Translations under genes and position numbers: made by a program | Assembly: GCA_965209155.1 (NCBI GenBank) | Contig: OZ242383.1 | Coordinates: 765,236-829,235 of the forward strand | Direction of reading: 5' to 3' | Length of the DNA: 64,000 nt | Origin: a bacterium | GTDB lineage: Bacteria > SAR324 > NAC60-12 | Part shown: piece by piece, positions 1 through 64,000 of the stretch | Layout: each line of letters begins with the position of its first letter | Numbering within the stretch: position 1 is the stretch's first letter | The notes under the pieces: generated by a model | What the model was told of the DNA's origin: nothing | Databases searched by the model: none | Seen by the model: only the letters and a program-made list of their open reading frames with translations

Positions 1-2045
1 TGGAGATCGAAGCCTTTCGTCACCAGTATTGCTTTTTTTTCAAGGACGGTAATCTCACCGCAGGATGGGTAGAAGGAATTCAGAAGAAAAAGCTCGCCAT
101 CATACCTCTGCAAGGGAAAATGCTTTTTCTGCCTCCCCATCGAATCAGTCTCCACTGGCAGGACGACTCGTCCACTGATAAGCAATCAGCCCTCCTGCGA
201 TTGAAATTCTTGATGGAGCAAATCCAGCAAATCGCAAATAATCTGGATTTGGAAGTGATACACGAATTGAGCACTCCCGGAAAGAGTTACTTGCTGGAAG
301 AACTGATTGATGATTTCCTGGACGATCCCGGAGATCGAATGCAGGGAATTGCTTTCTTTTTCGCTTTACAAAACGATCACCGATTTTTCAAGAGAAAAAA
401 AGACCGTTACACGGCACGCACTGCTGAAGAACTGGCAGAGTTGGACCAAAAACTGGCACAGGAACAGAAACAACGAATCTGGGAAGAAAAAGTCCGGCAA
501 TGGATTGTAGATTTGCAATCCGAAACCAGGCATGTAGAGTCTTCGGAGGAGGACATCCGGCGATGCAATAGACATTTCAATGAAGAACAATCGCAATGGC
601 TTCGACAATTGAGATCCATTTTGATTTATGGGAAAAATTCCGGTTACTGGAAATTACTGGCACCCATTTTAAATTTGAGCGTGGAATTCAATGATGCGGA
701 TGAAAAGAAAATATGTACTTTATTACGACAAGCCGGATGCGCGATTTCAAAAAGTCGACTGATTCTGCTGAGAGCATCGGTGAGGGAAGAATTTCCGAAA
801 GAAGTATTGGAAGAGGCGGAACGATTGAGCCACCGTTTCGCTTTGTCGGAAGGTGAAAAATTTGATGAGCATGCTTTGACCTTCTCCATTGATGCGGAAA
901 CCACTAAAGACTATGACGATGCTTTTTCCATTTTGGGATGGACCGACAATCGGGTTGAATTGCTTATCCATGTTACCGATCTGTCCGCCATGATTCAACC
1001 CAAAGACCCTTTGTTCGAAGAAGCGGAATCTCGCGTTTCTTCCGTCTACACGCTCGATCGGGTGTTTCCCATGTTTCCACCTTCACTTTCGGAGCATTGT
1101 TTTTCTCTTAAAGCGAAAAACGTACGCCGTACAATGAGTTTTCATTTCGATTTGTACGGCAATGGAGAACGGAATTTCAGGGGAATTTATTTCGACAAGA
1201 TCCAAGTAGCGAAAAATCTCACTTATGAGCAAGCAGACCATGCCATTGAACGGCAGCAAGGATTTTGGAAGGCCCTTTCCGATTGTTGCCAGGCATTGCG
1301 TCGGGTGCGAATGGAACAAGGAGCACTCGATTTCGTCCGTAATGAAGTGAAGATGGACATCCGCATTCCGGAACGAATTCAAATCATCCCAATTGATCGA
1401 AATACCCCCGCCCATCATATAGTTGAAGAAATGGCAATATTGGTCAATCGGGAAGTTGGATATTTTCATCAAAGAAACCAGTGCCCTGCTATCTATCGCG
1501 TGCAAGGTCCATATGAAAGGATAGAGACCTTGAAGGAAGGTGAATCGTTGACGCCTCGTCATTTTATTATTGAACCTGTCCGCCTTTCCATTCATCCGGA
1601 AAGGCATTCGGGATTAGGATGTGATTTTTATATTCAAGCCACTTCGCCTATCCGGCGATTTTCTGATTTGGTCACACAATACCAACTCGCTCAATTTCTT
1701 CAGCATCATCACATTGTTTTCCAGGAGGAACAATTGATGGGTTGGGCCGAACAAATCCAAAGCACGCAAAAATCTTATAATCAGGCCGAACGAGCGATTG
1801 AAGATCATTGGAAATTTAAATATCTGGAGCAAAATTCAGGCGCAATCCATATTGCCAGCATCAAACGACATCTTCGTGACGGCAGGACGGAAGTGGATTT
1901 TGATGAAATTCAATTGACGGCCTGCGTCTCCAGTCTGTCTCAACACGAAGCAGGCGATACGGTATTCTTGAAAATAGAAAACGTAAACGTTGAACGACAA
2001 TTTATCGCCGTCTCCCTTCATTCCCTACAAGCAGGCGTGGAATAG
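1..2045 (+). CDS. RNB-domain 3'-5' exoribonuclease (RNase II/R family), 5' end outside window
   Basis: ORF 120..2045. The same frame stays open back to nt 3, so the N-terminus is probably off-window. RNB catalytic signature YIQATSPIRRFSDLVTQYQL. Confidence 0.8.
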   Translation, partial: EIEAFRHQYCFFFKDGNLTAGWVEGIQKKKLAIIPLQGKMLFLPPHRISLHWQDDSSTDKQSALLRLKFLMEQIQQIANNLDLEVIHELSTPGKSYLLEELIDDFLDDPGDRMQGIAFFFALQNDHRFFKRKKDRYTARTAEELAELDQKLAQEQKQRIWEEKVRQWIVDLQSETRHVESSEEDIRRCNRHFNEEQSQWLRQLRSILIYGKNSGYWKLLAPILNLSVEFNDADEKKICTLLRQAGCAISKSRLILLRASVREEFPKEVLEEAERLSHRFALSEGEKFDEHALTFSIDAETTKDYDDAFSILGWTDNRVELLIHVTDLSAMIQPKDPLFEEAESRVSSVYTLDRVFPMFPPSLSEHCFSLKAKNVRRTMSFHFDLYGNGERNFRGIYFDKIQVAKNLTYEQADHAIERQQGFWKALSDCCQALRRVRMEQGALDFVRNEVKMDIRIPERIQIIPIDRNTPAHHIVEEMAILVNREVGYFHQRNQCPAIYRVQGPYERIETLKEGESLTPRHFIIEPVRLSIHPERHSGLGCDFYIQATSPIRRFSDLVTQYQLAQFLQHHHIVFQEEQLMGWAEQIQSTQKSYNQAERAIEDHWKFKYLEQNSGAIHIASIKRHLRDGRTEVDFDEIQLTACVSSLSQHEAGDTVFLKIENVNVERQFIAVSLHSLQAGVE

Positions 2046-2188
2046 AGCACAATTTATATCGATATCGAAATCCGGTCTATCGAGTTATAAAAAACTTGAG
2101 AAGACCAGAATGATCCTGTAAAAATGATAGTTTTACTTATGCTTATTCAGAAAGAGGAGACACTTTCTTTTGAAGCGAGGGATTGATC

Positions 2189-2323
2189 ATGAAACGTACG
2201 TTTCAACCGAATAACAGACGAAGAAAAAGAAAACATGGATTCCGAGCGCGTATGGCGACCCGGCAAGGACGTGCAATCATCAATCGTCGAAGGGCAAAAG
2301 GACGGAAACGACTAGCAGCTTAA
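2189..2323 (+). CDS. rpmH: 50S ribosomal protein L34
   Basis: 44-aa ORF below the ORF-track cutoff: [44 protein letters not shown]. Its stop overlaps the rnpA start (TAATG). Confidence 0.95.
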
Positions 2324-2706
2324 TGCGGTGTTATACCTTTCCAAAAAGGAAAAGGCTGAGCAGTAAGAAAGATATCGATCGTGTCTTTAACAAGGGATTT
2401 TTTTTAAGCGCAGGACTGATTCGCGTGAAATATGTTTCATCAGCAGTAAGGCACAATCGATTTTTAATATCAGTGAGCAGGAAAGCAGGTCATTCTCCAC
2501 AACGCAATCGAATCAAGCGATTGATTCGCGAAGCAGTCCGCTTGCACAATTCAAAGCTCAAAAGCAACTACGACGTTTGTCTGTTCGTCACCAAGGCTCC
2601 TCGAATTGCGCTCACTTTTTCTTATGTAGAGGACAAGATTGTCCAAATTTTTACTGAATTGAACCAGCAATCCGAAAGAGCGTCGGACAGTTGCTCGAAA
2701 GTTTGA
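2323..2706 (+). CDS. rnpA: Ribonuclease P protein component
   Basis: Basic 127-aa protein (FPKRKRLSSKKDIDRVF..., RNRIKRLIREA) in the conserved rpmH-rnpA-yidD-yidC order. Confidence 0.9.
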   Translation: MRCYTFPKRKRLSSKKDIDRVFNKGFFLSAGLIRVKYVSSAVRHNRFLISVSRKAGHSPQRNRIKRLIREAVRLHNSKLKSNYDVCLFVTKAPRIALTFSYVEDKIVQIFTELNQQSERASDSCSKV

Positions 2707-2819
2707 AAATGCCATTGCATGAACAGCAATTGTTCCGGACACTGATCATCCATAATTGTATCAATATTTCAACCTGCCATAGCACCGGGCAGGAGAATCA
2801 TTGAATACTTTGGGTTCTT

Positions 2820-3113
2820 ATGCGCAAAATAATTTTTATTTTGATACGTGGTTATCAACGATTCGTGTCTCCATTACTTCCCCCCTCTTGTAGATTTTAT
2901 CCCAGCTGTTCTCAGTATGCCTTGGAAGCGTACCAGCGCTTTGGGTTCCTGCAAGCAACTCAATTGACACTGTTCCGCTTATTAAAATGCCACCCTCTTC
3001 ACGAAGGTGGATTTGATTCGGTTCCATCTGAACCTCCTGGTTTTCTGTGGTGGAGACGGTCCGTCGATTCGACTGAGTCGTACATGGTTGATTCCAATGA
3101 TATAAGAAAATGA
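2820..3113 (+). CDS. yidD: Membrane protein insertion efficiency factor YidD
   Basis: YQRFVSPLLPPSCRFYPSCSQYALEAYQRFG...LKCHPLHEGGFD motif. Overlaps the yidC start. Confidence 0.9.
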   Translation: MRKIIFILIRGYQRFVSPLLPPSCRFYPSCSQYALEAYQRFGFLQATQLTLFRLLKCHPLHEGGFDSVPSEPPGFLWWRRSVDSTESYMVDSNDIRK

Positions 3114-4858
3114 TGGACCAAAAAACATTTCTCGCAATCGGTATTTCGATACTTATAATCGTATTCTGGTCGTGGCTCTTTCCACCGCCCCCTCCCGGGG
3201 AGCAGCCTCTTCCAGAAGATACAGTCGTCTCTGGCGAAGATAAAATTTATTCTACGCGCTCCTCACGTCTGGACATCGGGGCATCGTTGTCTTCCGATAC
3301 TCTCCAATCCCACCCTGTGAGTGAGGACATAACGGAAACGGCGAAAGAAATTCTGATCGAGACCGATTACTATCGAGCAGTGATTGACACCAGAGGGGGA
3401 ATTCTCAAAAGCCTGCTGTTGAAGAAACATCAACATTTCAAATCCAGAATCACTCTGGGTAAATGGATTCCCTTCCTGGCCGGTATTTTGGGAAGCGGCA
3501 CACCGCAGGTAACAACAGAGGAAAATTTGGTGCAAATGATCAAGAGCGATTTCGTCAGCCTCGTACAAACTCTCCAAATTCGCTTTGATGGAGATGAACA
3601 ACTCTCACAAATCTTCAAAGATGCGGTTTATTCCAGCACGCTCGATGAGATTCAGATTGATGTGGGTGACGCATCACAGACTTTGGTCCTCCGTTCCCCG
3701 ATACGGGATGGGATCCAAATTATTAAAACTATCCGATTTCATGCCACGAACTACGTGATTGATTATCAAGTGAACGTGATTAATCGCGATGAAGACGCAA
3801 TTCGTCCTTTGCAGATTCAACACATCTTTGGAGAAGGACACGTTTTTGAACAAGGGATGGGGCAAGTCAATGCGCATGTCGGTCCCGTTTATGTTTACAA
3901 CGGGGAACTTGAAACACTCGATGCAAATGATTTGGAGACTGAACCGGGGCGAATTGCTCAAATGGAATGGCTGGGAATCGAGGATTCCTATTTCATTACT
4001 GCAGTCGCGGCTTTGAGTGACGTCCATCAGGGATTTTTTGAAGTCATTCCCTTCAATGGTGAAGAAGGGAGAGAACTGAAACCGGTTTTTGGAGTGAATT
4101 TACCCCCTGTTGATTTGAATCCCGAAAAGCAGGTTCAATCGAATTTTCAAATGTACTTTGGTCCCAAAGGTGAAAATGAAATGCTCAAATTTGGTCATAA
4201 TCTCTTTCTTTCTCATGATATGACGCTGGAGGTGCTGGCCAAACCCCTTTTGAAAATTTTAATATGGATCCATTCCTATGTGGGCAACTATGGCATCTCG
4301 ATCATCTTGTTGACGGTTCTGGTGCGAGTGGTGCTTTTTCCCCTTACCTACAAAGGATCAAAGTCCATGAAACGCATGCAACAGCTTCAACCAAAAATGT
4401 TGAAGATTCGTGAAAAATTTAAAGATAAAAAGCAGAAACTGAATGCGGAGATGATGGCGCTTTATCGCAAAAATAAAGTCAATCCCTTGGGGGGCTGTTT
4501 GCCCATTCTCTTACAACTACCCATTTTCTTTGCCCTGTATAGCGCTTTATCCACTGCAGTAGAATTGAGACACGAACCTTTTTTTGCCTGGATTGTCGAT
4601 CTTTCCGTCCCGGATGGTTTGGGAATCACTCCCCTTCTTATGGGAATCAGCATGTATTTGATTCAGAAAATGACGCCGACCGGCATGATGGATCCAACTC
4701 AGGTAAAAATCATGAGCATGCTGCCCATCATATTTACTGTTTTTACCTTCGCCTTTCCCACGGGATTGACCCTGTATTGGGTGACGAGCAACATTTTGTC
4801 AATCGGACAACAATATGTGATCAACCGCATCAAGCTGCCTGATCTCGTCGAGGAATGA
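3110..4858 (+). CDS. yidC: Membrane protein insertase YidC
   Basis: N-terminal TM helix, large periplasmic domain, and a C-terminal 60-kDa insertase core (GISIILLTVLVRVVLFPL, NPLGGCLPILLQLPIFFALY, GLTLYWVTSNILSIGQQ). Confidence 0.95.
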   Translation: MMDQKTFLAIGISILIIVFWSWLFPPPPPGEQPLPEDTVVSGEDKIYSTRSSRLDIGASLSSDTLQSHPVSEDITETAKEILIETDYYRAVIDTRGGILKSLLLKKHQHFKSRITLGKWIPFLAGILGSGTPQVTTEENLVQMIKSDFVSLVQTLQIRFDGDEQLSQIFKDAVYSSTLDEIQIDVGDASQTLVLRSPIRDGIQIIKTIRFHATNYVIDYQVNVINRDEDAIRPLQIQHIFGEGHVFEQGMGQVNAHVGPVYVYNGELETLDANDLETEPGRIAQMEWLGIEDSYFITAVAALSDVHQGFFEVIPFNGEEGRELKPVFGVNLPPVDLNPEKQVQSNFQMYFGPKGENEMLKFGHNLFLSHDMTLEVLAKPLLKILIWIHSYVGNYGISIILLTVLVRVVLFPLTYKGSKSMKRMQQLQPKMLKIREKFKDKKQKLNAEMMALYRKNKVNPLGGCLPILLQLPIFFALYSALSTAVELRHEPFFAWIVDLSVPDGLGITPLLMGISMYLIQKMTPTGMMDPTQVKIMSMLPIIFTVFTFAFPTGLTLYWVTSNILSIGQQYVINRIKLPDLVEE

Positions 4859-4885
4859 AATCCGTGGTCCGGAAGACCGCATCGC

Positions 4886-5449
4886 TTATTTTTGATTGTG
4901 AACCAGGGCCATGAATTCGGCACGAACGGTTCCATGGCTGAGAAAACAACCCAACAACGTGCTGGTCGTCATCAACCCTTCGTGCTTCACACCTCGCATT
5001 TCCATACACAAATGGGAGGCTTTGATAATTACCCCAACACCCTGAGGTTGCAGCATTTTCTCCAGATACGTGGCTATCTCGCTGGTGAGGTGCTCCTGAA
5101 CCTGTGGCTTTCTTGCAAAAAAATCCACTGTCCGGGAAAGCTTGGAAAGTCCGCACAACTTCTTGTTGGGAATATAGGCCACCGTTGCTTCACCAATAAA
5201 AGGCAGAAGATGGTGAGCGCAAAGTGACTGGACCGGAATGTGTTGCAAGATGATCATCCCGGGTTGATCATCCTCTGTCATGGGAAACGTCGTCAAGTGG
5301 AAAGACTCTCTCCCCAATCCAACGCATAACTCCTCGGTCCAGGCTTTGGCAATGCGTTCCGGACTTTTCTTCAAATGTGGACTGTCCAGGTTCATTCCCA
5401 ACCCTTCCAAAACGAGAGTAAAACCTTCCTTTACTTTTTCATATTCCAT
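4886..5449 (-). CDS. folE: GTP cyclohydrolase I
   Basis: SLCAHHLLPFIGEATVAYIP, GLSKLSRTVDFFARKPQVQEHLT, HLCMEMRGV. Start placed at the internal MEYEKV (AAGGTGA 6 nt upstream), which aligns with the N-termini of ~190-aa FolE proteins. The ORF-track start at 5578 adds 43 non-homologous residues. Confidence 0.9.
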   Translation of the reverse strand: MEYEKVKEGFTLVLEGLGMNLDSPHLKKSPERIAKAWTEELCVGLGRESFHLTTFPMTEDDQPGMIILQHIPVQSLCAHHLLPFIGEATVAYIPNKKLCGLSKLSRTVDFFARKPQVQEHLTSEIATYLEKMLQPQGVGVIIKASHLCMEMRGVKHEGLMTTSTLLGCFLSHGTVRAEFMALVHNQK

Positions 5450-5561
5450 CGTCACCTTTAAAAAAAGATCGTGGCTTCGTTCCATCCAGTCGCTGGCGTG
5501 CGTTGGTGGATGCTTGCATTTGGGATTGTCGACGTTGCGCGCATTTCTTGGACTGCAATCT

Positions 5562-6278
5562 TCACATGCGACGGCCAAACCAAATCACTTGTCCTACCAC
5601 GTTTAGATTTTCCAATGATTCTTCGTTGATTATTTGATCTTTGTAGGCAGGATTGTCGCTGTGGACCAACAAGGATCCGTCGTACATCCACTGCAGTCTT
5701 TTGGCGGTCAATAAATCATCCCACCTCAAAATGTAGATGAAATCTTTTTTCACTCGTGTTTGACAAAGGTCGATCAAGAGCAAATCCCTGTTTCTGATGG
5801 TGGGTTCCATGGAATCTCCATCTGCCGTAACGAGGGCCAGGTTGGGTGATTCCGCTCTCAAGTTATTGCGCACCCACTCTTTTTTAAAAGCGAGATAATC
5901 CACCACCTGTTCGCTATTGATAATGGCTCCATAGCCGGCACTGGCTTGTACGTCAAAGTGAGGAACCATAATGAATTCTTCGGCTATCCGTGAGGCCGAA
6001 GCCGCCCTTTGGAATTCTGATTCGTTGTTACCACCTTCCGTTTCATAACGGGCGGAACCGTTTAAAAATGGTAGACCATCACCCGTTAAAAGCCAGTTGG
6101 CGTTGATACCGTATTTTAAGTTTAAGGCTAACAAGTAATCAAAGGTCGGTTTCCCTCTCCCTTTACAAATATCCGTGATTTGCGCAGGAGTTTTTCCTGT
6201 CCTTTTAGCAAATTTTATCTTGCTGCCTTCAGTATTTTCAATAACGAATTCAAAGCGTTTGGGAAAATCTTTTTGCAT
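5562..6278 (-). CDS. XRE-HTH / S24 peptidase repressor (phage CI / LexA-like autocleaving type)
   Basis: N-terminal HTH (FAKRTGKTPAQITDICKGRGKPTFDYLL). C-terminal S24 Ser/Lys dyad context (ADGDSMEPTI ... LTAKRLQ). Confidence 0.8.
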   Translation of the reverse strand: MQKDFPKRFEFVIENTEGSKIKFAKRTGKTPAQITDICKGRGKPTFDYLLALNLKYGINANWLLTGDGLPFLNGSARYETEGGNNESEFQRAASASRIAEEFIMVPHFDVQASAGYGAIINSEQVVDYLAFKKEWVRNNLRAESPNLALVTADGDSMEPTIRNRDLLLIDLCQTRVKKDFIYILRWDDLLTAKRLQWMYDGSLLVHSDNPAYKDQIINEESLENLNVVGQVIWFGRRM

Positions 6279-6576
6279 TTTTCGTCTCGATTCGGGTTTG
6301 ATCCACTCTCTTGCTTAAATAATTTATTTATAAATTTTAAACTAAACGAGAAGCTCGATGCAAGTAAAAAACGAAATAATTTGATTTCGTGCTGGCAAGT
6401 GATCGGTTTCCAGGTAGAATATTCCGGGAGATCATTTTAAAATGAAAGAAAGTGAGGATCAACATGATTCGGATTGCCGATGCCATATCGCAGTCGATCC
6501 GGCGGGATGGGCAATCCCATGTTTAGAGAGAAATGGAGTCTTAAACTCTCGAGTGGAATAAAAGTAAAGGAATACT

Positions 6577-8391
6577 ATGAATCATCAAGCAGCAAACGCG
6601 GTTTATGACGAAAGCAAAGTCAAAACACTCTCGTCATTGGAGCATATTCGACATCGTCCGGGGATGTACATTGGTCGTCTCGGCGATGGAGCCCATCCAA
6701 ATGACGGGATTTATGTGCTCCTCAAAGAAATAGTGGACAATACCATCGATGAACACATCATGGGTTATGGTAAAAACGTCCACGTTTTCATTGAAAACAA
6801 ACGAATCCGGGTCCGTGATTTTGGGCGAGGCATTCCCTTGGGAAAAGTGGTGGAATGTGTTTCCGTCATCAACACAGGCGCAAAATACAACGACGAGGTT
6901 TTCCAATTCAGTATCGGATTGAATGGTGTAGGAACGAAGGCTGTTAATGCGCTCGCGCGGATTTTTAAAATTACTTCCTTTCGGGGAGGGGAGAAGGTGG
7001 AAGCGACCTTTCAACAAGGTAAAATCGATCTCCCGGCCCGAAAAAATCAGACTGAGCACCCCGATGGTACACTGGTAGAATTTGAACCGGATGAAGAAAT
7101 TTTCCCCAATTATTCTATCCAGTATGATTATATCAAGCGCTTGCTGAAAAATTATTCCTACCTGAACAGCAACCTGACCCTGCACTTGAATCGAGAAAAA
7201 TTCCGAGCCAAACGAGGATTACTCGATTTGCTCACCGAGGAAGTGGAAGACAGTTGTTTATACGAGATTATTCATCACAAGGAAGAAAAAATTGAATACG
7301 CTCTCACGCATACCAATGACTACGGTGAAAATTATTTCAGCTATGTCAATGGACACTATACCGGTGATGGTGGCACTCATTTGAGTTCTTTCCGAGAAGG
7401 CATTTTAAAAGCCATCAACGAATTCTTCAAAACCAGCTTCCAAGGACCGGATGTACGAGACGGTATTGTCGGAGCCGTGTCTGTCCGTATCAAAGAACCG
7501 GTTTTTGAATCACAAACCAAAAACAGGCTCGGCAATACGGATATTCGAGGGTGGATCATCGCCAGTATTAAAAAATCACTGGTGGATTACCTTTACAAAA
7601 ATCCCGAAGTTGCCGAGAATCTGCGTAATAAGGCGCAATTCAATGAAAGACTGCGCAAAGAACTCATGCATGTCAAAAAAGCGGTAAGGGAGCGTGCAAA
7701 AAAAACTGCCATGGTGATCCCGAAGTTAAAAGACTGCAAATACTTGCTGGGAAGTAAAGATCCTCGGGGAGAGGAGAGTATGATTTTTCTCACAGAAGGA
7801 GATTCTGCCGGAGGGAGCCTGATCAATTGTCGGGATGTTTTGACACAGGCTGTATTCTGTTTGCGGGGCAAACCTCTGAACTGCTGGAATCAAGGTCGCG
7901 AAGCAATCTATAAAAATGAAGAATTATACAATGTCACCAAAGCCCTGGGCATTGAAGAATCGATCAGTGGCTTGCGTTACAACAAAGTCATCATCGCGAC
8001 GGATGCCGATGTCGATGGATTCCATATCCGAAATTTATTGCTCACATTTTTCCTCCATTATTTTGAAGGATTGGTACTCGATGGTCATGTTTATATTTTG
8101 GAAACTCCCTTGTTCCGTGTAAGAAACTTGAAAAAGACCCAATATTGCTACTCTGACCAGGAAAAGAAAAAAGCGATCGAAAAATTGAAAAACGGCAAAC
8201 AGTTGGAAGTGACCCGCTTCAAAGGGCTTGGAGAAATATCCCCTCATGAATTCGGCCAATTCATCGGACCGGACATGCGCTTGATACAAGTGGGAGTGGA
8301 ACATATCCACGATGTTGGGCAATTATTGAGTTTTTACATGGGAAAAAACACGGAAGAGCGCAAGCATTACATTATGGAAAATCTGATTTAA
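6577..8391 (+). CDS. Type IIA DNA topoisomerase subunit B (short, ParE-like)
   Basis: GHKL ATPase motifs LLKEIVDNTIDE and GLNGVG. Toprim motifs LTEGDSAGG and ATDADVDGFHI. At 604 aa it lacks the GyrB insertion. The topo IV versus gyrase call is tentative. Confidence 0.9.
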   Translation: MNHQAANAVYDESKVKTLSSLEHIRHRPGMYIGRLGDGAHPNDGIYVLLKEIVDNTIDEHIMGYGKNVHVFIENKRIRVRDFGRGIPLGKVVECVSVINTGAKYNDEVFQFSIGLNGVGTKAVNALARIFKITSFRGGEKVEATFQQGKIDLPARKNQTEHPDGTLVEFEPDEEIFPNYSIQYDYIKRLLKNYSYLNSNLTLHLNREKFRAKRGLLDLLTEEVEDSCLYEIIHHKEEKIEYALTHTNDYGENYFSYVNGHYTGDGGTHLSSFREGILKAINEFFKTSFQGPDVRDGIVGAVSVRIKEPVFESQTKNRLGNTDIRGWIIASIKKSLVDYLYKNPEVAENLRNKAQFNERLRKELMHVKKAVRERAKKTAMVIPKLKDCKYLLGSKDPRGEESMIFLTEGDSAGGSLINCRDVLTQAVFCLRGKPLNCWNQGREAIYKNEELYNVTKALGIEESISGLRYNKVIIATDADVDGFHIRNLLLTFFLHYFEGLVLDGHVYILETPLFRVRNLKKTQYCYSDQEKKKAIEKLKNGKQLEVTRFKGLGEISPHEFGQFIGPDMRLIQVGVEHIHDVGQLLSFYMGKNTEERKHYIMENLI

Positions 8392-8402
8392 GAACACCAG
8401 GT

Positions 8403-10364
8403 ATGCAATATTTGAAACCGCTGATTGAAAAAAATTTTCTGGAATACGCTTCTTATGTGATCAAAGATCGCGCCATTCCACATGGCGAAGATGGATTGAA
8501 ACCCGTCCAACGCCGTATTCTTCATACCATGATGAAGATGGACGACGGCAAATTCAACAAAGTGGCCAACATCATCGGTGATACCATGAAACTGCATCCA
8601 CATGGAGACGCCTCCATCAGCGCAGCCTTGGTGGTGATGGCAAACAAGGAATACTTCGTCGAAAGGCAGGGAAATTTTGGCAATATCTTCACCGGAGATC
8701 CTGCCTCGGCAGCACGATATATCGAAGCCCGCTTAACGCCTCTTGCCAAAGAAGTGCTTTTTCATCCTGAATTGACGGATATGGAAGACAGCTATGATGG
8801 CCGGAACCGGGAACCGGTGGCACTGCCTTGTAAAATTCCCAATACCTTGCTCTTGGGTGCAGAAGGGATTGCCGTAGGAATGGCTACTTCAATCTTACCG
8901 CATAATTTCAATGAGGTGCTGAAAGCGCAAATCGCGTTCTTAAAAAATGAACCGTTTGCGTTATTTCCTGATTTTTTGACGGGGGGGGTAATGGACGTCA
9001 GTCAATATCAGGATGGCAATGGCAAAGTCAGAGTTCGCGCAAGCATCGAGGTGATGGATGAAAAAACGGTGCTCATTCGAGATATCCCTTATGGCATGAC
9101 CACGGAATCCCTCATTGCATCAGTCCAGGAAGCCGCTACCAAGGGGAAGTTGAAAATATCTTCGATCAATGACTATACCTCCCAAAAACCGGCGATTGAA
9201 ATCAAAGCAGCACGCGGGATCAAAGCAGAAAGTCTCTTGAAACCTCTTTACGCCTTCACCCATTGTGAAGTTTCCATATCGGTTAATTTCCTGGTGATTT
9301 TGGAGCACAATCCCGTACAAATGAGTGTCACTTCGTTATTAGAGCGCAACACCAAAAGATTGTTGAGTCTACTGGAAAAAGAATTGCGCTTGGAACTGAA
9401 TAAATCCGAGGAGAAATGGCATGCGAAGCAATTGGCGATACTCTTCATCGAACACAAGCTTTACCAACTCATCGAATCATGTGAGAGTTATGAGGCCGCT
9501 GTCACTCGAGTCGGTGAAGCATTGATCCCATTTGAGAAAAATTTCCGACAAACACTCAGAGAGGAGGATGTAGAAAAACTCTTGAATATCCCCATCAAAC
9601 GGATTTCAAAATTTGATTTGCAGCGGGATCAAAAAGAGTTGAAAGTCCTGGAAAAAGAAATTCGTCGTATTCGACGTACCCTCGAGGATATTCCGCAATA
9701 CGCCATCAAGTATCTCGATACGCTGCTGCAGAAGTATGGCTCTCGATTTCCCCGTTGTACGAAAATCGCATCCTTTGAAGAAATCAATCTGAAGGAGTTG
9801 GCGCTGACCAACCAAAAGGTAGGATGGCAATCCGACCAAGGGTATTTGGGATCCGAGATCAAAAGTGACATTCAATTCGTATGTTCTGATTATGACCGTT
9901 TGGTCGTTTTTCAAAATGACGGTACCTACCGCGTCATTCGAGTTCCGGAAAAATTATTCATCGGCACCAATGTCTGTCTGGTAGCAAAAGTAAACTCCGG
10001 AGAAATTTTCAATTTGATTTATTTTGTCGATTCCACAAAAGTTTGCTATGTCAAGCGATTTGTCGTAAAAGGTTTTATATTGGACAAAGATTACGAACTT
10101 TTTCCTAAAAAAAACGGTGCCAAAATCGCCTATCTTGCCCCGGGAAAAGAAAACGCGGTACAAATCCAATTTGTTCCTGCTCCCCGTTTGAAAATCCTCA
10201 AGGAAGAACTTTATTTTGCAAAGCTGAGCGTCAAGGGAATTGGAGCGAGGGGAAATCGAATTTCCGCAAAACCAGTACGAAGAATCAAACCGTTGCGGCA
10301 GCACAAGAAACGGCACGAAGATTCCGGTATTCTACAACTGGACTTGATGAAAGACCAATCCTGA
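8403..10364 (+). CDS. Type IIA DNA topoisomerase subunit A (short, ParC-like)
   Basis: DGLKPVQRRILH, and the catalytic Tyr context AARYIEARL. At 653 aa it has a reduced C-terminal domain. Starts 12 nt after the subunit B gene. Confidence 0.9.
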   Translation: MQYLKPLIEKNFLEYASYVIKDRAIPHGEDGLKPVQRRILHTMMKMDDGKFNKVANIIGDTMKLHPHGDASISAALVVMANKEYFVERQGNFGNIFTGDPASAARYIEARLTPLAKEVLFHPELTDMEDSYDGRNREPVALPCKIPNTLLLGAEGIAVGMATSILPHNFNEVLKAQIAFLKNEPFALFPDFLTGGVMDVSQYQDGNGKVRVRASIEVMDEKTVLIRDIPYGMTTESLIASVQEAATKGKLKISSINDYTSQKPAIEIKAARGIKAESLLKPLYAFTHCEVSISVNFLVILEHNPVQMSVTSLLERNTKRLLSLLEKELRLELNKSEEKWHAKQLAILFIEHKLYQLIESCESYEAAVTRVGEALIPFEKNFRQTLREEDVEKLLNIPIKRISKFDLQRDQKELKVLEKEIRRIRRTLEDIPQYAIKYLDTLLQKYGSRFPRCTKIASFEEINLKELALTNQKVGWQSDQGYLGSEIKSDIQFVCSDYDRLVVFQNDGTYRVIRVPEKLFIGTNVCLVAKVNSGEIFNLIYFVDSTKVCYVKRFVVKGFILDKDYELFPKKNGAKIAYLAPGKENAVQIQFVPAPRLKILKEELYFAKLSVKGIGARGNRISAKPVRRIKPLRQHKKRHEDSGILQLDLMKDQS

Positions 10365-10602
10365 AGAGGTTTCTATGGAAATCCAGGCATAAATCTTGGA
10401 GATCTTTGATCGGTAGCCCCATTTGCCTCCAACGAAAAAATTCTGAATCTCGCTGATTTAGTTTCCAACGTCCCTTGTATGACTCCGTTGAGCGCATGGA
10501 GAGATCCGCCAGTGACAGACCTTGATTTGAAGTCCATCTCGAGAAACGTCCGCATTGATAGGGACGCTGGTATTTTCTAAAAACCTTGCAAAGCGGCAGC
10601 TT

Positions 10603-12786
10603 ATGACAAAATCGATAACGGCATATATTCCGATAGCTTTCATATTCAGCGGCTTTTGTTTGACCTGGAGTGGGTTGTATGCGGTAGCTGCAGATATCGA
10701 AACCATGCAATGGTATATTTATGGCTCCGCAATGCTTGCACTGGTTGGATTCATCCTCTTTTTACGCAAAAAGAAAACACCCGCGGAGTTGCGCTTGCAA
10801 GCAGAAAATCTTCAAATGCGGGAAAAAGAAAAACAATTGACGCAACTGGAAAATCGTCTCAGGGAGGATGCCCTGGAATTGGATAAAAGGATACTGCAAT
10901 TTAATCAGAAATTGAAAACCCACCACGAATGGTTGGAATTTCCCGTAGGAGAGGAGTCGTCCGAAATTTATGAAGTAGCAAAGGAAATCAAGGCGCAGGA
11001 CAGGGAAGTGGCGCAATTGTTGAAGCAACAAAGCGCATCCTTTTTTGAAAACATCAAACATAAAAAATATTACAAAGCCGGCAAGATTTGCGCCAGACCC
11101 TTATGGGAAGATATTCTCTCTCTCATCGAATCCGTGGCAAGAATCTACAATCCTCATGCCAGACAACCCTTGTTGCAAACCAGTATCGAGCAACTCCTGC
11201 GGGCTATCAACCAGATCTCGATCAACCTGATCGTATTGCTCGATCGCTTGCCGGTCAATATCAAGAAAAGGACACTCGATGAAACTTATGGCTTCATTCA
11301 AAAGGGTGTGAAAGGGTTCGAGATTTATGAAAAAGCCATTCCTTACCTGGATTATATACAGCCACTTTACTATTTTGGAAGAATGGCGCTCGGCGCCAAT
11401 CCAATTGCCATGGGAGCAACGGCCCTTGCGGTCGAAGTGGGAAAAACCGGTACCAAACAATTGACCATCCACATCAGCGAAAAGTACGCGCTGCGTCTCT
11501 TGCATGAAACGATTGCCATTCTCGCCAACGAAATGGTATCTCTCTTTGGAGGTGATTACCGGCACCGTGACGCCAACTGGATTTATGGAGCGGAACTGAC
11601 TGAATTGGTACATCAATTTCCGATTTCCCGCGAAATTTTACAGGCCGCTTTGAATGAAACGGGGAACCTGCATCTACGCAGCGAATACGACCGCCTGTTT
11701 CTTTATCGTTGCCTGGCTTCTCATCAATCCCTTCATCCTGAAAAATATCCGGACGCTTTTCAAAGTCTCGATGAAAAAGAACGTCAAAATATTGCTCAGG
11801 GGCTGGAGAAATTCTATGACCGTTTTATTTACGGTCGTACGACCAAGCGCATCCGGACTTGGAAAACAGGGGTGGAAAGTCGTTTGGGTTGTAAACTGCA
11901 TTTAAATTCGACTTCCCCTTCTGCGGAACTCAAGACACCAGTGGTACGAAGCATTTTTTATTCGTTAGCCAGTTTTTTGTTGGAAATCAAAGATCGTGAA
12001 ATTGCGGAAATTCCGCATTTATTGTCCCACGGTACACTCCTGGCTCGCCTTGAAAAGCCGCTACGGTCACAAATATTGCAAGATATTGCAGCCAATCCAC
12101 CCATGATCTACAGTTATCCCGATTGTGAACCGGACAGCGAACTCCTGTCCTGCTATCTGGAGGAATTATCAACCCTCAACGTGGAAGTCGCCCCTCACGA
12201 CTCGCGTGGTGATGAGATTTTCAGAGGAGTGCTCCATTACTTTCGCTTGCACGAGAAAGCATTTCAAAAAAAGACGAACAGGCAATACACGGCGTTTTTG
12301 GAAAAACAATTGCATCCCGACTCGGTAGAACGAAAAATAAAATTTCCCGTTGCACGTGCTGCCCTGGCTGCTCTGGAAGGGGACCAAGCGCCTTATTACC
12401 TTTTCAAAAGAATCGCGCTCGAGTCGAAATGGGAAGAAACGCAATCGCCATCACTGCAAAAAAAAAGAGAGCTTTGGCTGCTGGGCACTCCTGCGCGTCT
12501 CATATTATTGGCGATATTTACCGGTTCCCGGTCCGACGAGGAGCAATCGTTGCGCCTATGGCAGGGAGACCGGCGCTCCCATCCTCCCATAAGGTTTCGT
12601 AAGGTCAAAAACAGGGTCATCCACGACTGCTGGATCGAAGGGGGCCAATGGAACAGGGAAATCGTTCCCCGCAGCAGGACTCCACAGGCAATTGTCCTCT
12701 CCGGCAGTCTTTTGGAACGCTATGAAAAATATTTTGCGCCCTTACTGGAGTATGCGGAAGGATTGGAGGCCGATGTCCGAACATAA
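10603..12786 (+). CDS. Hypothetical membrane-anchored coiled-coil protein
   Basis: Long ORF (the track starts at a TTG at 10555; the first ATG is 10603). Two N-terminal hydrophobic helices, then a charged heptad-like segment (LQAENLQMREKEKQLTQLENRLRED). No catalytic motif recognised. Confidence 0.6.
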   Translation: MTKSITAYIPIAFIFSGFCLTWSGLYAVAADIETMQWYIYGSAMLALVGFILFLRKKKTPAELRLQAENLQMREKEKQLTQLENRLREDALELDKRILQFNQKLKTHHEWLEFPVGEESSEIYEVAKEIKAQDREVAQLLKQQSASFFENIKHKKYYKAGKICARPLWEDILSLIESVARIYNPHARQPLLQTSIEQLLRAINQISINLIVLLDRLPVNIKKRTLDETYGFIQKGVKGFEIYEKAIPYLDYIQPLYYFGRMALGANPIAMGATALAVEVGKTGTKQLTIHISEKYALRLLHETIAILANEMVSLFGGDYRHRDANWIYGAELTELVHQFPISREILQAALNETGNLHLRSEYDRLFLYRCLASHQSLHPEKYPDAFQSLDEKERQNIAQGLEKFYDRFIYGRTTKRIRTWKTGVESRLGCKLHLNSTSPSAELKTPVVRSIFYSLASFLLEIKDREIAEIPHLLSHGTLLARLEKPLRSQILQDIAANPPMIYSYPDCEPDSELLSCYLEELSTLNVEVAPHDSRGDEIFRGVLHYFRLHEKAFQKKTNRQYTAFLEKQLHPDSVERKIKFPVARAALAALEGDQAPYYLFKRIALESKWEETQSPSLQKKRELWLLGTPARLILLAIFTGSRSDEEQSLRLWQGDRRSHPPIRFRKVKNRVIHDCWIEGGQWNREIVPRSRTPQAIVLSGSLLERYEKYFAPLLEYAEGLEADVRT

Positions 12787-12938
12787 TTTTTTTTTTTGGT
12801 TGCTTCTTTCCGGCGCTTCCGTTAAAAATCTAAAACTACCTGAATCTGACACGTCCCGGCATTTCACTCAATTCACGTTTCAGTGAATAGAAATACGGGA
12901 AATTCAAATCAAGACTTTATCGTTCAAGAAGAGATTTC

Positions 12939-13466
12939 GTGTTTTCTCCGGAAGTACAAAAGAGGGCGGAAAACATCCTCAGTCGCTATCCCATCAAAGC
13001 GAATGCCCTGCTGCCGATATTACACCTTGCCCAAAGAGCGAACAACGGGTATTTGACTTCGGAATGTTTGCAACAAGTGGCTGAAATTTGCGACCTGCCG
13101 CCAACTCATGTGGAAGGCGTTGCCACATTCTATACCATGTTCAAATTCGAAGTACCGGGGAAATATCACCTGCAGGTCTGTACCAACTTGTCATGCGGCC
13201 TTTGCGGAGGTGAAAAAATTCTTCGACATATCGAAAGTCGATTGCGCACTCATGCCGGACAAACAAGCGAGAGTGGACAATTCAGCGTCGAAGAAGTCGA
13301 GTGTCTGGGAGCCTGCGGGTACGCTCCGGTGATGATCGTCAATGAAGACTTTCATGAAAAATTAACCATTGCGGAAGTAGACCGTATTCTGGATCAACTG
13401 GAGCAGGACACCAGCGAGATGCCGGAAAAAACACTTCCCATCGACAGACCCATGCGAACAACCTGA
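12939..13466 (+). CDS. nuoE: NADH-quinone oxidoreductase subunit E
   Basis: GTG start. 2Fe-2S Cys pattern CTNLSCGLCG ... VECLGACGYAPV. Confidence 0.9.
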   Translation: MFSPEVQKRAENILSRYPIKANALLPILHLAQRANNGYLTSECLQQVAEICDLPPTHVEGVATFYTMFKFEVPGKYHLQVCTNLSCGLCGGEKILRHIESRLRTHAGQTSESGQFSVEEVECLGACGYAPVMIVNEDFHEKLTIAEVDRILDQLEQDTSEMPEKTLPIDRPMRTT

Positions 13467-13500
13467 TGCGAACCACGGAACCCATCATCATGAAATTGCC

Positions 13501-14757
13501 ATGCTGGAAGAAACACTAATCCTCTTTAAAAACGTCAGACAACCCGGATATCGAGGGGACTTGCAGAGCTACAAGGCAGCAGGCGGTTATGTGGCACTCG
13601 AAAAAGCCTTGAAAATGCAGCCTGAAGACCTGGTTGAACTTGTCAAAGAATCGGGATTGCGAGGTCGGGGTGGCGCAGGATTTCCGACAGGACTCAAGTG
13701 GAGTTTCATGGCAAAAGGTACGGGTAAGCCCAGTTACCTGATCATCAATGCCGATGAAGGAGAACCCGGTACGTTCAAAGATCGTGAAATCATGCTCAAA
13801 GAGCCTCATATGTTTTTGGAAGGTTTCATGATTGGCTGTTATGCTTTGGGATGTCACCATGGTTACATATATGTACGTGGAGAGTTCGTTCCGGCCATGC
13901 GGCGATTGCAGGAGGCGGTGGACGAGTGCTATGCTGGCGGAATCCTGGGGCCGGGACTGATGGGAAGTGATTTCGAGTTGGAAATGACCTTGCATCCAGG
14001 AGCCGGGGCCTATATCTGCGGAGAAGAAACGGCGCTTCTGGACTCATTGGAAGGCAAACGCGGCCAACCTCGCACAAAACCTCCTTTCCCCGCCGTGGCA
14101 GGATTCAATGGTTGTCCCACCAGCGTGAACAACGTGGAAACCCTGATGTGCGTTCCAGTCATCGTCAATGAAGGGGCGGAATATTTCAAATCCCTGGGCA
14201 CGCCCAACAATTCGGGCACTCACCTGGTCAGCTTGAGTGGACACGTCAACAAACCCGGAGTGTACGAATTGAAAATGGGGGTCAACTTAAAGGACATCAT
14301 CTATGAAATCGGTGGTGGAATTCCTGGCGGTAAGAGGCTGAAGGGCGTGATTCCCGGGGGCTCTTCGGTGCCGGTACTGAGTCCGGACGAAATAGACCTT
14401 CCTTACGACTTTGATTCATTGGCCGAGGCGAAAAGTTTGATGGGATCTTCCGCAATTATTGTTTTTGACGAGGACACGGACGTGGTCGAGTTCCTGTATC
14501 GCATCGTGCAGTTTTACAATCACGAATCCTGCGGACAATGCACCCCCTGCCGGGAAGGTACCAATTGGAGTCGACAGATCTTGCGCGAATTTGTCAACCG
14601 GCAAGGATCTCCGCAAATGTTGAGACGACTGTACCGCGTGGGTGGAAACATGCTGGGGACGACCTTGTGCGCGCTGGGAGATGCCTGCGCCATGCCCATC
14701 CAAGCCTTTGTGGATAAATACCCGCAAGACTTTCGTTCCCATTTTTCGGGCGTTTGA
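13501..14757 (+). CDS. nuoF: NADH-quinone oxidoreductase subunit F
   Basis: GLRGRGGAGFPTGLKW, NADEGEPGTFKDR, and the 4Fe-4S motif ESCGQCTPCREG. Confidence 0.95.
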   Translation: MLEETLILFKNVRQPGYRGDLQSYKAAGGYVALEKALKMQPEDLVELVKESGLRGRGGAGFPTGLKWSFMAKGTGKPSYLIINADEGEPGTFKDREIMLKEPHMFLEGFMIGCYALGCHHGYIYVRGEFVPAMRRLQEAVDECYAGGILGPGLMGSDFELEMTLHPGAGAYICGEETALLDSLEGKRGQPRTKPPFPAVAGFNGCPTSVNNVETLMCVPVIVNEGAEYFKSLGTPNNSGTHLVSLSGHVNKPGVYELKMGVNLKDIIYEIGGGIPGGKRLKGVIPGGSSVPVLSPDEIDLPYDFDSLAEAKSLMGSSAIIVFDEDTDVVEFLYRIVQFYNHESCGQCTPCREGTNWSRQILREFVNRQGSPQMLRRLYRVGGNMLGTTLCALGDACAMPIQAFVDKYPQDFRSHFSGV

Positions 14758-14781
14758 TAACTGTATTATTGAAAACTGGTC

Positions 14782-16374
14782 ATGCCGACATTTTATCTCG
14801 ATGAAAAACCCGTCGAATTCGAAGCAGGAGAAAATATCCTCTCCGCCGCTTTAAAAGCCGGAATTGAAATACCTCATTATTGCTACCACCCCGCCTTGTC
14901 TGTTGTCGCCACCTGTCGTATGTGTCTGGTCGACGTAGTCGACATGGGCAACGGCCGGCCCGCTCCCAAGCTGATGACTTCCTGTTCCACGGATGCAGCG
15001 GAAGGAATGAAGGTACTCAGCCATAATGAGAGTGTGCGGGAAGGCCGGGAATTGGTGATGGAATTCCTGCTGATCAATCACCCTCTGGATTGTCCCATTT
15101 GCGACCAGGCGGGGGAGTGTACCCTGCAGGATTATTCTCACGACTATGGAAGCGGTCAATCTGAAATGGAATATTCCAAACGGGTCTATGGCTGGCGCGA
15201 CATCGGCACTTTCGTCATGCTGGAACGCAACCGCTGTATCCACTGTACCCGTTGTGACCGTTTTACCCGGGAAATCACGGGCACCCATGAGTTTGGTATG
15301 TTCAACCGGGGCCACCAATTGACTGTCGACACGTTCACCGACCGTCCGATGACCAATAAATTTCAAGGGAACATGGCCGATATTTGTCCGGTAGGTTGTA
15401 TCACGGAACGAGAATTCCGTTTCAAGCGACGTGTCTGGAAATTGAAAAAAACCAACTCTATCTGCACTCATTGCTCCACGGGTTGCAATATCACGATAGA
15501 AGAGGATAAAAACACGGTGGTCCGGCTCAAACCCCGCGAAAATCAACAAGTCAATCAATGGTGGATGTGTGACGATGGCCGTGTCAGCGTGAGACGCTTC
15601 AAAAAAAACAGAAACCGCCTTTTGCAGCCCGAGGGACGTGTCAGGGGGGAACTGGTCAGAGCAACCTGGGAACAAATTTACCGGGCATTGAAGACTAAAA
15701 TCGACTCCCTGTCACCCGTCGCCGCCGAAGTGCTTGCCATCACAGACACCCATGCAAGCAACGAAGAACTCTACTTACTGAAGAAATTGACAAAAGATGT
15801 TTTTAATTCCGACAACGTCTTTTTTCCACTCCGTCCCTGGTCTCAGCCCAACACCGACTATTTTATCGATTCATTGATCACCAGCGATAAAAGTCCCAAT
15901 CGCGCGGGGGCCATCGCATTGCAATTGATTGGCGATGAAGAGGATACCCGCCTGCAAAAAGCCTTGCAGGGTCCTCTGAAACTGGTAGTGGTGCTCGGCA
16001 ATCCTTTTGCGGAAAAACCGGAAATTCAAGATCAGGTCGGCAAGGCGGAATTGATTGTCTATATCGGTACTGAAAAGAATTCCTGGGCAAAATACGCCGA
16101 CGTCTTGTTGCCAGGTCGAACTCATGCTGAAAAAGAAGGAACCTTCACCAACAAAAACAATCGGGTCCAGCGTATCTTGACCGCGGTCAACGCCCCTGAA
16201 TTCACCAAACCAGAATGGATGATTCTCAAGGAATTGATCCAAGTCATGGAGAAAGAAGCCGATTTTGAATCGGTTCCGGATATTTTTGACGCTTTGGGTT
16301 CCAACGTTGAGAGTTTCAAGGGAATGACCTACGGCCATATTGGCAGTCTGGGCTGTCAGCTGCCGGCTCAATAA
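14782..16374 (+). CDS. nuoG: NADH-quinone oxidoreductase subunit G (short form)
   Basis: 2Fe-2S motif CYHP...CRMCLV, HPLDCPICDQAGEC and CIHCTRCDRF. Only 530 aa, so the C-terminal molybdopterin-like region is reduced. Confidence 0.85.
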   Translation: MPTFYLDEKPVEFEAGENILSAALKAGIEIPHYCYHPALSVVATCRMCLVDVVDMGNGRPAPKLMTSCSTDAAEGMKVLSHNESVREGRELVMEFLLINHPLDCPICDQAGECTLQDYSHDYGSGQSEMEYSKRVYGWRDIGTFVMLERNRCIHCTRCDRFTREITGTHEFGMFNRGHQLTVDTFTDRPMTNKFQGNMADICPVGCITEREFRFKRRVWKLKKTNSICTHCSTGCNITIEEDKNTVVRLKPRENQQVNQWWMCDDGRVSVRRFKKNRNRLLQPEGRVRGELVRATWEQIYRALKTKIDSLSPVAAEVLAITDTHASNEELYLLKKLTKDVFNSDNVFFPLRPWSQPNTDYFIDSLITSDKSPNRAGAIALQLIGDEEDTRLQKALQGPLKLVVVLGNPFAEKPEIQDQVGKAELIVYIGTEKNSWAKYADVLLPGRTHAEKEGTFTNKNNRVQRILTAVNAPEFTKPEWMILKELIQVMEKEADFESVPDIFDALGSNVESFKGMTYGHIGSLGCQLPAQ

Positions 16375-16392
16375 TCAAATTCGAGAGGATTC

Positions 16393-16908
16393 ATGTTGTT
16401 GACCTTTTACATTCTCGCCACCGTTTCCGTGCTCAGTTCATTGGGGGTACTGGTTTGCCGCAGTCCTGTTTACAGCGCGATGTCCCTGGTTTGCACCTTC
16501 TTTTGCTTGGGCGGAATATACGTTTTGCTCAACGTGGAGTTTGTAGCGGTAATCCAGATTTTGATATATGCGGGGGCTATTCTGGTGCTTTTTCTTTTTG
16601 TCATCATGCTCCTCAATATAGCGCCGGCTGGAGAATCGATTCGCTTAAATCTCCCCCGGGGGCTGGCCATAGGCATAACCATTGGGTTGCTTATTCAAAT
16701 TTCCGCCATGTTCCTGAGCAGTATTGAATATGGCCCCAAAGATATTTACACCCTGGAAATCATCAAGGAAGAAGGATCAATTGGACTGATCGGCCGTTTG
16801 TTGTACGGGGAATACGTACTTCCCTTCGAGGCCGTTTCAATCCTATTGCTGGTTGCGGTCATCGGCGCCGTGGTTATTGGTAAACGTCGTATCAAGGAAA
16901 ACCAATGA
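16393..16908 (+). CDS. nuoJ: NADH-quinone oxidoreductase subunit J
   Basis: 171-aa polytopic protein with the typical NuoJ layout ([24 protein letters not shown]). Directly follows nuoG. Confidence 0.85.
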
Positions 16909-17207
16909 TTCCCACTACTCATGTGCTGATTCTCAGCGCTATATTATTCGCCACCGGAGTCTTGGGCGTGATGCTGCGTCGCAATGTGATCGTCATATTC
17001 ATGAGCATTGAATTGATGCTCAATGCGGTCAACCTGTCTTTTGTGGCTTTTGCCCGTGAAATGGATTCAATGGCCGGCGTAATTTTTATTTTCTTTATTA
17101 TTGTCGTTGCTGCCGCTGAAGCGGTTGTGGGATTGTCTATCATCCTGTCAATTTACCGCAATCGACAAACGCTCAACGTAGATGAATACAACTGGATCAA
17201 GTGGTGA
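16905..17207 (+). CDS. nuoK: NADH-quinone oxidoreductase subunit K
   Basis: 100 aa, three TM helices, [16 protein letters not shown] and [11 protein letters not shown] motifs. Overlaps the nuoJ stop. Confidence 0.9.
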
Positions 17208-17249
17208 CGTTGCGCACGTCCGAGACCAGTCGGTGTCCTCGGTGACGCT

Positions 17250-19172
17250 TTGTGGAGAACCTTTATGCATCAAATATGGCTCGTTCCGGCATTTCCGCTC
17301 ATCGGATTCATTCTCAACGGACTGTTTGGAAAGTTTTTTGGAAAACGTTTCGTCAGTTTTGTAGGGCCCTTGACGATCGGATTTTCCTTCCTGCAGTCGT
17401 TGGTGCTCCTCTTTCAGATGCTTGCCAGTGAAAACCGGGTCTTGCACGAAAACCTCTATACCTGGATGCAGGCTGGAAATTTGAGTCTCAACGTTGGGTT
17501 TACGGTCGATCCGCTTTCCGCGCTTTTTTTACTGATCATCACCGGTGTCGGTTTTTTAATCCATGTCTATTCGATCGGGTACATGTATGAGGAGGAGGCT
17601 TATTACCGCTTTTTCAGCTATCTCAATCTTTTCGTATTTTTCATGCTCATCCTCGTGTTGGGGGACAACTTCGTGCTCATGTTTGTCGGTTGGGAGGGTG
17701 TCGGACTCTGTTCCTACCTGCTGATCGGTTATTATTTTGAAAGGCAAACGGCAATTGACGCCTGCAAGAAAGCATTCATCACCAACCGCATCGGCGATTT
17801 CGGTTTCCTGGCCGCCGTGATGCTGATCTTTATTTTTTTTGGAACCCTGGCCTTCGAGGACGTCAATTCTCAAGCTGCTTCGGTACTGGAACCGGGGGGC
17901 GTGATCGTCACGCTCATCACGTTGTTCCTTTTTTTGGGAGCAACCGGCAAGTCGGCGCAAATTCCTCTCTACGTCTGGTTGCCGGATGCCATGGAGGGGC
18001 CCACACCGGTTTCCGCGTTGATCCATGCCGCCACCATGGTCACCTCCGGCTTATACATGTTGGCCCGGCTCAGTCATTTGTTCATCCTCGCGCCCGTCAC
18101 GATGAATGTGGTCGCCATCATTGGCGTAATCACTGCGATCTTGGCGGCATGCATCGCTATCACGCAAACGGATATCAAACGAGTTCTGGCGTATTCCACC
18201 GTCAGTCAATTGGGATACATGTTCCTGGCTATGGGGGTCGGAGCATTCGGAGTCGGCGTTTTTCATGTGATGACTCATGCCTTCTTCAAAGCCCTCTTGT
18301 TCCTGTGCTCGGGTGCCGTAATCCATGCCTTGCACCATGAACAAGACATGATGAAAATGGGAGGACTGAAGAACAAGCTTCCCGTGACCTATTTCACGAT
18401 GCTCATCGGCACTATCGCCATTGCCGGAATTCCTCCTTTTGCCGGCTTTTTCAGCAAAGATGAAATCCTCTGGAAAACCTGGAGCAGTGGAAATTTCTCC
18501 CTCTGGTTGATCGGCTTTATCACGGCAATTTTGACTTCTTTTTACATGTTCAGACTCATTTTCCTCACCTTCCACGGGGAATCCCGGGTGGATTCACGCA
18601 GAGCGGCTCACATCCATGAAGCGCCTTTCTCTATGCTCGCTCCTTTGGTGATCCTGGCCATTCTTTCAATCTTTGGTGGATTGTTCGGCGTGCCCCATAT
18701 CCTGCACTTTCTTCCCAATGGTATGGAGTGGTACTTCGAAGGTTTTTACGCGCAAGCGCCTGCCGGTCATGGTTCCGCCAGCATGGAAGCGTTCCTCATG
18801 GTGGCGTCCGTCATTGTCGCCTTGCTTCCACTTTGGTTTGCCTGGAAACTTTATGCGAGAAAATTGGATCAGGTCAGTATGTGGAAAGAAAAATATGCTT
18901 TTCTCTACAACGTTTCCTTCAATAAATTTTTTGTGGACGAAGCTTATGACATTTTATTCATCCAATCCATCAAGAAGCTTTCAACCGTCGTTTTCTGGCG
19001 TTGGTTCGATCTCGGGGTGATCGATCGCCTGGTTCACCTGAGCGGAGATTTTGCCCGGGCCTCCGGGGGGATGATCCGCACCCTGCAAAACGGGATTTTG
19101 CAACAATATGCCCTCATATTTGCCTTGGGTGCCATCATCATCCTCTGGTACCTGATATTTCTTCCACTTTAA
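17250..19172 (+). CDS. nuoL: NADH-quinone oxidoreductase subunit L
   Basis: 640-aa antiporter-like subunit (WEGVGLCSYLLIGYYF, GKSAQIPLYVWLPDAMEGPTPVSALIHAATMV). Confidence 0.95.
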   Translation: MWRTFMHQIWLVPAFPLIGFILNGLFGKFFGKRFVSFVGPLTIGFSFLQSLVLLFQMLASENRVLHENLYTWMQAGNLSLNVGFTVDPLSALFLLIITGVGFLIHVYSIGYMYEEEAYYRFFSYLNLFVFFMLILVLGDNFVLMFVGWEGVGLCSYLLIGYYFERQTAIDACKKAFITNRIGDFGFLAAVMLIFIFFGTLAFEDVNSQAASVLEPGGVIVTLITLFLFLGATGKSAQIPLYVWLPDAMEGPTPVSALIHAATMVTSGLYMLARLSHLFILAPVTMNVVAIIGVITAILAACIAITQTDIKRVLAYSTVSQLGYMFLAMGVGAFGVGVFHVMTHAFFKALLFLCSGAVIHALHHEQDMMKMGGLKNKLPVTYFTMLIGTIAIAGIPPFAGFFSKDEILWKTWSSGNFSLWLIGFITAILTSFYMFRLIFLTFHGESRVDSRRAAHIHEAPFSMLAPLVILAILSIFGGLFGVPHILHFLPNGMEWYFEGFYAQAPAGHGSASMEAFLMVASVIVALLPLWFAWKLYARKLDQVSMWKEKYAFLYNVSFNKFFVDEAYDILFIQSIKKLSTVVFWRWFDLGVIDRLVHLSGDFARASGGMIRTLQNGILQQYALIFALGAIIILWYLIFLPL

Positions 19173-19178
19173 AAAAAC

Positions 19179-19799
19179 ATGGATTTCACCCATTCCCATT
19201 TTTCTCGTCCATTATCCGCAATGAGGATGTCCCTGCTTTCTTGCATTCCAGAGGTTTTTGTGAAATTTATAAACCCTTGCTTTCTTTTTATTTTGGTTTG
19301 CCTCTCTATCACCCCCCGGGTGTCTGCCCTGGAAACTCTTGAAATCGGAATCGTTGATTTGAATCGCGCCATCAACGAATCGGAAGAAGGAATCCGTTCC
19401 AGAAACCTGTTGGAAGAGGAAGGACGTCGCATGCAGCAGGAACTGAATCTAGAGGAGGAAGCATTGAGAAATCAAGCAATCAAATTGCGTGAAAATCTGC
19501 TCCTCACAGAAACGGCGAAGAAAGAGAAAGAAGCCGAATTGAAACAACAGGAGCAGGCTCTCATTCAGAAAGGCCAACAGTTCGAACAGTCCCTCCGCTC
19601 AAAAGAGCGACAAATGACCAATCAAATGATCAACGAATTGAAAGCCGTGATACGTACGGTGGCCAGAAACGGAAAATTTGACGTTGTTTTGGAAAAAACA
19701 GCCTCCGAAATCATTCTTTACATACGCAACGAAATCACGGATTTGACTGAAGAAGTGATCGATCATTACAATTCTCTCAAAACCCCGGTCAAAGAATGA
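19179..19799 (+). CDS. skp: OmpH/Skp-family periplasmic chaperone
   Basis: Signal peptide, then LEIGIVDLNRAI followed by long charged helices and KFDVVLEK...ITDLTEEVI. True start may be the internal MRMSLL. Confidence 0.75.
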   Translation: MDFTHSHFSRPLSAMRMSLLSCIPEVFVKFINPCFLFILVCLSITPRVSALETLEIGIVDLNRAINESEEGIRSRNLLEEEGRRMQQELNLEEEALRNQAIKLRENLLLTETAKKEKEAELKQQEQALIQKGQQFEQSLRSKERQMTNQMINELKAVIRTVARNGKFDVVLEKTASEIILYIRNEITDLTEEVIDHYNSLKTPVKE

Positions 19800-20239
19800 C
19801 GACCATTGTCTACGATCTCGAGCAAATAAAGGAGATTTTACCACAGCGTTATCCTTTTCTTCTCATCGATCGTATCCTGGAACTGGCCCCGGGTGTTTCA
19901 TGCAAAGGCTTGAAAAATATTTCTGGAAGTGAACCATTCTTTCAGGGACATTTCCCGGATTATCCTGTGATGCCGGGTGTTCTGGTGGTGGAAGCCCTGG
20001 CGCAGGTGGGAGGCGTGGCTGCGCATTCGGAAGTGAAAGGCATTCCTAAAATTCTTTTTGGAGGCATCGAAAAAGCGCGTTTCAAACGCCCCGTCATTCC
20101 TGGTGACCAATTGATTCTGGAGGTGGTGGTGGAAGCCCATCGTCAATATCTCTGGCACTTTGCCGGTACGGCGTCCGTGGACGGAAACGTGGTCGCAACC
20201 GCCCAGGTTAAAATGATGATATTTCCTCCCCAAGCATAA
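19796..20239 (+). CDS. fabZ: 3-hydroxyacyl-ACP dehydratase FabZ
   Basis: LPQRYPFLLIDRI and EPFFQGHFPDYPVMPGVLVVEALAQ. Confidence 0.95.
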   Translation: MTTIVYDLEQIKEILPQRYPFLLIDRILELAPGVSCKGLKNISGSEPFFQGHFPDYPVMPGVLVVEALAQVGGVAAHSEVKGIPKILFGGIEKARFKRPVIPGDQLILEVVVEAHRQYLWHFAGTASVDGNVVATAQVKMMIFPPQA

Positions 20240-20288
20240 TTGAATGAGCATTCCCGGCAAGTGAGTGAATCCCAACTGAAAAAGAATC

Positions 20289-20570
20289 ATGTTTTCCATT
20301 GATGAAGTGCAAAAAATTGCCAATCTCTCCAATTTGGAGTTGACCGAAGAAGAAAAAAAAACTTTTGCTCGTCAATTTTCCACTATCCTCGACTATTTCA
20401 AGGTGCTGGATAGCCTTGACGTTCCCCCTGAATTTGCGGACCGGGACGAGAGCATGCTGGTTATTTTTCAAGACGATCACAGGCAACTTTCTCCTGTTGC
20501 TCCCGAACATTTCAGTCCTTACACTGAAAACGGTTGTTTCAAGGTTCCCAAAGTGATCGACGCTTCATGA
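20289..20570 (+). CDS. gatC: Asp/Glu-tRNA amidotransferase subunit C
   Basis: 93 aa, VQKIANLSNLELTEEEKKTFARQFSTILDYFKVLDSLDV. Confidence 0.9.
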   Translation: MFSIDEVQKIANLSNLELTEEEKKTFARQFSTILDYFKVLDSLDVPPEFADRDESMLVIFQDDHRQLSPVAPEHFSPYTENGCFKVPKVIDAS

Positions 20571-20571
20571 T

Positions 20572-22794
20572 ATGAAACTCAATAAAAAGGTCATACTCCG
20601 CGTCTTGGAGCACAGTGGAGCGCCTTTGGATTTGAAACAAATTCGACACCGCCTGGGAATCAACAGGCGGCGACAGGCGAAGCTCGAGGCCATGCTCCGC
20701 GCGTTGATTCATAAAAATAAAATTGAACGGAACGGCGGCGCATTCTTCCTGGCCGGCAAGTGTACTTCCCTCTCACCTTCACCAGCGTCTTCCCTGAAAA
20801 AGATACCCGAGGAGCAACCGATTCCTTCCGGGACGACGGGCATTTTTTGCAAGTCGCCTCGGGGGTTCGGATTCGTCAGCATGGCGAAGGGGCAGGATGT
20901 TTATGTTTCTCCCAAAGATCAAAATGGGGCAATGGATGGCGACCGGGTAGTGGTCCTCCTCAGCAAAAGCCGGCGTTCCGGCAAACGGAAAGGGAAAATC
21001 ACGGGGATCGTGGAAAAAAAATCTCAACCTTTTTTAGCGCGTCTCGTGCGGGGCAAACGAATGACGCTGGCCTTGCCGCTCAATAACCATTCCGGACTGC
21101 CGCCTGTCGTCATACTGCCGCAAGACGATCTGCCGGCAGCGAGTTCGGGAGATTGGATTGCGGGAATCTCAATCTCATCCCCTGGTCATTCGAAAAACGT
21201 CTATGGAAAAATCTTAAAAGTACTTCCCGCGGAAAGTGAGGATGAGTTGGCCTTTGATTTGATTTTGACGGAAAATCAGATTGCCACGGAATTTTCAAAA
21301 AAAGCGCAGAGAGAAGCGAAAAAATTTTCCCGGCGCGTGTTCTTCCATGTCGATTCGGGTCGCCATGATTTACGAGCTTTGGCATTCGTCACGATTGACG
21401 GGAAAGATGCCAGGGATTTTGATGACGCGGTTTACGTGGAAAAGAAGCGCTCCGGTACTTTCCGCCTCTACGTCTCGATTGCGGATGTTGCGCATTACGT
21501 CCGTGTCGATGCGCCCATTGATCAAGATGCTTTTCAACGGGGCACCAGCGTCTATTTTTCCTCTCATGCCGTTCCCATGCTTCCGGAAATTTTGTCGAAT
21601 GATCTGTGCAGTTTGCGTCCCGGAGTCAACCGCCTCACGCTCACCTGTGAAATGGAAATAGACGGGGGTGGCCAGTTGATCGATTATTCGATCTATGAGA
21701 GCGTCATTCGCAGCCAGGCTCGATTAAATTATGAAGACGTGTCAGCCTTTCTGGAAGGCAGGCCCTGCGGAATCCGCAGCAAAAAAATTCGCGATTCCCT
21801 GGGGGTCATGGTCGAATTGTCTGAATTGCTCGCACGCATGCGACACCGGCGAGGCGCTATTGATTTTAACTTACACGACTACAGCGTGGAATTCGACGGA
21901 AAAGGAGAAGTTTCAGCTTTTCGTAAAGAATTTCAATCGCTTTCCATGCGACTCATCGAACAGTTCATGTTGCAGGCCAACGAAACGATTGCCCTGCATT
22001 GTCTCCGTTTCGATTTACCTGCGCTTTACCGTGTCCATAACGAGCCGGACCCGTTCAAATTGGAAAAAATGCGGAATGTCTTCCTTCACCTTGGACTTTC
22101 CGACAAGGTCGGTTCATACCGTCATCCCGGAAAAATCAATCACTTTCTGCGCAAATTGAAAGATCATCCCCTACGCCATCAAATTCAGTTCATGCTCTTG
22201 AAGAGTATGGCGTTGGCTTGTTATCGTACCCGCAACAAAGGGCATTTTGGTCTGGCCGTCAAACATTATACCCATTTCACGTCTCCCATCAGGCGTTACC
22301 CGGACCTGATCGTACACCGCGCACTGAAGTCGAAATTGGAAGCGGATCGCCAGAAGAATCCCTGCCAGCGGAAGACGATTCCCGAGGAAGTGGCGGAACA
22401 CTTGTCTCAACAGGAAAGAAAAGCGGAGAAAGCGGAGCGACAAAGTTTCGAATTGCTCAAAACCATTTATATGGAACGATTCCTGGGAGAACGGTTCAAA
22501 GCGCGGGTGATCGCCGTGGATTCGGCAGGGCTGACCATTGAATTGCCGGATCATCATATTGAGTGCTTTCTTTCCCTGGAAGCGCTCCATGATGATTATT
22601 ATCATTTCCACCAAAGCGGGTTATCCTTGTATGGTCAAAACAGGAATCGTCTCGTACAAGCGGGGAGCATGCTGCAGCTACGTTTGATAAGCACCGATCG
22701 GATCCGGCGCACTATCGAGTTTCGCCTCGAGCGCTGGCTTGATAAGTCGGTCTTTTATTCACAAGTGGCCTCGGGTTCGAAACAACACGCGTGA
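20572..22794 (+). CDS. rnr: Ribonuclease R
   Basis: N-terminal winged-helix/cold-shock-like region, RNB motif HFGLAVKHYTHFTSPIRRYPDLIVHRAL, and a C-terminal S1-like segment (FKARVIAVDSAGLTIEL). Confidence 0.9.
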   Translation: MKLNKKVILRVLEHSGAPLDLKQIRHRLGINRRRQAKLEAMLRALIHKNKIERNGGAFFLAGKCTSLSPSPASSLKKIPEEQPIPSGTTGIFCKSPRGFGFVSMAKGQDVYVSPKDQNGAMDGDRVVVLLSKSRRSGKRKGKITGIVEKKSQPFLARLVRGKRMTLALPLNNHSGLPPVVILPQDDLPAASSGDWIAGISISSPGHSKNVYGKILKVLPAESEDELAFDLILTENQIATEFSKKAQREAKKFSRRVFFHVDSGRHDLRALAFVTIDGKDARDFDDAVYVEKKRSGTFRLYVSIADVAHYVRVDAPIDQDAFQRGTSVYFSSHAVPMLPEILSNDLCSLRPGVNRLTLTCEMEIDGGGQLIDYSIYESVIRSQARLNYEDVSAFLEGRPCGIRSKKIRDSLGVMVELSELLARMRHRRGAIDFNLHDYSVEFDGKGEVSAFRKEFQSLSMRLIEQFMLQANETIALHCLRFDLPALYRVHNEPDPFKLEKMRNVFLHLGLSDKVGSYRHPGKINHFLRKLKDHPLRHQIQFMLLKSMALACYRTRNKGHFGLAVKHYTHFTSPIRRYPDLIVHRALKSKLEADRQKNPCQRKTIPEEVAEHLSQQERKAEKAERQSFELLKTIYMERFLGERFKARVIAVDSAGLTIELPDHHIECFLSLEALHDDYYHFHQSGLSLYGQNRNRLVQAGSMLQLRLISTDRIRRTIEFRLERWLDKSVFYSQVASGSKQHA

Positions 22795-23103
22795 TGAAAT
22801 ATTCTACACCATTACCATCAATCGCCAGACATGAGTCTCTCGTCACGCGAATCGTTTCCTCACCATCCATCGAATTCGCTTGACAGGGGTTTTCAAAGGA
22901 ACGATAGAAGGGAAAATATTTCCGAATCAGCGCAATTGGAAAGCAACTCGAGTGCAGTTGCGCTTCAAACTCAAATTGTCAGAAGAGACTGGAAAGGTGT
23001 TGGGGCCTATAGTGCTCATTTTTCGCGGATTCGAATGCGGCGATTGGTTGGATTTTGATCTTTCCGGAACCCTGGCGCGTTTGAACCCGCCCACCAAACG
23101 TAC

Positions 23104-24147
23104 GTGTTCATGAAAGTATCCCCTGCCAGAATCGCATTGTTTTTCACATTTTCTTTTATTTTCGTCGCAGGCCTCGTGTTCTGGGAAACTCACACCTTTC
23201 TAAACAATCCCGTATCCGATCTCGAAGAATCCGTTTCCAAAGTCATCGTAATACCTCCGGGAGCGGGATTCGGACAGGTTGTGCGTATCTTGTCGGAAAA
23301 TAACCTGATCAATCAGCCGTTATATTTTCATATATTGGCTTATCACCAGGATGCCTTCTCCCAAATCCAGGCTGGAGAATTCGAGATACGGAGCCACTGG
23401 ACCCCCAATCAGTTACTCGATTTCCTGGTTGAAGGACGTCCTCGATCGCACCGCGTCACCATTCCGGAAGGTTTGGTTTTCGAGGAGATTGCGGCGCGGT
23501 TGGTGAAAGCGGGATTCGGTGAAATGGAGACTTACCTGGCTTTGAAAACCAGCCCGCCCTTGCGGGAACAGGTCGAGATCGCTCCATCTGCGGGCATCCC
23601 GGTAGTTCCCTCCCTGGAAGGATTTTTATATCCCGAAACCTACTTCTTCAGCAAAAATACCTCTGAACGAAATATCCTGACCACCATGATTGAAGAGTTC
23701 AATCGGAATTATTCCGGAGCCCATCGTCAAAGAGCCATCGAGTTGGGGCTCAGCGATTATGAAGTGATCACCCTGGCATCCATCATCGAAAAAGAGACGG
23801 CATTGGAGCAGGAACGTTATCTGGTTTCCGCTGTCTTTCACAACCGCTTGCAAAGGAAGATGCGGCTCGAAAGCGACCCCACCGTTATTTACGGCCTCGA
23901 GGATTTTGATGGGAACCTGACCCGGCGCCACTTGAAAACGCCAACGCCCTACAATACTTACGCAAAATTGGGATTGCCTCCCGGTCCCATTTGCAGCCCG
24001 GGAATAGCAGCCATCCACAGCACGCTTTATCCGGCGGAAGTGGACTATCTTTATTTTGTGGCTCGAGGCGATGGCAGCAGCCAGTTTTCCTCGAACTTGA
24101 AAAATCACAACAAAGCCGTGAAACTCTACCAGAAAAATCGTCGATGA
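23104..24147 (+). CDS. mltG: Endolytic murein transglycosylase MltG (YceG family)
   Basis: N-terminal TM helix, LASIIEKE, RLESDPTVIYG and NTYAKLGLPPGPICSPG. Confidence 0.9.
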   Translation: MFMKVSPARIALFFTFSFIFVAGLVFWETHTFLNNPVSDLEESVSKVIVIPPGAGFGQVVRILSENNLINQPLYFHILAYHQDAFSQIQAGEFEIRSHWTPNQLLDFLVEGRPRSHRVTIPEGLVFEEIAARLVKAGFGEMETYLALKTSPPLREQVEIAPSAGIPVVPSLEGFLYPETYFFSKNTSERNILTTMIEEFNRNYSGAHRQRAIELGLSDYEVITLASIIEKETALEQERYLVSAVFHNRLQRKMRLESDPTVIYGLEDFDGNLTRRHLKTPTPYNTYAKLGLPPGPICSPGIAAIHSTLYPAEVDYLYFVARGDGSSQFSSNLKNHNKAVKLYQKNRR

Positions 24148-24378
24148 AACTCTGCGTCTCCTGGAGAATCGACACTGTCGGCACTCCATCGATAACCGGC
24201 ACAAATTCCACGCTTGCCTCTGGCAATTCGCCTGACAATGGCCCTCAAAAAAGAAAACGACCTCGTCTCCGGCGTCTTGGAACTCAACTTACCCCTGTCC
24301 TTGCAACAATGATAAAGGGGTCGGGTAGCGCGAGAGGTTACCCAACCAGCCCCGCTTTTCCGCAATAAATTGATTTTA

Positions 24379-27060
24379 TCAAGGTTCCAGGGATTCTAAA
24401 AGAATGTTTTGCGCACGCTCATAAGTTGGAGCGATTTCAAGGGCAGACAGCACGGTAATTTTAGCTTTCGCTTTCTGGCCTCCCTCTAAAAAGGCCCAGG
24501 CAAGATCGGCGTATGCTCTGGCCGGATCGCTCTTATCCAGAATTACCAGGATTTGGTACTCCCGGATGGCTGATGGATAATCTTTTTGCTCCAGAGAAAT
24601 TTCAGCCAGCATTTTATGCACGTTTTCATCATATGGATTCACTTCCAGCGCCCGTTCCAAATAGTAAATCGCCAAATCATAATTTTTCTTTTGATAGGCT
24701 GACTGCGCCAACTCGAATGAGGCATTGAAGGCAAGTTGTTGGAAAGACACCCATTTTTCCAGTTCTTTGAGTCGGGCTTCAGAATTCCCTTGAATCTGAT
24801 AAATTTCAGCTAGAACTTGATGAGGACTGGGAACTCCACTGTATTCGGGGAGCAGTTTCTGAGCCTGCTGCAAGTGTTCAACCGCCTCTTCATAGGATTT
24901 ACTGTGATAAAGTAGAATTCCCAATTGGAAATGCGCCAGAAAATCACGAGGCTGCGCCTTGATTCGCGTTCGCATGATTTCCATGATGGCTTCCTTGTTG
25001 GGACGTTCAGGCAGGGATGAAAATGAATTGCGGCGCATACCATGCCCATGACCACTCAGCTCGTCGTTTGGATCTTCACGGTAGACATAGACGTCGATTT
25101 TCTCAACCCTCGCTTCTGCCCATTTATAAAACGATTCATCGAACACATCGAGGGATTTTTGGAAAACCTTTTGGAAAATTGTTTCCATAGGTCGATAGGC
25201 ACGATATTGCGCGATCAGGGAGAGCAACCGGTCAAATCCATAGGTTTCTATGATATGTTCCACAACCAGAGACGATTGATAATATGCAAAATTCAACTCT
25301 TCAACGGATTTTGCTTTGGTAAATCCTTCGTTGAGCCCTTTCATGGGGAAGAGTCGTTTTTCCTCGATGGCTCGCACGAGGTCCAACTCCTGTTTGCGTC
25401 CCCATTCGGGACGGCCCTGGTGTTCTTCGTAAACGGAAATACCTTCCGAAAGCCAACGGGGAATTCGATTATCGGTCATTTGTAGAGTGATCACATGTAC
25501 GAATTCATGCCAGAGGATTTCCTTCCAATTGGCCAGGTTTTTCTCTTTGAAGGTAACCGGGGAAGTCATGGTGATCACATTTCCGAAACAGACCGCAAGT
25601 AAGGGGCCAATATAGGGCAGGCCAATAGTACGAACGGCGAAATCCTCTTTTTTATGAAAAATTTCGATGAGAATGGGCCCTTGGGGAGTGAAACGGTATT
25701 TTTCAGTAAGCGTGTCCCATGCTTCGTCCAGTAACGGTTCGAGGTAAGGCCAGAGTATATCGGCTTCACTTCCATGCATACGAACGACGAAATGGTCACT
25801 TTGCCTTGTTTCAAAATCTGCCAGTACGTCCAGAACGTCAAGCATGTTCAGAGTGAGCGCATTGAACGGATCTTGTTCAAAGCTGTATTCCAAATGGACT
25901 CGTCCTTCTTCCTCTTTACCGAGCCTCAGGAGGTTGGTTCCCAGAATCGTATGGCTATTCCAATGTCGGGGATCGGTTTGAATTGCCGAACGGGCCATAG
26001 AAACGGCTTCCTGGAATAGATACTTTTTCCCCAGGATTTCGGCGATATCCGCATAGAATGATCCGTAGTTGGAATTGACACCTTCGACCTCCGCGCGAAT
26101 TTGCTCGAATCCGTTCTTATTGTCTGTCAAAAAGGCGACAGCAGCCTCCAGGGTGCGGGCATGCAGGGATTCCGAATTAATGAGCAGGATTTGGTTCAGC
26201 AATGCGAGCGCTTCGTTGTATCGACCGTCTTCCAGGGCGATTTCTACCAGGACCAGCAATGCGGGGACGGAATATTTATTGACGGCAAGAGCATCCACCA
26301 GCATTGCTTTTGCATGGTTACCATGGAGTAATTTCGCCATACCCACCAAAGCCGGGACATAATTACTATTTCGTTGCAGCACGATGCTGAAAGATTTCCG
26401 GGCTTCGCTTTCATTGTATTTTTCCAGAAACAATTCTCCCCAAAGTACCTGGATTTCAAGGTTATCCGGATCCACACGGACGGCTTCCCAGAACAATTGG
26501 TTGGCATCATGATAACTTTCCAACTCCCATGCAGCTACTGCTACCATGGCAATCGACTCTCCTTCAAAGACGAGCCCTTCATTGTATTGCTCGATTGCTT
26601 TCTCAAAGTAAAAAATCGCTTGTTGACGATTCCCTCGCTGTTTGAGCAATTTCCCATACTGCACTTGTCCGCGGATAGGTGGCTGAGGAGTGCTGACAAC
26701 TTCTTCGAGTAACTTCAGCGCTTCCCCGGATCGCCCGGTCAGGATCAAGATTTCCGCGAGTTGGATGGCTACTGCTGAATGGTGCCCGGATGATTCCAAT
26801 GATTGGCGACAAATCGCTTCCGCCTGCTCGTAATCCCCAATCATGGCCCAGGTTCGACTTGCTCCTACGATTCCGTTGATTCGCTCTTGACCTTTGGTCT
26901 TTTGATAATTTTCCAGCGCTTCCGTGTAAGCGCCTCTCTGAAAATACAGATTTGCGCGAGTTAATGGGGTTTCCTGGCCCAATACGGGATCAGGGAGGAA
27001 CAAATGCATCGTTCCGCCGAGGAGCAGGAAGAAAAACAAACCGGAACGAAGACATGCCAT
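24379..27060 (-). CDS. Secreted TPR-repeat protein with central HExxH (MA-clan-like) metallopeptidase domain
   Basis: Signal peptide. TPR-like repeats at both ends. WHEFVHVITLQ followed by WLSEGISVYEE (HExxH plus a downstream Glu). Confidence 0.7.
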   Translation of the reverse strand: MACLRSGLFFFLLLGGTMHLFLPDPVLGQETPLTRANLYFQRGAYTEALENYQKTKGQERINGIVGASRTWAMIGDYEQAEAICRQSLESSGHHSAVAIQLAEILILTGRSGEALKLLEEVVSTPQPPIRGQVQYGKLLKQRGNRQQAIFYFEKAIEQYNEGLVFEGESIAMVAVAAWELESYHDANQLFWEAVRVDPDNLEIQVLWGELFLEKYNESEARKSFSIVLQRNSNYVPALVGMAKLLHGNHAKAMLVDALAVNKYSVPALLVLVEIALEDGRYNEALALLNQILLINSESLHARTLEAAVAFLTDNKNGFEQIRAEVEGVNSNYGSFYADIAEILGKKYLFQEAVSMARSAIQTDPRHWNSHTILGTNLLRLGKEEEGRVHLEYSFEQDPFNALTLNMLDVLDVLADFETRQSDHFVVRMHGSEADILWPYLEPLLDEAWDTLTEKYRFTPQGPILIEIFHKKEDFAVRTIGLPYIGPLLAVCFGNVITMTSPVTFKEKNLANWKEILWHEFVHVITLQMTDNRIPRWLSEGISVYEEHQGRPEWGRKQELDLVRAIEEKRLFPMKGLNEGFTKAKSVEELNFAYYQSSLVVEHIIETYGFDRLLSLIAQYRAYRPMETIFQKVFQKSLDVFDESFYKWAEARVEKIDVYVYREDPNDELSGHGHGMRRNSFSSLPERPNKEAIMEIMRTRIKAQPRDFLAHFQLGILLYHSKSYEEAVEHLQQAQKLLPEYSGVPSPHQVLAEIYQIQGNSEARLKELEKWVSFQQLAFNASFELAQSAYQKKNYDLAIYYLERALEVNPYDENVHKMLAEISLEQKDYPSAIREYQILVILDKSDPARAYADLAWAFLEGGQKAKAKITVLSALEIAPTYERAQNILLESLEP

Positions 27061-27333
27061 ACTGAACCGCTTCGAAAAGGAATTTCGAACTCCATTGAGT
27101 TAAAGAATTATCGACTTCCCCAAAGTCTGGGAAAACCAATATTTTATTGCTCGCAACTCGAAGGGAATTCGATGCGAGGTGAACTGACTTGTTTATGTGA
27201 GAACTTCTGTGTTTGAATGGTTGAAATAATGTAACATCAGGAGTCAAGGTTGTCCAGTAAGTCTTCAAGCGGCAACGGATAACCAAGAGAAGACGGCCTC
27301 TGTTTGAATGTTTAACGTATTGTATAGGGAGAC

Positions 27334-27885
27334 ATGAAAAAGAATGATGCGATTCGTAAAAGTTATCTCCTTTTTTTGGGGGCGCTTGCTTGTAAGAAAT
27401 TTTTCGTCACTTCACTGCTGGCTTTGACACTCGGCTGGATAGGGTCATTACCCGGTAGCGTTGTCACCGCGAAGGATCAAAATAGTCTACCCGGAAAAAT
27501 TGGAGGGATCCTGGTGGAGGATGCCTGGGTCAGGTCTGTCCCTTTTTCTTCCAAACACACGGCCGCCTATATGATTTTGCGGAATCAAGGGGATGTGGAA
27601 GATCGTCTGCTCTCGATTCAATCCGATGTGGCTCAAGTGGTGGAAATGCACCAGGTGGTGAATGATGGAAACCTGGTGTCCATGCAGCCTGTCGAATTTA
27701 TTCTGGTGCCGGCTCACGAGATCACCGAACTCGAACCGGGAGGATACCACCTCATGTTGATCAACTTGCAGGGGGTTCTCGAGGAGGGAGAGCAGGTCTC
27801 CCTCACTTTACAATTCGAACACGCCGGAGATCTCACTCTGATGGTCGAGGTCCGGTCAGAAAAAATGAAAGATAAAAAGGAATAA
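27334..27885 (+). CDS. Periplasmic copper chaperone PCu(A)C (DUF461)
   Basis: AWVRSVP...AAYMILRNQG, VEMHQVV, MQPV, LEPGGYHLMLINL. Confidence 0.8.
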   Translation: MKKNDAIRKSYLLFLGALACKKFFVTSLLALTLGWIGSLPGSVVTAKDQNSLPGKIGGILVEDAWVRSVPFSSKHTAAYMILRNQGDVEDRLLSIQSDVAQVVEMHQVVNDGNLVSMQPVEFILVPAHEITELEPGGYHLMLINLQGVLEEGEQVSLTLQFEHAGDLTLMVEVRSEKMKDKKE

Positions 27886-28114
27886 TTTTTTGTCTTTGCG
27901 GAGCGATATTGAATGGCTTCCGTCACCAAATTGACATCCGGAATAAAAATTATGTTGACAAATTCCGAAAAACTCTATATTGATTGAGTGTTTCACAATT
28001 CCGGAGGTCGTTGCTCCCTGCGATATGTCAGGGATCTGTTTCGTTCTATTGTGAACAATAAAAGGACCGGTCAATCTCTATGACCGATTCTGAGCTATTT
28101 CTCATAAATAAGCT

Positions 28115-28295
28115 ATTCGTTGGGGGTGGAAAAGGCCACTGGACTTTTTCTGAGAAAAACCCTTGGAACCTGAACTGGATAATACCAGCGTAGGAAATGC
28201 GAAGGTACCTTCCATGTGGAATCGATCCCGAATCGATTGTTCCTCTCAAAATCACTCCCTCCGAATATTTTTCCTGTTCCATTCAATTCGGAGTA
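28115..28295 (+). promoter_or_regulatory. TPP (THI-box) riboswitch with SD-sequestering expression platform
   Basis: Core GGGGTGG...CTGAGA (28150-28155) ...ACCCTTGGAACCTGAACTGGATAATACCAGCGTAGGAA (to 28196). CTCCGAAT (28259-28266) can pair with ATTCGGAG (28286-28293), which contains the thiB Shine-Dalgarno. Confidence 0.9.
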
Positions 28296-28300
28296 ATCTC

Positions 28301-29305
28301 ATGTTTAAAAAATCATTTGTTGCCTCAATGGCATTGTTCGTTTTCGTTCTTGTTCCGCTTTTTGCAGCAGAGCTCACCATCTATACCTATGAATCTTTCA
28401 ACAGTAAATGGGGTCCGGGACCAACGGTTTTCAAACGATTCGAGGAAAGTTGCCAATGTCAACTCAAAATAGTGGCCCTTGGTGATGCCGGTTTGATGCT
28501 CAATCGCGTTATTCTGGAAAAAAAGAATCCCAAGGCCGATATTTTCCTGGGGCTCAATGACAGTCAGCTGGCAAAAGCCTTGTCGGCTGATATTTTTCTC
28601 TCCTATCGCTCTCCTTTATTGGAGAATGTAGCAGCCGCTCATCTCCTGGACAGTGAAAACCGCGTCACTCCCTTCGACTATGGGTACATCGCTTTCGTTT
28701 ATGATTCCGAGAAAATTACCAATCCTCCTCAAAGTCTGGAAGACTTGTTGAAAGAGGAGTATCAACAAAAAATCGTCATCGAGGACCCACGAACCTCTTC
28801 GCCTGGTCTTTCTTTTTTGCATTGGACCATTTCGGTTTTTGGGGAAGACGGCTTTATGGATTATTGGGAAAAACTGGAACCCAATCTATTGGCCATCACC
28901 TCCGGATGGTCGGCTGCTTATGGCATGTTCACCAAAGGCGAAACTCCGATTGTTTTGAGCTACGCCACCAGTCCCGCATACCATTTGGAATATGAAGACA
29001 CGGAACGCTATCGAGCTGCTGTTTTCCGTGAAGGACATTACCTGCAGGTCGAGGGGGCTGGGATCGTGAAGGGTACGGCAAACCTGGAGCTTGCCAGACA
29101 ATTCATCGATTTTATGCTATCTGATCAGTTTCAGGACGTCATTCCATTGACGAATTGGATGTTTCCGGTGATTCAATATCAATCCCTGCCCGAGTCCTTC
29201 AGGATTGCCATACAACCTGAAGCCGTAGAAAAAATAGAGGCGTCCCGAATCCATGAAAAAAATAAAATCTGGTTGAAGACATGGGAAAAGGGTCTTGGCA
29301 ACTGA
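28301..29305 (+). CDS. thiB: Thiamine ABC transporter periplasmic binding protein
   Basis: Signal peptide MFKKSFVASMALFVFVLVPLFA, then LTIYTYESFNSKWGPGP. GGAG 8 nt upstream. A TPP riboswitch lies upstream. The ORF-track start at 28163 lies inside the riboswitch. Confidence 0.85.
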   Translation: MFKKSFVASMALFVFVLVPLFAAELTIYTYESFNSKWGPGPTVFKRFEESCQCQLKIVALGDAGLMLNRVILEKKNPKADIFLGLNDSQLAKALSADIFLSYRSPLLENVAAAHLLDSENRVTPFDYGYIAFVYDSEKITNPPQSLEDLLKEEYQQKIVIEDPRTSSPGLSFLHWTISVFGEDGFMDYWEKLEPNLLAITSGWSAAYGMFTKGETPIVLSYATSPAYHLEYEDTERYRAAVFREGHYLQVEGAGIVKGTANLELARQFIDFMLSDQFQDVIPLTNWMFPVIQYQSLPESFRIAIQPEAVEKIEASRIHEKNKIWLKTWEKGLGN

Positions 29306-30981
29306 GCTTGTTCCAGGGAATCGTATGTTTATTTCTTTTTTCAGGGTTTTATCTCCCGTTGCTCAGTTTTTTCTTTGGAAAGAATCCTTTCGAGCCAGGA
29401 AAATATTTGCTGGATCTGAACTATTTGCTCGAATTCTTGAGTGATTCCTGGAATCTCCAGGTAATTTGGTTTTCTTTCTACCAGGCTTTTTGGAGCGCCA
29501 TCCTTGCAGTGCTTTTCGGCATTCCGGGAGCCTGGATCCTCAGCTGCTATGATTTTCCGGGGAAGCGTCTATTTCGCATACTTTTCTACCTGCCTTTCAT
29601 TCTGCCTTCCATCATCGTGGTTTTGGGAATGGTGCTTTTTTTCGGCAATAATGGGTTCGTCAACCAAACCTTACAGTGGATATTTGGAATGGAAGAACCT
29701 CCCTTTCAGTTCCTCTATTCGTTACAGGGGATTTTAATTGCCCACGTGTTTTACAATTTCCCCATTGCCATGAAAACCCTGAGTGACCATTGGGAACGGC
29801 TCTCCCCCCAATACGGTATGGTCGCCCGGTCCTTAGGGGCAAGCCGCCTTAAAACACTTTTTCGAGTTCACCTGCCTTTGATGATTCCCTCACTCGTTTC
29901 CGCGTTCGTCTTGATCTTTCTCCTCTGTTTGAACAGTTTTGCCATCATTCTGGTGCTCGGTGGGGGAGTACGTTACACGAACATCGAAGTTTTGATTTAC
30001 CAACTGGCCCGAATCCACCTGGATTTCAATGGGGCCACTTCGCTGGCATTTCTGCAACTGGTGATGAGCCTGTTTTTTTTATTTTTTTTATTCCGGAAAA
30101 TGGAATACCCGGTGGGACAGGGAATCAACACGAAAAAAAATTTGATGCGGGAATCTCGAGCAGGATCGCAAGCAGCTATCTTTTCCTGCATATGGCTGGT
30201 TTTCATTATTGCTTTTGCTTTTGGTCCTTTGATATCTATCGTGGTCGATTCTTTTCGCGCCTTTGAAAACAACCAGTGGAACTTCACCACCAGGTGGTAC
30301 CGGCAATTGTTCGAATGGAGTCCACAAAACACTTTTCTGTCCGCCCTTTGGAATTCATTGAAAATCGGACTGTCGAGCGCTTGCCTCTCTTCATTATTGG
30401 GATTGGGAATGGCCTCCATCATCCACCTGAAAAAGGGCGTCCCTCGAAAATTGTGGGAATTGGCTGCTCTGTTTCCGATAGGGGTTTCGACCGTTATTTT
30501 GGGAGTGGTTTGGTTCGTATTCTTCCAGGATGTATTAATCGACTATATCCCGTTGACTTTGATATTGATTTTGATCCACGCCATTTTGACGTTTCCCTAT
30601 TGGATCCGGGTGGTACTGCCCGCGCTGGACTCGATTCCTCCGAGGTGGTTGATGGTTTCTCAAACCCTGGGAAAGACGCCCGTTTATTTTTACCTGAAAA
30701 TTTTAATTCCCTGGTTGAAACGAGTGTTGGTTATCGGATTTTTCTTTTCTTTTTCTTTGTCTCTGGGAGAACTCAATTCGACGTTGATGGTTGCCGACGA
30801 ATCCTTGCAAACATTGCCCCTGGAAATTTACAGGGCCATAGCAGGCTATCGATTTTCATTTGCATCCGCAGTGGGCGTGATGCTTTTGATCCTGACGGTA
30901 GTGGTCTTCACGCTCATCGAAGAGTGGACGCGCCAGGATACCCACTCGGTCCATGCGCAAAAATTTGCTCCACTGAACTGA
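29281..30981 (+). CDS. thiP: Thiamine ABC transporter permease (duplicated permease domains)
   Basis: 566-aa polytopic protein with two MetI-like halves. Overlaps the thiB end. Confidence 0.8.
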   Translation: MGKGSWQLSLFQGIVCLFLFSGFYLPLLSFFFGKNPFEPGKYLLDLNYLLEFLSDSWNLQVIWFSFYQAFWSAILAVLFGIPGAWILSCYDFPGKRLFRILFYLPFILPSIIVVLGMVLFFGNNGFVNQTLQWIFGMEEPPFQFLYSLQGILIAHVFYNFPIAMKTLSDHWERLSPQYGMVARSLGASRLKTLFRVHLPLMIPSLVSAFVLIFLLCLNSFAIILVLGGGVRYTNIEVLIYQLARIHLDFNGATSLAFLQLVMSLFFLFFLFRKMEYPVGQGINTKKNLMRESRAGSQAAIFSCIWLVFIIAFAFGPLISIVVDSFRAFENNQWNFTTRWYRQLFEWSPQNTFLSALWNSLKIGLSSACLSSLLGLGMASIIHLKKGVPRKLWELAALFPIGVSTVILGVVWFVFFQDVLIDYIPLTLILILIHAILTFPYWIRVVLPALDSIPPRWLMVSQTLGKTPVYFYLKILIPWLKRVLVIGFFFSFSLSLGELNSTLMVADESLQTLPLEIYRAIAGYRFSFASAVGVMLLILTVVVFTLIEEWTRQDTHSVHAQKFAPLN

Positions 30982-31079
30982 GGAATGTTGATTCCGGACT
31001 AGTAGACGGCGCGTTTTTTGTAGATGTGTGGGAAAGCTGCCGGTGACGGACTCGACCTGAAATCGAATAGGCGCTTATG

Positions 31080-31321
31080 TAACCTGAGATCGAGATAAGC
31101 ATTTAATAAATTCAATATGTTATGGAATCTTCAAATAAGAGATACCAGGTCATTCCTGCGAAGCTTGTCCCTGTTAAACTTGTCCCTGCGAAAACAGGGA
31201 GCAGGGAGCAGGAATCCAGAGATAGGCAGCCAGACTGAAATATAGTTTCCGGGTCTTCGCCCGGAATGAAATATACACCAAGATACTCATATTATTGAAA
31301 ATTTACGTTGAATTCAGGTTA
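31080..31321 (+). mobile_element. MITE family 1, copy 1
   Basis: TAACCTGAGATCGAGATAAG... ...ACGTTGAATTCAGGTTA terminal inverted repeats. Alignable end to end with 62016..62258 and, in reverse complement, 39810..40007. No ORF. Confidence 0.8.
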
Positions 31322-31500
31322 TGTAGAATAATTACCACAGCGGTCAGAGTCACCCATCTCGGATTTTTCACCATGAAAGAAGCATGGTAGGAAGCGTACT
31401 AATCCCCATGAGCCCTTGCGCAGAATAAACTTTCACTTGCCACATCGTGGCCATCGCTTTTCGGGAACGATGGCCTTGAAGTAGGAAGTTGAAGACTGAG

Positions 31501-32277
31501 TCAGTCTTGTGGTTGGGTCTGGTTTTCGGGCGAATGGAAGAGGGATATGCGATTGCCGGCTATGTCGTTGAAGATAGCCAGCGAACCGAAACCACCAGGA
31601 ATCTCGCAGGGCTGCATCAGAGCCGTTCCGCCGAGACTTACGGCCTTGTCGATATACGCTTGCAAGTCATCGACCCTGACCGCTACCGAGGGAGCGTTGG
31701 GCGGCATACCATCCATATGCTGAAAGATACCGCCACCGATGCCGCCCGATTCCTGTTGTATCAGCCGGTAATTCATGGCTTCCATATGGGTAGTTTGCCA
31801 ACCGAACATCCCCCTGTAGAACTCGTCGAGAGCGGCTGCATCGCTACCACCCAGCTCAAAGTGAACTACAGGCGGGTCATTGCTCTTCGGGGGCATCTCA
31901 CCGTTCCAATCGGTGGGTAGAGAGTACAGCCCGATGACGTTGTGAGCAGGGTCCGAAAACATGGCGATTGAGCCCATGCCGGGAGCAATTTCCATCGGAG
32001 GCATAATTGTTGCGCCACCCATATCGGACAGCTTGTCCAAGGACGCCTGAAGGTCATCTACCTGAATGTAAAAAGTCACGTAATTGCAGGAAGACATGTC
32101 CTCGCTGATTTCCATGATGCCCCCACCGACGCCGCCCTCACCACACTGCACTAAACCATAGTTTCTCATCTCTTCGCCCAACTCTTTTATATCCCAACCG
32201 AACAGGTTTCGATAAAACTGTCGCAAGGCCTGGCCGTCAGGGCCTGCGATTTCAAAATGCACTACCGGGTTTCCCAT
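31501..32277 (-). CDS. VOC/glyoxalase-family protein (two tandem domains)
   Basis: Internal duplication VVHFEIAGPDGQALRQFYRNLFGWD / VVHFELGGSDAAALDEFYRGMFGWQ. Visibly more GC-rich than its flanks. Confidence 0.75.
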   Translation of the reverse strand: MGNPVVHFEIAGPDGQALRQFYRNLFGWDIKELGEEMRNYGLVQCGEGGVGGGIMEISEDMSSCNYVTFYIQVDDLQASLDKLSDMGGATIMPPMEIAPGMGSIAMFSDPAHNVIGLYSLPTDWNGEMPPKSNDPPVVHFELGGSDAAALDEFYRGMFGWQTTHMEAMNYRLIQQESGGIGGGIFQHMDGMPPNAPSVAVRVDDLQAYIDKAVSLGGTALMQPCEIPGGFGSLAIFNDIAGNRISLFHSPENQTQPQD

Positions 32278-32462
32278 TACTCCTCCTGGCTTTTATGAAT
32301 GTTCTGCGTGTTCTTCAATACTTGTATCAGAAAAAATTTAAAACGAATGGTCATTCATGTCAAGGGCATTTTGACCAGGATTTTCCTTTTCAGCGCGACG
32401 AACCTTGTTTTCAAAATATGCTGATTTTTATGAATAGCATGGAATACCAACTCTTGAGATTG

Positions 32463-32632
32463 ACGTGAATCAGGGTTAAAAAAAGTGTCATTCCTGGCTT
32501 GACCCGGAGATAAAAAAAATGTCATTCCTGGCTTGATCAAGAATCCAGGGGGATGAGGACGATCTTTTGGATGCCGGATCATAATTATTAAATTATTGAT
32601 TTTATAAATTAAATTTCAACTCCTGATTCGCA
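32463..32632 (-). mobile_element. MITE family 2, copy 1 (flanked by 8-bp direct repeat TGAGATTG)
   Basis: Ends ACGTGAATCAGGGTT... ...CTCCTGATTCGCA are inverted repeats. TGAGATTG occurs at 32455-32462 and again at 32633-32640. Its reverse complement aligns with 37581..37748. Confidence 0.85.
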
Positions 32633-32867
32633 TGAGATTGTTAATATGTTAAAAGATAGGAACAAAGGCAACTGGGAAAAAGAAAATGACGCTTTATGTT
32701 TGACTGCCCATTTTATTCCCTGTATTTATGCATATGAAAATAGCTTTTCGCCGTCTGTTTTCGAACGCCCTTGCGGTGGGCCATCAAGGGATGGACACGG
32801 ACGAAAAAGCGTTTTTTTCTTGGAAATACCTCTAATGAATGACTCTGAAATTAACAATGTGGGTTTT

Positions 32868-33386
32868 ATGAAGTCTTTAATCATTTTAATTTCTACAATT
32901 ATAATAGGAGTTGGGTGTTCCAAGCCTTTAACATCTTTAGATTATTCACAAAAAAGAAAAACAGTTGCGACTTCTCAGAAAAGTATGGGTTTATTACTGG
33001 CTTTTAAAAAAGCCACAGGAGTTGATGAGGATATTTATATTGCTATACGTCCGGACTCTCACCCAGAGCTATGTCTGGAAGGGGATTTGGAATTATTTAG
33101 AATTGATGATTCCCTGTCTGTTCTTATTGGTGATCGTTTACTTGTTGGATGGATTAAAAAAGGAGAAAATGAAGTTACTTATTCTGAAAGAGCATGTCGA
33201 TTTCATAGAATTGTTAATTGGTCAAATAATAAAGTTGAGAGTTTTGAAAAAAGAGTTTGCAAAGATGAAACAGTTATTGTTGAGAAATCATTTGAGTTTA
33301 AGAAAGACACCATTTCTTATTCCATTGATTTAAAATTAAATGGAAAAGACCAAGAACGAATCTCCTGTAAATTAGAAAGACAGTAA
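32868..33386 (+). CDS. Hypothetical lipoprotein (AT-rich)
   Basis: MKSLIILISTIIIGVGC lipobox-type signal. Strongly AT-rich codons compared with its neighbours. The upstream part of the 246-aa track ORF is probably non-coding. Confidence 0.55.
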   Translation: MKSLIILISTIIIGVGCSKPLTSLDYSQKRKTVATSQKSMGLLLAFKKATGVDEDIYIAIRPDSHPELCLEGDLELFRIDDSLSVLIGDRLLVGWIKKGENEVTYSERACRFHRIVNWSNNKVESFEKRVCKDETVIVEKSFEFKKDTISYSIDLKLNGKDQERISCKLERQ

Positions 33387-33586
33387 TGTTGAATTTCACT
33401 ATTTCCTTCTCTTTTATATCATTACAAATCAACCTGGAACCCTTTACATGTCACCAAAATGAAATATTGTTTGAAACTGATTCCAGGAAGATACTGCAAC
33501 AAAGAGACCCAACCTCTTCAGTTTAATCTGACTCAGTGGAGTTGATTTGCTCGGATATTGATTCGGAGAGGTCAACCGTCTCTGTT

Positions 33587-34018
33587 TCATTTATTTTCTT
33601 GAGCAGCAGCATGAATATCTACTATTTCCGCCTGAATCTTGAGCAGCTGCATGATATCTGCCATTTCCGCCTGAACAATCGTCAAATCGGTAGTGTTTGG
33701 GTCTGTATTATTCAGTATGTCCTGCCATGTGGCGATGCGTTGCTCTATCAATATGAATAATTCCCTGTCCACCTCCAATCTACGCTCATACAGCTTTTTT
33801 GATTCGTCCAATGAATCCTCTAGCTCACTTTGATATTTCAGCGTGCTATCCACCAACTCATTCAGTACTGTCAATTTATTATCAAGTTGTTCAAACTGTT
33901 CGGAGTCGTCAAATAGGAGCCTGTCACCCCAGTAAAGTATGGTGAAACCCACAGTGAAAGCAAGTAAATATACAAGAAAAGACTGCATCATCTGCTTGTT
34001 TTTCAAGAATTTAAACAT
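33587..34018 (-). CDS. Hypothetical N-terminally anchored coiled-coil protein
   Basis: TM helix FLVYLLAFTVGFTILYW, then a charged helical region. No known motif. Confidence 0.5.
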   Translation of the reverse strand: MFKFLKNKQMMQSFLVYLLAFTVGFTILYWGDRLLFDDSEQFEQLDNKLTVLNELVDSTLKYQSELEDSLDESKKLYERRLEVDRELFILIEQRIATWQDILNNTDPNTTDLTIVQAEMADIMQLLKIQAEIVDIHAAAQENK

Positions 34019-34143
34019 AATGTGACCTCACCTCGGGATAGTGTAAATTGAATTGTGTGAATTTGAGAAGGGCTTGAATCCATAGGACTTTCCCGGTAGG
34101 TTTGATGAAGTCAAATTTGCACCTACTATAAGGAGAAAGCCCC

Positions 34144-34320
34144 ATGAAATTTGAATTGACCGTATCGGAATTTAAGGAAATGTTCAATACGCTTCAAAGC
34201 CCTCATGAATTGTTGGCGCTGTTGCGAGTGGCACTCGAACAAAATTTATCGTTGCTACATAACGACAAGGATTTTGATAAGAGAGCGAGTGTCGTCGATT
34301 TGAAACTTTATAGACTCTGA
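34144..34320 (+). CDS. Hypothetical 58-aa protein
   Basis: AAGGAGA 7 nt upstream of the ATG. MKFELTVSEFKEMFNTLQSPHELLALLRVALEQNLS... No homology recognised. Confidence 0.35.
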   Translation: MKFELTVSEFKEMFNTLQSPHELLALLRVALEQNLSLLHNDKDFDKRASVVDLKLYRL

Positions 34321-34334
34321 AAAAAGGAGAGAAA

Positions 34335-34670
34335 ATGATTCTGAGGATGCCACATGTTTTGCGGATGTTGTTCTTGCTGGGGGCGTTGCTTCTGGCATGG
34401 CCGGTGTAGGCGGATTATTATGATGGCTTGCGGGAATGGGATGCCGGGCGTCATCGCGAGGCGTTGGTCAAATGGCAGGAAGCCGTTAGAGAAGGAGACA
34501 CGCGCTCCATGATGGCCCCGGGCCGCTTGTATATGAAAGGATTGGGTGCGCCCCAGGACTACATCGAAGTGCACAAGCGGATTAAATTGGGTTCATCCAT
34601 TGTGGAAACGAATCAATCCCGGAATCGCCAGGATTGTTTGGAAACCCTTCAGACTCAAATCTTTGCTTAA
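34335..34670 (+). pseudogene. Sel1-repeat protein pseudogene (in-frame TAG, 3' truncated)
   Basis: The signal peptide MILRMPHVLRMLFLLGALLLAWPV is followed by TAG (34407-34409). The same frame then reads a Sel1-type repeat: ALVKWQEAVREGDTRSMMAPGRLYMKGLGAPQDYIEVHKRIKL. Homology stops where repeat R3 begins. Confidence 0.7.
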
Positions 34671-34722
34671 ACTTCCAAGCATGACCCCTTTTTGACACTC
34701 ATTTCTAGAATTTGGTGACATC
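34589..34722 (+). repeat. Repeat R3, copy a (~135 nt, unknown nature)
   Basis: Aligns by eye with 62296..62443, e.g. GGGTTCATC..., GAAACCCTYCAGRYTCRAATCTTTGCTTRAA, ATTTCTA. Confidence 0.65.
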
Positions 34723-34761
34723 AAACATAATAATTGCACTAAAGTTTACAATTTTGTTAAC

Positions 34762-35124
34762 ATGGCTATTTCGAGAGAAATCAATTTTTGTCAGTTGGAA
34801 TCGGGAAAAAGTCCTGTAGAAGAGTTTCTGGATTCCTTGAACGACAAACAACTACAAAAAGTTTATTTCGTATTGCGATTGCTTCAAACTCAAGAAGTTA
34901 TTCCTAAAGAATACTTCAAATAACTTATAGGGACAGAAGATATTTGGGAAGTACGAGTACAATTTGGCAATCATATCTTCCGATTGCTTGGCTTCTTTGA
35001 AGAAAAAAATCGAATCATTCTAAATCATGGTTTTACCAAGAAAACTCGAAAAACCCCAAAGTCTGAAATCAAGCAAGCAGAGGCAAGAAAGAGCGAATAT
35101 AAAAGGAGAAGGAAAAATGGATGA
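34762..35124 (+). pseudogene. HigB/Gp49-like (DUF891, RelE/ParE superfamily) toxin with premature TAA
   Basis: ESGKSPVEEFLDSLNDKQLQKV...EYFK then TAA (34921-34923). The same frame then continues LIGTEDIWEVRVQFGNHIFRLLGFFEEKNRIILNHGFTKKTRKTPKSEI. Confidence 0.8.
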
Positions 35125-35392
35125 CTTAGATCAATATATGCAAAAACGGATGAAAAATAATCCAGAGTTTTGGGAAAATACTGAAGAGAAGTTTGAGTTA
35201 TTTAAAGTTGGATTTTTATTGAAACAAGCAAGAGAAGAGGCCGGAATGACTCAAGAACAAATAGCTCTATCTTTGCAAACGAACAAAACTGCTATTTCTC
35301 GCATAGAAAATCATGCTTCAGATATACGGCTATCGACTCTGGAAAAATTTGCTCAAGCTTTGGGAAAAAAGCTTCGAGTGGCCCTTGAATAA
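35117..35392 (+). CDS. XRE-family HTH antitoxin (HigA-like)
   Basis: Overlaps the toxin frame end by 8 nt. LKQAREEAGMTQEQIALSLQTNKTAISRIENHASDIRLSTLEKFAQALG. Confidence 0.8.
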   Translation: MDDLDQYMQKRMKNNPEFWENTEEKFELFKVGFLLKQAREEAGMTQEQIALSLQTNKTAISRIENHASDIRLSTLEKFAQALGKKLRVALE

Positions 35393-35431
35393 GGGTAACG
35401 GTGATAGGAAAGGAGGGAGGAAACGGAGATA

Positions 35432-35625
35432 ATGGGGTCGCTCATTAACAAGGTCTATCACATTCAAAATGTCAACGCATATGACAGCCGATTAAAAGGA
35501 TGGATGCACCGATTCAATGGGGTTGCAACAAAATACCTCCCAATTACTTGGGATGGAGGCGATGCCTTGAAAAACAGGGAAATTCAATCGCACCGCTGAC
35601 CTATCTCAACTGTGCTTTGGAGTGA
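35432..35625 (+). pseudogene. IS1595-family transposase C-terminal remnant (frameshifted)
   Basis: [29 protein letters not shown], then after a frameshift [10 protein letters not shown]. Only the last ~60 codons are present. Confidence 0.65.
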
Positions 35626-35682
35626 CCAATACTAAACTCAAATTGAGCCATTAAAAACTGTAAACTTTTTTAGGGGAGATTC

Positions 35683-37245
35683 ATGTCTGAAGAGAAACCG
35701 GACCGCAGTGGCGCGGAAAGTCTGGTGCAAACCTTTGTGGATGCGGACGTTGATGTCTGTTTTGCGAATCCGGGAACATCGGAAATGCACTTTGTGGCAG
35801 CGTTGGATACCAACCCGGAGATGCGCTGCATTCTGGGTTTGTTCGAGGGGATTGTCACGGGCGCCGCTGATGGTTATGGGCGCATGGCGGGCAAGCCCGC
35901 TGCGACGCTGACCCATTTGGGTCCGGGGTTCAGCAACGGCTGGGCAAACCTGCACAATGCCAAGAAGGCGCGAACACCGGTCTTAAACGTCGTTGGTGAT
36001 CACGCGACGTATCACCGTAAGTACGATGCGCCGTTGACGTCCGACGTCGAGGGCGTGGCCCGCTCAGTTTCGGGCTGGGTCAAGGTTTCGCAATCGGCCG
36101 ATGAAGTAGCCGCAGACGGCGCGGAAGCGGTACAAGCGGCAATGGCACCTCCCGGGCAAGTAGCTACCTTGATTCTCCCGGCGGACACCGCATGGAGTCG
36201 CACGACGTCGCGGGGTAAGCCGCTACCTCGTATCGAGCCGAAAAATCCGTCCGGGGACAACATCGACGCGGTTGCCAAAGCATTGAAGACTGGTGAGTCG
36301 GCGGTTTTGCTGCTGAACGGCCACATCACCGAGGAGCGATCTGCCTTGGCGGATCGGATCGCCCAAACCACGGGCTCGCGCGTGATCATGGATACGTTCA
36401 TTCCGCGTCTGCAACGAGGTGCGGGGCGCGCGGGACTGCAGCGTCTGCCTTACTTCGGTGAGCAAGCGACGGAGGTGTTGGCCGGTACAAGACATTTGAT
36501 CTTGGTGAGTTCGCAACCGCCCATCACCTTTTTCGCTTATCCCGACAAGCCGAATTGGTTGACGCCGGAGGGTTGCGAATTGCTCGCGCTTGTCGAACGC
36601 GATGAGGACGTGACTGCAGCCTTGGCGGCTCTTGCCGATGCAGTCGGCGCCGCCAGCACACAAGCCAATCTAGTGGAGCTGGAACTTCCCGACTTGCCCA
36701 AAGGAGACCTCACGCCGGGATCGATCGGTGCTTCGTTGGCCCACCAGTTTCCCGAGAATGCGATCGTCGTGGACGAAAGCGGCACGTGTGGCAGGGGATG
36801 CACCGACTTTACGCGTACGTCTCCGCCGCATGACTGGCTCATGCTGACCGGCGGTTCGATCGGCTATGGGCAACCGTGCGCGACGGGCGCGGCTGTCGCC
36901 GCACCCAATCGCCGCGTGATTTGTTTGCAAGCCGATGGCGGAGGAATGTACACGCTGCAGGCTCTGTGGACCCAGGCGCGTGAAAAGCTCGACGTAACCA
37001 CAATTATCTTTGCCAATCAGAAATACTCGATTTTGCAGATTGAGTTCGGACGCGTCGGCGCCCACAACCCGGGACCGAAGGCGATGAGTATGCTCGACCT
37101 GACGAACCCGGAACTCAACTGGGTCTCTCTGGCGGAAGGCATGGGTGTACCGGCGTGGCGGGTCACAACGGCCGAACAGTTCAATAAGGTGTTGGCGGAT
37201 TCGTTGAATTCACCCGGCCCGTCGCTCATCGAGGCGATGATTTAG
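35683..37245 (+). CDS. Thiamine-pyrophosphate-dependent enzyme, acetolactate-synthase-large-subunit-like
   Basis: N-terminal TPP pyrimidine-binding domain (ESLVQTFVDADVDVCFANPGTSEMHF, GPGFSNGWANLHNA). C-terminal TPP-binding loop (LQADGGGMYTLQALWT...IIFANQ). Markedly GC-rich. Confidence 0.8.
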   Translation: MSEEKPDRSGAESLVQTFVDADVDVCFANPGTSEMHFVAALDTNPEMRCILGLFEGIVTGAADGYGRMAGKPAATLTHLGPGFSNGWANLHNAKKARTPVLNVVGDHATYHRKYDAPLTSDVEGVARSVSGWVKVSQSADEVAADGAEAVQAAMAPPGQVATLILPADTAWSRTTSRGKPLPRIEPKNPSGDNIDAVAKALKTGESAVLLLNGHITEERSALADRIAQTTGSRVIMDTFIPRLQRGAGRAGLQRLPYFGEQATEVLAGTRHLILVSSQPPITFFAYPDKPNWLTPEGCELLALVERDEDVTAALAALADAVGAASTQANLVELELPDLPKGDLTPGSIGASLAHQFPENAIVVDESGTCGRGCTDFTRTSPPHDWLMLTGGSIGYGQPCATGAAVAAPNRRVICLQADGGGMYTLQALWTQAREKLDVTTIIFANQKYSILQIEFGRVGAHNPGPKAMSMLDLTNPELNWVSLAEGMGVPAWRVTTAEQFNKVLADSLNSPGPSLIEAMI

Positions 37246-37580
37246 GTATTGGTATGACAAATCCAGCCATGGATGGCCTGAGGACAGTGGGTCCTGGATC
37301 GATAAGATACGGGAATAGTGAATGGCAGGCCAAATCTGGCCTGAGGAGTAACTCTCGTCTCTTTTGAGATGATCGAACCAACTGAGGAGACGGCTGCTGC
37401 CGTCCATGAAAAAACATAGCCTCTGCAAAAAGAAATCAGTGACCGCAATCCCTTAGAATCCGATTGGATATTAAAATTGCATGTTTACTATTTCCATCTT
37501 TTGATGCCACCCGGATATTGAAAGCCATCCCATTGCCCAAAAAACTTGTATGATTCGGCTAATTTTTGTATAAAATACTT

Positions 37581-37748
37581 TGCGAATCAAGAGTTGAAAT
37601 TCAGTTTATAAAATTAATTTAACAATTATGATGTGTCATGCTGGTTCCGGATCAAGTTCAGGATGATCCAGCATCCAAAATATCGCCCGTATACCCTGGA
37701 TTCCTGGTCAAGCCAGGAATGACACGTTTTTTAACTCCTGATTCACGT
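37581..37748 (+). mobile_element. MITE family 2, copy 2
   Basis: TGCGAATCAAGAGTT... ...AACTCCTGATTCACGT. Inverted relative to copy 1. No clean target duplication seen. Confidence 0.8.
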
Positions 37749-37874
37749 AAAATTCTACGATATCCTACTTTTTTTCAAAGGACGGAATAGTGAATGTGAC
37801 CCAAGTCCGGTTTTTCACGCTTACGATGAAAAGCATTGATTTCGAGCTTCCGTTCTCCTTCTGAAGAGTGCAGC

Positions 37875-39785
37875 ATGATACAACAACTACGAGAACAATC
37901 CCAAAGTATTTTTTTCAAAATCCTGCTTGGATTCATTGCCATTACTTTTGTGATTTCCTTTGGAGTCGGTTCTTTTTTCGGCAGTCGTAAAGAGGTCATT
38001 GCCTTGGTCAATTCAAAAGAATTGTTACTGCAGGAATTCCAGCGCACGTATTCCCAGCAAATCGAAAACTTGAGAGCCCGCTTCGGAACGAATGCCGACC
38101 AACTGGCAGAACAAATCAATTTGAGGCAGCAAGTGCTGCAACAGTTGATCAATCGTTATTTGCTGGCCGATGAAGCCGAAAAACAGGGCATAAGGCTCAC
38201 CGACTTCGAACTACAGGATTATATTAAAAATCTACCCTATTTTCAGATCGATGGTCAATTCGATTTCAATACGTACGAGCAGATTTTACGGCAAAATCGC
38301 ATGTTGGTGGAAGAATACGAAGCGGAACTGCGAGTGGACCTGCTTGCCAGTAAATACCAGGATATGCTTTTGTCGGGCATACTCGTCAGCGATGCGGAAG
38401 TGGATCGCATCTACCATAATGAAAATGAAACCATTACCGTCGAATATCTCTATTTCGATCCACTGCTCTTTATGGACCAGGTCGAATCAGACGATGACGA
38501 ATTGCAAAAATATTATGAGGACCACCCTGACGAATTCGAGCAACCCAAGCGTTTCAAAATCGAATATTTTCTCCTCACGCTGGATCAATTCAAAGAAACC
38601 GCCGTGGCGAAAGAACGGGAAATCGTGCGATACTATGAAAGAAACAGAGAGGAGTACACGACGCCTGTTGCCTTAAAAGCAAGGCATATATTGATCAAAG
38701 CCGACATGGAAATGGCGGCGGACGAAAAGGCCCAAAAACGGCAACAAGCCGAAAATATTCTCAAACAACTGCAACAAGGCGCGGTTTTCGAAGAACTGGC
38801 GCGCGCGTATTCGGAGGACTTTTCCAAGGAGCAAGGAGGAGATTTGGGCTGGTTTGAACCAGGCGAGATGGCGGCAGGTTTTGAAGAGGTAGCCTTCAAC
38901 CTGCAACCCGGAGAGTTGAGCGCCGTCGTGGAAACGCCTTTCGGCTTTCACATCATCCGTGTGGATGAAAAAAAAGAGGAAAGCGTCCAAACCCTGGAAG
39001 ACGTCCGTGCTGAAATCGAAGATCTTTTGAGAGAATCGCGGGCCCAGAAAAAGTTGGACCTGGAATACCAAAGATTATTGAGCAGGATGGAAGAAGAAAA
39101 AGATCTTGCCGCCATAGCAGAAAGTTTCGGGACCTCCGTTGCGCAAACCGAATTTTTCGACCGGGAAGACAGCGTCGAGAAACTGGGTTCGCTCGATGTC
39201 CTGGCAGATCAGTTGCAGTCCCAGCAAGTGGGGGACTATGGACGATTGCAACGCAATCCGATCCAAGGTTACGTTTTTTATGAATTGCTGGACGTTCAGG
39301 AACCTTCGACCAAGCCATTCGAGGAAGTGGAAACGGAAGTCACCCGACTGGTCGAGCAACAAAAAGCAGTTGACCTGGCATCCGACATTGGTCAGAAAGA
39401 ATCGACAGCGTTGACGGATGGCAAATCCCTGGAAAGCATTGCGGCGTCTTACGGTCTCGAACTCGGGGAAACGACGTTGACTGCGGTGAGCGACGTGATC
39501 AGCGGGATAGGTTACGATCCGGTATTCAAAAAAAACGTACTGGCTTTGAATGATTCCCGGAAGGTGAGCGGCAGTCTCTACCAGGAAAAATATTATCTCA
39601 TTGAACTCAAAAACCGACAATTGGCGGAGGATGAGAATATCGATGCCAAAAAAAAAGAGGTTCGCCAGAGATTGATCGCGCAAATCAGACAGGCCTTTGT
39701 CGACAAAGACATGCAACGCTTGCGAGATGCGGCCAGCATTGAAATTCTCAATCCGTTCTTCCGCTCCGACGCTCCTGAAAGCTAG
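37875..39785 (+). CDS. ppiD: Periplasmic chaperone / peptidyl-prolyl isomerase PpiD
   Basis: N-terminal TM anchor (IFFKILLGFIAITFVISFG), a SurA-N-like region, and a parvulin domain (ARHILIK...GGDLGWFEPGEMAAGFEEVAF...PFGFHIIRV). Confidence 0.85.
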   Translation: MIQQLREQSQSIFFKILLGFIAITFVISFGVGSFFGSRKEVIALVNSKELLLQEFQRTYSQQIENLRARFGTNADQLAEQINLRQQVLQQLINRYLLADEAEKQGIRLTDFELQDYIKNLPYFQIDGQFDFNTYEQILRQNRMLVEEYEAELRVDLLASKYQDMLLSGILVSDAEVDRIYHNENETITVEYLYFDPLLFMDQVESDDDELQKYYEDHPDEFEQPKRFKIEYFLLTLDQFKETAVAKEREIVRYYERNREEYTTPVALKARHILIKADMEMAADEKAQKRQQAENILKQLQQGAVFEELARAYSEDFSKEQGGDLGWFEPGEMAAGFEEVAFNLQPGELSAVVETPFGFHIIRVDEKKEESVQTLEDVRAEIEDLLRESRAQKKLDLEYQRLLSRMEEEKDLAAIAESFGTSVAQTEFFDREDSVEKLGSLDVLADQLQSQQVGDYGRLQRNPIQGYVFYELLDVQEPSTKPFEEVETEVTRLVEQQKAVDLASDIGQKESTALTDGKSLESIAASYGLELGETTLTAVSDVISGIGYDPVFKKNVLALNDSRKVSGSLYQEKYYLIELKNRQLAEDENIDAKKKEVRQRLIAQIRQAFVDKDMQRLRDAASIEILNPFFRSDAPES

Positions 39786-39809
39786 GACACTGCGGTGAAA
39801 GTCCATAGA

Positions 39810-40007
39810 TAACCTGAATTCGACATTATTCTTCAAGAACATGAGTATTTTGGTGTATTTGTCATCCTCGCGTAAGCGGGGATCCGGATTATAGTCTGGC
39901 TGTATTCCTCTGGATTCCTGCTTCCGCAGGAATGACAAGGATTCTCTAAGATATGAGAACCCCATAACATATTGAATATATTAAATTCTTATCTCGAACT
40001 CGTGTTA
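39810..40007 (-). mobile_element. MITE family 1, copy 3 (inverted, shorter)
   Basis: Its reverse complement reads TAACACGAGTTCGAGATAAG......GTCGAATTCAGGTTA and aligns with copies 1 and 2. One internal hairpin module is missing. Confidence 0.8.
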
Positions 40008-40119
40008 GATACCCTGAATTCCGGGTATTCGCCAGGAATGACTACGCTGCGAACAGCCGGAAGGAGAAAAAACATGTACGCACTCTTGCCCTGCGGTATT
40101 AGTGGGTAACTGACAAAAA

Positions 40120-40656
40120 ATGGCGACGGTTGCTATGAAAAAATATGCCGGATTGCTCTCGATATTGCTGGGGACGGGGCTCTTGTATGGGACCGCTCCG
40201 GGATTTGCCCAGTTTTCCTGGCAGCAATCGAATCCCGTGACCTCACCCCTTGAAATATATGCGGAATTCGACAAATTCCGGGTCAATCCGGGAGCTGCCG
40301 TTACCTTGATCATTCGTGGTTTTTTGCAGCCTGCGTGGCATATTTATTCAATTCAACGGATTTCCGACGAGGCGCCGAATCCCACCACGGTGACCTATCC
40401 CGATTTACAATTCGAAATCATCGGTCCTTTGAAAGAGAGTCCTCCCGAGATGGTGGATGATCGGGCATTGGATTTACGTTTGGCAGTTCACAAAGAGGAA
40501 TTTGTTTTCCAGCAGCAATTCAAGATTTCACCACTCGCCGAAGCGGGATCCTTTGTTTTTGAAGGCACGCTCCATTATCAGTTGTGTGACGACCATATTT
40601 GTACACCCCGCCAACATCGATTGTTCTCGACTCCATTGACTATTGAAAAACAATAG
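40120..40656 (+). CDS. Secreted DsbD-N-terminal-domain-like (thiol:disulfide interchange) protein
   Basis: Signal peptide. PAWHIYS and a C-terminal HYQLCDDHICTP motif typical of the DsbD N-terminal/DsbC-like family. Confidence 0.55.
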   Translation: MATVAMKKYAGLLSILLGTGLLYGTAPGFAQFSWQQSNPVTSPLEIYAEFDKFRVNPGAAVTLIIRGFLQPAWHIYSIQRISDEAPNPTTVTYPDLQFEIIGPLKESPPEMVDDRALDLRLAVHKEEFVFQQQFKISPLAEAGSFVFEGTLHYQLCDDHICTPRQHRLFSTPLTIEKQ

Positions 40657-40701
40657 CTGCACGAGGGGGGGAACCTGTGAATTGTTTCAGAAAAGAAGGA
40701 A

Positions 40702-40914
40702 ATGGAAAGAACAGCCAAATCCCACAAGACAACCCCTCACGATGCGATTCTGCTCAGTCGGGTTATCGTGGAAAAACAGCCCATATGCATCACCTTCCTG
40801 GACGGCGACGTACTGATCGAACAGGTACGTTGGCACACCCCGCAATGCATAGGATTGAAGGATGGAAAAATCGTCAACAAACAGGCCATCAAATTTTGGG
40901 AAGTGATGGCATGA
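40702..40914 (+). CDS. 70-aa Hfq/Sm-like protein (tentative)
   Basis: AAGGAA RBS. QPICITFLDGDVLIEQV ... IVNKQAIKF resembles the Hfq Sm1/Sm2 pattern (PVSIYLVNGIKLQGQI ... VYKHAIS). Ends 17 nt upstream of yejB. Confidence 0.4.
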   Translation: MERTAKSHKTTPHDAILLSRVIVEKQPICITFLDGDVLIEQVRWHTPQCIGLKDGKIVNKQAIKFWEVMA

Positions 40915-40930
40915 TGCGAAGCGTAGCGCC

Positions 40931-41953
40931 ATGACCAGTTATTTTATACGCAGGTTGCTATTGGTGGGACCAACTTTCATTGGAATCACTCTGGTTGTTT
41001 TTACGATCACTCGTTTTGTTCCCGGAGGTCCCATTGAAAGAATCATTGCGCAAGCCCAACAGATGAATGCGGGTGAAGGATCCACCTCGCAATCCACGGA
41101 GAACGAAGCCCCCCTTTCTCCGGAACAGATTGAAATGCTCAAAAAATTTTACGGGTTTGACAAACCGGTCCTGGTCAGTTACGTCGAATGGCTGGGCAAG
41201 GTGGTCACCTTCGACCTGGGAAATTCCATGCGTTACTACGATCCGGTATGGGAGATCATCAAAGAAAAGCTTCCGATCTCTATATACTATGGCGTGGTGA
41301 CCACCATCCTGACTTACCTGGTTTGTATTCCGCTGGGCGTGCTGAAAGCGATCAAACATAAAACAATGGTAGACAGCACTTCATCCGTCTTCATCCTGAC
41401 CGGATACGCATTGCCCGGATTCATCGTGGCGATTATTCTTTTTGTCTGGCCGGCAGCTCAATGGGATTGGTTCCCTCTCGGCGACTTTGTCAGCGAAGAT
41501 TTCGATGATTTGTCCTTTCCGGGAAAAATCTGGGACGTCATCTACCATTCGGTATTGCCTTTAATCGCATATATGCTGGGAGGTTTTGCCACCATGACGT
41601 TTTTAATGAAAAATACTTTGATGGATCACCTTGCTTCCGATTACGTCAGGACGGCCATTGCCAAGGGACTGTCTTTCAAAGGCGCCGTTTTCAAACACGC
41701 CTTTCGTAATAGTCTCATTCCTTTAGCGACTCATTTTGGTAACAATATCACCTTATTCCTGGCAGGATCGTTTTTAATTGAAAGAGTGTTCAATATCGAT
41801 GGTCTGGGTCTGCTGGGCTTTGAATCGCTGGTGGAACGGGATTATCCCATCGTGCTCGGTGTTTTGGTTATTTCCTCGATCCTGGGGCTGTTGGGAAATA
41901 TTTTGTCAGATGTATGCGTGGCTTTGGTGGATCCCCGCGTCAAGTTCGAGTGA
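40931..41953 (+). CDS. yejB: Peptide/microcin-type ABC transporter permease YejB-like
   Basis: IRRLLLVGPTFIGITLVVF...PGGPIERIIA, an insertion with FYGFDKP, and LVERDYPIVLGVL...LVDPRVKFE. Confidence 0.85.
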   Translation: MTSYFIRRLLLVGPTFIGITLVVFTITRFVPGGPIERIIAQAQQMNAGEGSTSQSTENEAPLSPEQIEMLKKFYGFDKPVLVSYVEWLGKVVTFDLGNSMRYYDPVWEIIKEKLPISIYYGVVTTILTYLVCIPLGVLKAIKHKTMVDSTSSVFILTGYALPGFIVAIILFVWPAAQWDWFPLGDFVSEDFDDLSFPGKIWDVIYHSVLPLIAYMLGGFATMTFLMKNTLMDHLASDYVRTAIAKGLSFKGAVFKHAFRNSLIPLATHFGNNITLFLAGSFLIERVFNIDGLGLLGFESLVERDYPIVLGVLVISSILGLLGNILSDVCVALVDPRVKFE

Positions 41954-41961
41954 AATCGTCG

Positions 41962-43005
41962 ATGCGCATCAATCCCTTGACATTGAAGAAGATAAAACGC
42001 TTTCGTTCTATCAAGCGAGGTTATTATTCGTTGATCCTGTTTGGCACCATGTTGCTCCTGGCAATCTTTGCCGAACTGTGGATCAACAACCGGGCCTTGC
42101 TGGTTTATTACGAGGGATCACTTCATTTCCCGGTTTATGGTTCGATAATTCCCGGAAAAGTCTTTGGTTTGGAATACGCATACGAAACCAACTACAAAGA
42201 GTTGCAGAAAAAATTCAATCAGGAAGAAGGGGCAAATTTCGTTATCATGCCACTCGTACCCTACGATGCTTATGAAATCGATTTGCCGGAAACGGCATTT
42301 CCTCCTTTCCCACCTTCCCTGAAATCCAGGCATTATTTGGGGACGGACGCTATTGGCCGGGACCTGGTAGCGCGATTGGTTTATGGATTTCGGGTATGTA
42401 TCGCTTATTCTCTCTCTTTACTTTTCATGACATTTGTCATTGGCATCGCATTGGGTTGTCTGATGGGTTTTTGGGGAGGGAAGTTCGATTTGTTCTTTCA
42501 ACGCCTGATTGAAGTCTGGTCCGCCATACCTTTTCTTTACATCATCATGATAATCGCTTCCATTATAGAGCCCAACCTGTTAATGTTGGTGGTCATTTCC
42601 GTCATCTTTGGATGGATGGGAATGACCTGGTACATGCGTACGGCAACTTACAAGGAAAAAGCGAGGGACTACGTGATGGCCGCTAGAGCGCTGGGGGCTT
42701 CCAATGCCAGGATCATTTTTCATCATATACTTCCCAACGCGATTTCTTTGATTGTGACCTTTGTTCCTTTTTCGGTGGCAGCAGGAATTTCAGGCTTAAC
42801 CGCCCTGGATTATCTGGGTTTTGGATTACCACCGCCCACGCCGAGTTGGGGAGAACTACTCCAGCAAGGCACTACTAATCTACAAGCACTTTGGATTATC
42901 AGTTCTATCGTAACCGCCCTGGTGATCGTTTTGGTGAGCATCACCTTCATCGGCGAAGCGGTGAGAGAAGGATTTGATCCGAAAATGCACACAACTTTCG
43001 AATAA
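41962..43005 (+). CDS. yejE: Peptide/microcin-type ABC transporter permease YejE-like
   Basis: KRFRSIKRGYYSLILF, HYLGTDAIGRDLVARLVYG, LDYLGFGLPPPTPSWGELLQQG. Start taken at the MRINPL ATG just after the yejB stop. Confidence 0.85.
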   Translation: MRINPLTLKKIKRFRSIKRGYYSLILFGTMLLLAIFAELWINNRALLVYYEGSLHFPVYGSIIPGKVFGLEYAYETNYKELQKKFNQEEGANFVIMPLVPYDAYEIDLPETAFPPFPPSLKSRHYLGTDAIGRDLVARLVYGFRVCIAYSLSLLFMTFVIGIALGCLMGFWGGKFDLFFQRLIEVWSAIPFLYIIMIIASIIEPNLLMLVVISVIFGWMGMTWYMRTATYKEKARDYVMAARALGASNARIIFHHILPNAISLIVTFVPFSVAAGISGLTALDYLGFGLPPPTPSWGELLQQGTTNLQALWIISSIVTALVIVLVSITFIGEAVREGFDPKMHTTFE

Positions 43006-43026
43006 AAATTTTATAAGGAGAAAACC

Positions 43027-44823
43027 ATGATGGCAAAATACATATTTAAAATTTTTCTCACAAGTCTCGCCCTGTTCTGCTTTTCAGGGGTCCATGCAGT
43101 TGAAATGCTGCCTGAGGATCTCGATTGGGAAACTAATGACACGGCTACTGTCTTTGCTGACCCCAATGCGAAAAAAGGCGGAACCTATCGGACGTACATG
43201 TTGGCCTTTCCTTTAACGCTTCGCCAGGTGGGACCTGATTCCAACAGTAGTTTTCGCAGTTATCTCGATGGAAATACGATGTCTTTGATGGGTCTGCATC
43301 CCAACACCGAAGAATTGCTTCCGGAATTGGCAACCCATTGGGCTTATGGCGAAGACAAAAAAACCATGTACTTCAAACTGGACCCAAGCGCTCGCTGGTC
43401 GGACGGGCATCCCGTCACAGCAGATGACTATCTCTTTATCCTGGAATTCATGCGCTCTGAACACATTGTGGCCCCTTGGTATAACAATTACTATACCGAG
43501 AAAATAGACAAAGTCGTAAAATACGACGATCACACGATTTCTATCTCGGCCAATAAGGCTGATCCGGATTTATTTCTGGTCGTCAATCTTGCCCCCATTC
43601 CCAAACATTACTATGAATCGCTCACGCCGGACTTCGTGCAAAAGTATAATTGGGAGATTGTTCCCAACACCGGACCTTACCAGATCGACGACGTGAAGAA
43701 AGGAAAAAGCGTGACTTTCAAACGTAAAAAGGACTGGTGGGCCAAAGATTATAAGTACTTCGAGGGGCGCTTCAACGTCGACCGGGTAGTGATTACAGTC
43801 ATTCGAGATCAAACCACTGTTTTTGAATATTTTAAAAAACAACGCCTGGATGATTTCATTCTCACTTTTCCTACTTATTGGCATGAGAAAGCCAAGGACC
43901 TGGAGATCTATGACAAGGGATATATTAAAAAAAGCTGGTTTTATACCGATGCTCGTATTTCACCACGGGGATTCTGGTTGAACCAGGACAAAGAGATATT
44001 CAAGGACCGCAACGTCCGTTATGCTTTTGCGCATGCCATGAATATGGACAAACTGCTCAATGGCTTGCTCCGTGGAGATTACAGTCGCTTACAGAGATTC
44101 AATACGGGATTTGGAGAGTATACCAACCTGAACATACGCGCCCGCACCTTCGATATCGCGAAGGTCGAGGAGTTGATGACCGCTTCGGGATGGGAACGGG
44201 GTGACGACGGGATCTGGAAAAAAGGGGATATGCGCTATTCCGTAAAAGTGACCTATTCCTTCGACGGCCACACCCCCCGCCTGGTGCTTTTGAAGGAAGA
44301 AGCGAAAAAAGCGGGAATTGAAATGAATTTGCAGCGCTTGGATGGTAGTGCCATGTTCAAATTGATCCTGGAAAAAAAGCATGACGTCGGCTGGATGGGT
44401 TGGAGTACCCCGTTCCGTCCCCGCTACTGGCAGGGCTTCCATTCCGACAACGCGCATAAGCCCCAGACCAACAACATCACCAATACCGACAATCCGGAAT
44501 TGGATGAACTGATCATGAATTATCGAGATTCCATCGTACCGGAAGAACGGATCACCTTGGCCCATACCATTCAAGAGAAAATCCACGAGGATGGATCCTT
44601 CGTCCCCACTTACAAAGTAGGATATTTCCGCACGGGCTACTGGCGATGGTGGCAATTCCCGGAGGTGGCATCCACCAAAAATTCAGATGGTCTTTTCGAG
44701 CCATTTGGTACCGGACTATTCTGGCTAGATGCCGACCTCAAGAAAGAAACGGAGGAAGCCATGGAGAGCGGGGAGAGTTTTGAATCAATAACCCTCGTCG
44801 ATAAAACCTTCAAAGTGGATTGA
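43027..44823 (+). CDS. ABC transporter substrate-binding protein, family 5 (YejA-like)
   Basis: Signal peptide. 598-aa solute-binding family 5 architecture. Gene order is permease-permease-SBP-ATPase-ATPase. Confidence 0.8.
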   Translation: MMAKYIFKIFLTSLALFCFSGVHAVEMLPEDLDWETNDTATVFADPNAKKGGTYRTYMLAFPLTLRQVGPDSNSSFRSYLDGNTMSLMGLHPNTEELLPELATHWAYGEDKKTMYFKLDPSARWSDGHPVTADDYLFILEFMRSEHIVAPWYNNYYTEKIDKVVKYDDHTISISANKADPDLFLVVNLAPIPKHYYESLTPDFVQKYNWEIVPNTGPYQIDDVKKGKSVTFKRKKDWWAKDYKYFEGRFNVDRVVITVIRDQTTVFEYFKKQRLDDFILTFPTYWHEKAKDLEIYDKGYIKKSWFYTDARISPRGFWLNQDKEIFKDRNVRYAFAHAMNMDKLLNGLLRGDYSRLQRFNTGFGEYTNLNIRARTFDIAKVEELMTASGWERGDDGIWKKGDMRYSVKVTYSFDGHTPRLVLLKEEAKKAGIEMNLQRLDGSAMFKLILEKKHDVGWMGWSTPFRPRYWQGFHSDNAHKPQTNNITNTDNPELDELIMNYRDSIVPEERITLAHTIQEKIHEDGSFVPTYKVGYFRTGYWRWWQFPEVASTKNSDGLFEPFGTGLFWLDADLKKETEEAMESGESFESITLVDKTFKVD

Positions 44824-44877
44824 AAGGGCAGGACGGAAGTTTGGGGGTTCGGTCTCAACGGTGAATGAGAGACGATT

Positions 44878-45888
44878 TTGGAGAGTGATGCGCTTTTAGA
44901 GGTCAGGAACCTGGTGACTGCATTTGAAACCGAAAGTGGAGTGATCCATGCGGTCGAAAACGTCAGTTTTCAACTGAAAAAAAGCCAGACCCTGGGAATC
45001 GTCGGAGAGTCTGGTTGCGGAAAAAGCGTGACTTCGCTTTCCATTATGAGGCTCCTGCCCAAACCTTTTGGTTACGTAGTCTCCGGAGAGGTCCTTCTGG
45101 AGGGGAAGGATCTGCTCAAACTCCCTGCTGGAGAAATGCGCCACGTGCGGGGAAACCGGATTTCCATGATTTTTCAAGAACCGATGACGGCGCTCAATCC
45201 GGTGCATCGCGTCGGCAAACAAATCGGAGAAGCCTTGATGCTCCATCAACCCGAGATGGAGCAAAAGGATGTACTTTCGCAATCCGTCGAACTCCTCAGG
45301 AAAGTCGGCATTCCTGCTCCCGAACAGCGAATTCAGGAATATCCTCATCAACTCTCCGGGGGCATGCGCCAGCGCGTGATGATTGCCATCGCGCTAGCCT
45401 GTAAACCCGATATCCTCATCGCCGATGAACCAACCACCGCCTTGGACGTCACCATTCAAGCTCAGATCCTGGACCTGATGCTGACGTTGCAACGAGAAAC
45501 GGGCATGGCCATTATCCTCATCACTCACGACCTGGGGGTCATTGCGGAGACTTGTGATGAGGTCGTCGTCATGTATGCAGGCAAAGTCGCTGAGAAAGCC
45601 TCGGTCTTTGATCTCTTCCAATCTCCCAAACATCCATATACCCGGGGATTGCTTGCTTCCATTCCCAGTTTGTCTTCGCTACCCAAAGAGGAACTGCCGA
45701 CGATCGCAGGGACGGTTCCCGAATTGAACGCGTTGCCTTCCGGCTGTCGCTTCCAAAACCGTTGTCTCTACCAAGAAACAAGATGCGTTTCGGTGGCTCC
45801 TCCTTTGGAATCAGTCAATGCCACGCATTGGGTCAGTTGTTACCGGTGGCAAGAGGTCGAGAAGGAGATTTCAGCAGATTCTCATTAA
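44878..45888 (+). CDS. ABC transporter ATP-binding protein (OppD/DppD type)
   Basis: TTG start. Walker A GESGCGKS, signature LSGGMRQR, Walker [13 protein letters not shown], and a C-terminal oligopeptide-type extension. Confidence 0.9.
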
Positions 45889-45903
45889 TCCCCCTCACCC
45901 TGA

Positions 45904-45926
45904 CCCTCTCCCTCCAGGGGAGAGGG
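45904..45926. repeat. GC-rich palindromic (REP-like) hairpin between the two ATPase genes
   Basis: CCCTCTCCC-TCCA-GGGGAGAGGG. Confidence 0.6.
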
Positions 45927-45943
45927 AACAACGAATGTGACGT

Positions 45944-46933
45944 ATGTCGGAATTTTTCCTGGAAGTGAAAAAACTGAAAAAATATTTTCCGGTCTACGGG
46001 GGCGTTTTTCTACGTCAAGTTGCCAATGTATATGCCCTGGACGGAGTTTCTTTTAACGTCAGACGAGGGGAAACCATTGGTCTGGTGGGAGAATCCGGAT
46101 GTGGAAAGACGACGCTGGGACGCACCGTTTTGCGATTGTACGATCCGACCGAGGGACAAATTTTTTTTAAGGGAACCGACATCACGACCATCTCTCAAAA
46201 CGCCATGCGTCGCCTACGAAATAAGATGCAAATGATTTTTCAAGATCCTTTTGAATCGCTCAATGCGCGTCATACCATACGGGACATTTTAGAGGAGCCC
46301 TTTATTATCCATCGTATCGGGAACCGTGAGGAACGAGAAAAGAAAATCGATCAATTGCTTGAAATCGTGGAACTGCCCACCAGCTCGAAAGACCGCTATC
46401 CCCATGAATTTTCCGGGGGGCAGCGTCAACGAATCGGGATCGCTCGCGCCATCGCTTTAGACCCCGAGTTGATCGTTTGTGATGAACCGGTTTCCGCCCT
46501 CGATGTTTCCATCCAGTCTCAAATTCTCAATCTTTTAATCACTTTGCAGAAAAATCTGGGATTGACTTATCTTTTTATTGCGCACGACTTGTCGGTGGTG
46601 AAACACATCTCGGATCGCATCATCGTCATGTATTTAGGAAATGTCGTGGAGATGATCGAGGCGCATTCCATCATGGAGAATCCGCTGCATCCTTATACCC
46701 AGGCTTTAGTTTCGGCAATACCAATCGCCAATCCCACCCTACGTAAAAAGAAAGTGATCTTGCAAGGTGACGTTCCCTCCCCGATCCAACCTCCGCGTGG
46801 ATGCCGATTCCACACGCGTTGTCCTCACGTGCAGGATATCTGCAAGACTGAAATACCCATATTGAAGAATTACGCAGGAGAATCACCCCATTGGGCGGCT
46901 TGTCATTTTGCGGGAGAGATTGGCTCGGCTTGA
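45944..46933 (+). CDS. ABC transporter ATP-binding protein (OppF/DppF type)
   Basis: Walker [10 protein letters not shown], signature FSGGQRQR, Walker [13 protein letters not shown]. Confidence 0.9.
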
Positions 46934-46945
46934 ATGGATCCGGGG

Positions 46946-48607
46946 TCACTCGCGTTGAGGGCCCGGCATGGGTCCGGGTTTGTAATGACGCAGCAAATAA
47001 TGCAATGCGTTGCCCAGCATTTTACGGCTGTACCCGGGAAAAACGAGTCGGGATACCGATCCCAAACGCAACGCCTCTTCCGGATTGAGCAATTCTTTCT
47101 CGTAGCGTTTGGTCAATTCGACCATGGCTGCTTCCTGTTGCGCAGTGGCTTCTGTTTCTTCTTTTCCTTCCAGCAAGGCTTGTTGAAAACGTTTTTGAAT
47201 CTGCCGAATTTCGTCCTTATAAACAAATTGTCTCCCTGCAGGCCCCATTACGGCAATACGGGCCGTTGGTAAAGCAAATACGAAATCCGCGCCGACATGA
47301 TAACTGTTCCAGGAAACATAGGCGCCTCCGAAAGCATTGCGCACGATCAAGGTCAGACGGGGGACGCGCAGGTCGACGATGGCGTCCATCAGTTCCCGAC
47401 CTGCCTGAATGATTCCCATCCGTTCTTGTTGCGAACCGGGAGCATAGCCCACAACGTCTTCCAAAAAAATCAGGGGAATGTTGTAAATATTGCAGAACCT
47501 TATGAATCGGGTAGCCTTCCGTGCCGCATGGACGTCGATGTTGCCTGACTCGAAGGCGCTATTATTGGCCACGAACCCCACCACGTGACCGCCCAATCGA
47601 CCATAGGCCGTGATCATTTGCTGGGCTCTTGACCCCTGGATTTCGAAATAATCGCCATAATCCACCAACTGTTGTAAAAAAAGTCGCATGTCGAATGGAG
47701 TATTGAACCCATTGATCGGATGTGTGAAATATTTCTCCAACAATCTGGCTTCTTCTTCGACATAAGTATTCAATGAAGCCGAAGAGAATTTATAAGGCGC
47801 TAACGACTGGTTGTTGTCCGGTAGGTAGCTCAGCAATCGCAAAGCCGTTCGCAGGGCATCCACCTCATCGGAGACCTCGAGATCCGTAACCCCACTTTGC
47901 GTGTGCACGCGAGGTCCTCCCAGTTCATCGGGAGTGATCTCTTCCCCCATTGCTTCCCTGACCACGCCTGGACCGGTTAAGCCCACGAACGTATCTCCGG
48001 GTTGAATCACGTAAGATCCTTGCCGTGGCAGGTAAGCTCCTCCTCCCGCGTTGTAACCGAACATCAACATGATGGAAGGCACGATGCCACTAATTTTTCG
48101 GATGGCTGCGAAGGCTTCTCCATAACCATCGAGTCCTCCCACGCCATCGGGGACGAAAGCGCCTGCCGAATCGTTCATACCAATGAGGGGAATACCATGT
48201 TCTCCCGCCATTAAAATTTGCCGTGCGAGTTTAGCCCCGTTGGTCGCATTCATCGAGCCGGCCCGCAGGGTGAAGTCATGCCCGTAGACAGCTACGTCAC
48301 GACCATCGATTTGGAGAATTCCGGTCACAATGGAGGCCCCGTCGAGCTCCCTACCCCAATTTTCAAAGGTGATGTGGGGGACTTCCCGGGTCAACACGCG
48401 TAGCTTTTCCCAGACCGTCATCCGGTTTTTCTGATGTTGAGTGCGTACTCGCGCGAGTCCTCCACCCTGACGGGGTTTCTCCCGAAGTTCCTTTCCTCTC
48501 TCGAGCATCTCATGGTAGATGCGGGCTTGCGAATCGATAGCTTCCGAAGAGTGAAGAGGAGATCCGGACGTAAAAGGGTTTGTCAGTTGCACCTTCTTAT
48601 TCATCAC
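46946..48607 (-). CDS. Acyl-CoA carboxylase carboxyltransferase subunit (propionyl-CoA carboxylase beta / 12S type)
   Basis: Two-domain carboxyltransferase: [50 protein letters not shown]. Confidence 0.85.
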
Positions 48608-48736
48608 TGATTTTTAAAAATTGGAGATGTTACCATGCTGATGATTAATTATTGCGGACTTGATTCCTATTCCTACCATGATCCTGACTGATGAAAAAGA
48701 ATTTTGTGAGCGGGAAAAGTCCGTACATCCCTCTAT

Positions 48737-48785
48737 GTCATTCCCGCTAAACTTGTCCCCGCGAAAGCGGGGAGCGGGAATCCAG
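48737..48785. repeat. Solo palindromic hairpin module (same type as those nested in MITE family 1)
   Basis: GTCATTCCCGCTAAACTTGTCCCCGCGAAAGCGGGGAGCGGGAATCCAG. Compare 31150-31218, and 62141-62211 in reverse complement. Confidence 0.75.
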
Positions 48786-48808
48786 ATGCTAAAAGTTATT
48801 TTGGGCTG

Positions 48809-49411
48809 TTAATGCCTGAGAAGTAAAATGAGGAGCCAGATTTCCATTAAGACGATGATTCCCCACAGTGTCCAAAGGCACCACTGCTGACTATTGAATG
48901 AAAGTTGGATAGAAGGAATGAATTCCGTGGGAAATTTGGAGTCGAAAGAAGAAGTTTGGGCACCCGGATCGGATGCGGCGCAGATTGCAATTTGACAGAA
49001 ATCTTCATCAGAGAGAAAATCAACGATTCCATCAAATGGCAGATTGAGAGGAGTATCGAATTCAATACCAATCCAGCAGCCTTCTTTATAGGGAGAAGTC
49101 CACGCAACTTTACCTTCGCGCTCCCAACTCTCTTCCGTAAATTTTACTTCTTCTCCAAATTGGTTTCTTTCCAGAAAAAAAAGAATGTGATAAGGGACCG
49201 TCTCATCGAGAGGTTCTTCTGAATGTAATTGAATTCCCAGGGCAGTCCAGTGGGTTACTTGTCCGGTTGCCATTTCTCCGTCAATTAAAAGTTCCGCCGG
49301 CAGAAGATAGGGAAAGCGTTTTTGCGGGTGGGTCATGGAAAAGGTCAGGTCGATTGGAATCATGCGTGTGATACAGTCAGGAACTCTGTATTCATTAAAA
49401 ATTTTCTGCAA
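48809..49411 (-). CDS. Hypothetical protein with C-terminal TM anchor (weak PilZ-like N-terminus)
   Basis: 200-aa ORF. C-terminal WCLWTLWGIIVLMEIWLLILLL. No canonical RxxxR / DxSxxG motif. Confidence 0.45.
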   Translation of the reverse strand: MQKIFNEYRVPDCITRMIPIDLTFSMTHPQKRFPYLLPAELLIDGEMATGQVTHWTALGIQLHSEEPLDETVPYHILFFLERNQFGEEVKFTEESWEREGKVAWTSPYKEGCWIGIEFDTPLNLPFDGIVDFLSDEDFCQIAICAASDPGAQTSSFDSKFPTEFIPSIQLSFNSQQWCLWTLWGIIVLMEIWLLILLLRH

Positions 49412-49774
49412 TCATGCAAGCGCAAATCCTCTGTTACCTGCCGCTTCTTTAAGCAACTGTTTAAAAAATGGGCAGAAAATGCAACAATTCATTTTCAAAT
49501 AAACATATAAATTCAGTATTTTATAGATTGGTTTAGATTTTGCTGTACAAAAGAATGGTTGGTATGCGGAAGGAGATTTATTGAAAATCGAAAACGATGC
49601 GCTTACCGGTAGGATTTGCTTGCGTTTTTTGCGCTCTTCCTTTATTCTGCTTGATCTAAAGCACGCATTAAAAATTCGGAGAAAATAAATCATCCGTTAC
49701 GTGATCCAACCTCAGTGAGAATTCAACGAATTCACTGATTCCATTCTTTCAAGATTAATTAAAGGGAGACTCAC

Positions 49775-51187
49775 ATGACACCTAAAGAGTTGATTACATT
49801 TGTTAAAGAAAACAACGTAGAGTTCATAGACCTGCGTTTCATCGATCTTCCAGGAGTATGGCAGCATTTTTCGATACCTGCTCACGAATTGACGGAAGAC
49901 ATATTTGAAGAAGGAGCCGGATTTGACGGTTCAAGTATCCGGGGATTTCAAGGAATTCAAGAAAGCGACATGTTGCTCTTTCCAGACGCCGGTGCGCATT
50001 TCATGGATTCTTTCACCAAGGTACCAACCCTGAATTTGATCTGTGATATCGGGGACCCGATCACCAGGGAACGCTATACCAAAGATCCACGATATGTCTC
50101 TCAAAAGGCGGAAAATTATCTCAATTCGACAGGCATTGGAGATACCATCTATTTTGGACCGGAAGCCGAATTTTTTATTTTCGACGACATTCGCTTCAAC
50201 CAAACCTACAATCAGGGATTTTACTATATCGATTCAGAAGAAGGTTTTTGGAATTCAGGAAGGGAAGAAAATCCAAACCTCGGTTATAAACCTCGCTATA
50301 AAGAAGGCTATTTCCCTGTTCCACCAATGGACAGTCAGCAAGACATCCGTTCTGAGATGGTGATGGAAATGGAAAAAGCAGGCATTGACATCGAGATCCA
50401 TCACCATGAAGTCGGTACCGCAGGTCAAGCCGAAATCGATATGCGTTTTGACACGATGACCCGAATGGCGGACAAATTGATCACTTATAAGTACATTGTA
50501 AAAAATGTGGCGAAACGATATGGAAAAACGGCGACCTTTATGCCAAAGCCCATTTTCGAGGACAATGGCTCCGGAATGCATTGCCACCAGAGCATTTGGA
50601 AGGATGGGAAAAACACCTTCTTCGGACAAGGCTATGCCGGATTGAGCGACGAAGCCCGCTGGTACATTGGCGGATTGTTGGAACACGCTCCGGCCTTGTG
50701 CGCGTTTATCACTCCGACCACCAACTCCTATCGACGGTTGGTACCCGGTTACGAAGCGCCTATCTATTTGCTTTATTCTCAAAGGAATCGCAGCGCGGCA
50801 TGTCGGATTCCGATGTATTCCAGCAGTGAAAAAGCGAAACGAGTGGAATTCCGTACCCCGGATCCTTCTTGCAACGGCTACCTGGCTTTTGCAGCCATGT
50901 TGATGGCGGGTCTGGATGGCATTCAAAATAAAATCGAGCCGCCGGAACCCATGGATAAAAACATTTATGATTTGAGCCCGGAAGATGCCGGAGAGATTCG
51001 TGGAGTGCCTGCCAGTTTGGATGAAGCGCTCGACAATTTGGAAAATGGTGGGGATTTCTTATTCAAGGGTGGAGTTTTTACAGAAGATTTGGTCGAAAGT
51101 TGGCTGGAGTACAAGCGGGAAGTGGAAGTCGACGGCATGCGGCTTCGTCCACATCCCTATGAATTCGCATTGTACTACGATATTTAA
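49775..51187 (+). CDS. glnA: Glutamine synthetase type I
   Basis: [26 protein letters not shown], and an adenylylation-loop Tyr context KNIYDLSPE. Confidence 0.95.
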
Positions 51188-51220
51188 TTTCAAGGGGATC
51201 CGAAAAGGTCCCCGGATTCC

Positions 51221-54200
51221 ATGGAGACGATGTCAGAGTGGATCCGACGTCTTATCAGACAATGTCAGGCTGCTTCCGATTGGAAGCAGCCTCTTTCCGT
51301 TTATCTTCAAAGAAATAATTTTCCGGATCCCGTTTCAATCCTCGATCTTTTCCAACGGCTTCGTCACCTTCCCGGATTTTCTGCTCAAATCGAAAAAGTC
51401 CTTCCTCCATTGCTCTTGTCCGGCAATTTAAAAACGGCCTTAGTGCAGCTACGTGATTTTTCAGTCACCTTTGAAGAGAAAGTCCGTCATCCTTTTGATT
51501 TCAGTCATCCCCATGCACCAGCACTATTGAGTATTTTTGCTCAGAGCGAATTCCTCATCCGCCACTTGCTCAAGTATCCCCACTTGGGTTTGTCCGTTCT
51601 GGATTCTCCCTTCCTGCTGCAGAGCAAGTCGAGTCAGACCATGCTGACAGAACTATTGGACCGATTCAAGCGATACGAAGACCTGGACAGGAATATCCTG
51701 AAAAAAGAGCTCCGTCTTTTCAAATATGAAGAGTTTTTAAGGATCACCATTCGAGACCTGTCAGAATTGGCTCCCTTTGAAGAAATATTGGAAGAACTGA
51801 CTGCCGTAGCAACTTGTTGCGCACAAATTGCCTTGGAAGGCGCATTTAAAATTGCTCGGGGAGTGACCCCCTTTCAATTCCAATTTGATGATTCAGCAGA
51901 CACGGTATCGTTTCAGCAGACCGCCCCATTTATAGTTTTGGGTCTCGGGAAACTGGGGGGAAGTGAATTGAATTATTCTTCTGATATCGATCCCATCTTG
52001 ATTTGTACTGAGGATCCCAATGAAAACGGGCATTCATTGACCTCCGACAAGACGCTGGTCAAAACCGCCCAGAGCTGGATTGAGTTGCTGGGCGAGACAA
52101 CGGAGGATGGATTTGTCGCACGGGTTGACATGCGATTGCGTCCCGGAGGAGAAACCGCTCCTCTTTTCCAGAGTTTGTTGGAGTCTGAATTATATTATGA
52201 GACGCAAGGAGCGACCTGGGAACGACAAGCCTTGATCAAAGCCAGACCTGTGGCAGGCAACCTACCTGCCGGGACACTGTTTCTCAAAAACCTCTCTCCA
52301 TTCATTTATAGAAAACAGGTCGATGAAAACATGCTGAGCGAGATTCGTAAGATCAAGCAGCGTATCGAAAAGGAACATCTGAAAAAGCATTTGAACGTAA
52401 AGTTGGGAGTGGGTGGTATTCGAGAAGTCGAATTCTTCGTCCAGATCTTCCAACTCCTCTATGGTGGCGCGCAGCCTGTATTGCGTCAACCAAATACCCT
52501 GAAGACTATCGAAATTTTAAAGCAATACCATTACATCCCCAACACCGATGCCGAAAACCTCCGTCTTGATTATGTTTTCTTGCGTAAACTGGAACACCGG
52601 CTTCAAATGGTACAGGAACTCCAAACCCATACCATTCCAGGAAATGTCAAACAGCAACAGGTCCTGGCAAGGCATATGGGGTATAAGGAAGAAGATATCG
52701 GAAGAGCACGAAGGCATTTTCTCCAGGATCTCAAAGATACCATGTTGAGGGTACGTTCAATTTTCAGCGCATTGTTCGACCAGGAATATTTGGAAATAGA
52801 AGCAGCAATCCGTAACAACACGCATTTTGTAAATATATCTGAAAAGGACCAGACGCTTTTTGAGAATTCCGCCCGTCGATTCACGGCGCTCATTCGCCAA
52901 TCCGAAATGGCGCATGTCGAAAACCGACATCGCGCTGGCAGTCTTCTCGTCATCCGATTTCAGCAATTGATCGAACGCATCCAAGCCCGTTTGGATTACT
53001 ACCAGCATTTACTGGATTACCCCGCGTCCCTGCAACGCTTGTCTCGAATTGCCGAAACCAGTGAATTTCTCTGGAACTATTTGCTCAACCACCTGGAACT
53101 GCTCAAGCAGTTGGACGCCAGCGAAATTCTGCATTCCCGTATCGAATGGGAAGCGCAATTGGCGGCGAAACTGGACAATTGTGAGGGAGAAGAAGAGCGT
53201 TTGGACGCTTTGAGAGAATTCAAACATGCGGTCACTTTTTTAATTGGCAGTGCCGAGTTGGAAGGGATCCAGTATTATGAGCAAGCAAGGCAACGTTTGA
53301 CTATTCTTGCGGAAGTTATTCTGCAAGCCGCCTACCTCATCGTACGGAATCAAATGAGAGAACAATTCGGTGTCCCTTTTTCGGACCACCAACCGACCCG
53401 TCTGGCAATACTGGGCATGGGAAAGCTGGGAGGCTCTGAATTGACGTACCAATCGGATTTGGATCTCATTTTCATTTGTTCGGCGGAGGGAAGCACGTCC
53501 GGTCCCAGGAAAATCAGCAATTATGAATATTACGCCAAATTGATCCAGCGTCTCGTTTCAACACTTTCATCCTTCACCCGAAATGGATACGCTTATCGAG
53601 TGGATACGCGCCTTCGCCCTTCGGGAAATGGAGGACCTTTGGTCAGCACGTTGTCCTATTATGAAAACTATCACCAGACTTCCTTACCCTGGGAACGACA
53701 AGCGCTTCTCAAAGGAAGAGTCGTGGCAGGAGACATGGAACGGGATTGGGTCGCTGCAGTGGAGAATGCGAAAAAAAAGGCTATTTATGGAAGGGGAATT
53801 CCCAAAGACCTCAAACAAACAATTGCGCACCTTCGCAGACGCAAAGAAAAAGAGATTGCCCAAGAAAGCGAACATATAAAAAATATCAAAGAGGGATATG
53901 GAGGCATGTTGGATATTGAATACCTCACCCAATACCTGCAAATGAGACATGGAGAAAGCATTCCGGAGCTGCAAAATCCCCATACGTTGGAGGTCTTGAG
54001 AGTCTTGGAAAAGCACCGTTTTTTGGATCACTCCACAAGCGAAGCTTTGCAAGAAGCCTACACCTTCTACCGCCTGGTAGAGAGCTACTTGCGCTTACTA
54101 TGTGATACCGATACCAACCTGCTTGATTTTGATCAACTACAATCCGAGCAGTTGACCCACTTCCTGCATCTCCATGGCTTCTCGGTTACGGATGTCTTGA

Positions 54201-54277
54201 AAACGTACCAGAATACCAATCAAACAGTCCGTACCCTCTACCGGAAAATCATGCAGGACGATTCGTATCCCTCCTGA
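51221..54277 (+). CDS. glnE: Glutamine synthetase adenylyltransferase / adenylyl-removing enzyme
   Basis: Two nucleotidyltransferase domains (GLGKLGGSELNYSSDID and GMGKLGGSELTYQSDLDLIF). Starts 33 nt after glnA. Confidence 0.9.
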   Translation: METMSEWIRRLIRQCQAASDWKQPLSVYLQRNNFPDPVSILDLFQRLRHLPGFSAQIEKVLPPLLLSGNLKTALVQLRDFSVTFEEKVRHPFDFSHPHAPALLSIFAQSEFLIRHLLKYPHLGLSVLDSPFLLQSKSSQTMLTELLDRFKRYEDLDRNILKKELRLFKYEEFLRITIRDLSELAPFEEILEELTAVATCCAQIALEGAFKIARGVTPFQFQFDDSADTVSFQQTAPFIVLGLGKLGGSELNYSSDIDPILICTEDPNENGHSLTSDKTLVKTAQSWIELLGETTEDGFVARVDMRLRPGGETAPLFQSLLESELYYETQGATWERQALIKARPVAGNLPAGTLFLKNLSPFIYRKQVDENMLSEIRKIKQRIEKEHLKKHLNVKLGVGGIREVEFFVQIFQLLYGGAQPVLRQPNTLKTIEILKQYHYIPNTDAENLRLDYVFLRKLEHRLQMVQELQTHTIPGNVKQQQVLARHMGYKEEDIGRARRHFLQDLKDTMLRVRSIFSALFDQEYLEIEAAIRNNTHFVNISEKDQTLFENSARRFTALIRQSEMAHVENRHRAGSLLVIRFQQLIERIQARLDYYQHLLDYPASLQRLSRIAETSEFLWNYLLNHLELLKQLDASEILHSRIEWEAQLAAKLDNCEGEEERLDALREFKHAVTFLIGSAELEGIQYYEQARQRLTILAEVILQAAYLIVRNQMREQFGVPFSDHQPTRLAILGMGKLGGSELTYQSDLDLIFICSAEGSTSGPRKISNYEYYAKLIQRLVSTLSSFTRNGYAYRVDTRLRPSGNGGPLVSTLSYYENYHQTSLPWERQALLKGRVVAGDMERDWVAAVENAKKKAIYGRGIPKDLKQTIAHLRRRKEKEIAQESEHIKNIKEGYGGMLDIEYLTQYLQMRHGESIPELQNPHTLEVLRVLEKHRFLDHSTSEALQEAYTFYRLVESYLRLLCDTDTNLLDFDQLQSEQLTHFLHLHGFSVTDVLKTYQNTNQTVRTLYRKIMQDDSYPS

Positions 54278-54294
54278 CGTACGCGTTTCCTTCT

Positions 54295-55215
54295 CTATTT
54301 CTTTTTCCGGACTGAAAGGCCATAGCGTCCGATACCACCGCGCAGGCGGGGGTCGAGCAGGTCACGCAGGGCATCGCCAAACATGTTGACACCGAAGACC
54401 ACGAGGGCCAGGCCGAGCCCGGGCCAGATCGCCATCCAGGGATTCTGCAACAAGTAAACGCGGCCTTCCAGGCTGAGCATGCCACCCCAGGTAGGCTGGG
54501 GCGGAGGAATGCCGAATCCGAGAAAACTGATAGTGGCCTCGGCGAGGATATTTCCTCCAAGGGAGATCGTAAACAAAACAATGATCGGCGCATAGAGTTG
54601 GGGCAGGATGTGTACGATGAGAATACGCCAGGTAGGACAACCCACCCCCCTCGCAGCAGTCACGTATTCACTTTCCTTGACGCTGAGGACCACCCCCCGC
54701 ATCGTGCGGATATTGGCAATCCCCCATTGAAATCCGATCACAATGATGAGCTGGACCATCCCTGGTCCCAACAGGGCCATGATGGTCAGGGTGAGGAAGA
54801 GCCAGGGGAAACACATGATGGCATCCACAATGCGCTGGAGGATCAGGTCGAATTTACCACCCCAGTATCCAGAAATCAGCCCGAAGACCGTGGCAATCAC
54901 AATTTGCAGCACCCCGGAACCCACTCCCACAATCATCGAAATTTGGGCGCCATGGATGATCCGGCTCAACAGGTCTCGACCGAATTGATCAGTCCCCAAG
55001 GGAAAGTCGAGCGAAGGACCTTCCAGGATATGGGCCAGGTTGCGCTGGAAGATGCCAAAGGGGGCCAGGTAATCGGCGAAAATGCCAACGATGAAAAAAA
55101 CCAGCACAATAATTCCCCCAAACGTTCCCAGGGGTTGCTCCTGTACGAGCCTTCTGAAGAACTCTCGAACACGTCCTTTTTTTTCTTTGAAGAATGTCTC
55201 TTGCGTCATATTCAT
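54295..55215 (-). CDS. Peptide/nickel-type ABC transporter permease (DppC/OppC-like)
   Basis: PLGTDQFGRDLLSRIIHG and FLGFGIPPPQPTWGGML. Confidence 0.85.
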   Translation of the reverse strand: MNMTQETFFKEKKGRVREFFRRLVQEQPLGTFGGIIVLVFFIVGIFADYLAPFGIFQRNLAHILEGPSLDFPLGTDQFGRDLLSRIIHGAQISMIVGVGSGVLQIVIATVFGLISGYWGGKFDLILQRIVDAIMCFPWLFLTLTIMALLGPGMVQLIIVIGFQWGIANIRTMRGVVLSVKESEYVTAARGVGCPTWRILIVHILPQLYAPIIVLFTISLGGNILAEATISFLGFGIPPPQPTWGGMLSLEGRVYLLQNPWMAIWPGLGLALVVFGVNMFGDALRDLLDPRLRGGIGRYGLSVRKKK

Positions 55216-55278
55216 AAAGTTTAATCATTTCGGGGTCTGTTTAGATCCCTTGAAAACATTGAACATAGAACAACCATG

Positions 55279-56247
55279 CTAATTAAATCGAATTCGCGGA
55301 TCGAGCCAGGCATAGCTGAGGTCGACGAGGACGTTGACGACCAGGACAAAGCCGGCGATGACCAGGTTGACTCCGGAGACGATAGTATAGTCCCGGTCCA
55401 CCAGTGAGGAAACGACAAGCGCCCCGAGTCCCGGCAGGCTGAACAAATATTCGATCACCACCGCACCTCCTATTAAAACAGGTAGTTGTAACCCAATCAT
55501 GGTCACCACCGGAATCATTGCATTCTTCAAGACGTGCCGCAACATAATGACCCGCTCCCGGAGCCCCTTGGACCAGGCCGTCCGTACATAATCCTGTCGG
55601 AGTACCTCGAGCATCATGCTGCGGGTCAAGCGCATGGTGATTCCGGAGAGCCACATCCCCAGAACGAAGGCGGGGATGAGGAACATGCCTAAATTCCCGA
55701 TGGGGTCTTCAAAAAAAGGAACATAAAACAGACGTGGCCCCCATCCCCACCAAATGGAGGGGTAGGTCAAGATCAACGTACCCAGCCAGAAACTGGGCAC
55801 GCAGATGAAAAAGATGGCAATACTGCGCAAGATATAATCACCAGCCGTGTTGGGACGCATCGCCGAAAGAATCCCCACCGGTAAGGCAATGGCTAAAGAG
55901 ATGATAAGCGCCAGGAAACCCAATTCAAAGGATGCAGGCACCCGGTCGGAGATGATCCTGGCCACAGGAGCCCTGGTCCACATGGAGAGCCCCAGGTCCC
56001 CCTGCAATACCCCCCCGATCCATTGTCCATACTGGATATGCATGGGAAGATCCAACCCGAGAAAACGCTCGATTTCCGCAATGGCCTCTTCGTTGGAAAA
56101 ATTCCCGGCGCCCATCAATGCCATTTGTGAGATCATCTTTTCAATGACGTTGCCGGGGATGAGACGGACTGTGAGGAAGATAACGATGGTCACCAAAAGA
56201 AAGGTGGGAATGATCAGGAGGAATCGTCGCAGGATATAGGTTTGCAT
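55279..56247 (-). CDS. Peptide/nickel-type ABC transporter permease (DppB/OppB-like)
   Basis: MQTYILRRFLLIIPTFLLVTIVIF, DYVRTAWSKGL, LVDRDYTIV...WLDPRIRF. Confidence 0.85.
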   Translation of the reverse strand: MQTYILRRFLLIIPTFLLVTIVIFLTVRLIPGNVIEKMISQMALMGAGNFSNEEAIAEIERFLGLDLPMHIQYGQWIGGVLQGDLGLSMWTRAPVARIISDRVPASFELGFLALIISLAIALPVGILSAMRPNTAGDYILRSIAIFFICVPSFWLGTLILTYPSIWWGWGPRLFYVPFFEDPIGNLGMFLIPAFVLGMWLSGITMRLTRSMMLEVLRQDYVRTAWSKGLRERVIMLRHVLKNAMIPVVTMIGLQLPVLIGGAVVIEYLFSLPGLGALVVSSLVDRDYTIVSGVNLVIAGFVLVVNVLVDLSYAWLDPRIRFN

Positions 56248-56331
56248 GGAACCATTTTCATTAGCGCTGCTTGGAAAGCCTGTTTATATGGCCAAGAACG
56301 CGCAAAAACGAACAAGAACCAATAAATTTAT

Positions 56332-56373
56332 TCATTCCCACCCTCCTGCCCGAATACGGAGGAATGGGAATGA
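56332..56373. repeat. REP-like hairpin module in the SBP-permease intergenic region
   Basis: TCATTCCCACCCTCC-TGCCCGAATAC-GGAGGAATGGGAATGA. Same GTCATTCC.../...GGAATGA arm type as the other modules. Confidence 0.55.
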
Positions 56374-56410
56374 CTTAATTTCTTGCGTGATCCTGGCAAT
56401 TGCCAAATTG

Positions 56411-56448
56411 AAAAAGGGAATGGGATGTGAGCGAACGCCCCATCCCAC
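56411..56448 (-). terminator. Possible intrinsic terminator/attenuator after the SBP gene
   Basis: The minus strand reads TGGGATG-gggcgttcgctca-CATCCCA, then ttcccTTTTT. It begins 26 nt after the SBP stop. Confidence 0.4.
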
Positions 56449-56473
56449 TCCTGTGGTTCAGGAGAAGGAGATT

Positions 56474-58237
56474 CTATTCGAGAGGGCCGCGGCCACTCAT
56501 TTCCTTCTTCATTTGCTCGTCGATCCAGACCAACTTGAAGGTCTTCTGGTTATTGTTAACGACGATTCCATAGTAGTTCTTGACCCAGGGTTGCCAAGCC
56601 GTATACTGGGCTTCGTTCGGGAAATGCACATGACACATCATCTCGATGATATCATACTGAATGTCTATCCATAACGCGACATGCTCGTCTTTGGGCATCA
56701 GTTCCCCCATCAAGCGTCTGAGATTTTTCTCGATGTTTGGTCCTTGGGGGGTGTGGTCGAACGTCCCACAAATCGGGTGGCTCGAGGTAGTGGGCCAAAA
56801 GTGGTAGCCAAAGGTATCATCGTACCCCTTGACTCCGGTACCCGATTGGTTAAAAAAGGTCTCGTGCTTCCGGTCGGGGACTCGACCCCAAGGTGATTCC
56901 ACCACGTCGAATTTGACTCGTATGCCCACGTCATTGAAGAAGCTCTGGTAGAGTTCCGCCCATCCTTGAACACTGGCGTCCAGCATGGCTACGGTATCAA
57001 AGCCGTCCGGGTAACCGGCTTCCGCCAGCAGTTGCTTGGCTTTTTCCGGTTTGTATTCCCAAAGCTCAGCGAGTTCCGGTCGTTCCTTTTTCATAGTTTC
57101 ATAGTTGACGTAATACGGAGCCATACTGGGCAAGCTCAAGTAATAGAAGCCAGGAGGATCTCCGCCGCTATTTCCCTTTATGACGTTTTCAGCCACACCA
57201 AATTGATCGACGGCCAACATGGCGGCATACCGCACCCGTGGGTCATTCCAAGGCGAATTGTCCTGGGCGGCTTTTTCCAGGTTGATCGAAAACCACCGGT
57301 TCCCAGGTTCTCCTTCAGCAAACTGCAATTGGGGATTCGTCTTCTCGAGTTCGAGTTTATCTCTCCAATCCACGCCGATACTCCACGAGCCAAAATTGAC
57401 GTCCAGTTTGCCGGAACGCAAGGCGGCCAGCCGGGAGGCTTGATCTTTCATAACGATATAGCGCACCTCGTCGAGATAGGGTATCCGGTTGTGGGGGCGA
57501 ACGGGGTCCACCATCCAATAGTCGGTATTTTTTTTGAATCTCCCGGAAACTCCTTCCAGGTGCTCGACAGGCACAAAGGGTCCGGTGCCCAGGGCGTTCT
57601 TCCAGTCGTTCATGTCGATTCCCTGTTCCCAGACCTCGCGGGGTGGTGGGTGAATATTCAGGAATCGATTGAATGGGCTATTGGAGGTATCCCCCCGCGA
57701 CATTTTCAATTCAATCGTATAATCATCCTTGGCCGTCCACTCCCAAATATCACGCAAGGCATGAAGAGTGTTTGTGGGGGTTTGGTATGCTTGATCGAGG
57801 AGCGCGATGATATCATGGGCATTCAAAGTCCGCCCGTAGGCCGATGCGATGCTCTCGTGGTAGCTCGGAGCCGTGTCCTGATCCCAGAATTTGATTCCCG
57901 GACGGATATAGAACACCATGTGATCAGGAGCTGGCTGCTCGTATTGATACACCAAAAGTCCGATCCATTGATCGCGATAGGCGGTGATGTTTCCCACCAA
58001 AGGAGAAGTATTGTAACCCTGCTGCGCCTTGACGATATCAGGCTGAAACAGGGTATCATAAATGATAAGCGTATTGTGATGCGCACCCCAGTTATTCGAA
58101 TTGGGGTTCCATCCTTCACCCACCGGAAAGTGGACCCAATTGACCGAACCTCCATAAGAGGGGGTCAAGTCGGGTGAGGCGAACGTAAAGCTCGTCATCG
58201 TGATTGCCAAAACAAAAACTAACAGAAATTTCTTCAT
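56474..58237 (-). CDS. ABC transporter substrate-binding protein, family 5 (peptide/nickel type)
   Basis: Signal peptide MKKFLLVFVLAITMTSFTFA. 587-aa family 5 SBP. Upstream of two permease genes on the same strand. Confidence 0.85.
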   Translation of the reverse strand: MKKFLLVFVLAITMTSFTFASPDLTPSYGGSVNWVHFPVGEGWNPNSNNWGAHHNTLIIYDTLFQPDIVKAQQGYNTSPLVGNITAYRDQWIGLLVYQYEQPAPDHMVFYIRPGIKFWDQDTAPSYHESIASAYGRTLNAHDIIALLDQAYQTPTNTLHALRDIWEWTAKDDYTIELKMSRGDTSNSPFNRFLNIHPPPREVWEQGIDMNDWKNALGTGPFVPVEHLEGVSGRFKKNTDYWMVDPVRPHNRIPYLDEVRYIVMKDQASRLAALRSGKLDVNFGSWSIGVDWRDKLELEKTNPQLQFAEGEPGNRWFSINLEKAAQDNSPWNDPRVRYAAMLAVDQFGVAENVIKGNSGGDPPGFYYLSLPSMAPYYVNYETMKKERPELAELWEYKPEKAKQLLAEAGYPDGFDTVAMLDASVQGWAELYQSFFNDVGIRVKFDVVESPWGRVPDRKHETFFNQSGTGVKGYDDTFGYHFWPTTSSHPICGTFDHTPQGPNIEKNLRRLMGELMPKDEHVALWIDIQYDIIEMMCHVHFPNEAQYTAWQPWVKNYYGIVVNNNQKTFKLVWIDEQMKKEMSGRGPLE

Positions 58238-58286
58238 TTTATCCTCCGTCTATTGAAATTAATCAAAAAGATTCAATCTCCCATTG

Positions 58287-58335
58287 GTAACTATTCAGGT
58301 CTCAGAAAAACCCGTTTAGCTAAATATCATTAAAT
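58287..58335 (-). repeat. 49-nt conserved junction sequence, copy A
   Basis: GTAACTATTCAGGTCTCAGAAAAACCCGTTTAGCTAAATATCATTAAAT. 45 of 49 positions are identical to copy B (59966..60014). Confidence 0.85.
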
Positions 58336-58423
58336 AAAAGATTCCCGGAGAGGACCGATCGTTTTCAAGTCCTCCCACGTTATGATTCAATCGATCGGGA
58401 ACCCTCTCTTTCACTAAAACAAC
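58316..58423 (-). pseudogene. 3' remnant of a paralogous Toprim-like gene
   Basis: The minus-strand frame reads ...KERVPDRLNHNVGGLENDRSSPGIFYLMIFS*. The intact gene ends ...KKNYWDLNHNVFSNIRDFLNLMILN*. The two stop codons sit at the same position within the 49-mer. Confidence 0.6.
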
Positions 58424-58447
58424 TTAGTGAAGGCATGATTTTGACAA

Positions 58448-58476
58448 AATGTATATATTTTTTTGTATAATGTCAA
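58448..58476 (-). promoter_or_regulatory. Candidate sigma70 promoter for the SBP-permease operon
   Basis: Minus strand: TTGACA (58476-58471), 17-nt spacer, TACATT (58453-58448). It lies inside an imperfect palindrome that also reads TTGACA-N19-TATAAT on the plus strand. Confidence 0.4.
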
Positions 58477-58619
58477 CCCCAAATGAAAAAAAAAGCAGGA
58501 TTCGTAAAAAAATTAAAAATCTATCAATCAGGGAGATCCGCTTCGTTATGATCATGAGCCAAAAAGCGAATGTTCACTCCACATCAAAACCCTCGGAGAC
58601 GGTCTGGTTTATTTAGTAA

Positions 58620-59948
58620 CTATGTGTTCACCGAGACGGCCTCCTCGATGTCCTGGCGCGGTAGTCCCTCCTCATCGTCGCAGAGCATCTTGACCACGTC
58701 CTGCAGCTCTCTGTGGGTTAACGCTGCGTGGACGCTCGCTGCCTTGGCAAAGGCATCCGCCGATTCGACTTTGTTGTCTCTTGCCCGAAGGTCACGCACA
58801 AATGACGGCACGATGCACGTCAGCATCGCCCAGCGCTCCTCGCCAGAGACATTCAGCTCTGGAGGCGCCCTATGGTAGGTGCGCGAGTCGTAGAGGATGC
58901 CGGAACCAGCGGTAAACGAAGGCTGGACAACGTCCTGGAACGGACCTTCCCCCGCGACTGTCGGCACCTCGTTCATCTCTGTCGGCGGCGGGGTGTCGAA
59001 CTCATGGGAACCCAGAACGAACTGCGTGGCGCCCGTTTCCGGCGTGAAATCGGTCAGCGCGATGTTGAACTGCATCCCCAGCCTGTCCTTGCGTCCCTTC
59101 CAGTCTGGATACCGCGGTGAGATTGACGCATCAAGCTTCTCGAATTCCTCCGGGCCCAGCATGTAAGTGTGAGCTTCAGTCTCGCTCGTGAGCGGGTAGG
59201 GGTAGTCGGCGTGCCAACCACCGGGCATGACACGGGCATTCTCTCCAGTCTTCTCTGCGGGCCTTAGGATTGAGATCGCCGGTAATTGACAGTAATGGAT
59301 GGAGTCGACTCCGAGGTAGCTCTCGATCAGCCACAACGAGATCGGGTGCATCAGTGCTTGCGCAACCGCCGGCGTCCTACAAAAGAAACTCTCGCCCTTG
59401 TCCATTAGCGCTTGCGGGCGAATGAGGTTGTCGAAGGAACTGTACGGGCGGCTGTCCTGGGCTGCCTTCACCTTGGCCTCCTTCTCGGCTCCCTTCTCCC
59501 GCACGATGTTCACGTTCGCAACCAGGTTCGCCACCATCGCGGGGCTCATGACGTTCTCCACTACGGTCCACCCCTGCATCTCGAGCTCAGCGAGGTAAAC
59601 CGATGGCAGGCGGGCCGGCGCCTCACGCGCTGAAAACACGAGCTGATCCCCCAGATCAGCCAGCTTGGGCGCGTCGCCTGTGAGGCGGTATTTCTGCGGC
59701 ACGAGCAGGCTCGCGCCGGGACCGAACGCCGCGTCGATCTCCGCCGCCCGGTTCGAGTCCGGCAGCTCGCCGGAGGGCTCGACCATCACTGTGGCCCCCG
59801 TCACGGCGTTCCGTAAGCGTGAAGTGCTCTCCCACTCCCACATGCAACTGTCGTCGCATCGCGGACGCAGCCCAAAGCCGCTTTCTTCCGTCCCATCGCA
59901 CAAGTGTAGGCCCGTGGACTTGCTTACAAGCAGTATGTAGTCGTGCAT
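58620..59948 (-). CDS. Phytanoyl-CoA dioxygenase (PhyH)-family Fe(II)/2-oxoglutarate oxygenase with N-terminal extension
   Basis: PGGWHADYPY (HxD), GATQFVLGSHEF and SRTYHRAPP. 442 aa. Very GC-rich relative to its flanks. Confidence 0.7.
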   Translation of the reverse strand: MHDYILLVSKSTGLHLCDGTEESGFGLRPRCDDSCMWEWESTSRLRNAVTGATVMVEPSGELPDSNRAAEIDAAFGPGASLLVPQKYRLTGDAPKLADLGDQLVFSAREAPARLPSVYLAELEMQGWTVVENVMSPAMVANLVANVNIVREKGAEKEAKVKAAQDSRPYSSFDNLIRPQALMDKGESFFCRTPAVAQALMHPISLWLIESYLGVDSIHYCQLPAISILRPAEKTGENARVMPGGWHADYPYPLTSETEAHTYMLGPEEFEKLDASISPRYPDWKGRKDRLGMQFNIALTDFTPETGATQFVLGSHEFDTPPPTEMNEVPTVAGEGPFQDVVQPSFTAGSGILYDSRTYHRAPPELNVSGEERWAMLTCIVPSFVRDLRARDNKVESADAFAKAASVHAALTHRELQDVVKMLCDDEEGLPRQDIEEAVSVNT

Positions 59949-59965
59949 GAAGACCTCTCTCGCGC

Positions 59966-60014
59966 GTAACTATTCAGGTCTCTGAAAAACCCGTTCAGTT
60001 CAATATCATTAAAT
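59966..60014 (-). repeat. 49-nt conserved junction sequence, copy B
   Basis: GTAACTATTCAGGTCTCTGAAAAACCCGTTCAGTTCAATATCATTAAAT. Covers the last 6 sense codons plus the stop of the Toprim-like gene and the 29 nt downstream of it. Confidence 0.85.
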
Positions 60015-60615
60015 TCAGAAAATCGCGAATATTACTGAAAACGTTGTGGTTCAAATCCCAGTAATTTTTCTTTGCTGCCACACCCACGGAAACATGGGGC
60101 TCAGGCTTTGTTGTCAGATAAGCAAACGCGCGGGCCTTCTCCTGTCTCTTGACAGACATATCAAGCAAATCTTCTATGCACTTGAAAAAGTCATCGATAC
60201 AGCGATCCTCCGGGGTACCCGCAAAGCTTTCGCAAAGAAGCGTTTCGAGCATACCCTGGCGATTGTTGCCGGGCAATATCAGTACCGTCACCTTCGGGAG
60301 GGTAGCAGTGGGTTCTTCGGGGTGGGGTGGAACAGGCAGTTTGGCGTTCGTTAATGAAGTCTGAACACTTTGAAACGCCCCTTCTGCGGATCTTTCCGCA
60401 TCACGTACGATGCCAATACTCTCAACAATCTCATGAAAATGCGGCATGTTCACAAGTGCAAGGAGGAAACTACGCAATTCGTCGACACCGCCGAAGTCCT
60501 GGATCTGGATATTCGGGAACGATAGATGCTCAATGAGCGCTTCAAAGAAATTGAGTTGGTCCTTGCCCTCCACGAGCAGTTGAATTTTCGACTCGATTTG
60601 TTTTGCTATTGCCAT
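59995..60615 (-). CDS. Small Toprim/OLD-nuclease-like protein (DUF3226/DUF4435-like, tentative)
   Basis: N-terminal strand plus acidic motif IQLLVEGKDQ. Central IGIVRDAE acidic motif. VTVLILPGNN. 206 aa. Starts 2 nt after the upstream ATPase gene. Confidence 0.55.
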   Translation of the reverse strand: MAIAKQIESKIQLLVEGKDQLNFFEALIEHLSFPNIQIQDFGGVDELRSFLLALVNMPHFHEIVESIGIVRDAERSAEGAFQSVQTSLTNAKLPVPPHPEEPTATLPKVTVLILPGNNRQGMLETLLCESFAGTPEDRCIDDFFKCIEDLLDMSVKRQEKARAFAYLTTKPEPHVSVGVAAKKNYWDLNHNVFSNIRDFLNLMILN

Positions 60616-60617
60616 AC

Positions 60618-61730
60618 CTAACGAACCTCGAGACTGTGTCCGATCGCGGCATCGATTGCATCCGGTTCATAGGTAACGCAGCGATTCTTCTTGTCAGCGA
60701 TTTCAAGCCTGTGCAGGCGAAAATTGTCGGGACTCAAGGACGTATGGGCTGCGTTCACGCATTCAAGACTGTGCGTGGTTGCGAATATTTGAGTGTGGAA
60801 TTGCCTGGCCGCTTCGGCAATGACCCTCCAGAAATCGGGTAGTACGGAGTGATGAATGCCATTTTCTATTTCGTCCACCAGCACGACGCCACCTGGAACG
60901 GAAGCTATGGCCAGGACGAGCCGGGCAATTTGAATCATCCCTTCCCCCATGACTGCCATCGGCACCAGTTCGGGCCACCCGATGTCTCCCCAGATCATGG
61001 GGATCCCACTGGAAGAATTATCCTCGATGCTCAACAGTCTCGGCTCGACGACCTGTAGTGCTTTCAAGAGCAAATCTCCCCGTTTCTGTCGTCTCAATCT
61101 ACCGAGTCTCATGGCATCATCGGGAGTACTCCTGGTACGAGACGAAAGAATAACCGCCTGAAAGGGAGCATTTATAACAGGCTGATCGACCTTGACTTCC
61201 TGTCCTTCCATATAAATACGACTTTTAACTGGTTTTTTTGAACGACAGCTATAAAGAAATATTAGTGAACCATCAAAAAGATTAGTAACCGAAATGCCGG
61301 TAGTACGATCTAGAGAAATTCCGGTGGTGGCTTGGCGTTCCGATTCGATTTTTAAAGACAATAGACCTTGAGCCGTGTGATTTCCCTCGATCTCAATGGA
61401 CTGCCCCATGTCCAGATTAGAGAAGAGTTGCTTCCACAAGGGCTCGCCTGGCGGAACACTGATCGTATCCAGGCCGCGAATAATATTGACGTTCACTGCC
61501 ATTTGCGCGTTTCCGGATCCCGTCAACAGAAAAACTGCCTCGAGCAAACTGGTTTTGCCAACGTTGTTTTTGCCGGCAATGAGGTTGATATCACTCAATT
61601 GGTCGATTTTGAGTTCGTTGAAGCCTCGAAAATTTCGTACCTGTAAACTTTCGAACATCGCTTTCACGCCTTGTTTAAATCTGGTTGACCTCGTTTTTTT
61701 CATGTTCTTTGAAATTGTACGTTTCGACAT
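60618..61730 (-). CDS. ABC/SMC-type AAA ATPase (AAA_21/AAA_15-like)
   Basis: LQVRNFRGFNELKI...LIAGKNNVGKTSLLEA (Walker A), MGEGM (signature-like), VVLVDEIENGIH (Walker B/D-loop), ATTHS (H-loop). The true start may be the internal MFESL at 61658. Confidence 0.8.
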   Translation of the reverse strand: MSKRTISKNMKKTRSTRFKQGVKAMFESLQVRNFRGFNELKIDQLSDINLIAGKNNVGKTSLLEAVFLLTGSGNAQMAVNVNIIRGLDTISVPPGEPLWKQLFSNLDMGQSIEIEGNHTAQGLLSLKIESERQATTGISLDRTTGISVTNLFDGSLIFLYSCRSKKPVKSRIYMEGQEVKVDQPVINAPFQAVILSSRTRSTPDDAMRLGRLRRQKRGDLLLKALQVVEPRLLSIEDNSSSGIPMIWGDIGWPELVPMAVMGEGMIQIARLVLAIASVPGGVVLVDEIENGIHHSVLPDFWRVIAEAARQFHTQIFATTHSLECVNAAHTSLSPDNFRLHRLEIADKKNRCVTYEPDAIDAAIGHSLEVR

Positions 61731-62015
61731 CGCTTACATGCCTCATCCCATCTTTTTCATTTTCCTGGTTTGGTGTTGATCCAGGACCCGTTTTGGAAGG
61801 ATTCAGTTTCAGGTTTTACAGTTGATTCAAACTCATATAACGTTCTCATGGCAATTTCACTTATATCATTGAACGGCTGCCCAATAAATAGAAAAGTCCA
61901 CAAAACGGACAAGGTCCACTCCCCTTAACGCGACGAGTCATTGGGGCAATTGCCCTTATTTACTTGAAATTCTATTTCGTGGTCAAGCTTGCAAGTTTGG
62001 AAAAAATCTTTTAAG

Positions 62016-62258
62016 TAACCTGAGTTCGAGATAAGCTTTTAACAAATTCAATATGTTAAGGAATCTTCATATCTCAGAGAAACCTTGTCATTCCTGGCTT
62101 GACCAGGAATCCAGGGGTAGGCAGATAGACTGAAATCTGGATCCCCGCTCCCCGCTCCCTGCTTTCGCAGGGACAAGTTTAGCAGGGACAAGTTTAGCGA
62201 GGATGACCTATACACCAGAATATTCCAATTATTGAAGATTAACGTCGAACTCGGGTTA
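62016..62258 (+). mobile_element. MITE family 1, copy 2
   Basis: TAACCTGAGTTCGAGATAAG... ...ACGTCGAACTCGGGTTA. Carries a TCATTCCTGGCTTGACCAGGAATCCAGG module and the long palindromic module in the opposite position and orientation from copy 1. Confidence 0.8.
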
Positions 62259-62295
62259 GGCAGGCTACTGATTTTACTTTTATCCCTGAGTTTCA

Positions 62296-62443
62296 GGGTT
62301 CATCAATTGAGGAAATGGATCAAGTAGTCAGAGAATCTCCAAGGTCGACTCGAAACCCTCCAGGTTCGAATCTTTGCTTGAATTTCAAAACATCCAGGCC
62401 TGACCTCGTTAGAAACAATTTCTATATTGATATTGATCAGATC
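62296..62443 (+). repeat. Repeat R3, copy b
   Basis: Aligns with 34589..34722. Both copies can be read as ...LETLQ(T/V)(Q/R)IFA* in one frame. Confidence 0.65.
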
Positions 62444-62566
62444 ACTCAATTAACCCGACCTGTGAAGTTCAATGAGTTTTTTTGAATACCGATCGGTTAT
62501 CTGCTTGTTTAAGCTGCCATTAGATTCGTCATCGCGATTTAAACCAAACACTTTTTTAGGAAAATT

Positions 62567-62610
62567 GTAACTATTCAGGTATCTTCAGAGAACCCATCGA
62601 TTTAAACACA
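62567..62610 (-). repeat. Junction sequence, copy C (diverged)
   Basis: GTAACTATTCAGGT is identical to copies A and B. The rest (ATCTTCAGAGAACCCATCGATTTAAAC) is only partly alignable. Confidence 0.55.
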
Positions 62611-62825
62611 GATTTTGCGTAGCATAGAGTCCGGAAAAGACTTCATCCTCTCGAAAGTTCAAAAATATATTGATTCCCTTTCATCAATTCCCCACCTCGA
62701 AGCTCTTCAAGAAGCCAGTCAACACTTTGAAAAAGAACGAGAGCCATGGAAGCAAGAGCGCTTAGCACTCTGATTTACCTCCCTGAGATATAGTCGAAAG
62801 TTGGGGATGGACTAAATTTGAAGGT

Positions 62826-62885
62826 GGCGTATCCTATTGATGGGAATTTAAAATAAATAGAATTACATCAAAGAAAGGATACGCC
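62826..62885 (+). promoter_or_regulatory. Long hairpin covering the transposase ribosome-binding site
   Basis: GGCGTATCCTATTGATG ... CATCAAAGAAAGGATACGCC. The outer 10 bp are perfect, plus 6 inner bp. The right arm ends 1 nt before the ATG at 62887 and contains the AAGGA/AGGA Shine-Dalgarno. Confidence 0.6.
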
Positions 62886-62886
62886 A

Positions 62887-64000
62887 ATGAGCAACTATAA
62901 CGTGATTGATCTGGAGAAGCCAGAGCAAATTATTGAAGATCATTTGAGTGAACTTTTGAGAGTGAAAGCCAGGAAGATACTTTCTGAAGCGTTGGAATTG
63001 GAGATGGAAATATTCATGAAGGAATATCAGTCCTATCGACTCTCGGATGGACGTCAGCGAGTGGTTCGTCATGGTTATCATCAAGATCGGGAGATTCAGA
63101 CGGGAATTGGTTCTATATCCGTGAAAGTTCCGCGGAGTAAAGATCGTCAAAGCACCTCATCAGAGGAAAGGATTCGATTTTCTTCCAAGTTGATCCCCCC
63201 TTATCTGAGGAAAAGTAAAAGTATTGAAGCCCTGATTCCCTGGCTGTATCTGAAAGGGATTTCCACTGGTGGCTTTCAGGAGGCGCTCGCAGCGATTTTA
63301 GGTAAAAGAGCGGCGGGCTTGTCTTCAGCGACAGTGAGCCGTCTTAAATCAAGCTGGTATGAGGATTGGAAAGCCTGGAAACAACGGGATCTCTCCCAGA
63401 GTCATTATGTTTATCTCTGGGTCGATGGCGTGTATTGCAATGTGAGAATGGATAAAGATAAACAATGCCTCTTGGTGATTGTGGGGGCAACAGAAAATGG
63501 AGATAAAGAGCTCGTTGCCTTGGAAGATGGCTACCGGGAAAGTGAGCAATCCTGGAGGGAACTGCTGATGGATCTGAAGCACCGGGGATTGACTGAGGCC
63601 CCTAAAATCGCTGTGGGAGACGGAGCGATGGGATTTTGGAAAGCTTTGAAAAAAGTCTATCCTCAGAGCAAAGAGCAGCGTTGTTGGATGCACAAAACGG
63701 GAAACATTCTCAACTATTTACCAAAAAGGGAGCATCATAAAGCCAAGGATCGTCTCCATCAAATTTGGATGGCCAGCAGCAAAGAGGAAGCTTTCAAAGC
63801 CTTAAAGCATTTTGTTGACATGTATGAGGCGAAATATCCTAAAGCCACTCACTGCTTGATTAAAGATCAGGAGACCTTGATGGCCTTCTATGATTTCCCG
63901 GCAGAGCATTGGAGGCATTTGAGAACGAGCAATCCCATTGAATCCACCTTCGCTACTGTCAAACTGAGAACTGCCAAAGTCAGAGGTTGTTTCTCAAGAA
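62887..64000 (+). mobile_element. IS256-family (mutator-type) transposase gene, 3' end outside window
   Basis: Open frame from the ATG at 62887 to the window end; not in the ORF track because there is no stop. YLWVDGVY, AVGDGAMGFWKAL, CWMHKTGN, LRTSNPIESTFATVKLRT. Confidence 0.9.

Follow-up and report, generated by a model that had tools for sequence, protein, structure and literature searches.

Among the insertion sequences of the ISBst12 group, ISDge4 of Deinococcus geothermalis has a single ORF, is bordered by the repeats GTAACTGCTCAGCA and GTGACTACTCAGCA, and has a direct repeat of 8 bp (PMC12898284). The element that we describe here likewise has a single DDE_Tnp_IS66 ORF without tnpA/tnpB, GTAACTnnTCAG-type repeats and 8-bp duplications, but it is about 500 bp longer than its 1.47-1.67 kb relatives and carries a 473-nt non-coding right arm that follows a degenerate inner repeat. 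The Correia elements of Neisseria exemplify bacterial MITEs and solo IS ends, whereas ISEcp1 and ISAba1 are insertion sequences whose outward promoters drive neighbouring genes. As with Correia-type MITEs, the derivatives found here are short, numerous and mostly intergenic, keep both parent ends and are of a kind that can supply promoters or transcript structure; on the contrary, most copies lack target duplications and one type of arm is tied to ABC importers. As with ISEcp1 and ISAba1, an IS end lies shortly upstream of a gene reading away from it and the putative promoter in that end faces outward, but this promoter lies about 160-190 nt inside the arm, and the genes served would be chromosomal transporter operons instead of resistance genes. 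Finally, the locus carries a predicted defence system comparable with AbiL and the PADLOC candidate PDC-M38: its ATPase matches AbiLi over the full length and also matches PDC-M38A, and its partner matches PDC-M38B and Pfam DUF3226, while we found no AbiLii match for the partner, whose last codons come from a transposon.

The window is the whole stretch of DNA analysed, 64,000 nt in length. Its features discussed below are the following:

58287-58335, plus strand: copy A, the outermost 49 nt (positions 1-49) of an IS66-family right arm, with position 1 at 58287
58287-58583, plus strand: truncated right arm that keeps positions 1-295 (whole arm about 345 nt in MITEs, about 473 nt in the full IS)
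58345-58377, minus strand: conserved hairpin GGGAGGAC...GTCCTCTCC, with a U-run after 7 nt, just before the 49-mer in transcript orientation
58448-58476, minus strand: predicted outward-facing sigma-70-like promoter, TTGACA-N17-TACATT (10/12 consensus positions), facing the SBP operon
58584-58626, no strand assigned: resident segment of 43 nt that separates the truncated arm from the PhyH stop, containing GTAACTAT and supplying the PhyH stop codon
58620-59948, minus strand: PhyH-family dioxygenase gene (Pfam PhyH, 6.7e-9), single copy
59966-60014, plus strand: copy B, a solo right-arm terminus, with positions 1 to about 42-48 from the IS
59995-60615, minus strand: DUF3226 (PDC-M38B-like) gene, with its last 4-5 codons and TGA stop from copy B
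60618-61730, minus strand: AbiLi/PDC-M38A-like ABC-type ATPase gene (AbiLi, 4.7e-54, full length), partner of the DUF3226 gene
62567-62785, plus strand: left arm of a MITE derived from this IS family, bearing the left inverted repeat; copy C (62567-62610) is the tip of the arm
62786-64000 and on to about 64164 beyond the window, plus strand: IS256-family IS with a Mutator-type transposase of 418 aa

The repeat itself is real. Pairwise comparison of copies A and B gave 45 identical positions of 49 (92%), as a sequence-only reading of the window had counted, and the 14-nt identity that it reported at the start of copy C is exact as well (17/18 over a slightly longer stretch). This 14-mer, GTAACTATTCAGGT, has three occurrences in the window, where shuffling predicts 0.18, and no shuffled window of 100 contained three or more copies; the three copies are therefore present where they had been placed, far above the chance level. 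Only a distance needed amending, as the terminus of copy B lies 17 nt from the PhyH ATG and not 18.

We then conclude, with high confidence, that the 49-mer is the terminal and subterminal sequence at the right end of an IS66-family insertion sequence of the ISBst12 group and that A, B and C are ends of its elements. Allowing up to two mismatches, the 14-mer matches 147 places on both strands of the genome, and the consensus GTAACTATTCAGGTCTCTGAAAAACCCGTTCAGTTAAATATCATTAAAA is common to more than 50 near-full 49-mers. The autonomous IS measures 2,066-2,072 bp and its terminal repeats begin with GTAACTATTCAGGT, which opens both ends; the left and right repeats are identical over these 14 nt and alike at about 28 of the first 40. 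Full copies (2,066-2,069 bp) are bordered by perfect 8-bp target duplications, for example TTCTGGAG at genome positions 1829675-1831740 and GTCTGGGA at 2320330-2322398. Altogether, such duplications border 4 full-length copies, a 1,410-bp unit that is a MITE carrying a nested insertion, and two 199-bp derivatives. The sole long ORF between the target duplications of the 2,069-bp element encodes a 515-aa transposase with PF03050 DDE_Tnp_IS66 (4.2e-48, profile positions 3-283 of 284), zf-IS66 and DUF6444, and no tnpA or tnpB accompanies it. The genome holds 4 identical intact copies of this transposase, two further near-full-length copies (96% and 95%) and many decayed ones. The marks of the ISBst12 group are thus all present: the DDE_Tnp_IS66 domain, the single ORF, repeats starting with GTAA and the 8-bp duplication. 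Moreover, GTAACTNNTCAG brackets homologues of the transposase at about 50 loci from other phyla. Identity to any transposase outside the genus is at most about 50%, and among 31 genomes the IS itself was found only in this one and its same-genus relative. Judging from sequence, the 49-mer would be the site that the transposase must recognise and cut. Therefore, the general suggestion of the sequence-only reading, a functional recombination or regulatory sequence, was sound, while its attribution of the copies to 3' ends of a Toprim-like gene was not.

The sequence-only reading had proposed a search for the 49-mer across the genome and its relatives; this showed that it recurs about 66 times here and is also present in the one sister species searched. 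Counting the IS with its deletion and MITE derivatives, the 4.26-Mb genome contains about 66 right arms and about 46 left arms, including internally deleted copies and solo arms. MITEs of about 555 bp consist of about 345 nt of right arm and about 218 nt of left arm, and about 9 MITE-type units of 447-564 bp have both parent ends and no transposase. The flanks of the 555-bp units differ at 3-7 of 8 positions, so that they do not qualify as target duplications, as would agree with old copies or with flanks that recombination has shuffled. The genome copies are for the most part found upstream of genes and in inverted pairs around a transposase, with 8-bp duplications. Elements adjoining SBP genes are without target duplications; therefore, simple transposition does not account for their arrival.

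Copy C is the left inverted repeat, that is the end opposite to A and B, of a MITE split by a nested IS256-family element. The left arm of this MITE shares 92-94% identity with its counterparts in four MITE copies, and the IS256-family element, present in 10 identical copies in the genome, is bordered by its own 9-bp target duplication ACCTCCCTG at 62777-62785 and 64165-64173. The Mutator-type transposase beside copy C first led us to assume IS256 as the parent of the repeats. This was rejected, considering that the IS256 element is nested in the MITE and that the units with target duplications at their borders carry the gene of an IS66-type transposase.

Copy A belongs to a right arm of 297 nt. 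The SBP_bac_5 gene starts at 58237, 49 nt downstream of the terminus of this arm, and reads away from it. BLAST against full IS and MITE copies gave 85-90% identity over positions 1-295, and about 70 other genome copies cover this stretch. The closest relatives of A are found at other loci and not in B (for example 92% over 297 nt at genome position 1153798), and A falls in the GTTTAGCTAAAT subfamily, common to the genome copies at 1153798, 1161168 and 1669837, while B has differing markers at positions 31 and 34. An attL/attR pair or a local duplication was rejected, as A and B are in different subfamilies and more than 60 copies lie elsewhere. The 49-mer of copy A probably sits in the mRNA leader of the downstream gene.

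Copy B is 48/49 identical to the MITE copy at genome position 2197387, and no arm sequence is present beyond it. The hexamer ATTAAA at 60008-60013 is a 6-nt microhomology with the native 3' end of the DUF3226 gene, which is homologous to its sister-species orthologue as far as 60010; WDLNHNVFSNIRDF belongs to the native DUF3226 gene. The elements of A and B would have arrived separately, the right end of each facing a minus-strand gene (SBP for A, PhyH for B), and later deletions would have removed their inner parts. In the case of B, the deletion would have fused about arm position 45 with the 3' end of the DUF3226 gene at the shared ATTAAA, so that this gene now ends in transposon sequence. 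Copy B has no promoter and, apart from the stop codon, is probably inert. We also considered that the defence pair had been inserted into an arm, which was rejected because arm sequence is absent beyond 61742.

Between A and B, a foreign segment of high GC content (58-68%, the genome as a whole having 48%) extends from about 58627 to 59965 and carries the PhyH gene, which is absent from the 30 related genomes searched. As this segment ends to the nucleotide at the B terminus (59965/59966), as A and B are in direct orientation, and as the PhyH stop lies within ACATAGTTAC, matching the terminal octamer of the IS, A and B might be directly repeated IS copies left by a decayed cointegrate or one-ended event, in which a foreign replicon with PhyH was the target of an IS end and PhyH was thereby acquired. 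We regard this as unlikely: the differences at markers 31 and 34, with A and B each nearer to copies elsewhere, show that they are not sister copies, the octamer belongs to the 43-nt resident segment that recurs at two other genome loci without PhyH, and both of the outer junctions expected have been deleted, which leaves no target duplication to compare.

The right arm of this IS has a feature of its own, which concerns the genes that follow it. Right arms lie just upstream of ABC-importer genes in 31 of 66 cases, against none of the 46 left arms, typically 22-34 nt ahead of the start codon; these importer genes, at least 31 in number, represent three unrelated binding-protein families. In the sister species, at least 21 of the 25 arms examined also lie upstream of ABC importers. 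A promoter-like site about 160-190 nt inside the arm is followed by the hairpin and U-run. Its -35 hexamer is kept with at most one mismatch in 55/55 arms, while a -10 consensus at workable spacing occurs in only 21/55, and spacer repeats of (TAG)2-4 set a perfect TTGACA and TATAAT 18, 21 or 24 nt apart. The hairpin has about -16 kcal/mol in most copies and the 144-nt leader folds with z = -3.97; RNAalifold on the 55 arms gave a poor consensus (-13.6), owing to gappy columns in the alignment, and Rfam covariance models over 56000-64000 returned no match at E <= 1. An arm kept to a sufficient length, as in copy A, probably drives or modulates the gene that follows, and the right arm may serve as a portable promoter or leader. 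On the other hand, a hairpin and U-run between promoter and gene could terminate transcription instead of allowing read-out.

We tentatively propose, at somewhat less than even chances, that an ISBst12-type element picked up the promoter/leader arm of about 470 nt and that this arm was recruited as a portable 5' control module for a greatly expanded set of ABC importers. In relatives from other phyla, which have no such addition, the transposase ORF ends inside the right repeat, while here the ORF ends at a degenerate repeat, CCTCCTTGTTAC, with a further 473 nt beyond it. A joint duplication of arms and SBP genes was rejected, as the identity between arms does not correlate with that between the proteins (rho 0.12, Mantel p 0.23). 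Arm presence has no tie to gene phylogeny, and the variable spacers could tune or switch expression.

Another reading, in which the arm is primarily a native conserved leader of ABC importers that an IS merely picked up, making copy A regulatory first and a transposon end second, appears improbable. The arm that is extra with respect to IS relatives, the degenerate inner repeat at the transposase stop, the position of 31/66 right arms, against 0/46 left arms, upstream of importers, the structured leader and the retention of at least 187 nt in all ABC-linked arms would agree with it. On the contrary, the outer 14 nt are an IS66-family terminal repeat, common to the left end and ISDge4, and arm-like sequence is found in none of the 29 other genomes of the family and order. 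Moreover, orthologous SBP genes of the two species differ in having the arm, and arm likeness does not track gene likeness.

The sequence-only reading had taken A, B and C for remnants of paralogous Toprim-like 3' ends with a conserved junction, left by exchange of defence cassettes, and we now consider this very improbable. Its attraction is that A and B are direct repeats flanking a foreign GC-rich gene, that the open frame before A shares LNHNV and terminal residues with the DUF3226 protein, and that the sister species has different content downstream of the defence pair. This last difference is caused by another IS. The frame before A ends in ...DRLNHNVGGLENDRSSPGIFYLMIFS and a stop, the DUF3226 ORF in ...NLMILN and a stop inside copy B, and the offset of the two is equal because both stops fall within the shared 49-mer. 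Inward of it, A and B have no significant likeness (the best local match is 14 nt, with a score reached by 169 of 2000 shuffles), LNHNV is 19 codons from the stop in A and 14 in B, and the corresponding stretch of A is arm sequence, for which the consensus of 55 arms reads DRWNHIV. WDLNHNV of B is native DUF3226 sequence kept in homologues from other organisms. The supposed parallel 35-codon frame is thus the 49-mer itself plus a chance 14-nt match, and no DUF3226-like coding sequence precedes copy A, as 58336-58583 is arm sequence (positions 50-295) found in about 70 copies. The genome has one DUF3226 locus against about 66 arms, and this distribution already refutes the cassette model; moreover, the kin of A lie elsewhere, A and B represent different arm subfamilies and C is a MITE left repeat. 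Since the repeat is widespread as an IS end, its finding here is ordinary and not a defence-gene 3' remnant.

That the repeats are integron-type attC sites, or the attL/attR sites of some integrative element, placed between gene cassettes can practically be dismissed: repeats of similar size do stand between successive genes of one strand (C, defence pair, B, PhyH, A), but no integron integrase is present (the best TIGR02249 score, 122 bits, is below the cut-off of 265), inspection by eye shows no RYYYAAC/GTTRRRY core pair, and the genome copies are mostly upstream of genes and in inverted pairs around a transposase with 8-bp duplications.

In conclusion, what appeared as gene remnants and a cassette junction are transposon ends, and the case illustrates how a short open frame beside a repeat can mimic a decayed paralogue. 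In an annotation, the locus should appear as a defence pair that a mobile element has clipped at the 3' end, beside a horizontally acquired PhyH gene. More broadly, an arm of one IS family precedes a large share of ABC-uptake operons in both species, and, if the promoter of the arm is active, a mobile element would be rewiring an entire functional class of genes in two species.

The window contains three copies of a 49-nt sequence, which the sequence-only reading took for diverged 3' ends of a Toprim-like gene (here the DUF3226 gene) produced by cassette turnover at one locus. The observation is correct but its reading is mistaken, as the feature is an ISBst12-group element of the IS66 family together with MITE and solo-end debris. 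Copies A (58287-58335) and B (59966-60014) are indeed identical at 45 of 49 positions, and the first 14 nt of copy C (from 62567) match both exactly; this 14-mer, GTAACTATTCAGGT, is expected 0.18 times in the window and occurs 3 times. The genes at this locus are the following:

60618-61730, minus strand: AbiLi/PDC-M38A-like ATPase
59995-60615, minus strand: DUF3226/PDC-M38B-like protein gene
58620-59948, minus strand: PhyH-family gene, 58-68% GC
from 58237 downwards, minus strand: SBP_bac_5 gene and two permeases

The genome is a single 4.26-Mb contig of 48% GC, in which 147 sites, on both strands, match the 14-mer with no more than 2 mismatches and more than 50 near-complete 49-mers are found (consensus GTAACTATTCAGGTCTCTGAAAAACCCGTTCAGTTAAATATCATTAAAA). 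Sequence outside position 1 varies between copies, which makes position 1, from which we count inward, a true terminus. Beyond the common 14-mer there are two sequence types, a "right arm" (copies A and B) and a "left arm" (copy C), represented in the genome by 66 and 46 copies, respectively, as revealed by BLAST. The two arms pair in inverted orientation, about 555 bp or 2,066-2,072 bp apart, and perfect 8-bp target duplications flank four units of 2,066-2,069 bp, one of 1,410 bp and two of 199 bp. Profile search of the long unit revealed a single long ORF of 515 aa with DDE_Tnp_IS66, zf-IS66 and DUF6444, and the unit has no accessory ORFs. This layout is that of the ISBst12 group; the published active member ISDge4 agrees with our element in having a single ORF and an 8-bp direct repeat, and its terminal repeats are GTAACTGCTCAGCA and GTGACTACTCAGCA (PMC12898284). 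Four transposase copies in the genome are identical and intact, 2 more are near full length (96% and 95%) and many are decayed. The motif GTAACTNNTCAG flanks homologous transposases at about 50 loci (cyanobacteria, Chloroflexota, archaea and others), and among 31 related genomes the element is present only in this one and in a same-genus relative, the sister species.

Copy A forms the end of a right arm of which positions 1-295 (58287-58583) are kept, with 85-90% identity to other copies by BLAST. The frame preceding it, proposed as a remnant of the Toprim-like gene, turned out to be plain arm sequence: the terminal residues and stop common to A and B sit within the 49-mer, and inward of it their best local match is 14 nt, a score equalled in 169 of 2000 shuffles. 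The match of copy B to the arm is confined to positions 1-49 (48/49 with one MITE copy), and no repeated sequence was found inward of it in the genome. Copy C had been described as a more degraded copy, an appearance due to the left and right ends being identical over 14 nt and alike at about 28 of the first 40; it is in fact the left-arm tip of a MITE copy, whose halves lie at 62567-62785 and, past the window, at 64174-64534. An IS256-family element (Mutator-type transposase, 418 aa), which has a 9-bp duplication of its own, ACCTCCCTG, and imperfect inverted repeats, splits this MITE. Nested in this way, it spans window 62786-64000 and runs on to about 64164, and its transposase occurs in 10 identical copies genome-wide, indicating very recent activity. 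Other repeats were also observed here, namely a different MITE of about 245 bp at 62016-62258, with about 276 BLAST matches genome-wide, and a further repeat of about 10 copies at 62286-62405. MITE debris makes up the entire stretch upstream of the ATPase gene. As the DUF3226 locus is single in the genome, the 49-mer does not follow ATPase/Toprim pairs, and no integron integrase is present in the genome.

In the copy B region, residues YWDLNHNVFSNIRDF are native DUF3226 sequence; the positions invariant across 16 homologues are Y185, L188, H190, F193 and F199, with W186, D187 and R197 nearly invariant. The orthologue in the sister species shows nucleotide homology (85.8%) from 61742 as far as 60010, but not beyond. 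Considering that close homologues end in FLNLIAAT..., FLNKIITT... or FLQMIAA..., the native gene probably extended through TTTCTGAATTTAAT, leaving to the IS at most ATG ATA TTG AAC TGA. The hexamer ATTAAA (60008-60013) is common to the IS and the native gene, therefore the break can be placed only inside it, which points to a microhomology-mediated deletion. Family members vary in C-terminal length from 198 to 213 aa, which makes it probable that the clipped protein still works. The ATPase-DUF3226 pair is conserved between the two species as a 1.73-kb block (85.8% nt; window 60010-61742 versus 373-2106 of the sister-species stretch L006) that begins 12 nt before the ATPase ATG and stops at the IS junction; the sequences on either side are unrelated. 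The DUF3226 gene of the sister species enters a different multi-copy IS fragment at its 3' end, and its tail is about 12 aa longer than that of the closest homologue.

The GC-rich segment carrying PhyH (about 58627-59965) is unique in the genome and absent from 30 related genomes. Its right edge is the copy B terminus to the nucleotide, 17 nt upstream of the ATG, and its left edge adjoins a 43-nt resident segment (58584-58626), the source of the PhyH stop codon. Further copies of this segment, AACCCTCGGAGACNGTCTGGTTTA..TAGTAACTATGTG, lie at genome positions 3668324 and 1772707, roughly 60 nt ahead of a gene start, where the RBS region is complementary to the segment; the PhyH stop codon falls inside ACATAGTTAC, a match to the IS terminal octamer.

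The simplest history that we infer for A-PhyH-B has four steps. Foreign DNA would have been gained downstream of the defence pair; an IS or MITE would then have inserted just upstream of PhyH, right end toward the gene; a deletion would have joined arm position ~45 to the DUF3226 3' end, with loss of the remaining element and of any sequence past it; and the arm upstream of the SBP gene would have been cut at position 295 independently. A possible alternative is the attack of an IS end on a foreign replicon. A cointegrate duplicating one copy into A and B is opposed by their subfamily markers: copy A carries T31 and C34 (GTTTAGCTAAAT), common to the copies at 1153798, 1161168 and 1669837, while copy B carries the majority form GTTCAGTT. 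A local duplication was rejected on the same markers and on the best match to copy A over 297 nt, which lies elsewhere (1153798). By these comparisons, A and B are not sister copies.

Relatives of the element in other phyla measure 1.47-1.67 kb, and their transposase ORF terminates within the right repeat, as in Nodosilinea (CCTGAGTAGTTAC). Here, on the contrary, the ORF ends at a degenerate version of the repeat, CCTCCTTGTTAC-TGA, and 473 nt follow before the working terminus. All 55 of 55 arms contain a -35-like TTGACA with at most 1 mismatch, followed toward the terminus by a spacer of variable simple repeats, a -10-like hexamer and two small hairpins. Next comes a stable hairpin, GGGAGGAC...GTCCTCTCC, with a U-run 7 nt behind it, and then the 49-mer, which itself folds as a G-U-dependent hairpin (z = -3.4 for copy A and -2.2 for copy B). 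In arms of the IS type, a perfect TTGACA is separated from a perfect TATAAT by 18, 21 or 24 nt with (TAG)2, (TAG)3 or (TAG)4, respectively; the putative promoter of copy A is TTGACA-N17-TACATT at 58476-58448. The simple-sequence repeats between the putative hexamers are (TAG)2-4, or A-runs plus (TA)n (e.g., ~250-285 of the fetched stretch L011 and window 58448-58476), and the segment totals 22 to 37 nt across 50 arms. Tandem solo right termini, 42-44 nt apart, precede a full arm at genome 1284988/1285031, 3941723/3941765/3941809 and 829770/829813, the last pair just past the window (~64535/64578); together with the copy B break at ~42-48, they suggest that breaks or insertions recur near arm position 43-48.

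Outward-reading ORFs of at least 80 aa start within 400 nt of 52 of the 66 right arms. The genes downstream encode 26 SBP_bac_5 proteins, from about 110 SBP_bac_5 loci in the genome, and include 5 more ABC-importer genes (2 SBP_bac_1, 1 Peripla_BP_4, 1 ABC permease and 1 SBP_bac_5 fragment), compared with none at the 46 left arms (Fisher p = 1e-7). The terminus typically lies 22-34 nt from the start codon. Median identity is 0.84 for the arms versus 0.39 for the adjacent proteins, the two being uncorrelated (rho 0.12, Mantel p 0.23), and some arms are 98% identical though the proteins behind them are only 28-29% identical. No ABC-linked arm is shorter than 187 nt, and 30 of the 31 retain 195 nt or more, -35 site included, whereas 8 of 35 non-ABC-linked arms are shorter than 125 nt.

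In the sister species, whose single genome is the basis of the between-species comparison, coordinates place at least 21 of 25 arm termini upstream of SBP_bac_5 genes, with a spacing of 22-40 nt at 8 of 20 fetched loci. Where SBP genes are orthologous (at least 90% identical), the arm is mostly in one species only, and homology sets in at the RBS or a few codons past the start. SBP_bac_5 is massively expanded in both species (the about 110 loci here and 149 tblastn matches there), and about 25 of the sister-species matches contain a single in-frame TAG inside long open frames, versus 7 for TGA and 5 for TAA. Another short repeat separates the terminus of some arms from the SBP start codon (stretches L107 and L108 of the sister species, and upstream of copies 1153798 and 1587342 here); it reads through as ...KKFLARFVGL..AG.VSAAKIRFA... 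and yields spurious N-terminal extensions in ORF calls.

SBP-adjacent elements have no target duplications, and full-length copies with them do not adjoin SBP genes. Adjacent deletion by an IS end and recombination of a 5' module are candidate routes by which the arms came to SBP genes, and the data fit selection for an arm with a putative promoter. This association of the arms with ABC importers is the part worth following.

Follow-up and report, generated by a model that had tools for sequence, protein, structure and literature searches.

Two adjacent genes on the minus strand of a 64,000-nucleotide stretch of bacterial DNA (the window) encode an ABC-type ATPase and a smaller protein with Toprim-like motifs. 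A preliminary description took them for a compact anti-phage module of PARIS or OLD type, possibly an undescribed miniature variant. To which family does this pair belong, and what might it do? Modules that combine an ABC ATPase with a Toprim protein (OLD, Gabija, PARIS, AbiL and MADS) recur in prokaryotic immunity, with few having known triggers or substrates. Judged by profile matches, the pair is a member of the DUF3226 family, listed in PADLOC as candidate system PDC-M38, and is neither PARIS nor undescribed, since Pfam DUF3226 and PADLOC PDC-M38 already cover it. We consider it probable that the two genes at this locus are translationally coupled and form a conflict module of the DUF3226/PDC-M38 type, in which a compact ATPase without a long coiled coil and a separate 206-aa OLD-like nuclease act in defence or genetic conflict. 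The window pair is an ordinary accessory defence-type cassette and no new class of system.

Gene structure and junction

The open reading frame (ORF) list places an ATPase ORF of 370 aa at 60618..61730 and a small-protein ORF of 206 aa at 59995..60615, both on the minus strand. M25 (ATG at 61658) is the most likely start of the ATPase and would give a 346-aa product encoded by 60618..61658 with the stop codon included, because homologues are 346-349 aa long, PADLOC models begin at residue 25 and the 347-aa orthologue in the closest relative, locus L001, aligns from 61658. The possible 24-codon N-terminal extension (61659..61730, minus strand), which would use an alternative ATG at 61730, is probably untranslated leader.

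The gene junction (60616..60629, minus strand) reads ...GAGGTTCGT TAG gt ATG. It comprises a Shine-Dalgarno-like GAGG tetramer (60626-60629) in the last ATPase codons, 10 nt 5' of the small-gene ATG, followed by the TAG stop (60618-60620), a 2-nt spacer (60616-60617) and the ATG at 60615. With such a layout, translation of the DUF3226 gene may well be coupled to that of the ATPase gene. Both ORFs and the 2-nt gap of the preliminary description were verified, as were its Walker A, Walker B, H-loop, LLVEGKD and IVRDAE motifs, at the coordinates given below. The two coupled ORFs are confirmed as genuine genes rather than chance ORFs, because Pfam AAA_15 and AAA_21 match the ATPase and DUF3226 matches the small protein.

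A promoter or leader of the pair presumably lies within the upstream non-coding region (61731..61972, minus strand), which is conserved together with the pair in L001, where nucleotide identity is 84-86% over the cassette up to 61972 and ~69% in the flanking genes. In more distant loci this upstream DNA is not conserved. The promoter and terminator consensus scan gave no more matches than shuffled sequence, and none of its matches on the minus strand was sigma-70-like. No conserved third gene was found, a 51-aa upstream ORF being conserved, like the upstream DNA, only in L001.

The ATPase

The ATPase carries Walker A GKNNVGKT (61551-61574), Walker B VVLVDEIENG (60858-60887), an H-loop ATTHS (60768-60782) and a signature-like MGEGM (60936-60950). 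K35 of Walker A (346-aa numbering; K59 in the 370-aa ORF), D262 of Walker B and H296 of the H-loop are invariant in 76 homologues. In Pfam the protein matches AAA_15 (8.6e-20) and AAA_21 (1.6e-19), and its best PADLOC models are AbiLi (PDLC02336, 4.7e-54, 1-340/340) and PDC-M38A (PDLC04611, 1.5e-46, 1-383/383). These profile matches support the earlier reading of the upstream gene product as an SMC/ABC-type ATPase, here of the AAA_15/AAA_21 group. The same group supplies the ATPases of OLD, Gabija, PARIS, Septu and AbiL. The AF2 model (pLDDT 81) contains a beta-rich insertion and two short helices, with no coiled coil, and its top Foldseek matches are PtuA, SMC heads, TsOLD and GajA, with the retron Eco8 OLD protein also a neighbour.

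The DUF3226 protein

The small protein belongs to Pfam DUF3226 (PF11536), matching with 1.6e-31 and 110.1 bits (cut-off, 27) over profile positions 3-205/208, and PF11536 is carried by all of the 240 homologues listed. Among PADLOC models, PDC-M38B (PDLC04624) matches it at 1.3e-13 over 8-211/220. NCBIfam returned nothing above cut-off for the ATPase or the small protein, and PHROGs gave nothing meaningful for the small protein. Against the PDB, a sequence search of the small protein found no match and a profile search found non-significant matches only, including AriB at E=1.2 over the Toprim-Glu region.

In the AF2 model of the small protein (pLDDT 93.9), the product of 59995..60615 (minus strand) is predicted to consist of an OLD-like Toprim domain of four beta-alpha units and a following helical domain, with strands at 11-15, 36-40, 66-73 and 108-114 and a helix after each. 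The features of a Toprim domain were found in order: a Glu after beta1 in LLVEGKD (60559-60579, E16/D19), a Gly after beta2 (G43, within 60484-60498) and an acidic motif after beta3 in IVRDAE (60394-60411, D72-A-E74), whose second acidic residue is Glu and not Asp. E124/T125 lie at 60241-60255 and K160 at 60136-60138. E16, G17, D72, G121 and E124 are invariant across two small-protein subfamilies with ~23% mutual identity, and D19, G43, E74, T125 and K160 are invariant inside the window's subfamily.

Using Foldseek, the only PDB matches at E<=1e-3 were to the C-terminal region of Xanthomonas OLD (6njx, 6njv and 6njw; E 1.6e-4 to 9.3e-4, prob 1.0), a modest structural match with TM 0.47-0.48 and an rmsd of ~8 Å over the whole chain. 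The C-terminal region of Burkholderia pseudomallei OLD (BpOLD; 6nk8) was also among the matches (prob 0.94). Conserved positions of the small protein parallel, with equivalence by motif order alone, the BpOLD catalytic residues E400, E404, D455/D457, T506/E508 and K562 (PMC6755086). The predicted structure supports an OLD-type Toprim fold, as the motifs had suggested at the outset, and the outcome named there as a refutation, a small protein unlike Toprim/OLD in both structure and profile, was not observed. The Klebsiella DUF3226 homologue weakly matches Mad4/DUF4276 (6e-4), and DUF4276 is a recognised Toprim family (PMC12065111).

Distribution and neighbourhoods of homologous pairs

The DUF3226/PDC-M38 branch is large, compact and strictly two-gene, with 6299 representatives at 50% identity; the best 150 of these 6299 are standalone proteins of ~200-230 aa. 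A genome survey of homologous loci covered the window's subfamily. There the two genes are paired almost without exception, their 2-nt junction is conserved and their products diverge together: in 77 of 79 loci the gene immediately upstream, on the same strand, codes for an ATPase homologue, the same 2-nt gap recurs in 44 of 62 intact pairs, and the identities of the two proteins correlate (r = 0.88, 65 loci). The pair spreads horizontally between phyla, and homologues across metagenome-assembled genomes of many phyla are 46-82% identical at the amino acid level. L001 holds a second pair with an M38B score of 9.4e-39, against 1.3e-13 for the window. Searches of phage genomes (tblastn) found no homologue, and BFVD viral structures gave nothing at E<=1e-3.

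The nearest neighbours of homologous pairs represent 112 Pfam families among 127 genes, with no conserved synteny. DNA methylases head the list (7 N6_N4_Mtase, 4 Methylase_S and 2 N6_Mtase of the 127). A homologous pair lies beside a type I restriction-modification (R-M) system in L002 and beside a DUF1156/DUF499+HEPN system in L024, and other homologues neighbour Mrr-ResIII-MTase genes, Eco57I-type enzymes or type IIG/III-like methylases. Neighbours of toxin-antitoxin (TA) and other types include PIN/Phd, SocA_Panacea, M78+DUF4411 and Fic. Many nearest neighbours elsewhere are housekeeping genes (TonB receptors, CoA transferases, HisG, RecQ), and the frequencies of R-M and TA neighbours are raw counts. 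The contexts of homologous pairs are thus variable and often adjoin R-M or TA genes, in agreement with the preliminary assignment to an accessory module.

Such contexts bear on whether the pair could be housekeeping, acting in DNA repair or recombination like RecF/RecR or a Rad50-type ATPase with a Toprim partner. The N-terminal P-loop region of the ATPase is weakly like RecF, Rad50 and RecN, RecR is itself a Toprim protein, and RecQ or other housekeeping genes adjoin some homologues. However, the matches of the ATPase to NCBIfam repair families fall far under their cut-offs and are confined to ~45 residues, and the lack of conserved synteny, a cross-phylum identity far above that of flanking genes, the occurrence of multiple and pseudogenised copies in genomes and the carriage of the pair on plasmids all argue against a housekeeping role. 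We regard a repair function as extremely improbable.

Plasmid carriage raises a different alternative. The pair is the sole cargo of ~130 non-mobilizable, 4.1-kb ColE1-type Klebsiella plasmids, whose homologues NCBI annotates as 'DUF3226 domain-containing protein'. It might then be a TA-like addiction or stability module for mobile elements and islands, with a Toprim toxin, an ATPase antitoxin and no dedicated anti-phage role. Classical TA genes (PIN/Phd, SocA_Panacea) are frequent beside homologues, and type II TA behaviour has been described for PARIS itself (PMC10802264). The example of PARIS also shows that TA behaviour and defence are compatible, however, and a 346-aa ATPase with invariant catalytic motifs would be a costly antitoxin unless it also sensed something. 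Homologues, moreover, lie recurrently in or beside R-M systems. Pure addiction is in our judgement unlikely.

Local context in the window

In the window, the neighbours of the pair are a PhyH-like gene, an opp-type transporter and an IS256 transposase, with no recognised defence gene among them. Two elements of the patch noted earlier were borne out, namely a foreign, GC-rich neighbour at 58620-59948 (GC 0.615 vs 0.473 for the window) and an IS256-family transposase from 62887 to the window end (Transposase_mut, 1e-64). MITE-like sequence also lies alongside the pair. No tRNA genes or Rfam families, sought as integration landmarks, were found near the locus.

The middle copy (59966..59983, plus strand) of a repeated 18-mer, GTAACTATTCAGGTCTC(T/A), is annotated as overlapping the 3' end of the DUF3226 gene. 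Other copies lie at 58287-58304 and 62567-62584, giving three matches vs 0.02 expected by chance. About 50 nt, made up of the 3' end of the small gene and its flank, are common to the 59966 and 58287 copies, and homology to the L001 and L004 cassettes ends at 60010. A local repeat is the origin of the last ~5 codons of the small gene in the window. The 18-mer may be an att-like boundary of inserted segments. As for the decayed paralog fragments proposed previously, the ~50-nt duplicate at 58287 stands but a second, decayed pair does not, tblastn finding one pair in the window.

Replacement of the small gene's 3' end by a local repeat, together with the IS256 transposase, the MITE-like sequence and the foreign GC-rich gene alongside, would fit a remnant that has lost its activity, in a patch undergoing decay and riddled with insertions, and ~11 homologous loci elsewhere are pseudogenes with frameshifted or truncated copies. 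Yet both ORFs of the window copy are full length, all conserved catalytic residues are intact, the coupling junction is intact, and the C-terminal stretch in which residues were replaced varies among intact homologues. We consider it very unlikely that the window copy is inactive.

Proposed function

By analogy with related modules, the pair most likely functions in defence or genetic conflict, as a Toprim nuclease under the control of an ATPase. The mechanism outlined here is drawn by analogy with OLD, Gabija, PARIS and Septu, and the same holds for complex formation, trigger, substrate and defence phenotype, which we infer only. The ATPase and the DUF3226 protein would be made in fixed proportion and would form a complex. 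The ATPase would serve as sensor and regulator, with an infection or foreign-DNA cue leading, through ATP binding or hydrolysis, to release or activation of the Toprim subunit. That subunit would then cut nucleic acid by two-metal catalysis, with E16/D72/E74 holding metal A, D19/E124/T125 holding metal B and K160 in addition, and cleavage would halt either the infected cell or the invader itself. With OLD as the best structural match, the substrate is more likely to be DNA; tRNA or another RNA, the kind of target cut by AriB and RNase M5, is possible.

A more specific version of this proposal can be held only tentatively. The pair could be a functional 'minimal split-OLD' immune system with a mechanism of its own: an ABC ATPase devoid of coiled coils would hold a 200-aa OLD-like Toprim nuclease under direct control, dispensing with the hexamer by which PARIS sequesters its nuclease. 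In that case a ~2-kb cassette, the window's subfamily, would be spreading between phyla, and a distant branch would reside on Klebsiella plasmids. The hosts of the cassette may be of symbiont type (Latescibacterota, Poribacteria, Entotheonella, Binatia, Chloroflexota and others), and the distant branch may persist as the only cargo of its tiny plasmids.

If confirmed, the identity of DUF3226 as an OLD-like Toprim nuclease would replace the label 'domain of unknown function' by a hypothesis open to testing, for a branch of ~6,300 clusters at 50% identity. Two handles are at hand: the 4.1-kb Klebsiella plasmid version of pKpnB4_4 type, NZ_CP030721.1, which could be assayed in Enterobacteria, and the symbiont-associated subfamily, with its clear signs of lateral spread.

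Comparison with known systems

PARIS, which is class 4 OLD-like, shares with the window pair a split ABC ATPase and Toprim nuclease, with the ATPase gene first, and offers a plausible model of regulation through sequestration and ATP-dependent release. A true miniaturised PARIS, with hexameric nuclease sequestration, an anti-restriction-protein trigger and tRNA cleavage, would account for this AAA_15/21 ATPase gene followed by a separate Toprim gene, for the PADLOC AriA matches to the ATPase (1e-24 to 5e-19) and for the weak, non-significant AriB match (E=1.2), and the frequent R-M neighbours would fit an anti-anti-restriction role. The AriA models match only partly, however, and are far surpassed by AbiLi and PDC-M38A. 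Pfam gives no DUF4435 match and PADLOC no AriB match at E<=1, and AriA and AriB are absent from the best 50 Foldseek structural matches. AriB is a DUF4435 protein of ~300 aa and AriA has ~450 aa, with coiled-coil insertions forming a hexamer; their masses are ~53-55 kDa for AriA and 35 kDa for AriB, and the long insertion that builds the AriA hexamer (PMC11464382) is lacking from the ATPase model. Whereas PARIS is common on phage satellites, the DUF3226 family yielded no phage or satellite homologues. Both proteins are indeed smaller than AriA and AriB, as first remarked, but their size is normal for the separate DUF3226 family and no mark of a miniature PARIS. We judge a PARIS identity highly improbable.

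The catalytic region of class 2 OLD (6njx, 6njv and 6njw; also 6nk8) provides the sole significant structural matches of the small protein, whose acidic residues and lysine correspond to the OLD set by motif order, and the window ATPase resembles the TsOLD and GajA heads. In class 1/2 OLD and GajA, unlike in the window, ATPase and Toprim are fused; here they are separate ORFs with a stop codon between. The DxD of OLD is D-A-E in the window protein. No UvrD/PcrA-like helicase of the GajB kind flanks the pair in the window, so it is not Gabija.

MADS Mad3/Mad4, Campylobacter RloA/RloB and HEC-01 likewise split an AAA_15/21 ATPase from a Toprim protein and lie in or near R-M loci (PMC10802264, PMC11464382, PMC12065111). 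The ATPase matches the mad3 and HEC-01A models only partially. Their Toprim subunits, by contrast, belong to other Pfam families (DUF4276, RloB), and the window protein matches none of these; among the profiles proposed at the outset, AAA_15/AAA_21 and DUF3226 match, whereas DUF4435 and DUF4276 do not. HEC-01, an ATPase+TOPRIM candidate of Payne et al., gave no defence (10.1101/2024.01.29.577857).

AbiL has the same two-gene layout, ATPase then nuclease, and its AbiLi model is the best PADLOC match of the ATPase, over its full length. AbiLii has been reported to superpose on the OLD structure 6NJV (PMC13064643), a top PDB match here too. AbiL proper was rejected: at E<=1 the small protein is matched by PDC-M38B models only and by none for AbiLii. 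An anti-phage phenotype has been demonstrated for AbiL, whereas for the window family it is predicted only.

PDC-M38 is itself a candidate prediction, with no mechanism to inherit. In the supplement of Payne et al. 2024, two cassettes 'assigned as candidate PDC-M38' are embedded in BREX/DISARM/type I R-M systems (10.1101/2024.01.29.577857), and the literature searched does not mention DUF3226. The window pair forms a divergent branch, the two small-protein subfamilies being ~23% identical, and the window copy has no R-M neighbours, unlike its relatives beside or inside R-M systems, the kind of setting from which PDC-M38 was defined. Nonetheless, adjacent same-strand genes 2 nt apart match M38A and M38B, as judged by model matches rather than by PADLOC's own thresholds and system rules. 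In gene order, strand and near full-length matches to both models, the window pair is like PDC-M38.

A probably translationally coupled gene pair flanked by insertions

The chromosome around the pair is ordinary, with glnA, glnE, a carboxyltransferase, a SurA-like PPIase and two opp-type transporter loci. The preliminary description had proposed two tightly coupled ORFs with a 2-nt gap, and both were confirmed on the minus strand: an ATPase gene (60618..61730; 370 aa as an open frame) and a DUF3226 gene (59995..60615; 206 aa). Every motif it quoted was found at checked coordinates, including Walker A GKNNVGKT, Walker B VVLVDEIENG and H-loop ATTHS in the ATPase, and LLVEGKD and IVRDAE in the small protein. 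The junction reads ...GAGGTTCGT-TAG-gt-ATG, with a 2-nt spacer and a GAGG tetramer 10 nt 5′ of the small-gene start codon, a layout that appears typical of translational coupling. The real ATPase start is most likely M25 at 61658, giving 346 aa, because homologues are 346–349 aa long, PADLOC models start matching at residue 25 and the alignment of the nearest orthologue begins at 61658. At 61896–61910 on the coding (minus) strand, ~240 nt upstream of this likely start and within a stretch conserved with the closest relative (L001), the sequence contains a terminator-like hairpin and, after it, a T-run; this may mark where a since-lost upstream gene ended, or may be a leader element.

Insertions flank the pair on both sides, a GC-rich gene on one and a MITE/IS256 patch on the other. 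The GC-rich gene (58620–59948, minus strand; 442 aa; GC 0.615 versus 0.473 for the window) encodes a weak PhyH (phytanoyl-CoA dioxygenase) domain (6.7e-9) and appears to be foreign DNA inserted between the pair and the opp-type operon. Upstream of the pair are a MITE-like palindrome (~62040–62215; ..CTTGTCCCTGC..GCAGGGAGCGGGG..) and a plus-strand IS256-family transposase ORF (62887–64000, running past the window end; Transposase_mut 1e-64). A repeat search identified three plus-strand copies of the 18-mer GTAACTATTCAGGTCTC(T/A) (58287–58304, 59966–59983 and 62567–62584), confined to this patch of the window (0.02 expected by chance) and bracketing the PhyH-like gene and the pair. Copies 1 and 2 have ~50 nt in common, copy 2 overlaps the last codons of the small gene, and homology to related cassettes ends at 60010, exactly at copy 2; the copies may represent an att-like duplication from successive (tandem) insertions. 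No tRNA gene or Rfam element was found near the pair.

At the homologous locus L004, one 18-mer copy lies inside a 200-nt block 84% identical to window positions 62567–62765. Because this short block and another (37349–37454) are 84–86% identical to unlinked L004 positions, small repeated elements seem to be common to related genomes. A second GC-rich kilobase (36001–37000, GC 0.617) falls within a TPP-dependent enzyme gene (35683–37245, plus strand), which may be another foreign gene.

Domains and catalytic residues

Both proteins have identifiable domains and conserved catalytic residues. Of the profiles suggested in advance for the small protein, Pfam DUF3226 matched over nearly the whole length (110 bits, 1.6e-31), whereas DUF4435 gave no match at E≤1 in Pfam and PADLOC searches, nor did AriB or AbiLii. 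PADLOC PDC-M38B matched at 1.3e-13, and a PDB sequence search returned no match. An AlphaFold model based on 146 aligned sequences, in two subfamilies at ~23% mutual identity, has four β-α units followed by a helical domain (pLDDT 93.9, pTM 0.90). Structure comparison recovered the anticipated OLD-like fold: with Foldseek at E≤1e-3, the model matched three PDB entries only, all of the catalytic C-terminal region of Xanthomonas class 2 OLD (best match E 1.6e-4, prob 1.0, TM 0.48), with the Burkholderia OLD C-terminal region next (prob 0.94).

Residues E16, G17, D72, G121 and E124 are unchanged across both DUF3226 subfamilies, and D19, G43, E74, T125 and K160 are unchanged in 65 genomic copies of the window's subfamily. 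Judged by motif order and position, they probably correspond to the Toprim Glu, Gly and DxD motifs, extra metal-B ligands and the catalytic lysine, and would fit assignment to the class 2 OLD catalytic region. In the Burkholderia nuclease BpOLD, the metal ligands and catalytic lysine are E400, E404, D455/D457, T506/E508 and K562 (PMC6755086). A Klebsiella DUF3226 homologue weakly matches Mad4/DUF4276 (6e-4), and DUF4276 has been placed in the Toprim superfamily (PMC12065111).

Pfam AAA_15 and AAA_21 both match the ATPase, which covers the full length of the PADLOC-DB models AbiLi (PDLC02336; 4.7e-54) and PDC-M38A (1.5e-46); scores for AriA, GajA, PtuA, NsnB and HEC-01A/02A are far weaker or partial, and NCBIfam matches (RecF, Rad50, Eco8, PtuA, MAD3) involve the P-loop region alone, well under cut-offs. 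Its AlphaFold model (pLDDT 81) is a compact ABC head with a β-rich insertion containing two short helices and lacking a long coiled coil. Foldseek places the model in the SMC/Rad50/OLD/PtuA/GajA superfamily (1e-9 to 1e-11), with PtuA at the top and AriA absent from the best 50 matches. K35, D262 and H296, counted from M25, are unchanged in all 76 ATPase homologues.

Obligate pairing, distribution and lateral transfer

Pairing is obligate: in 77 of 79 homologous loci the gene directly 5′ of the DUF3226 gene, in the same orientation, encodes an ATPase homologue. The exact 2-nt spacer is kept in 44 of 62 intact pairs, and the two proteins have diverged together (over 65 loci, r = 0.88 between their identities to the window's counterparts). 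DNA 5′ of the ATPase is conserved in the closest relative only, and no third conserved ORF was found there in the homologous loci. The pair is a strict two-gene module.

A DUF3226 profile search retrieved 6,299 cluster representatives (50% identity) at E≤1e-3, the best 150 of which are nearly all standalone proteins of 200–230 aa. Among species-representative genomes, the window's subfamily comprises 76 loci (L004–L079; 46–82% identity), all in MAGs, from Latescibacterota, Poribacteria, Entotheonella, Binatia, Dehalococcoidia, Caldilineaceae, Nitrospirales, Acidobacteria, Alpha- and Gammaproteobacteria and Spirochaetia. Several bin names (IRC, RHO, CO) and the phylum mix match coral-reef sponge symbiont MAG sets, in which R-M, CRISPR and TA genes are reported to be enriched and laterally transferred (PMC8163846); from bin names and taxa, we infer a link to sponge microbiomes. 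Some genomes have two subfamily loci (for example, OZ244028.1 and OY282381.1).

The module is laterally mobile, plasmid-borne in places and occasionally decayed. The cassette (60010–61972) has 86% DNA identity to its closest relatives and the adjacent opp-type permease genes ~69% (~50% protein) to the same relatives, which is evidence of lateral spread. On 4.1-kb ColE1-type Klebsiella plasmids, the sole cargo is a pair from a distant branch (27.6% identity), its genes annotated as 'ATP-binding protein' and 'DUF3226 domain-containing protein'. One such plasmid (L080; NZ_CP030721.1, 4119 bp) and ~130 similar ones are ColE1-type (ColRNAI) and non-mobilizable, and encode Rop, an HTH protein and the pair, whose genes overlap by 1 nt, and nothing else; the module is also inserted into a 244-kb resistance plasmid (L081). 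Neither phage genomes (tblastn) nor viral structure predictions yielded a match. Frameshifted or truncated copies occur in ~11 loci (L067–L075, L078, L079), and the window copy could likewise be an inactive remnant; it retains the conserved residues of both proteins, and we regard this as very unlikely.

Genomic neighbourhoods

Contexts are variable, with recurrent R-M and TA neighbours. The 127 nearest neighbours of homologous pairs are spread over 112 Pfam families, most commonly DNA methylases (7 N6_N4_Mtase, 4 Methylase_S, 2 N6_Mtase) matching PADLOC type II/III MTase models. Many others are housekeeping genes, all these figures being raw counts; they might point to housekeeping repair, a role that, set beside the diversity of neighbours and the lateral mobility, we find scarcely credible. 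At L002 the pair follows a type I R-M operon, and elsewhere it adjoins Mrr-ResIII-MTase and Eco57I-type enzymes. L024 (5931–13992) is a classic example of 'guilt by embedding': the pair is inside a helicase/methylase/ATPase-type system, flanked by a DUF1156 methylase-like protein (990 aa) on one side and a HEPN_Swt1 + DUF499 protein (1117 aa) on the other.

In the closest relatives, L001 and L082, the pair lies among PIN/Phd, SocA_Panacea, Peptidase_M78 + DUF4411 and Fic genes. Each holds a second, divergent pair (small proteins ~23% identical), and the two pairs, in opposite orientation, flank Peptidase_M78 + DUF4411 (L001, 752–2722 and 6955–8630; L082, 4515–6274 and 8877–10642). The window has one pair only and none of these accompanying genes. 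Neighbours such as PIN/Phd and carriage as sole plasmid cargo might suggest a purely addictive role; R-M genes recur beside the pair as well, and we consider pure addiction unlikely.

Proposed function

We propose that the pair is probably an ATPase-regulated Toprim nuclease module acting in genetic conflict, either in defence (possibly abortive infection) or in TA-like addiction. On the model of OLD, Gabija, PARIS and Septu (PMC6755086, PMC10568477, PMC11464382, PMC10802264), the ATPase would bind and control the nuclease, a trigger would change ATP turnover and so release or activate it, and the nuclease would cleave DNA by two-metal catalysis, or alternatively tRNA or other RNA. More tentatively, the pair might be a mechanistically distinct, minimal split-OLD system that spreads between symbiont-type bacteria in the form of a 2-kb cassette.

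Comparison with known systems

The main text of the literature searched does not mention DUF3226 or PDC-M38, and the Toprim/OLD assignment and distribution data may therefore be useful; neither is surprising, since defence candidacy is what specialists would predict for a pair of this kind. The preliminary description's 'ATPase plus Toprim, OLD/PARIS-like' architecture is borne out by an AAA_15/AAA_21 ATPase with an OLD-like small protein. PARIS membership was rejected, as the pair lacks the two hallmarks of that system, a DUF4435 effector and a coiled-coil ATPase of the AriA type; despite the similar architecture, a true PARIS-type mechanism is very unlikely. The pair appears to share the class 2 catalytic fold of OLD but is split over two genes, and it differs from Gabija in being split and in lacking a helicase partner. 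An AbiLi-type ATPase is common to the pair and AbiL, whereas the AbiLii component is absent. Both PADLOC models of PDC-M38, a candidate whose definition rests on cassettes found within BREX, DISARM or type I R-M systems, match the pair. From these comparisons, the architectural idea was therefore right, whereas 'PARIS variant' and 'undescribed' were wrong: the pair is a divergent member of the already catalogued candidate family Pfam DUF3226/PADLOC PDC-M38.
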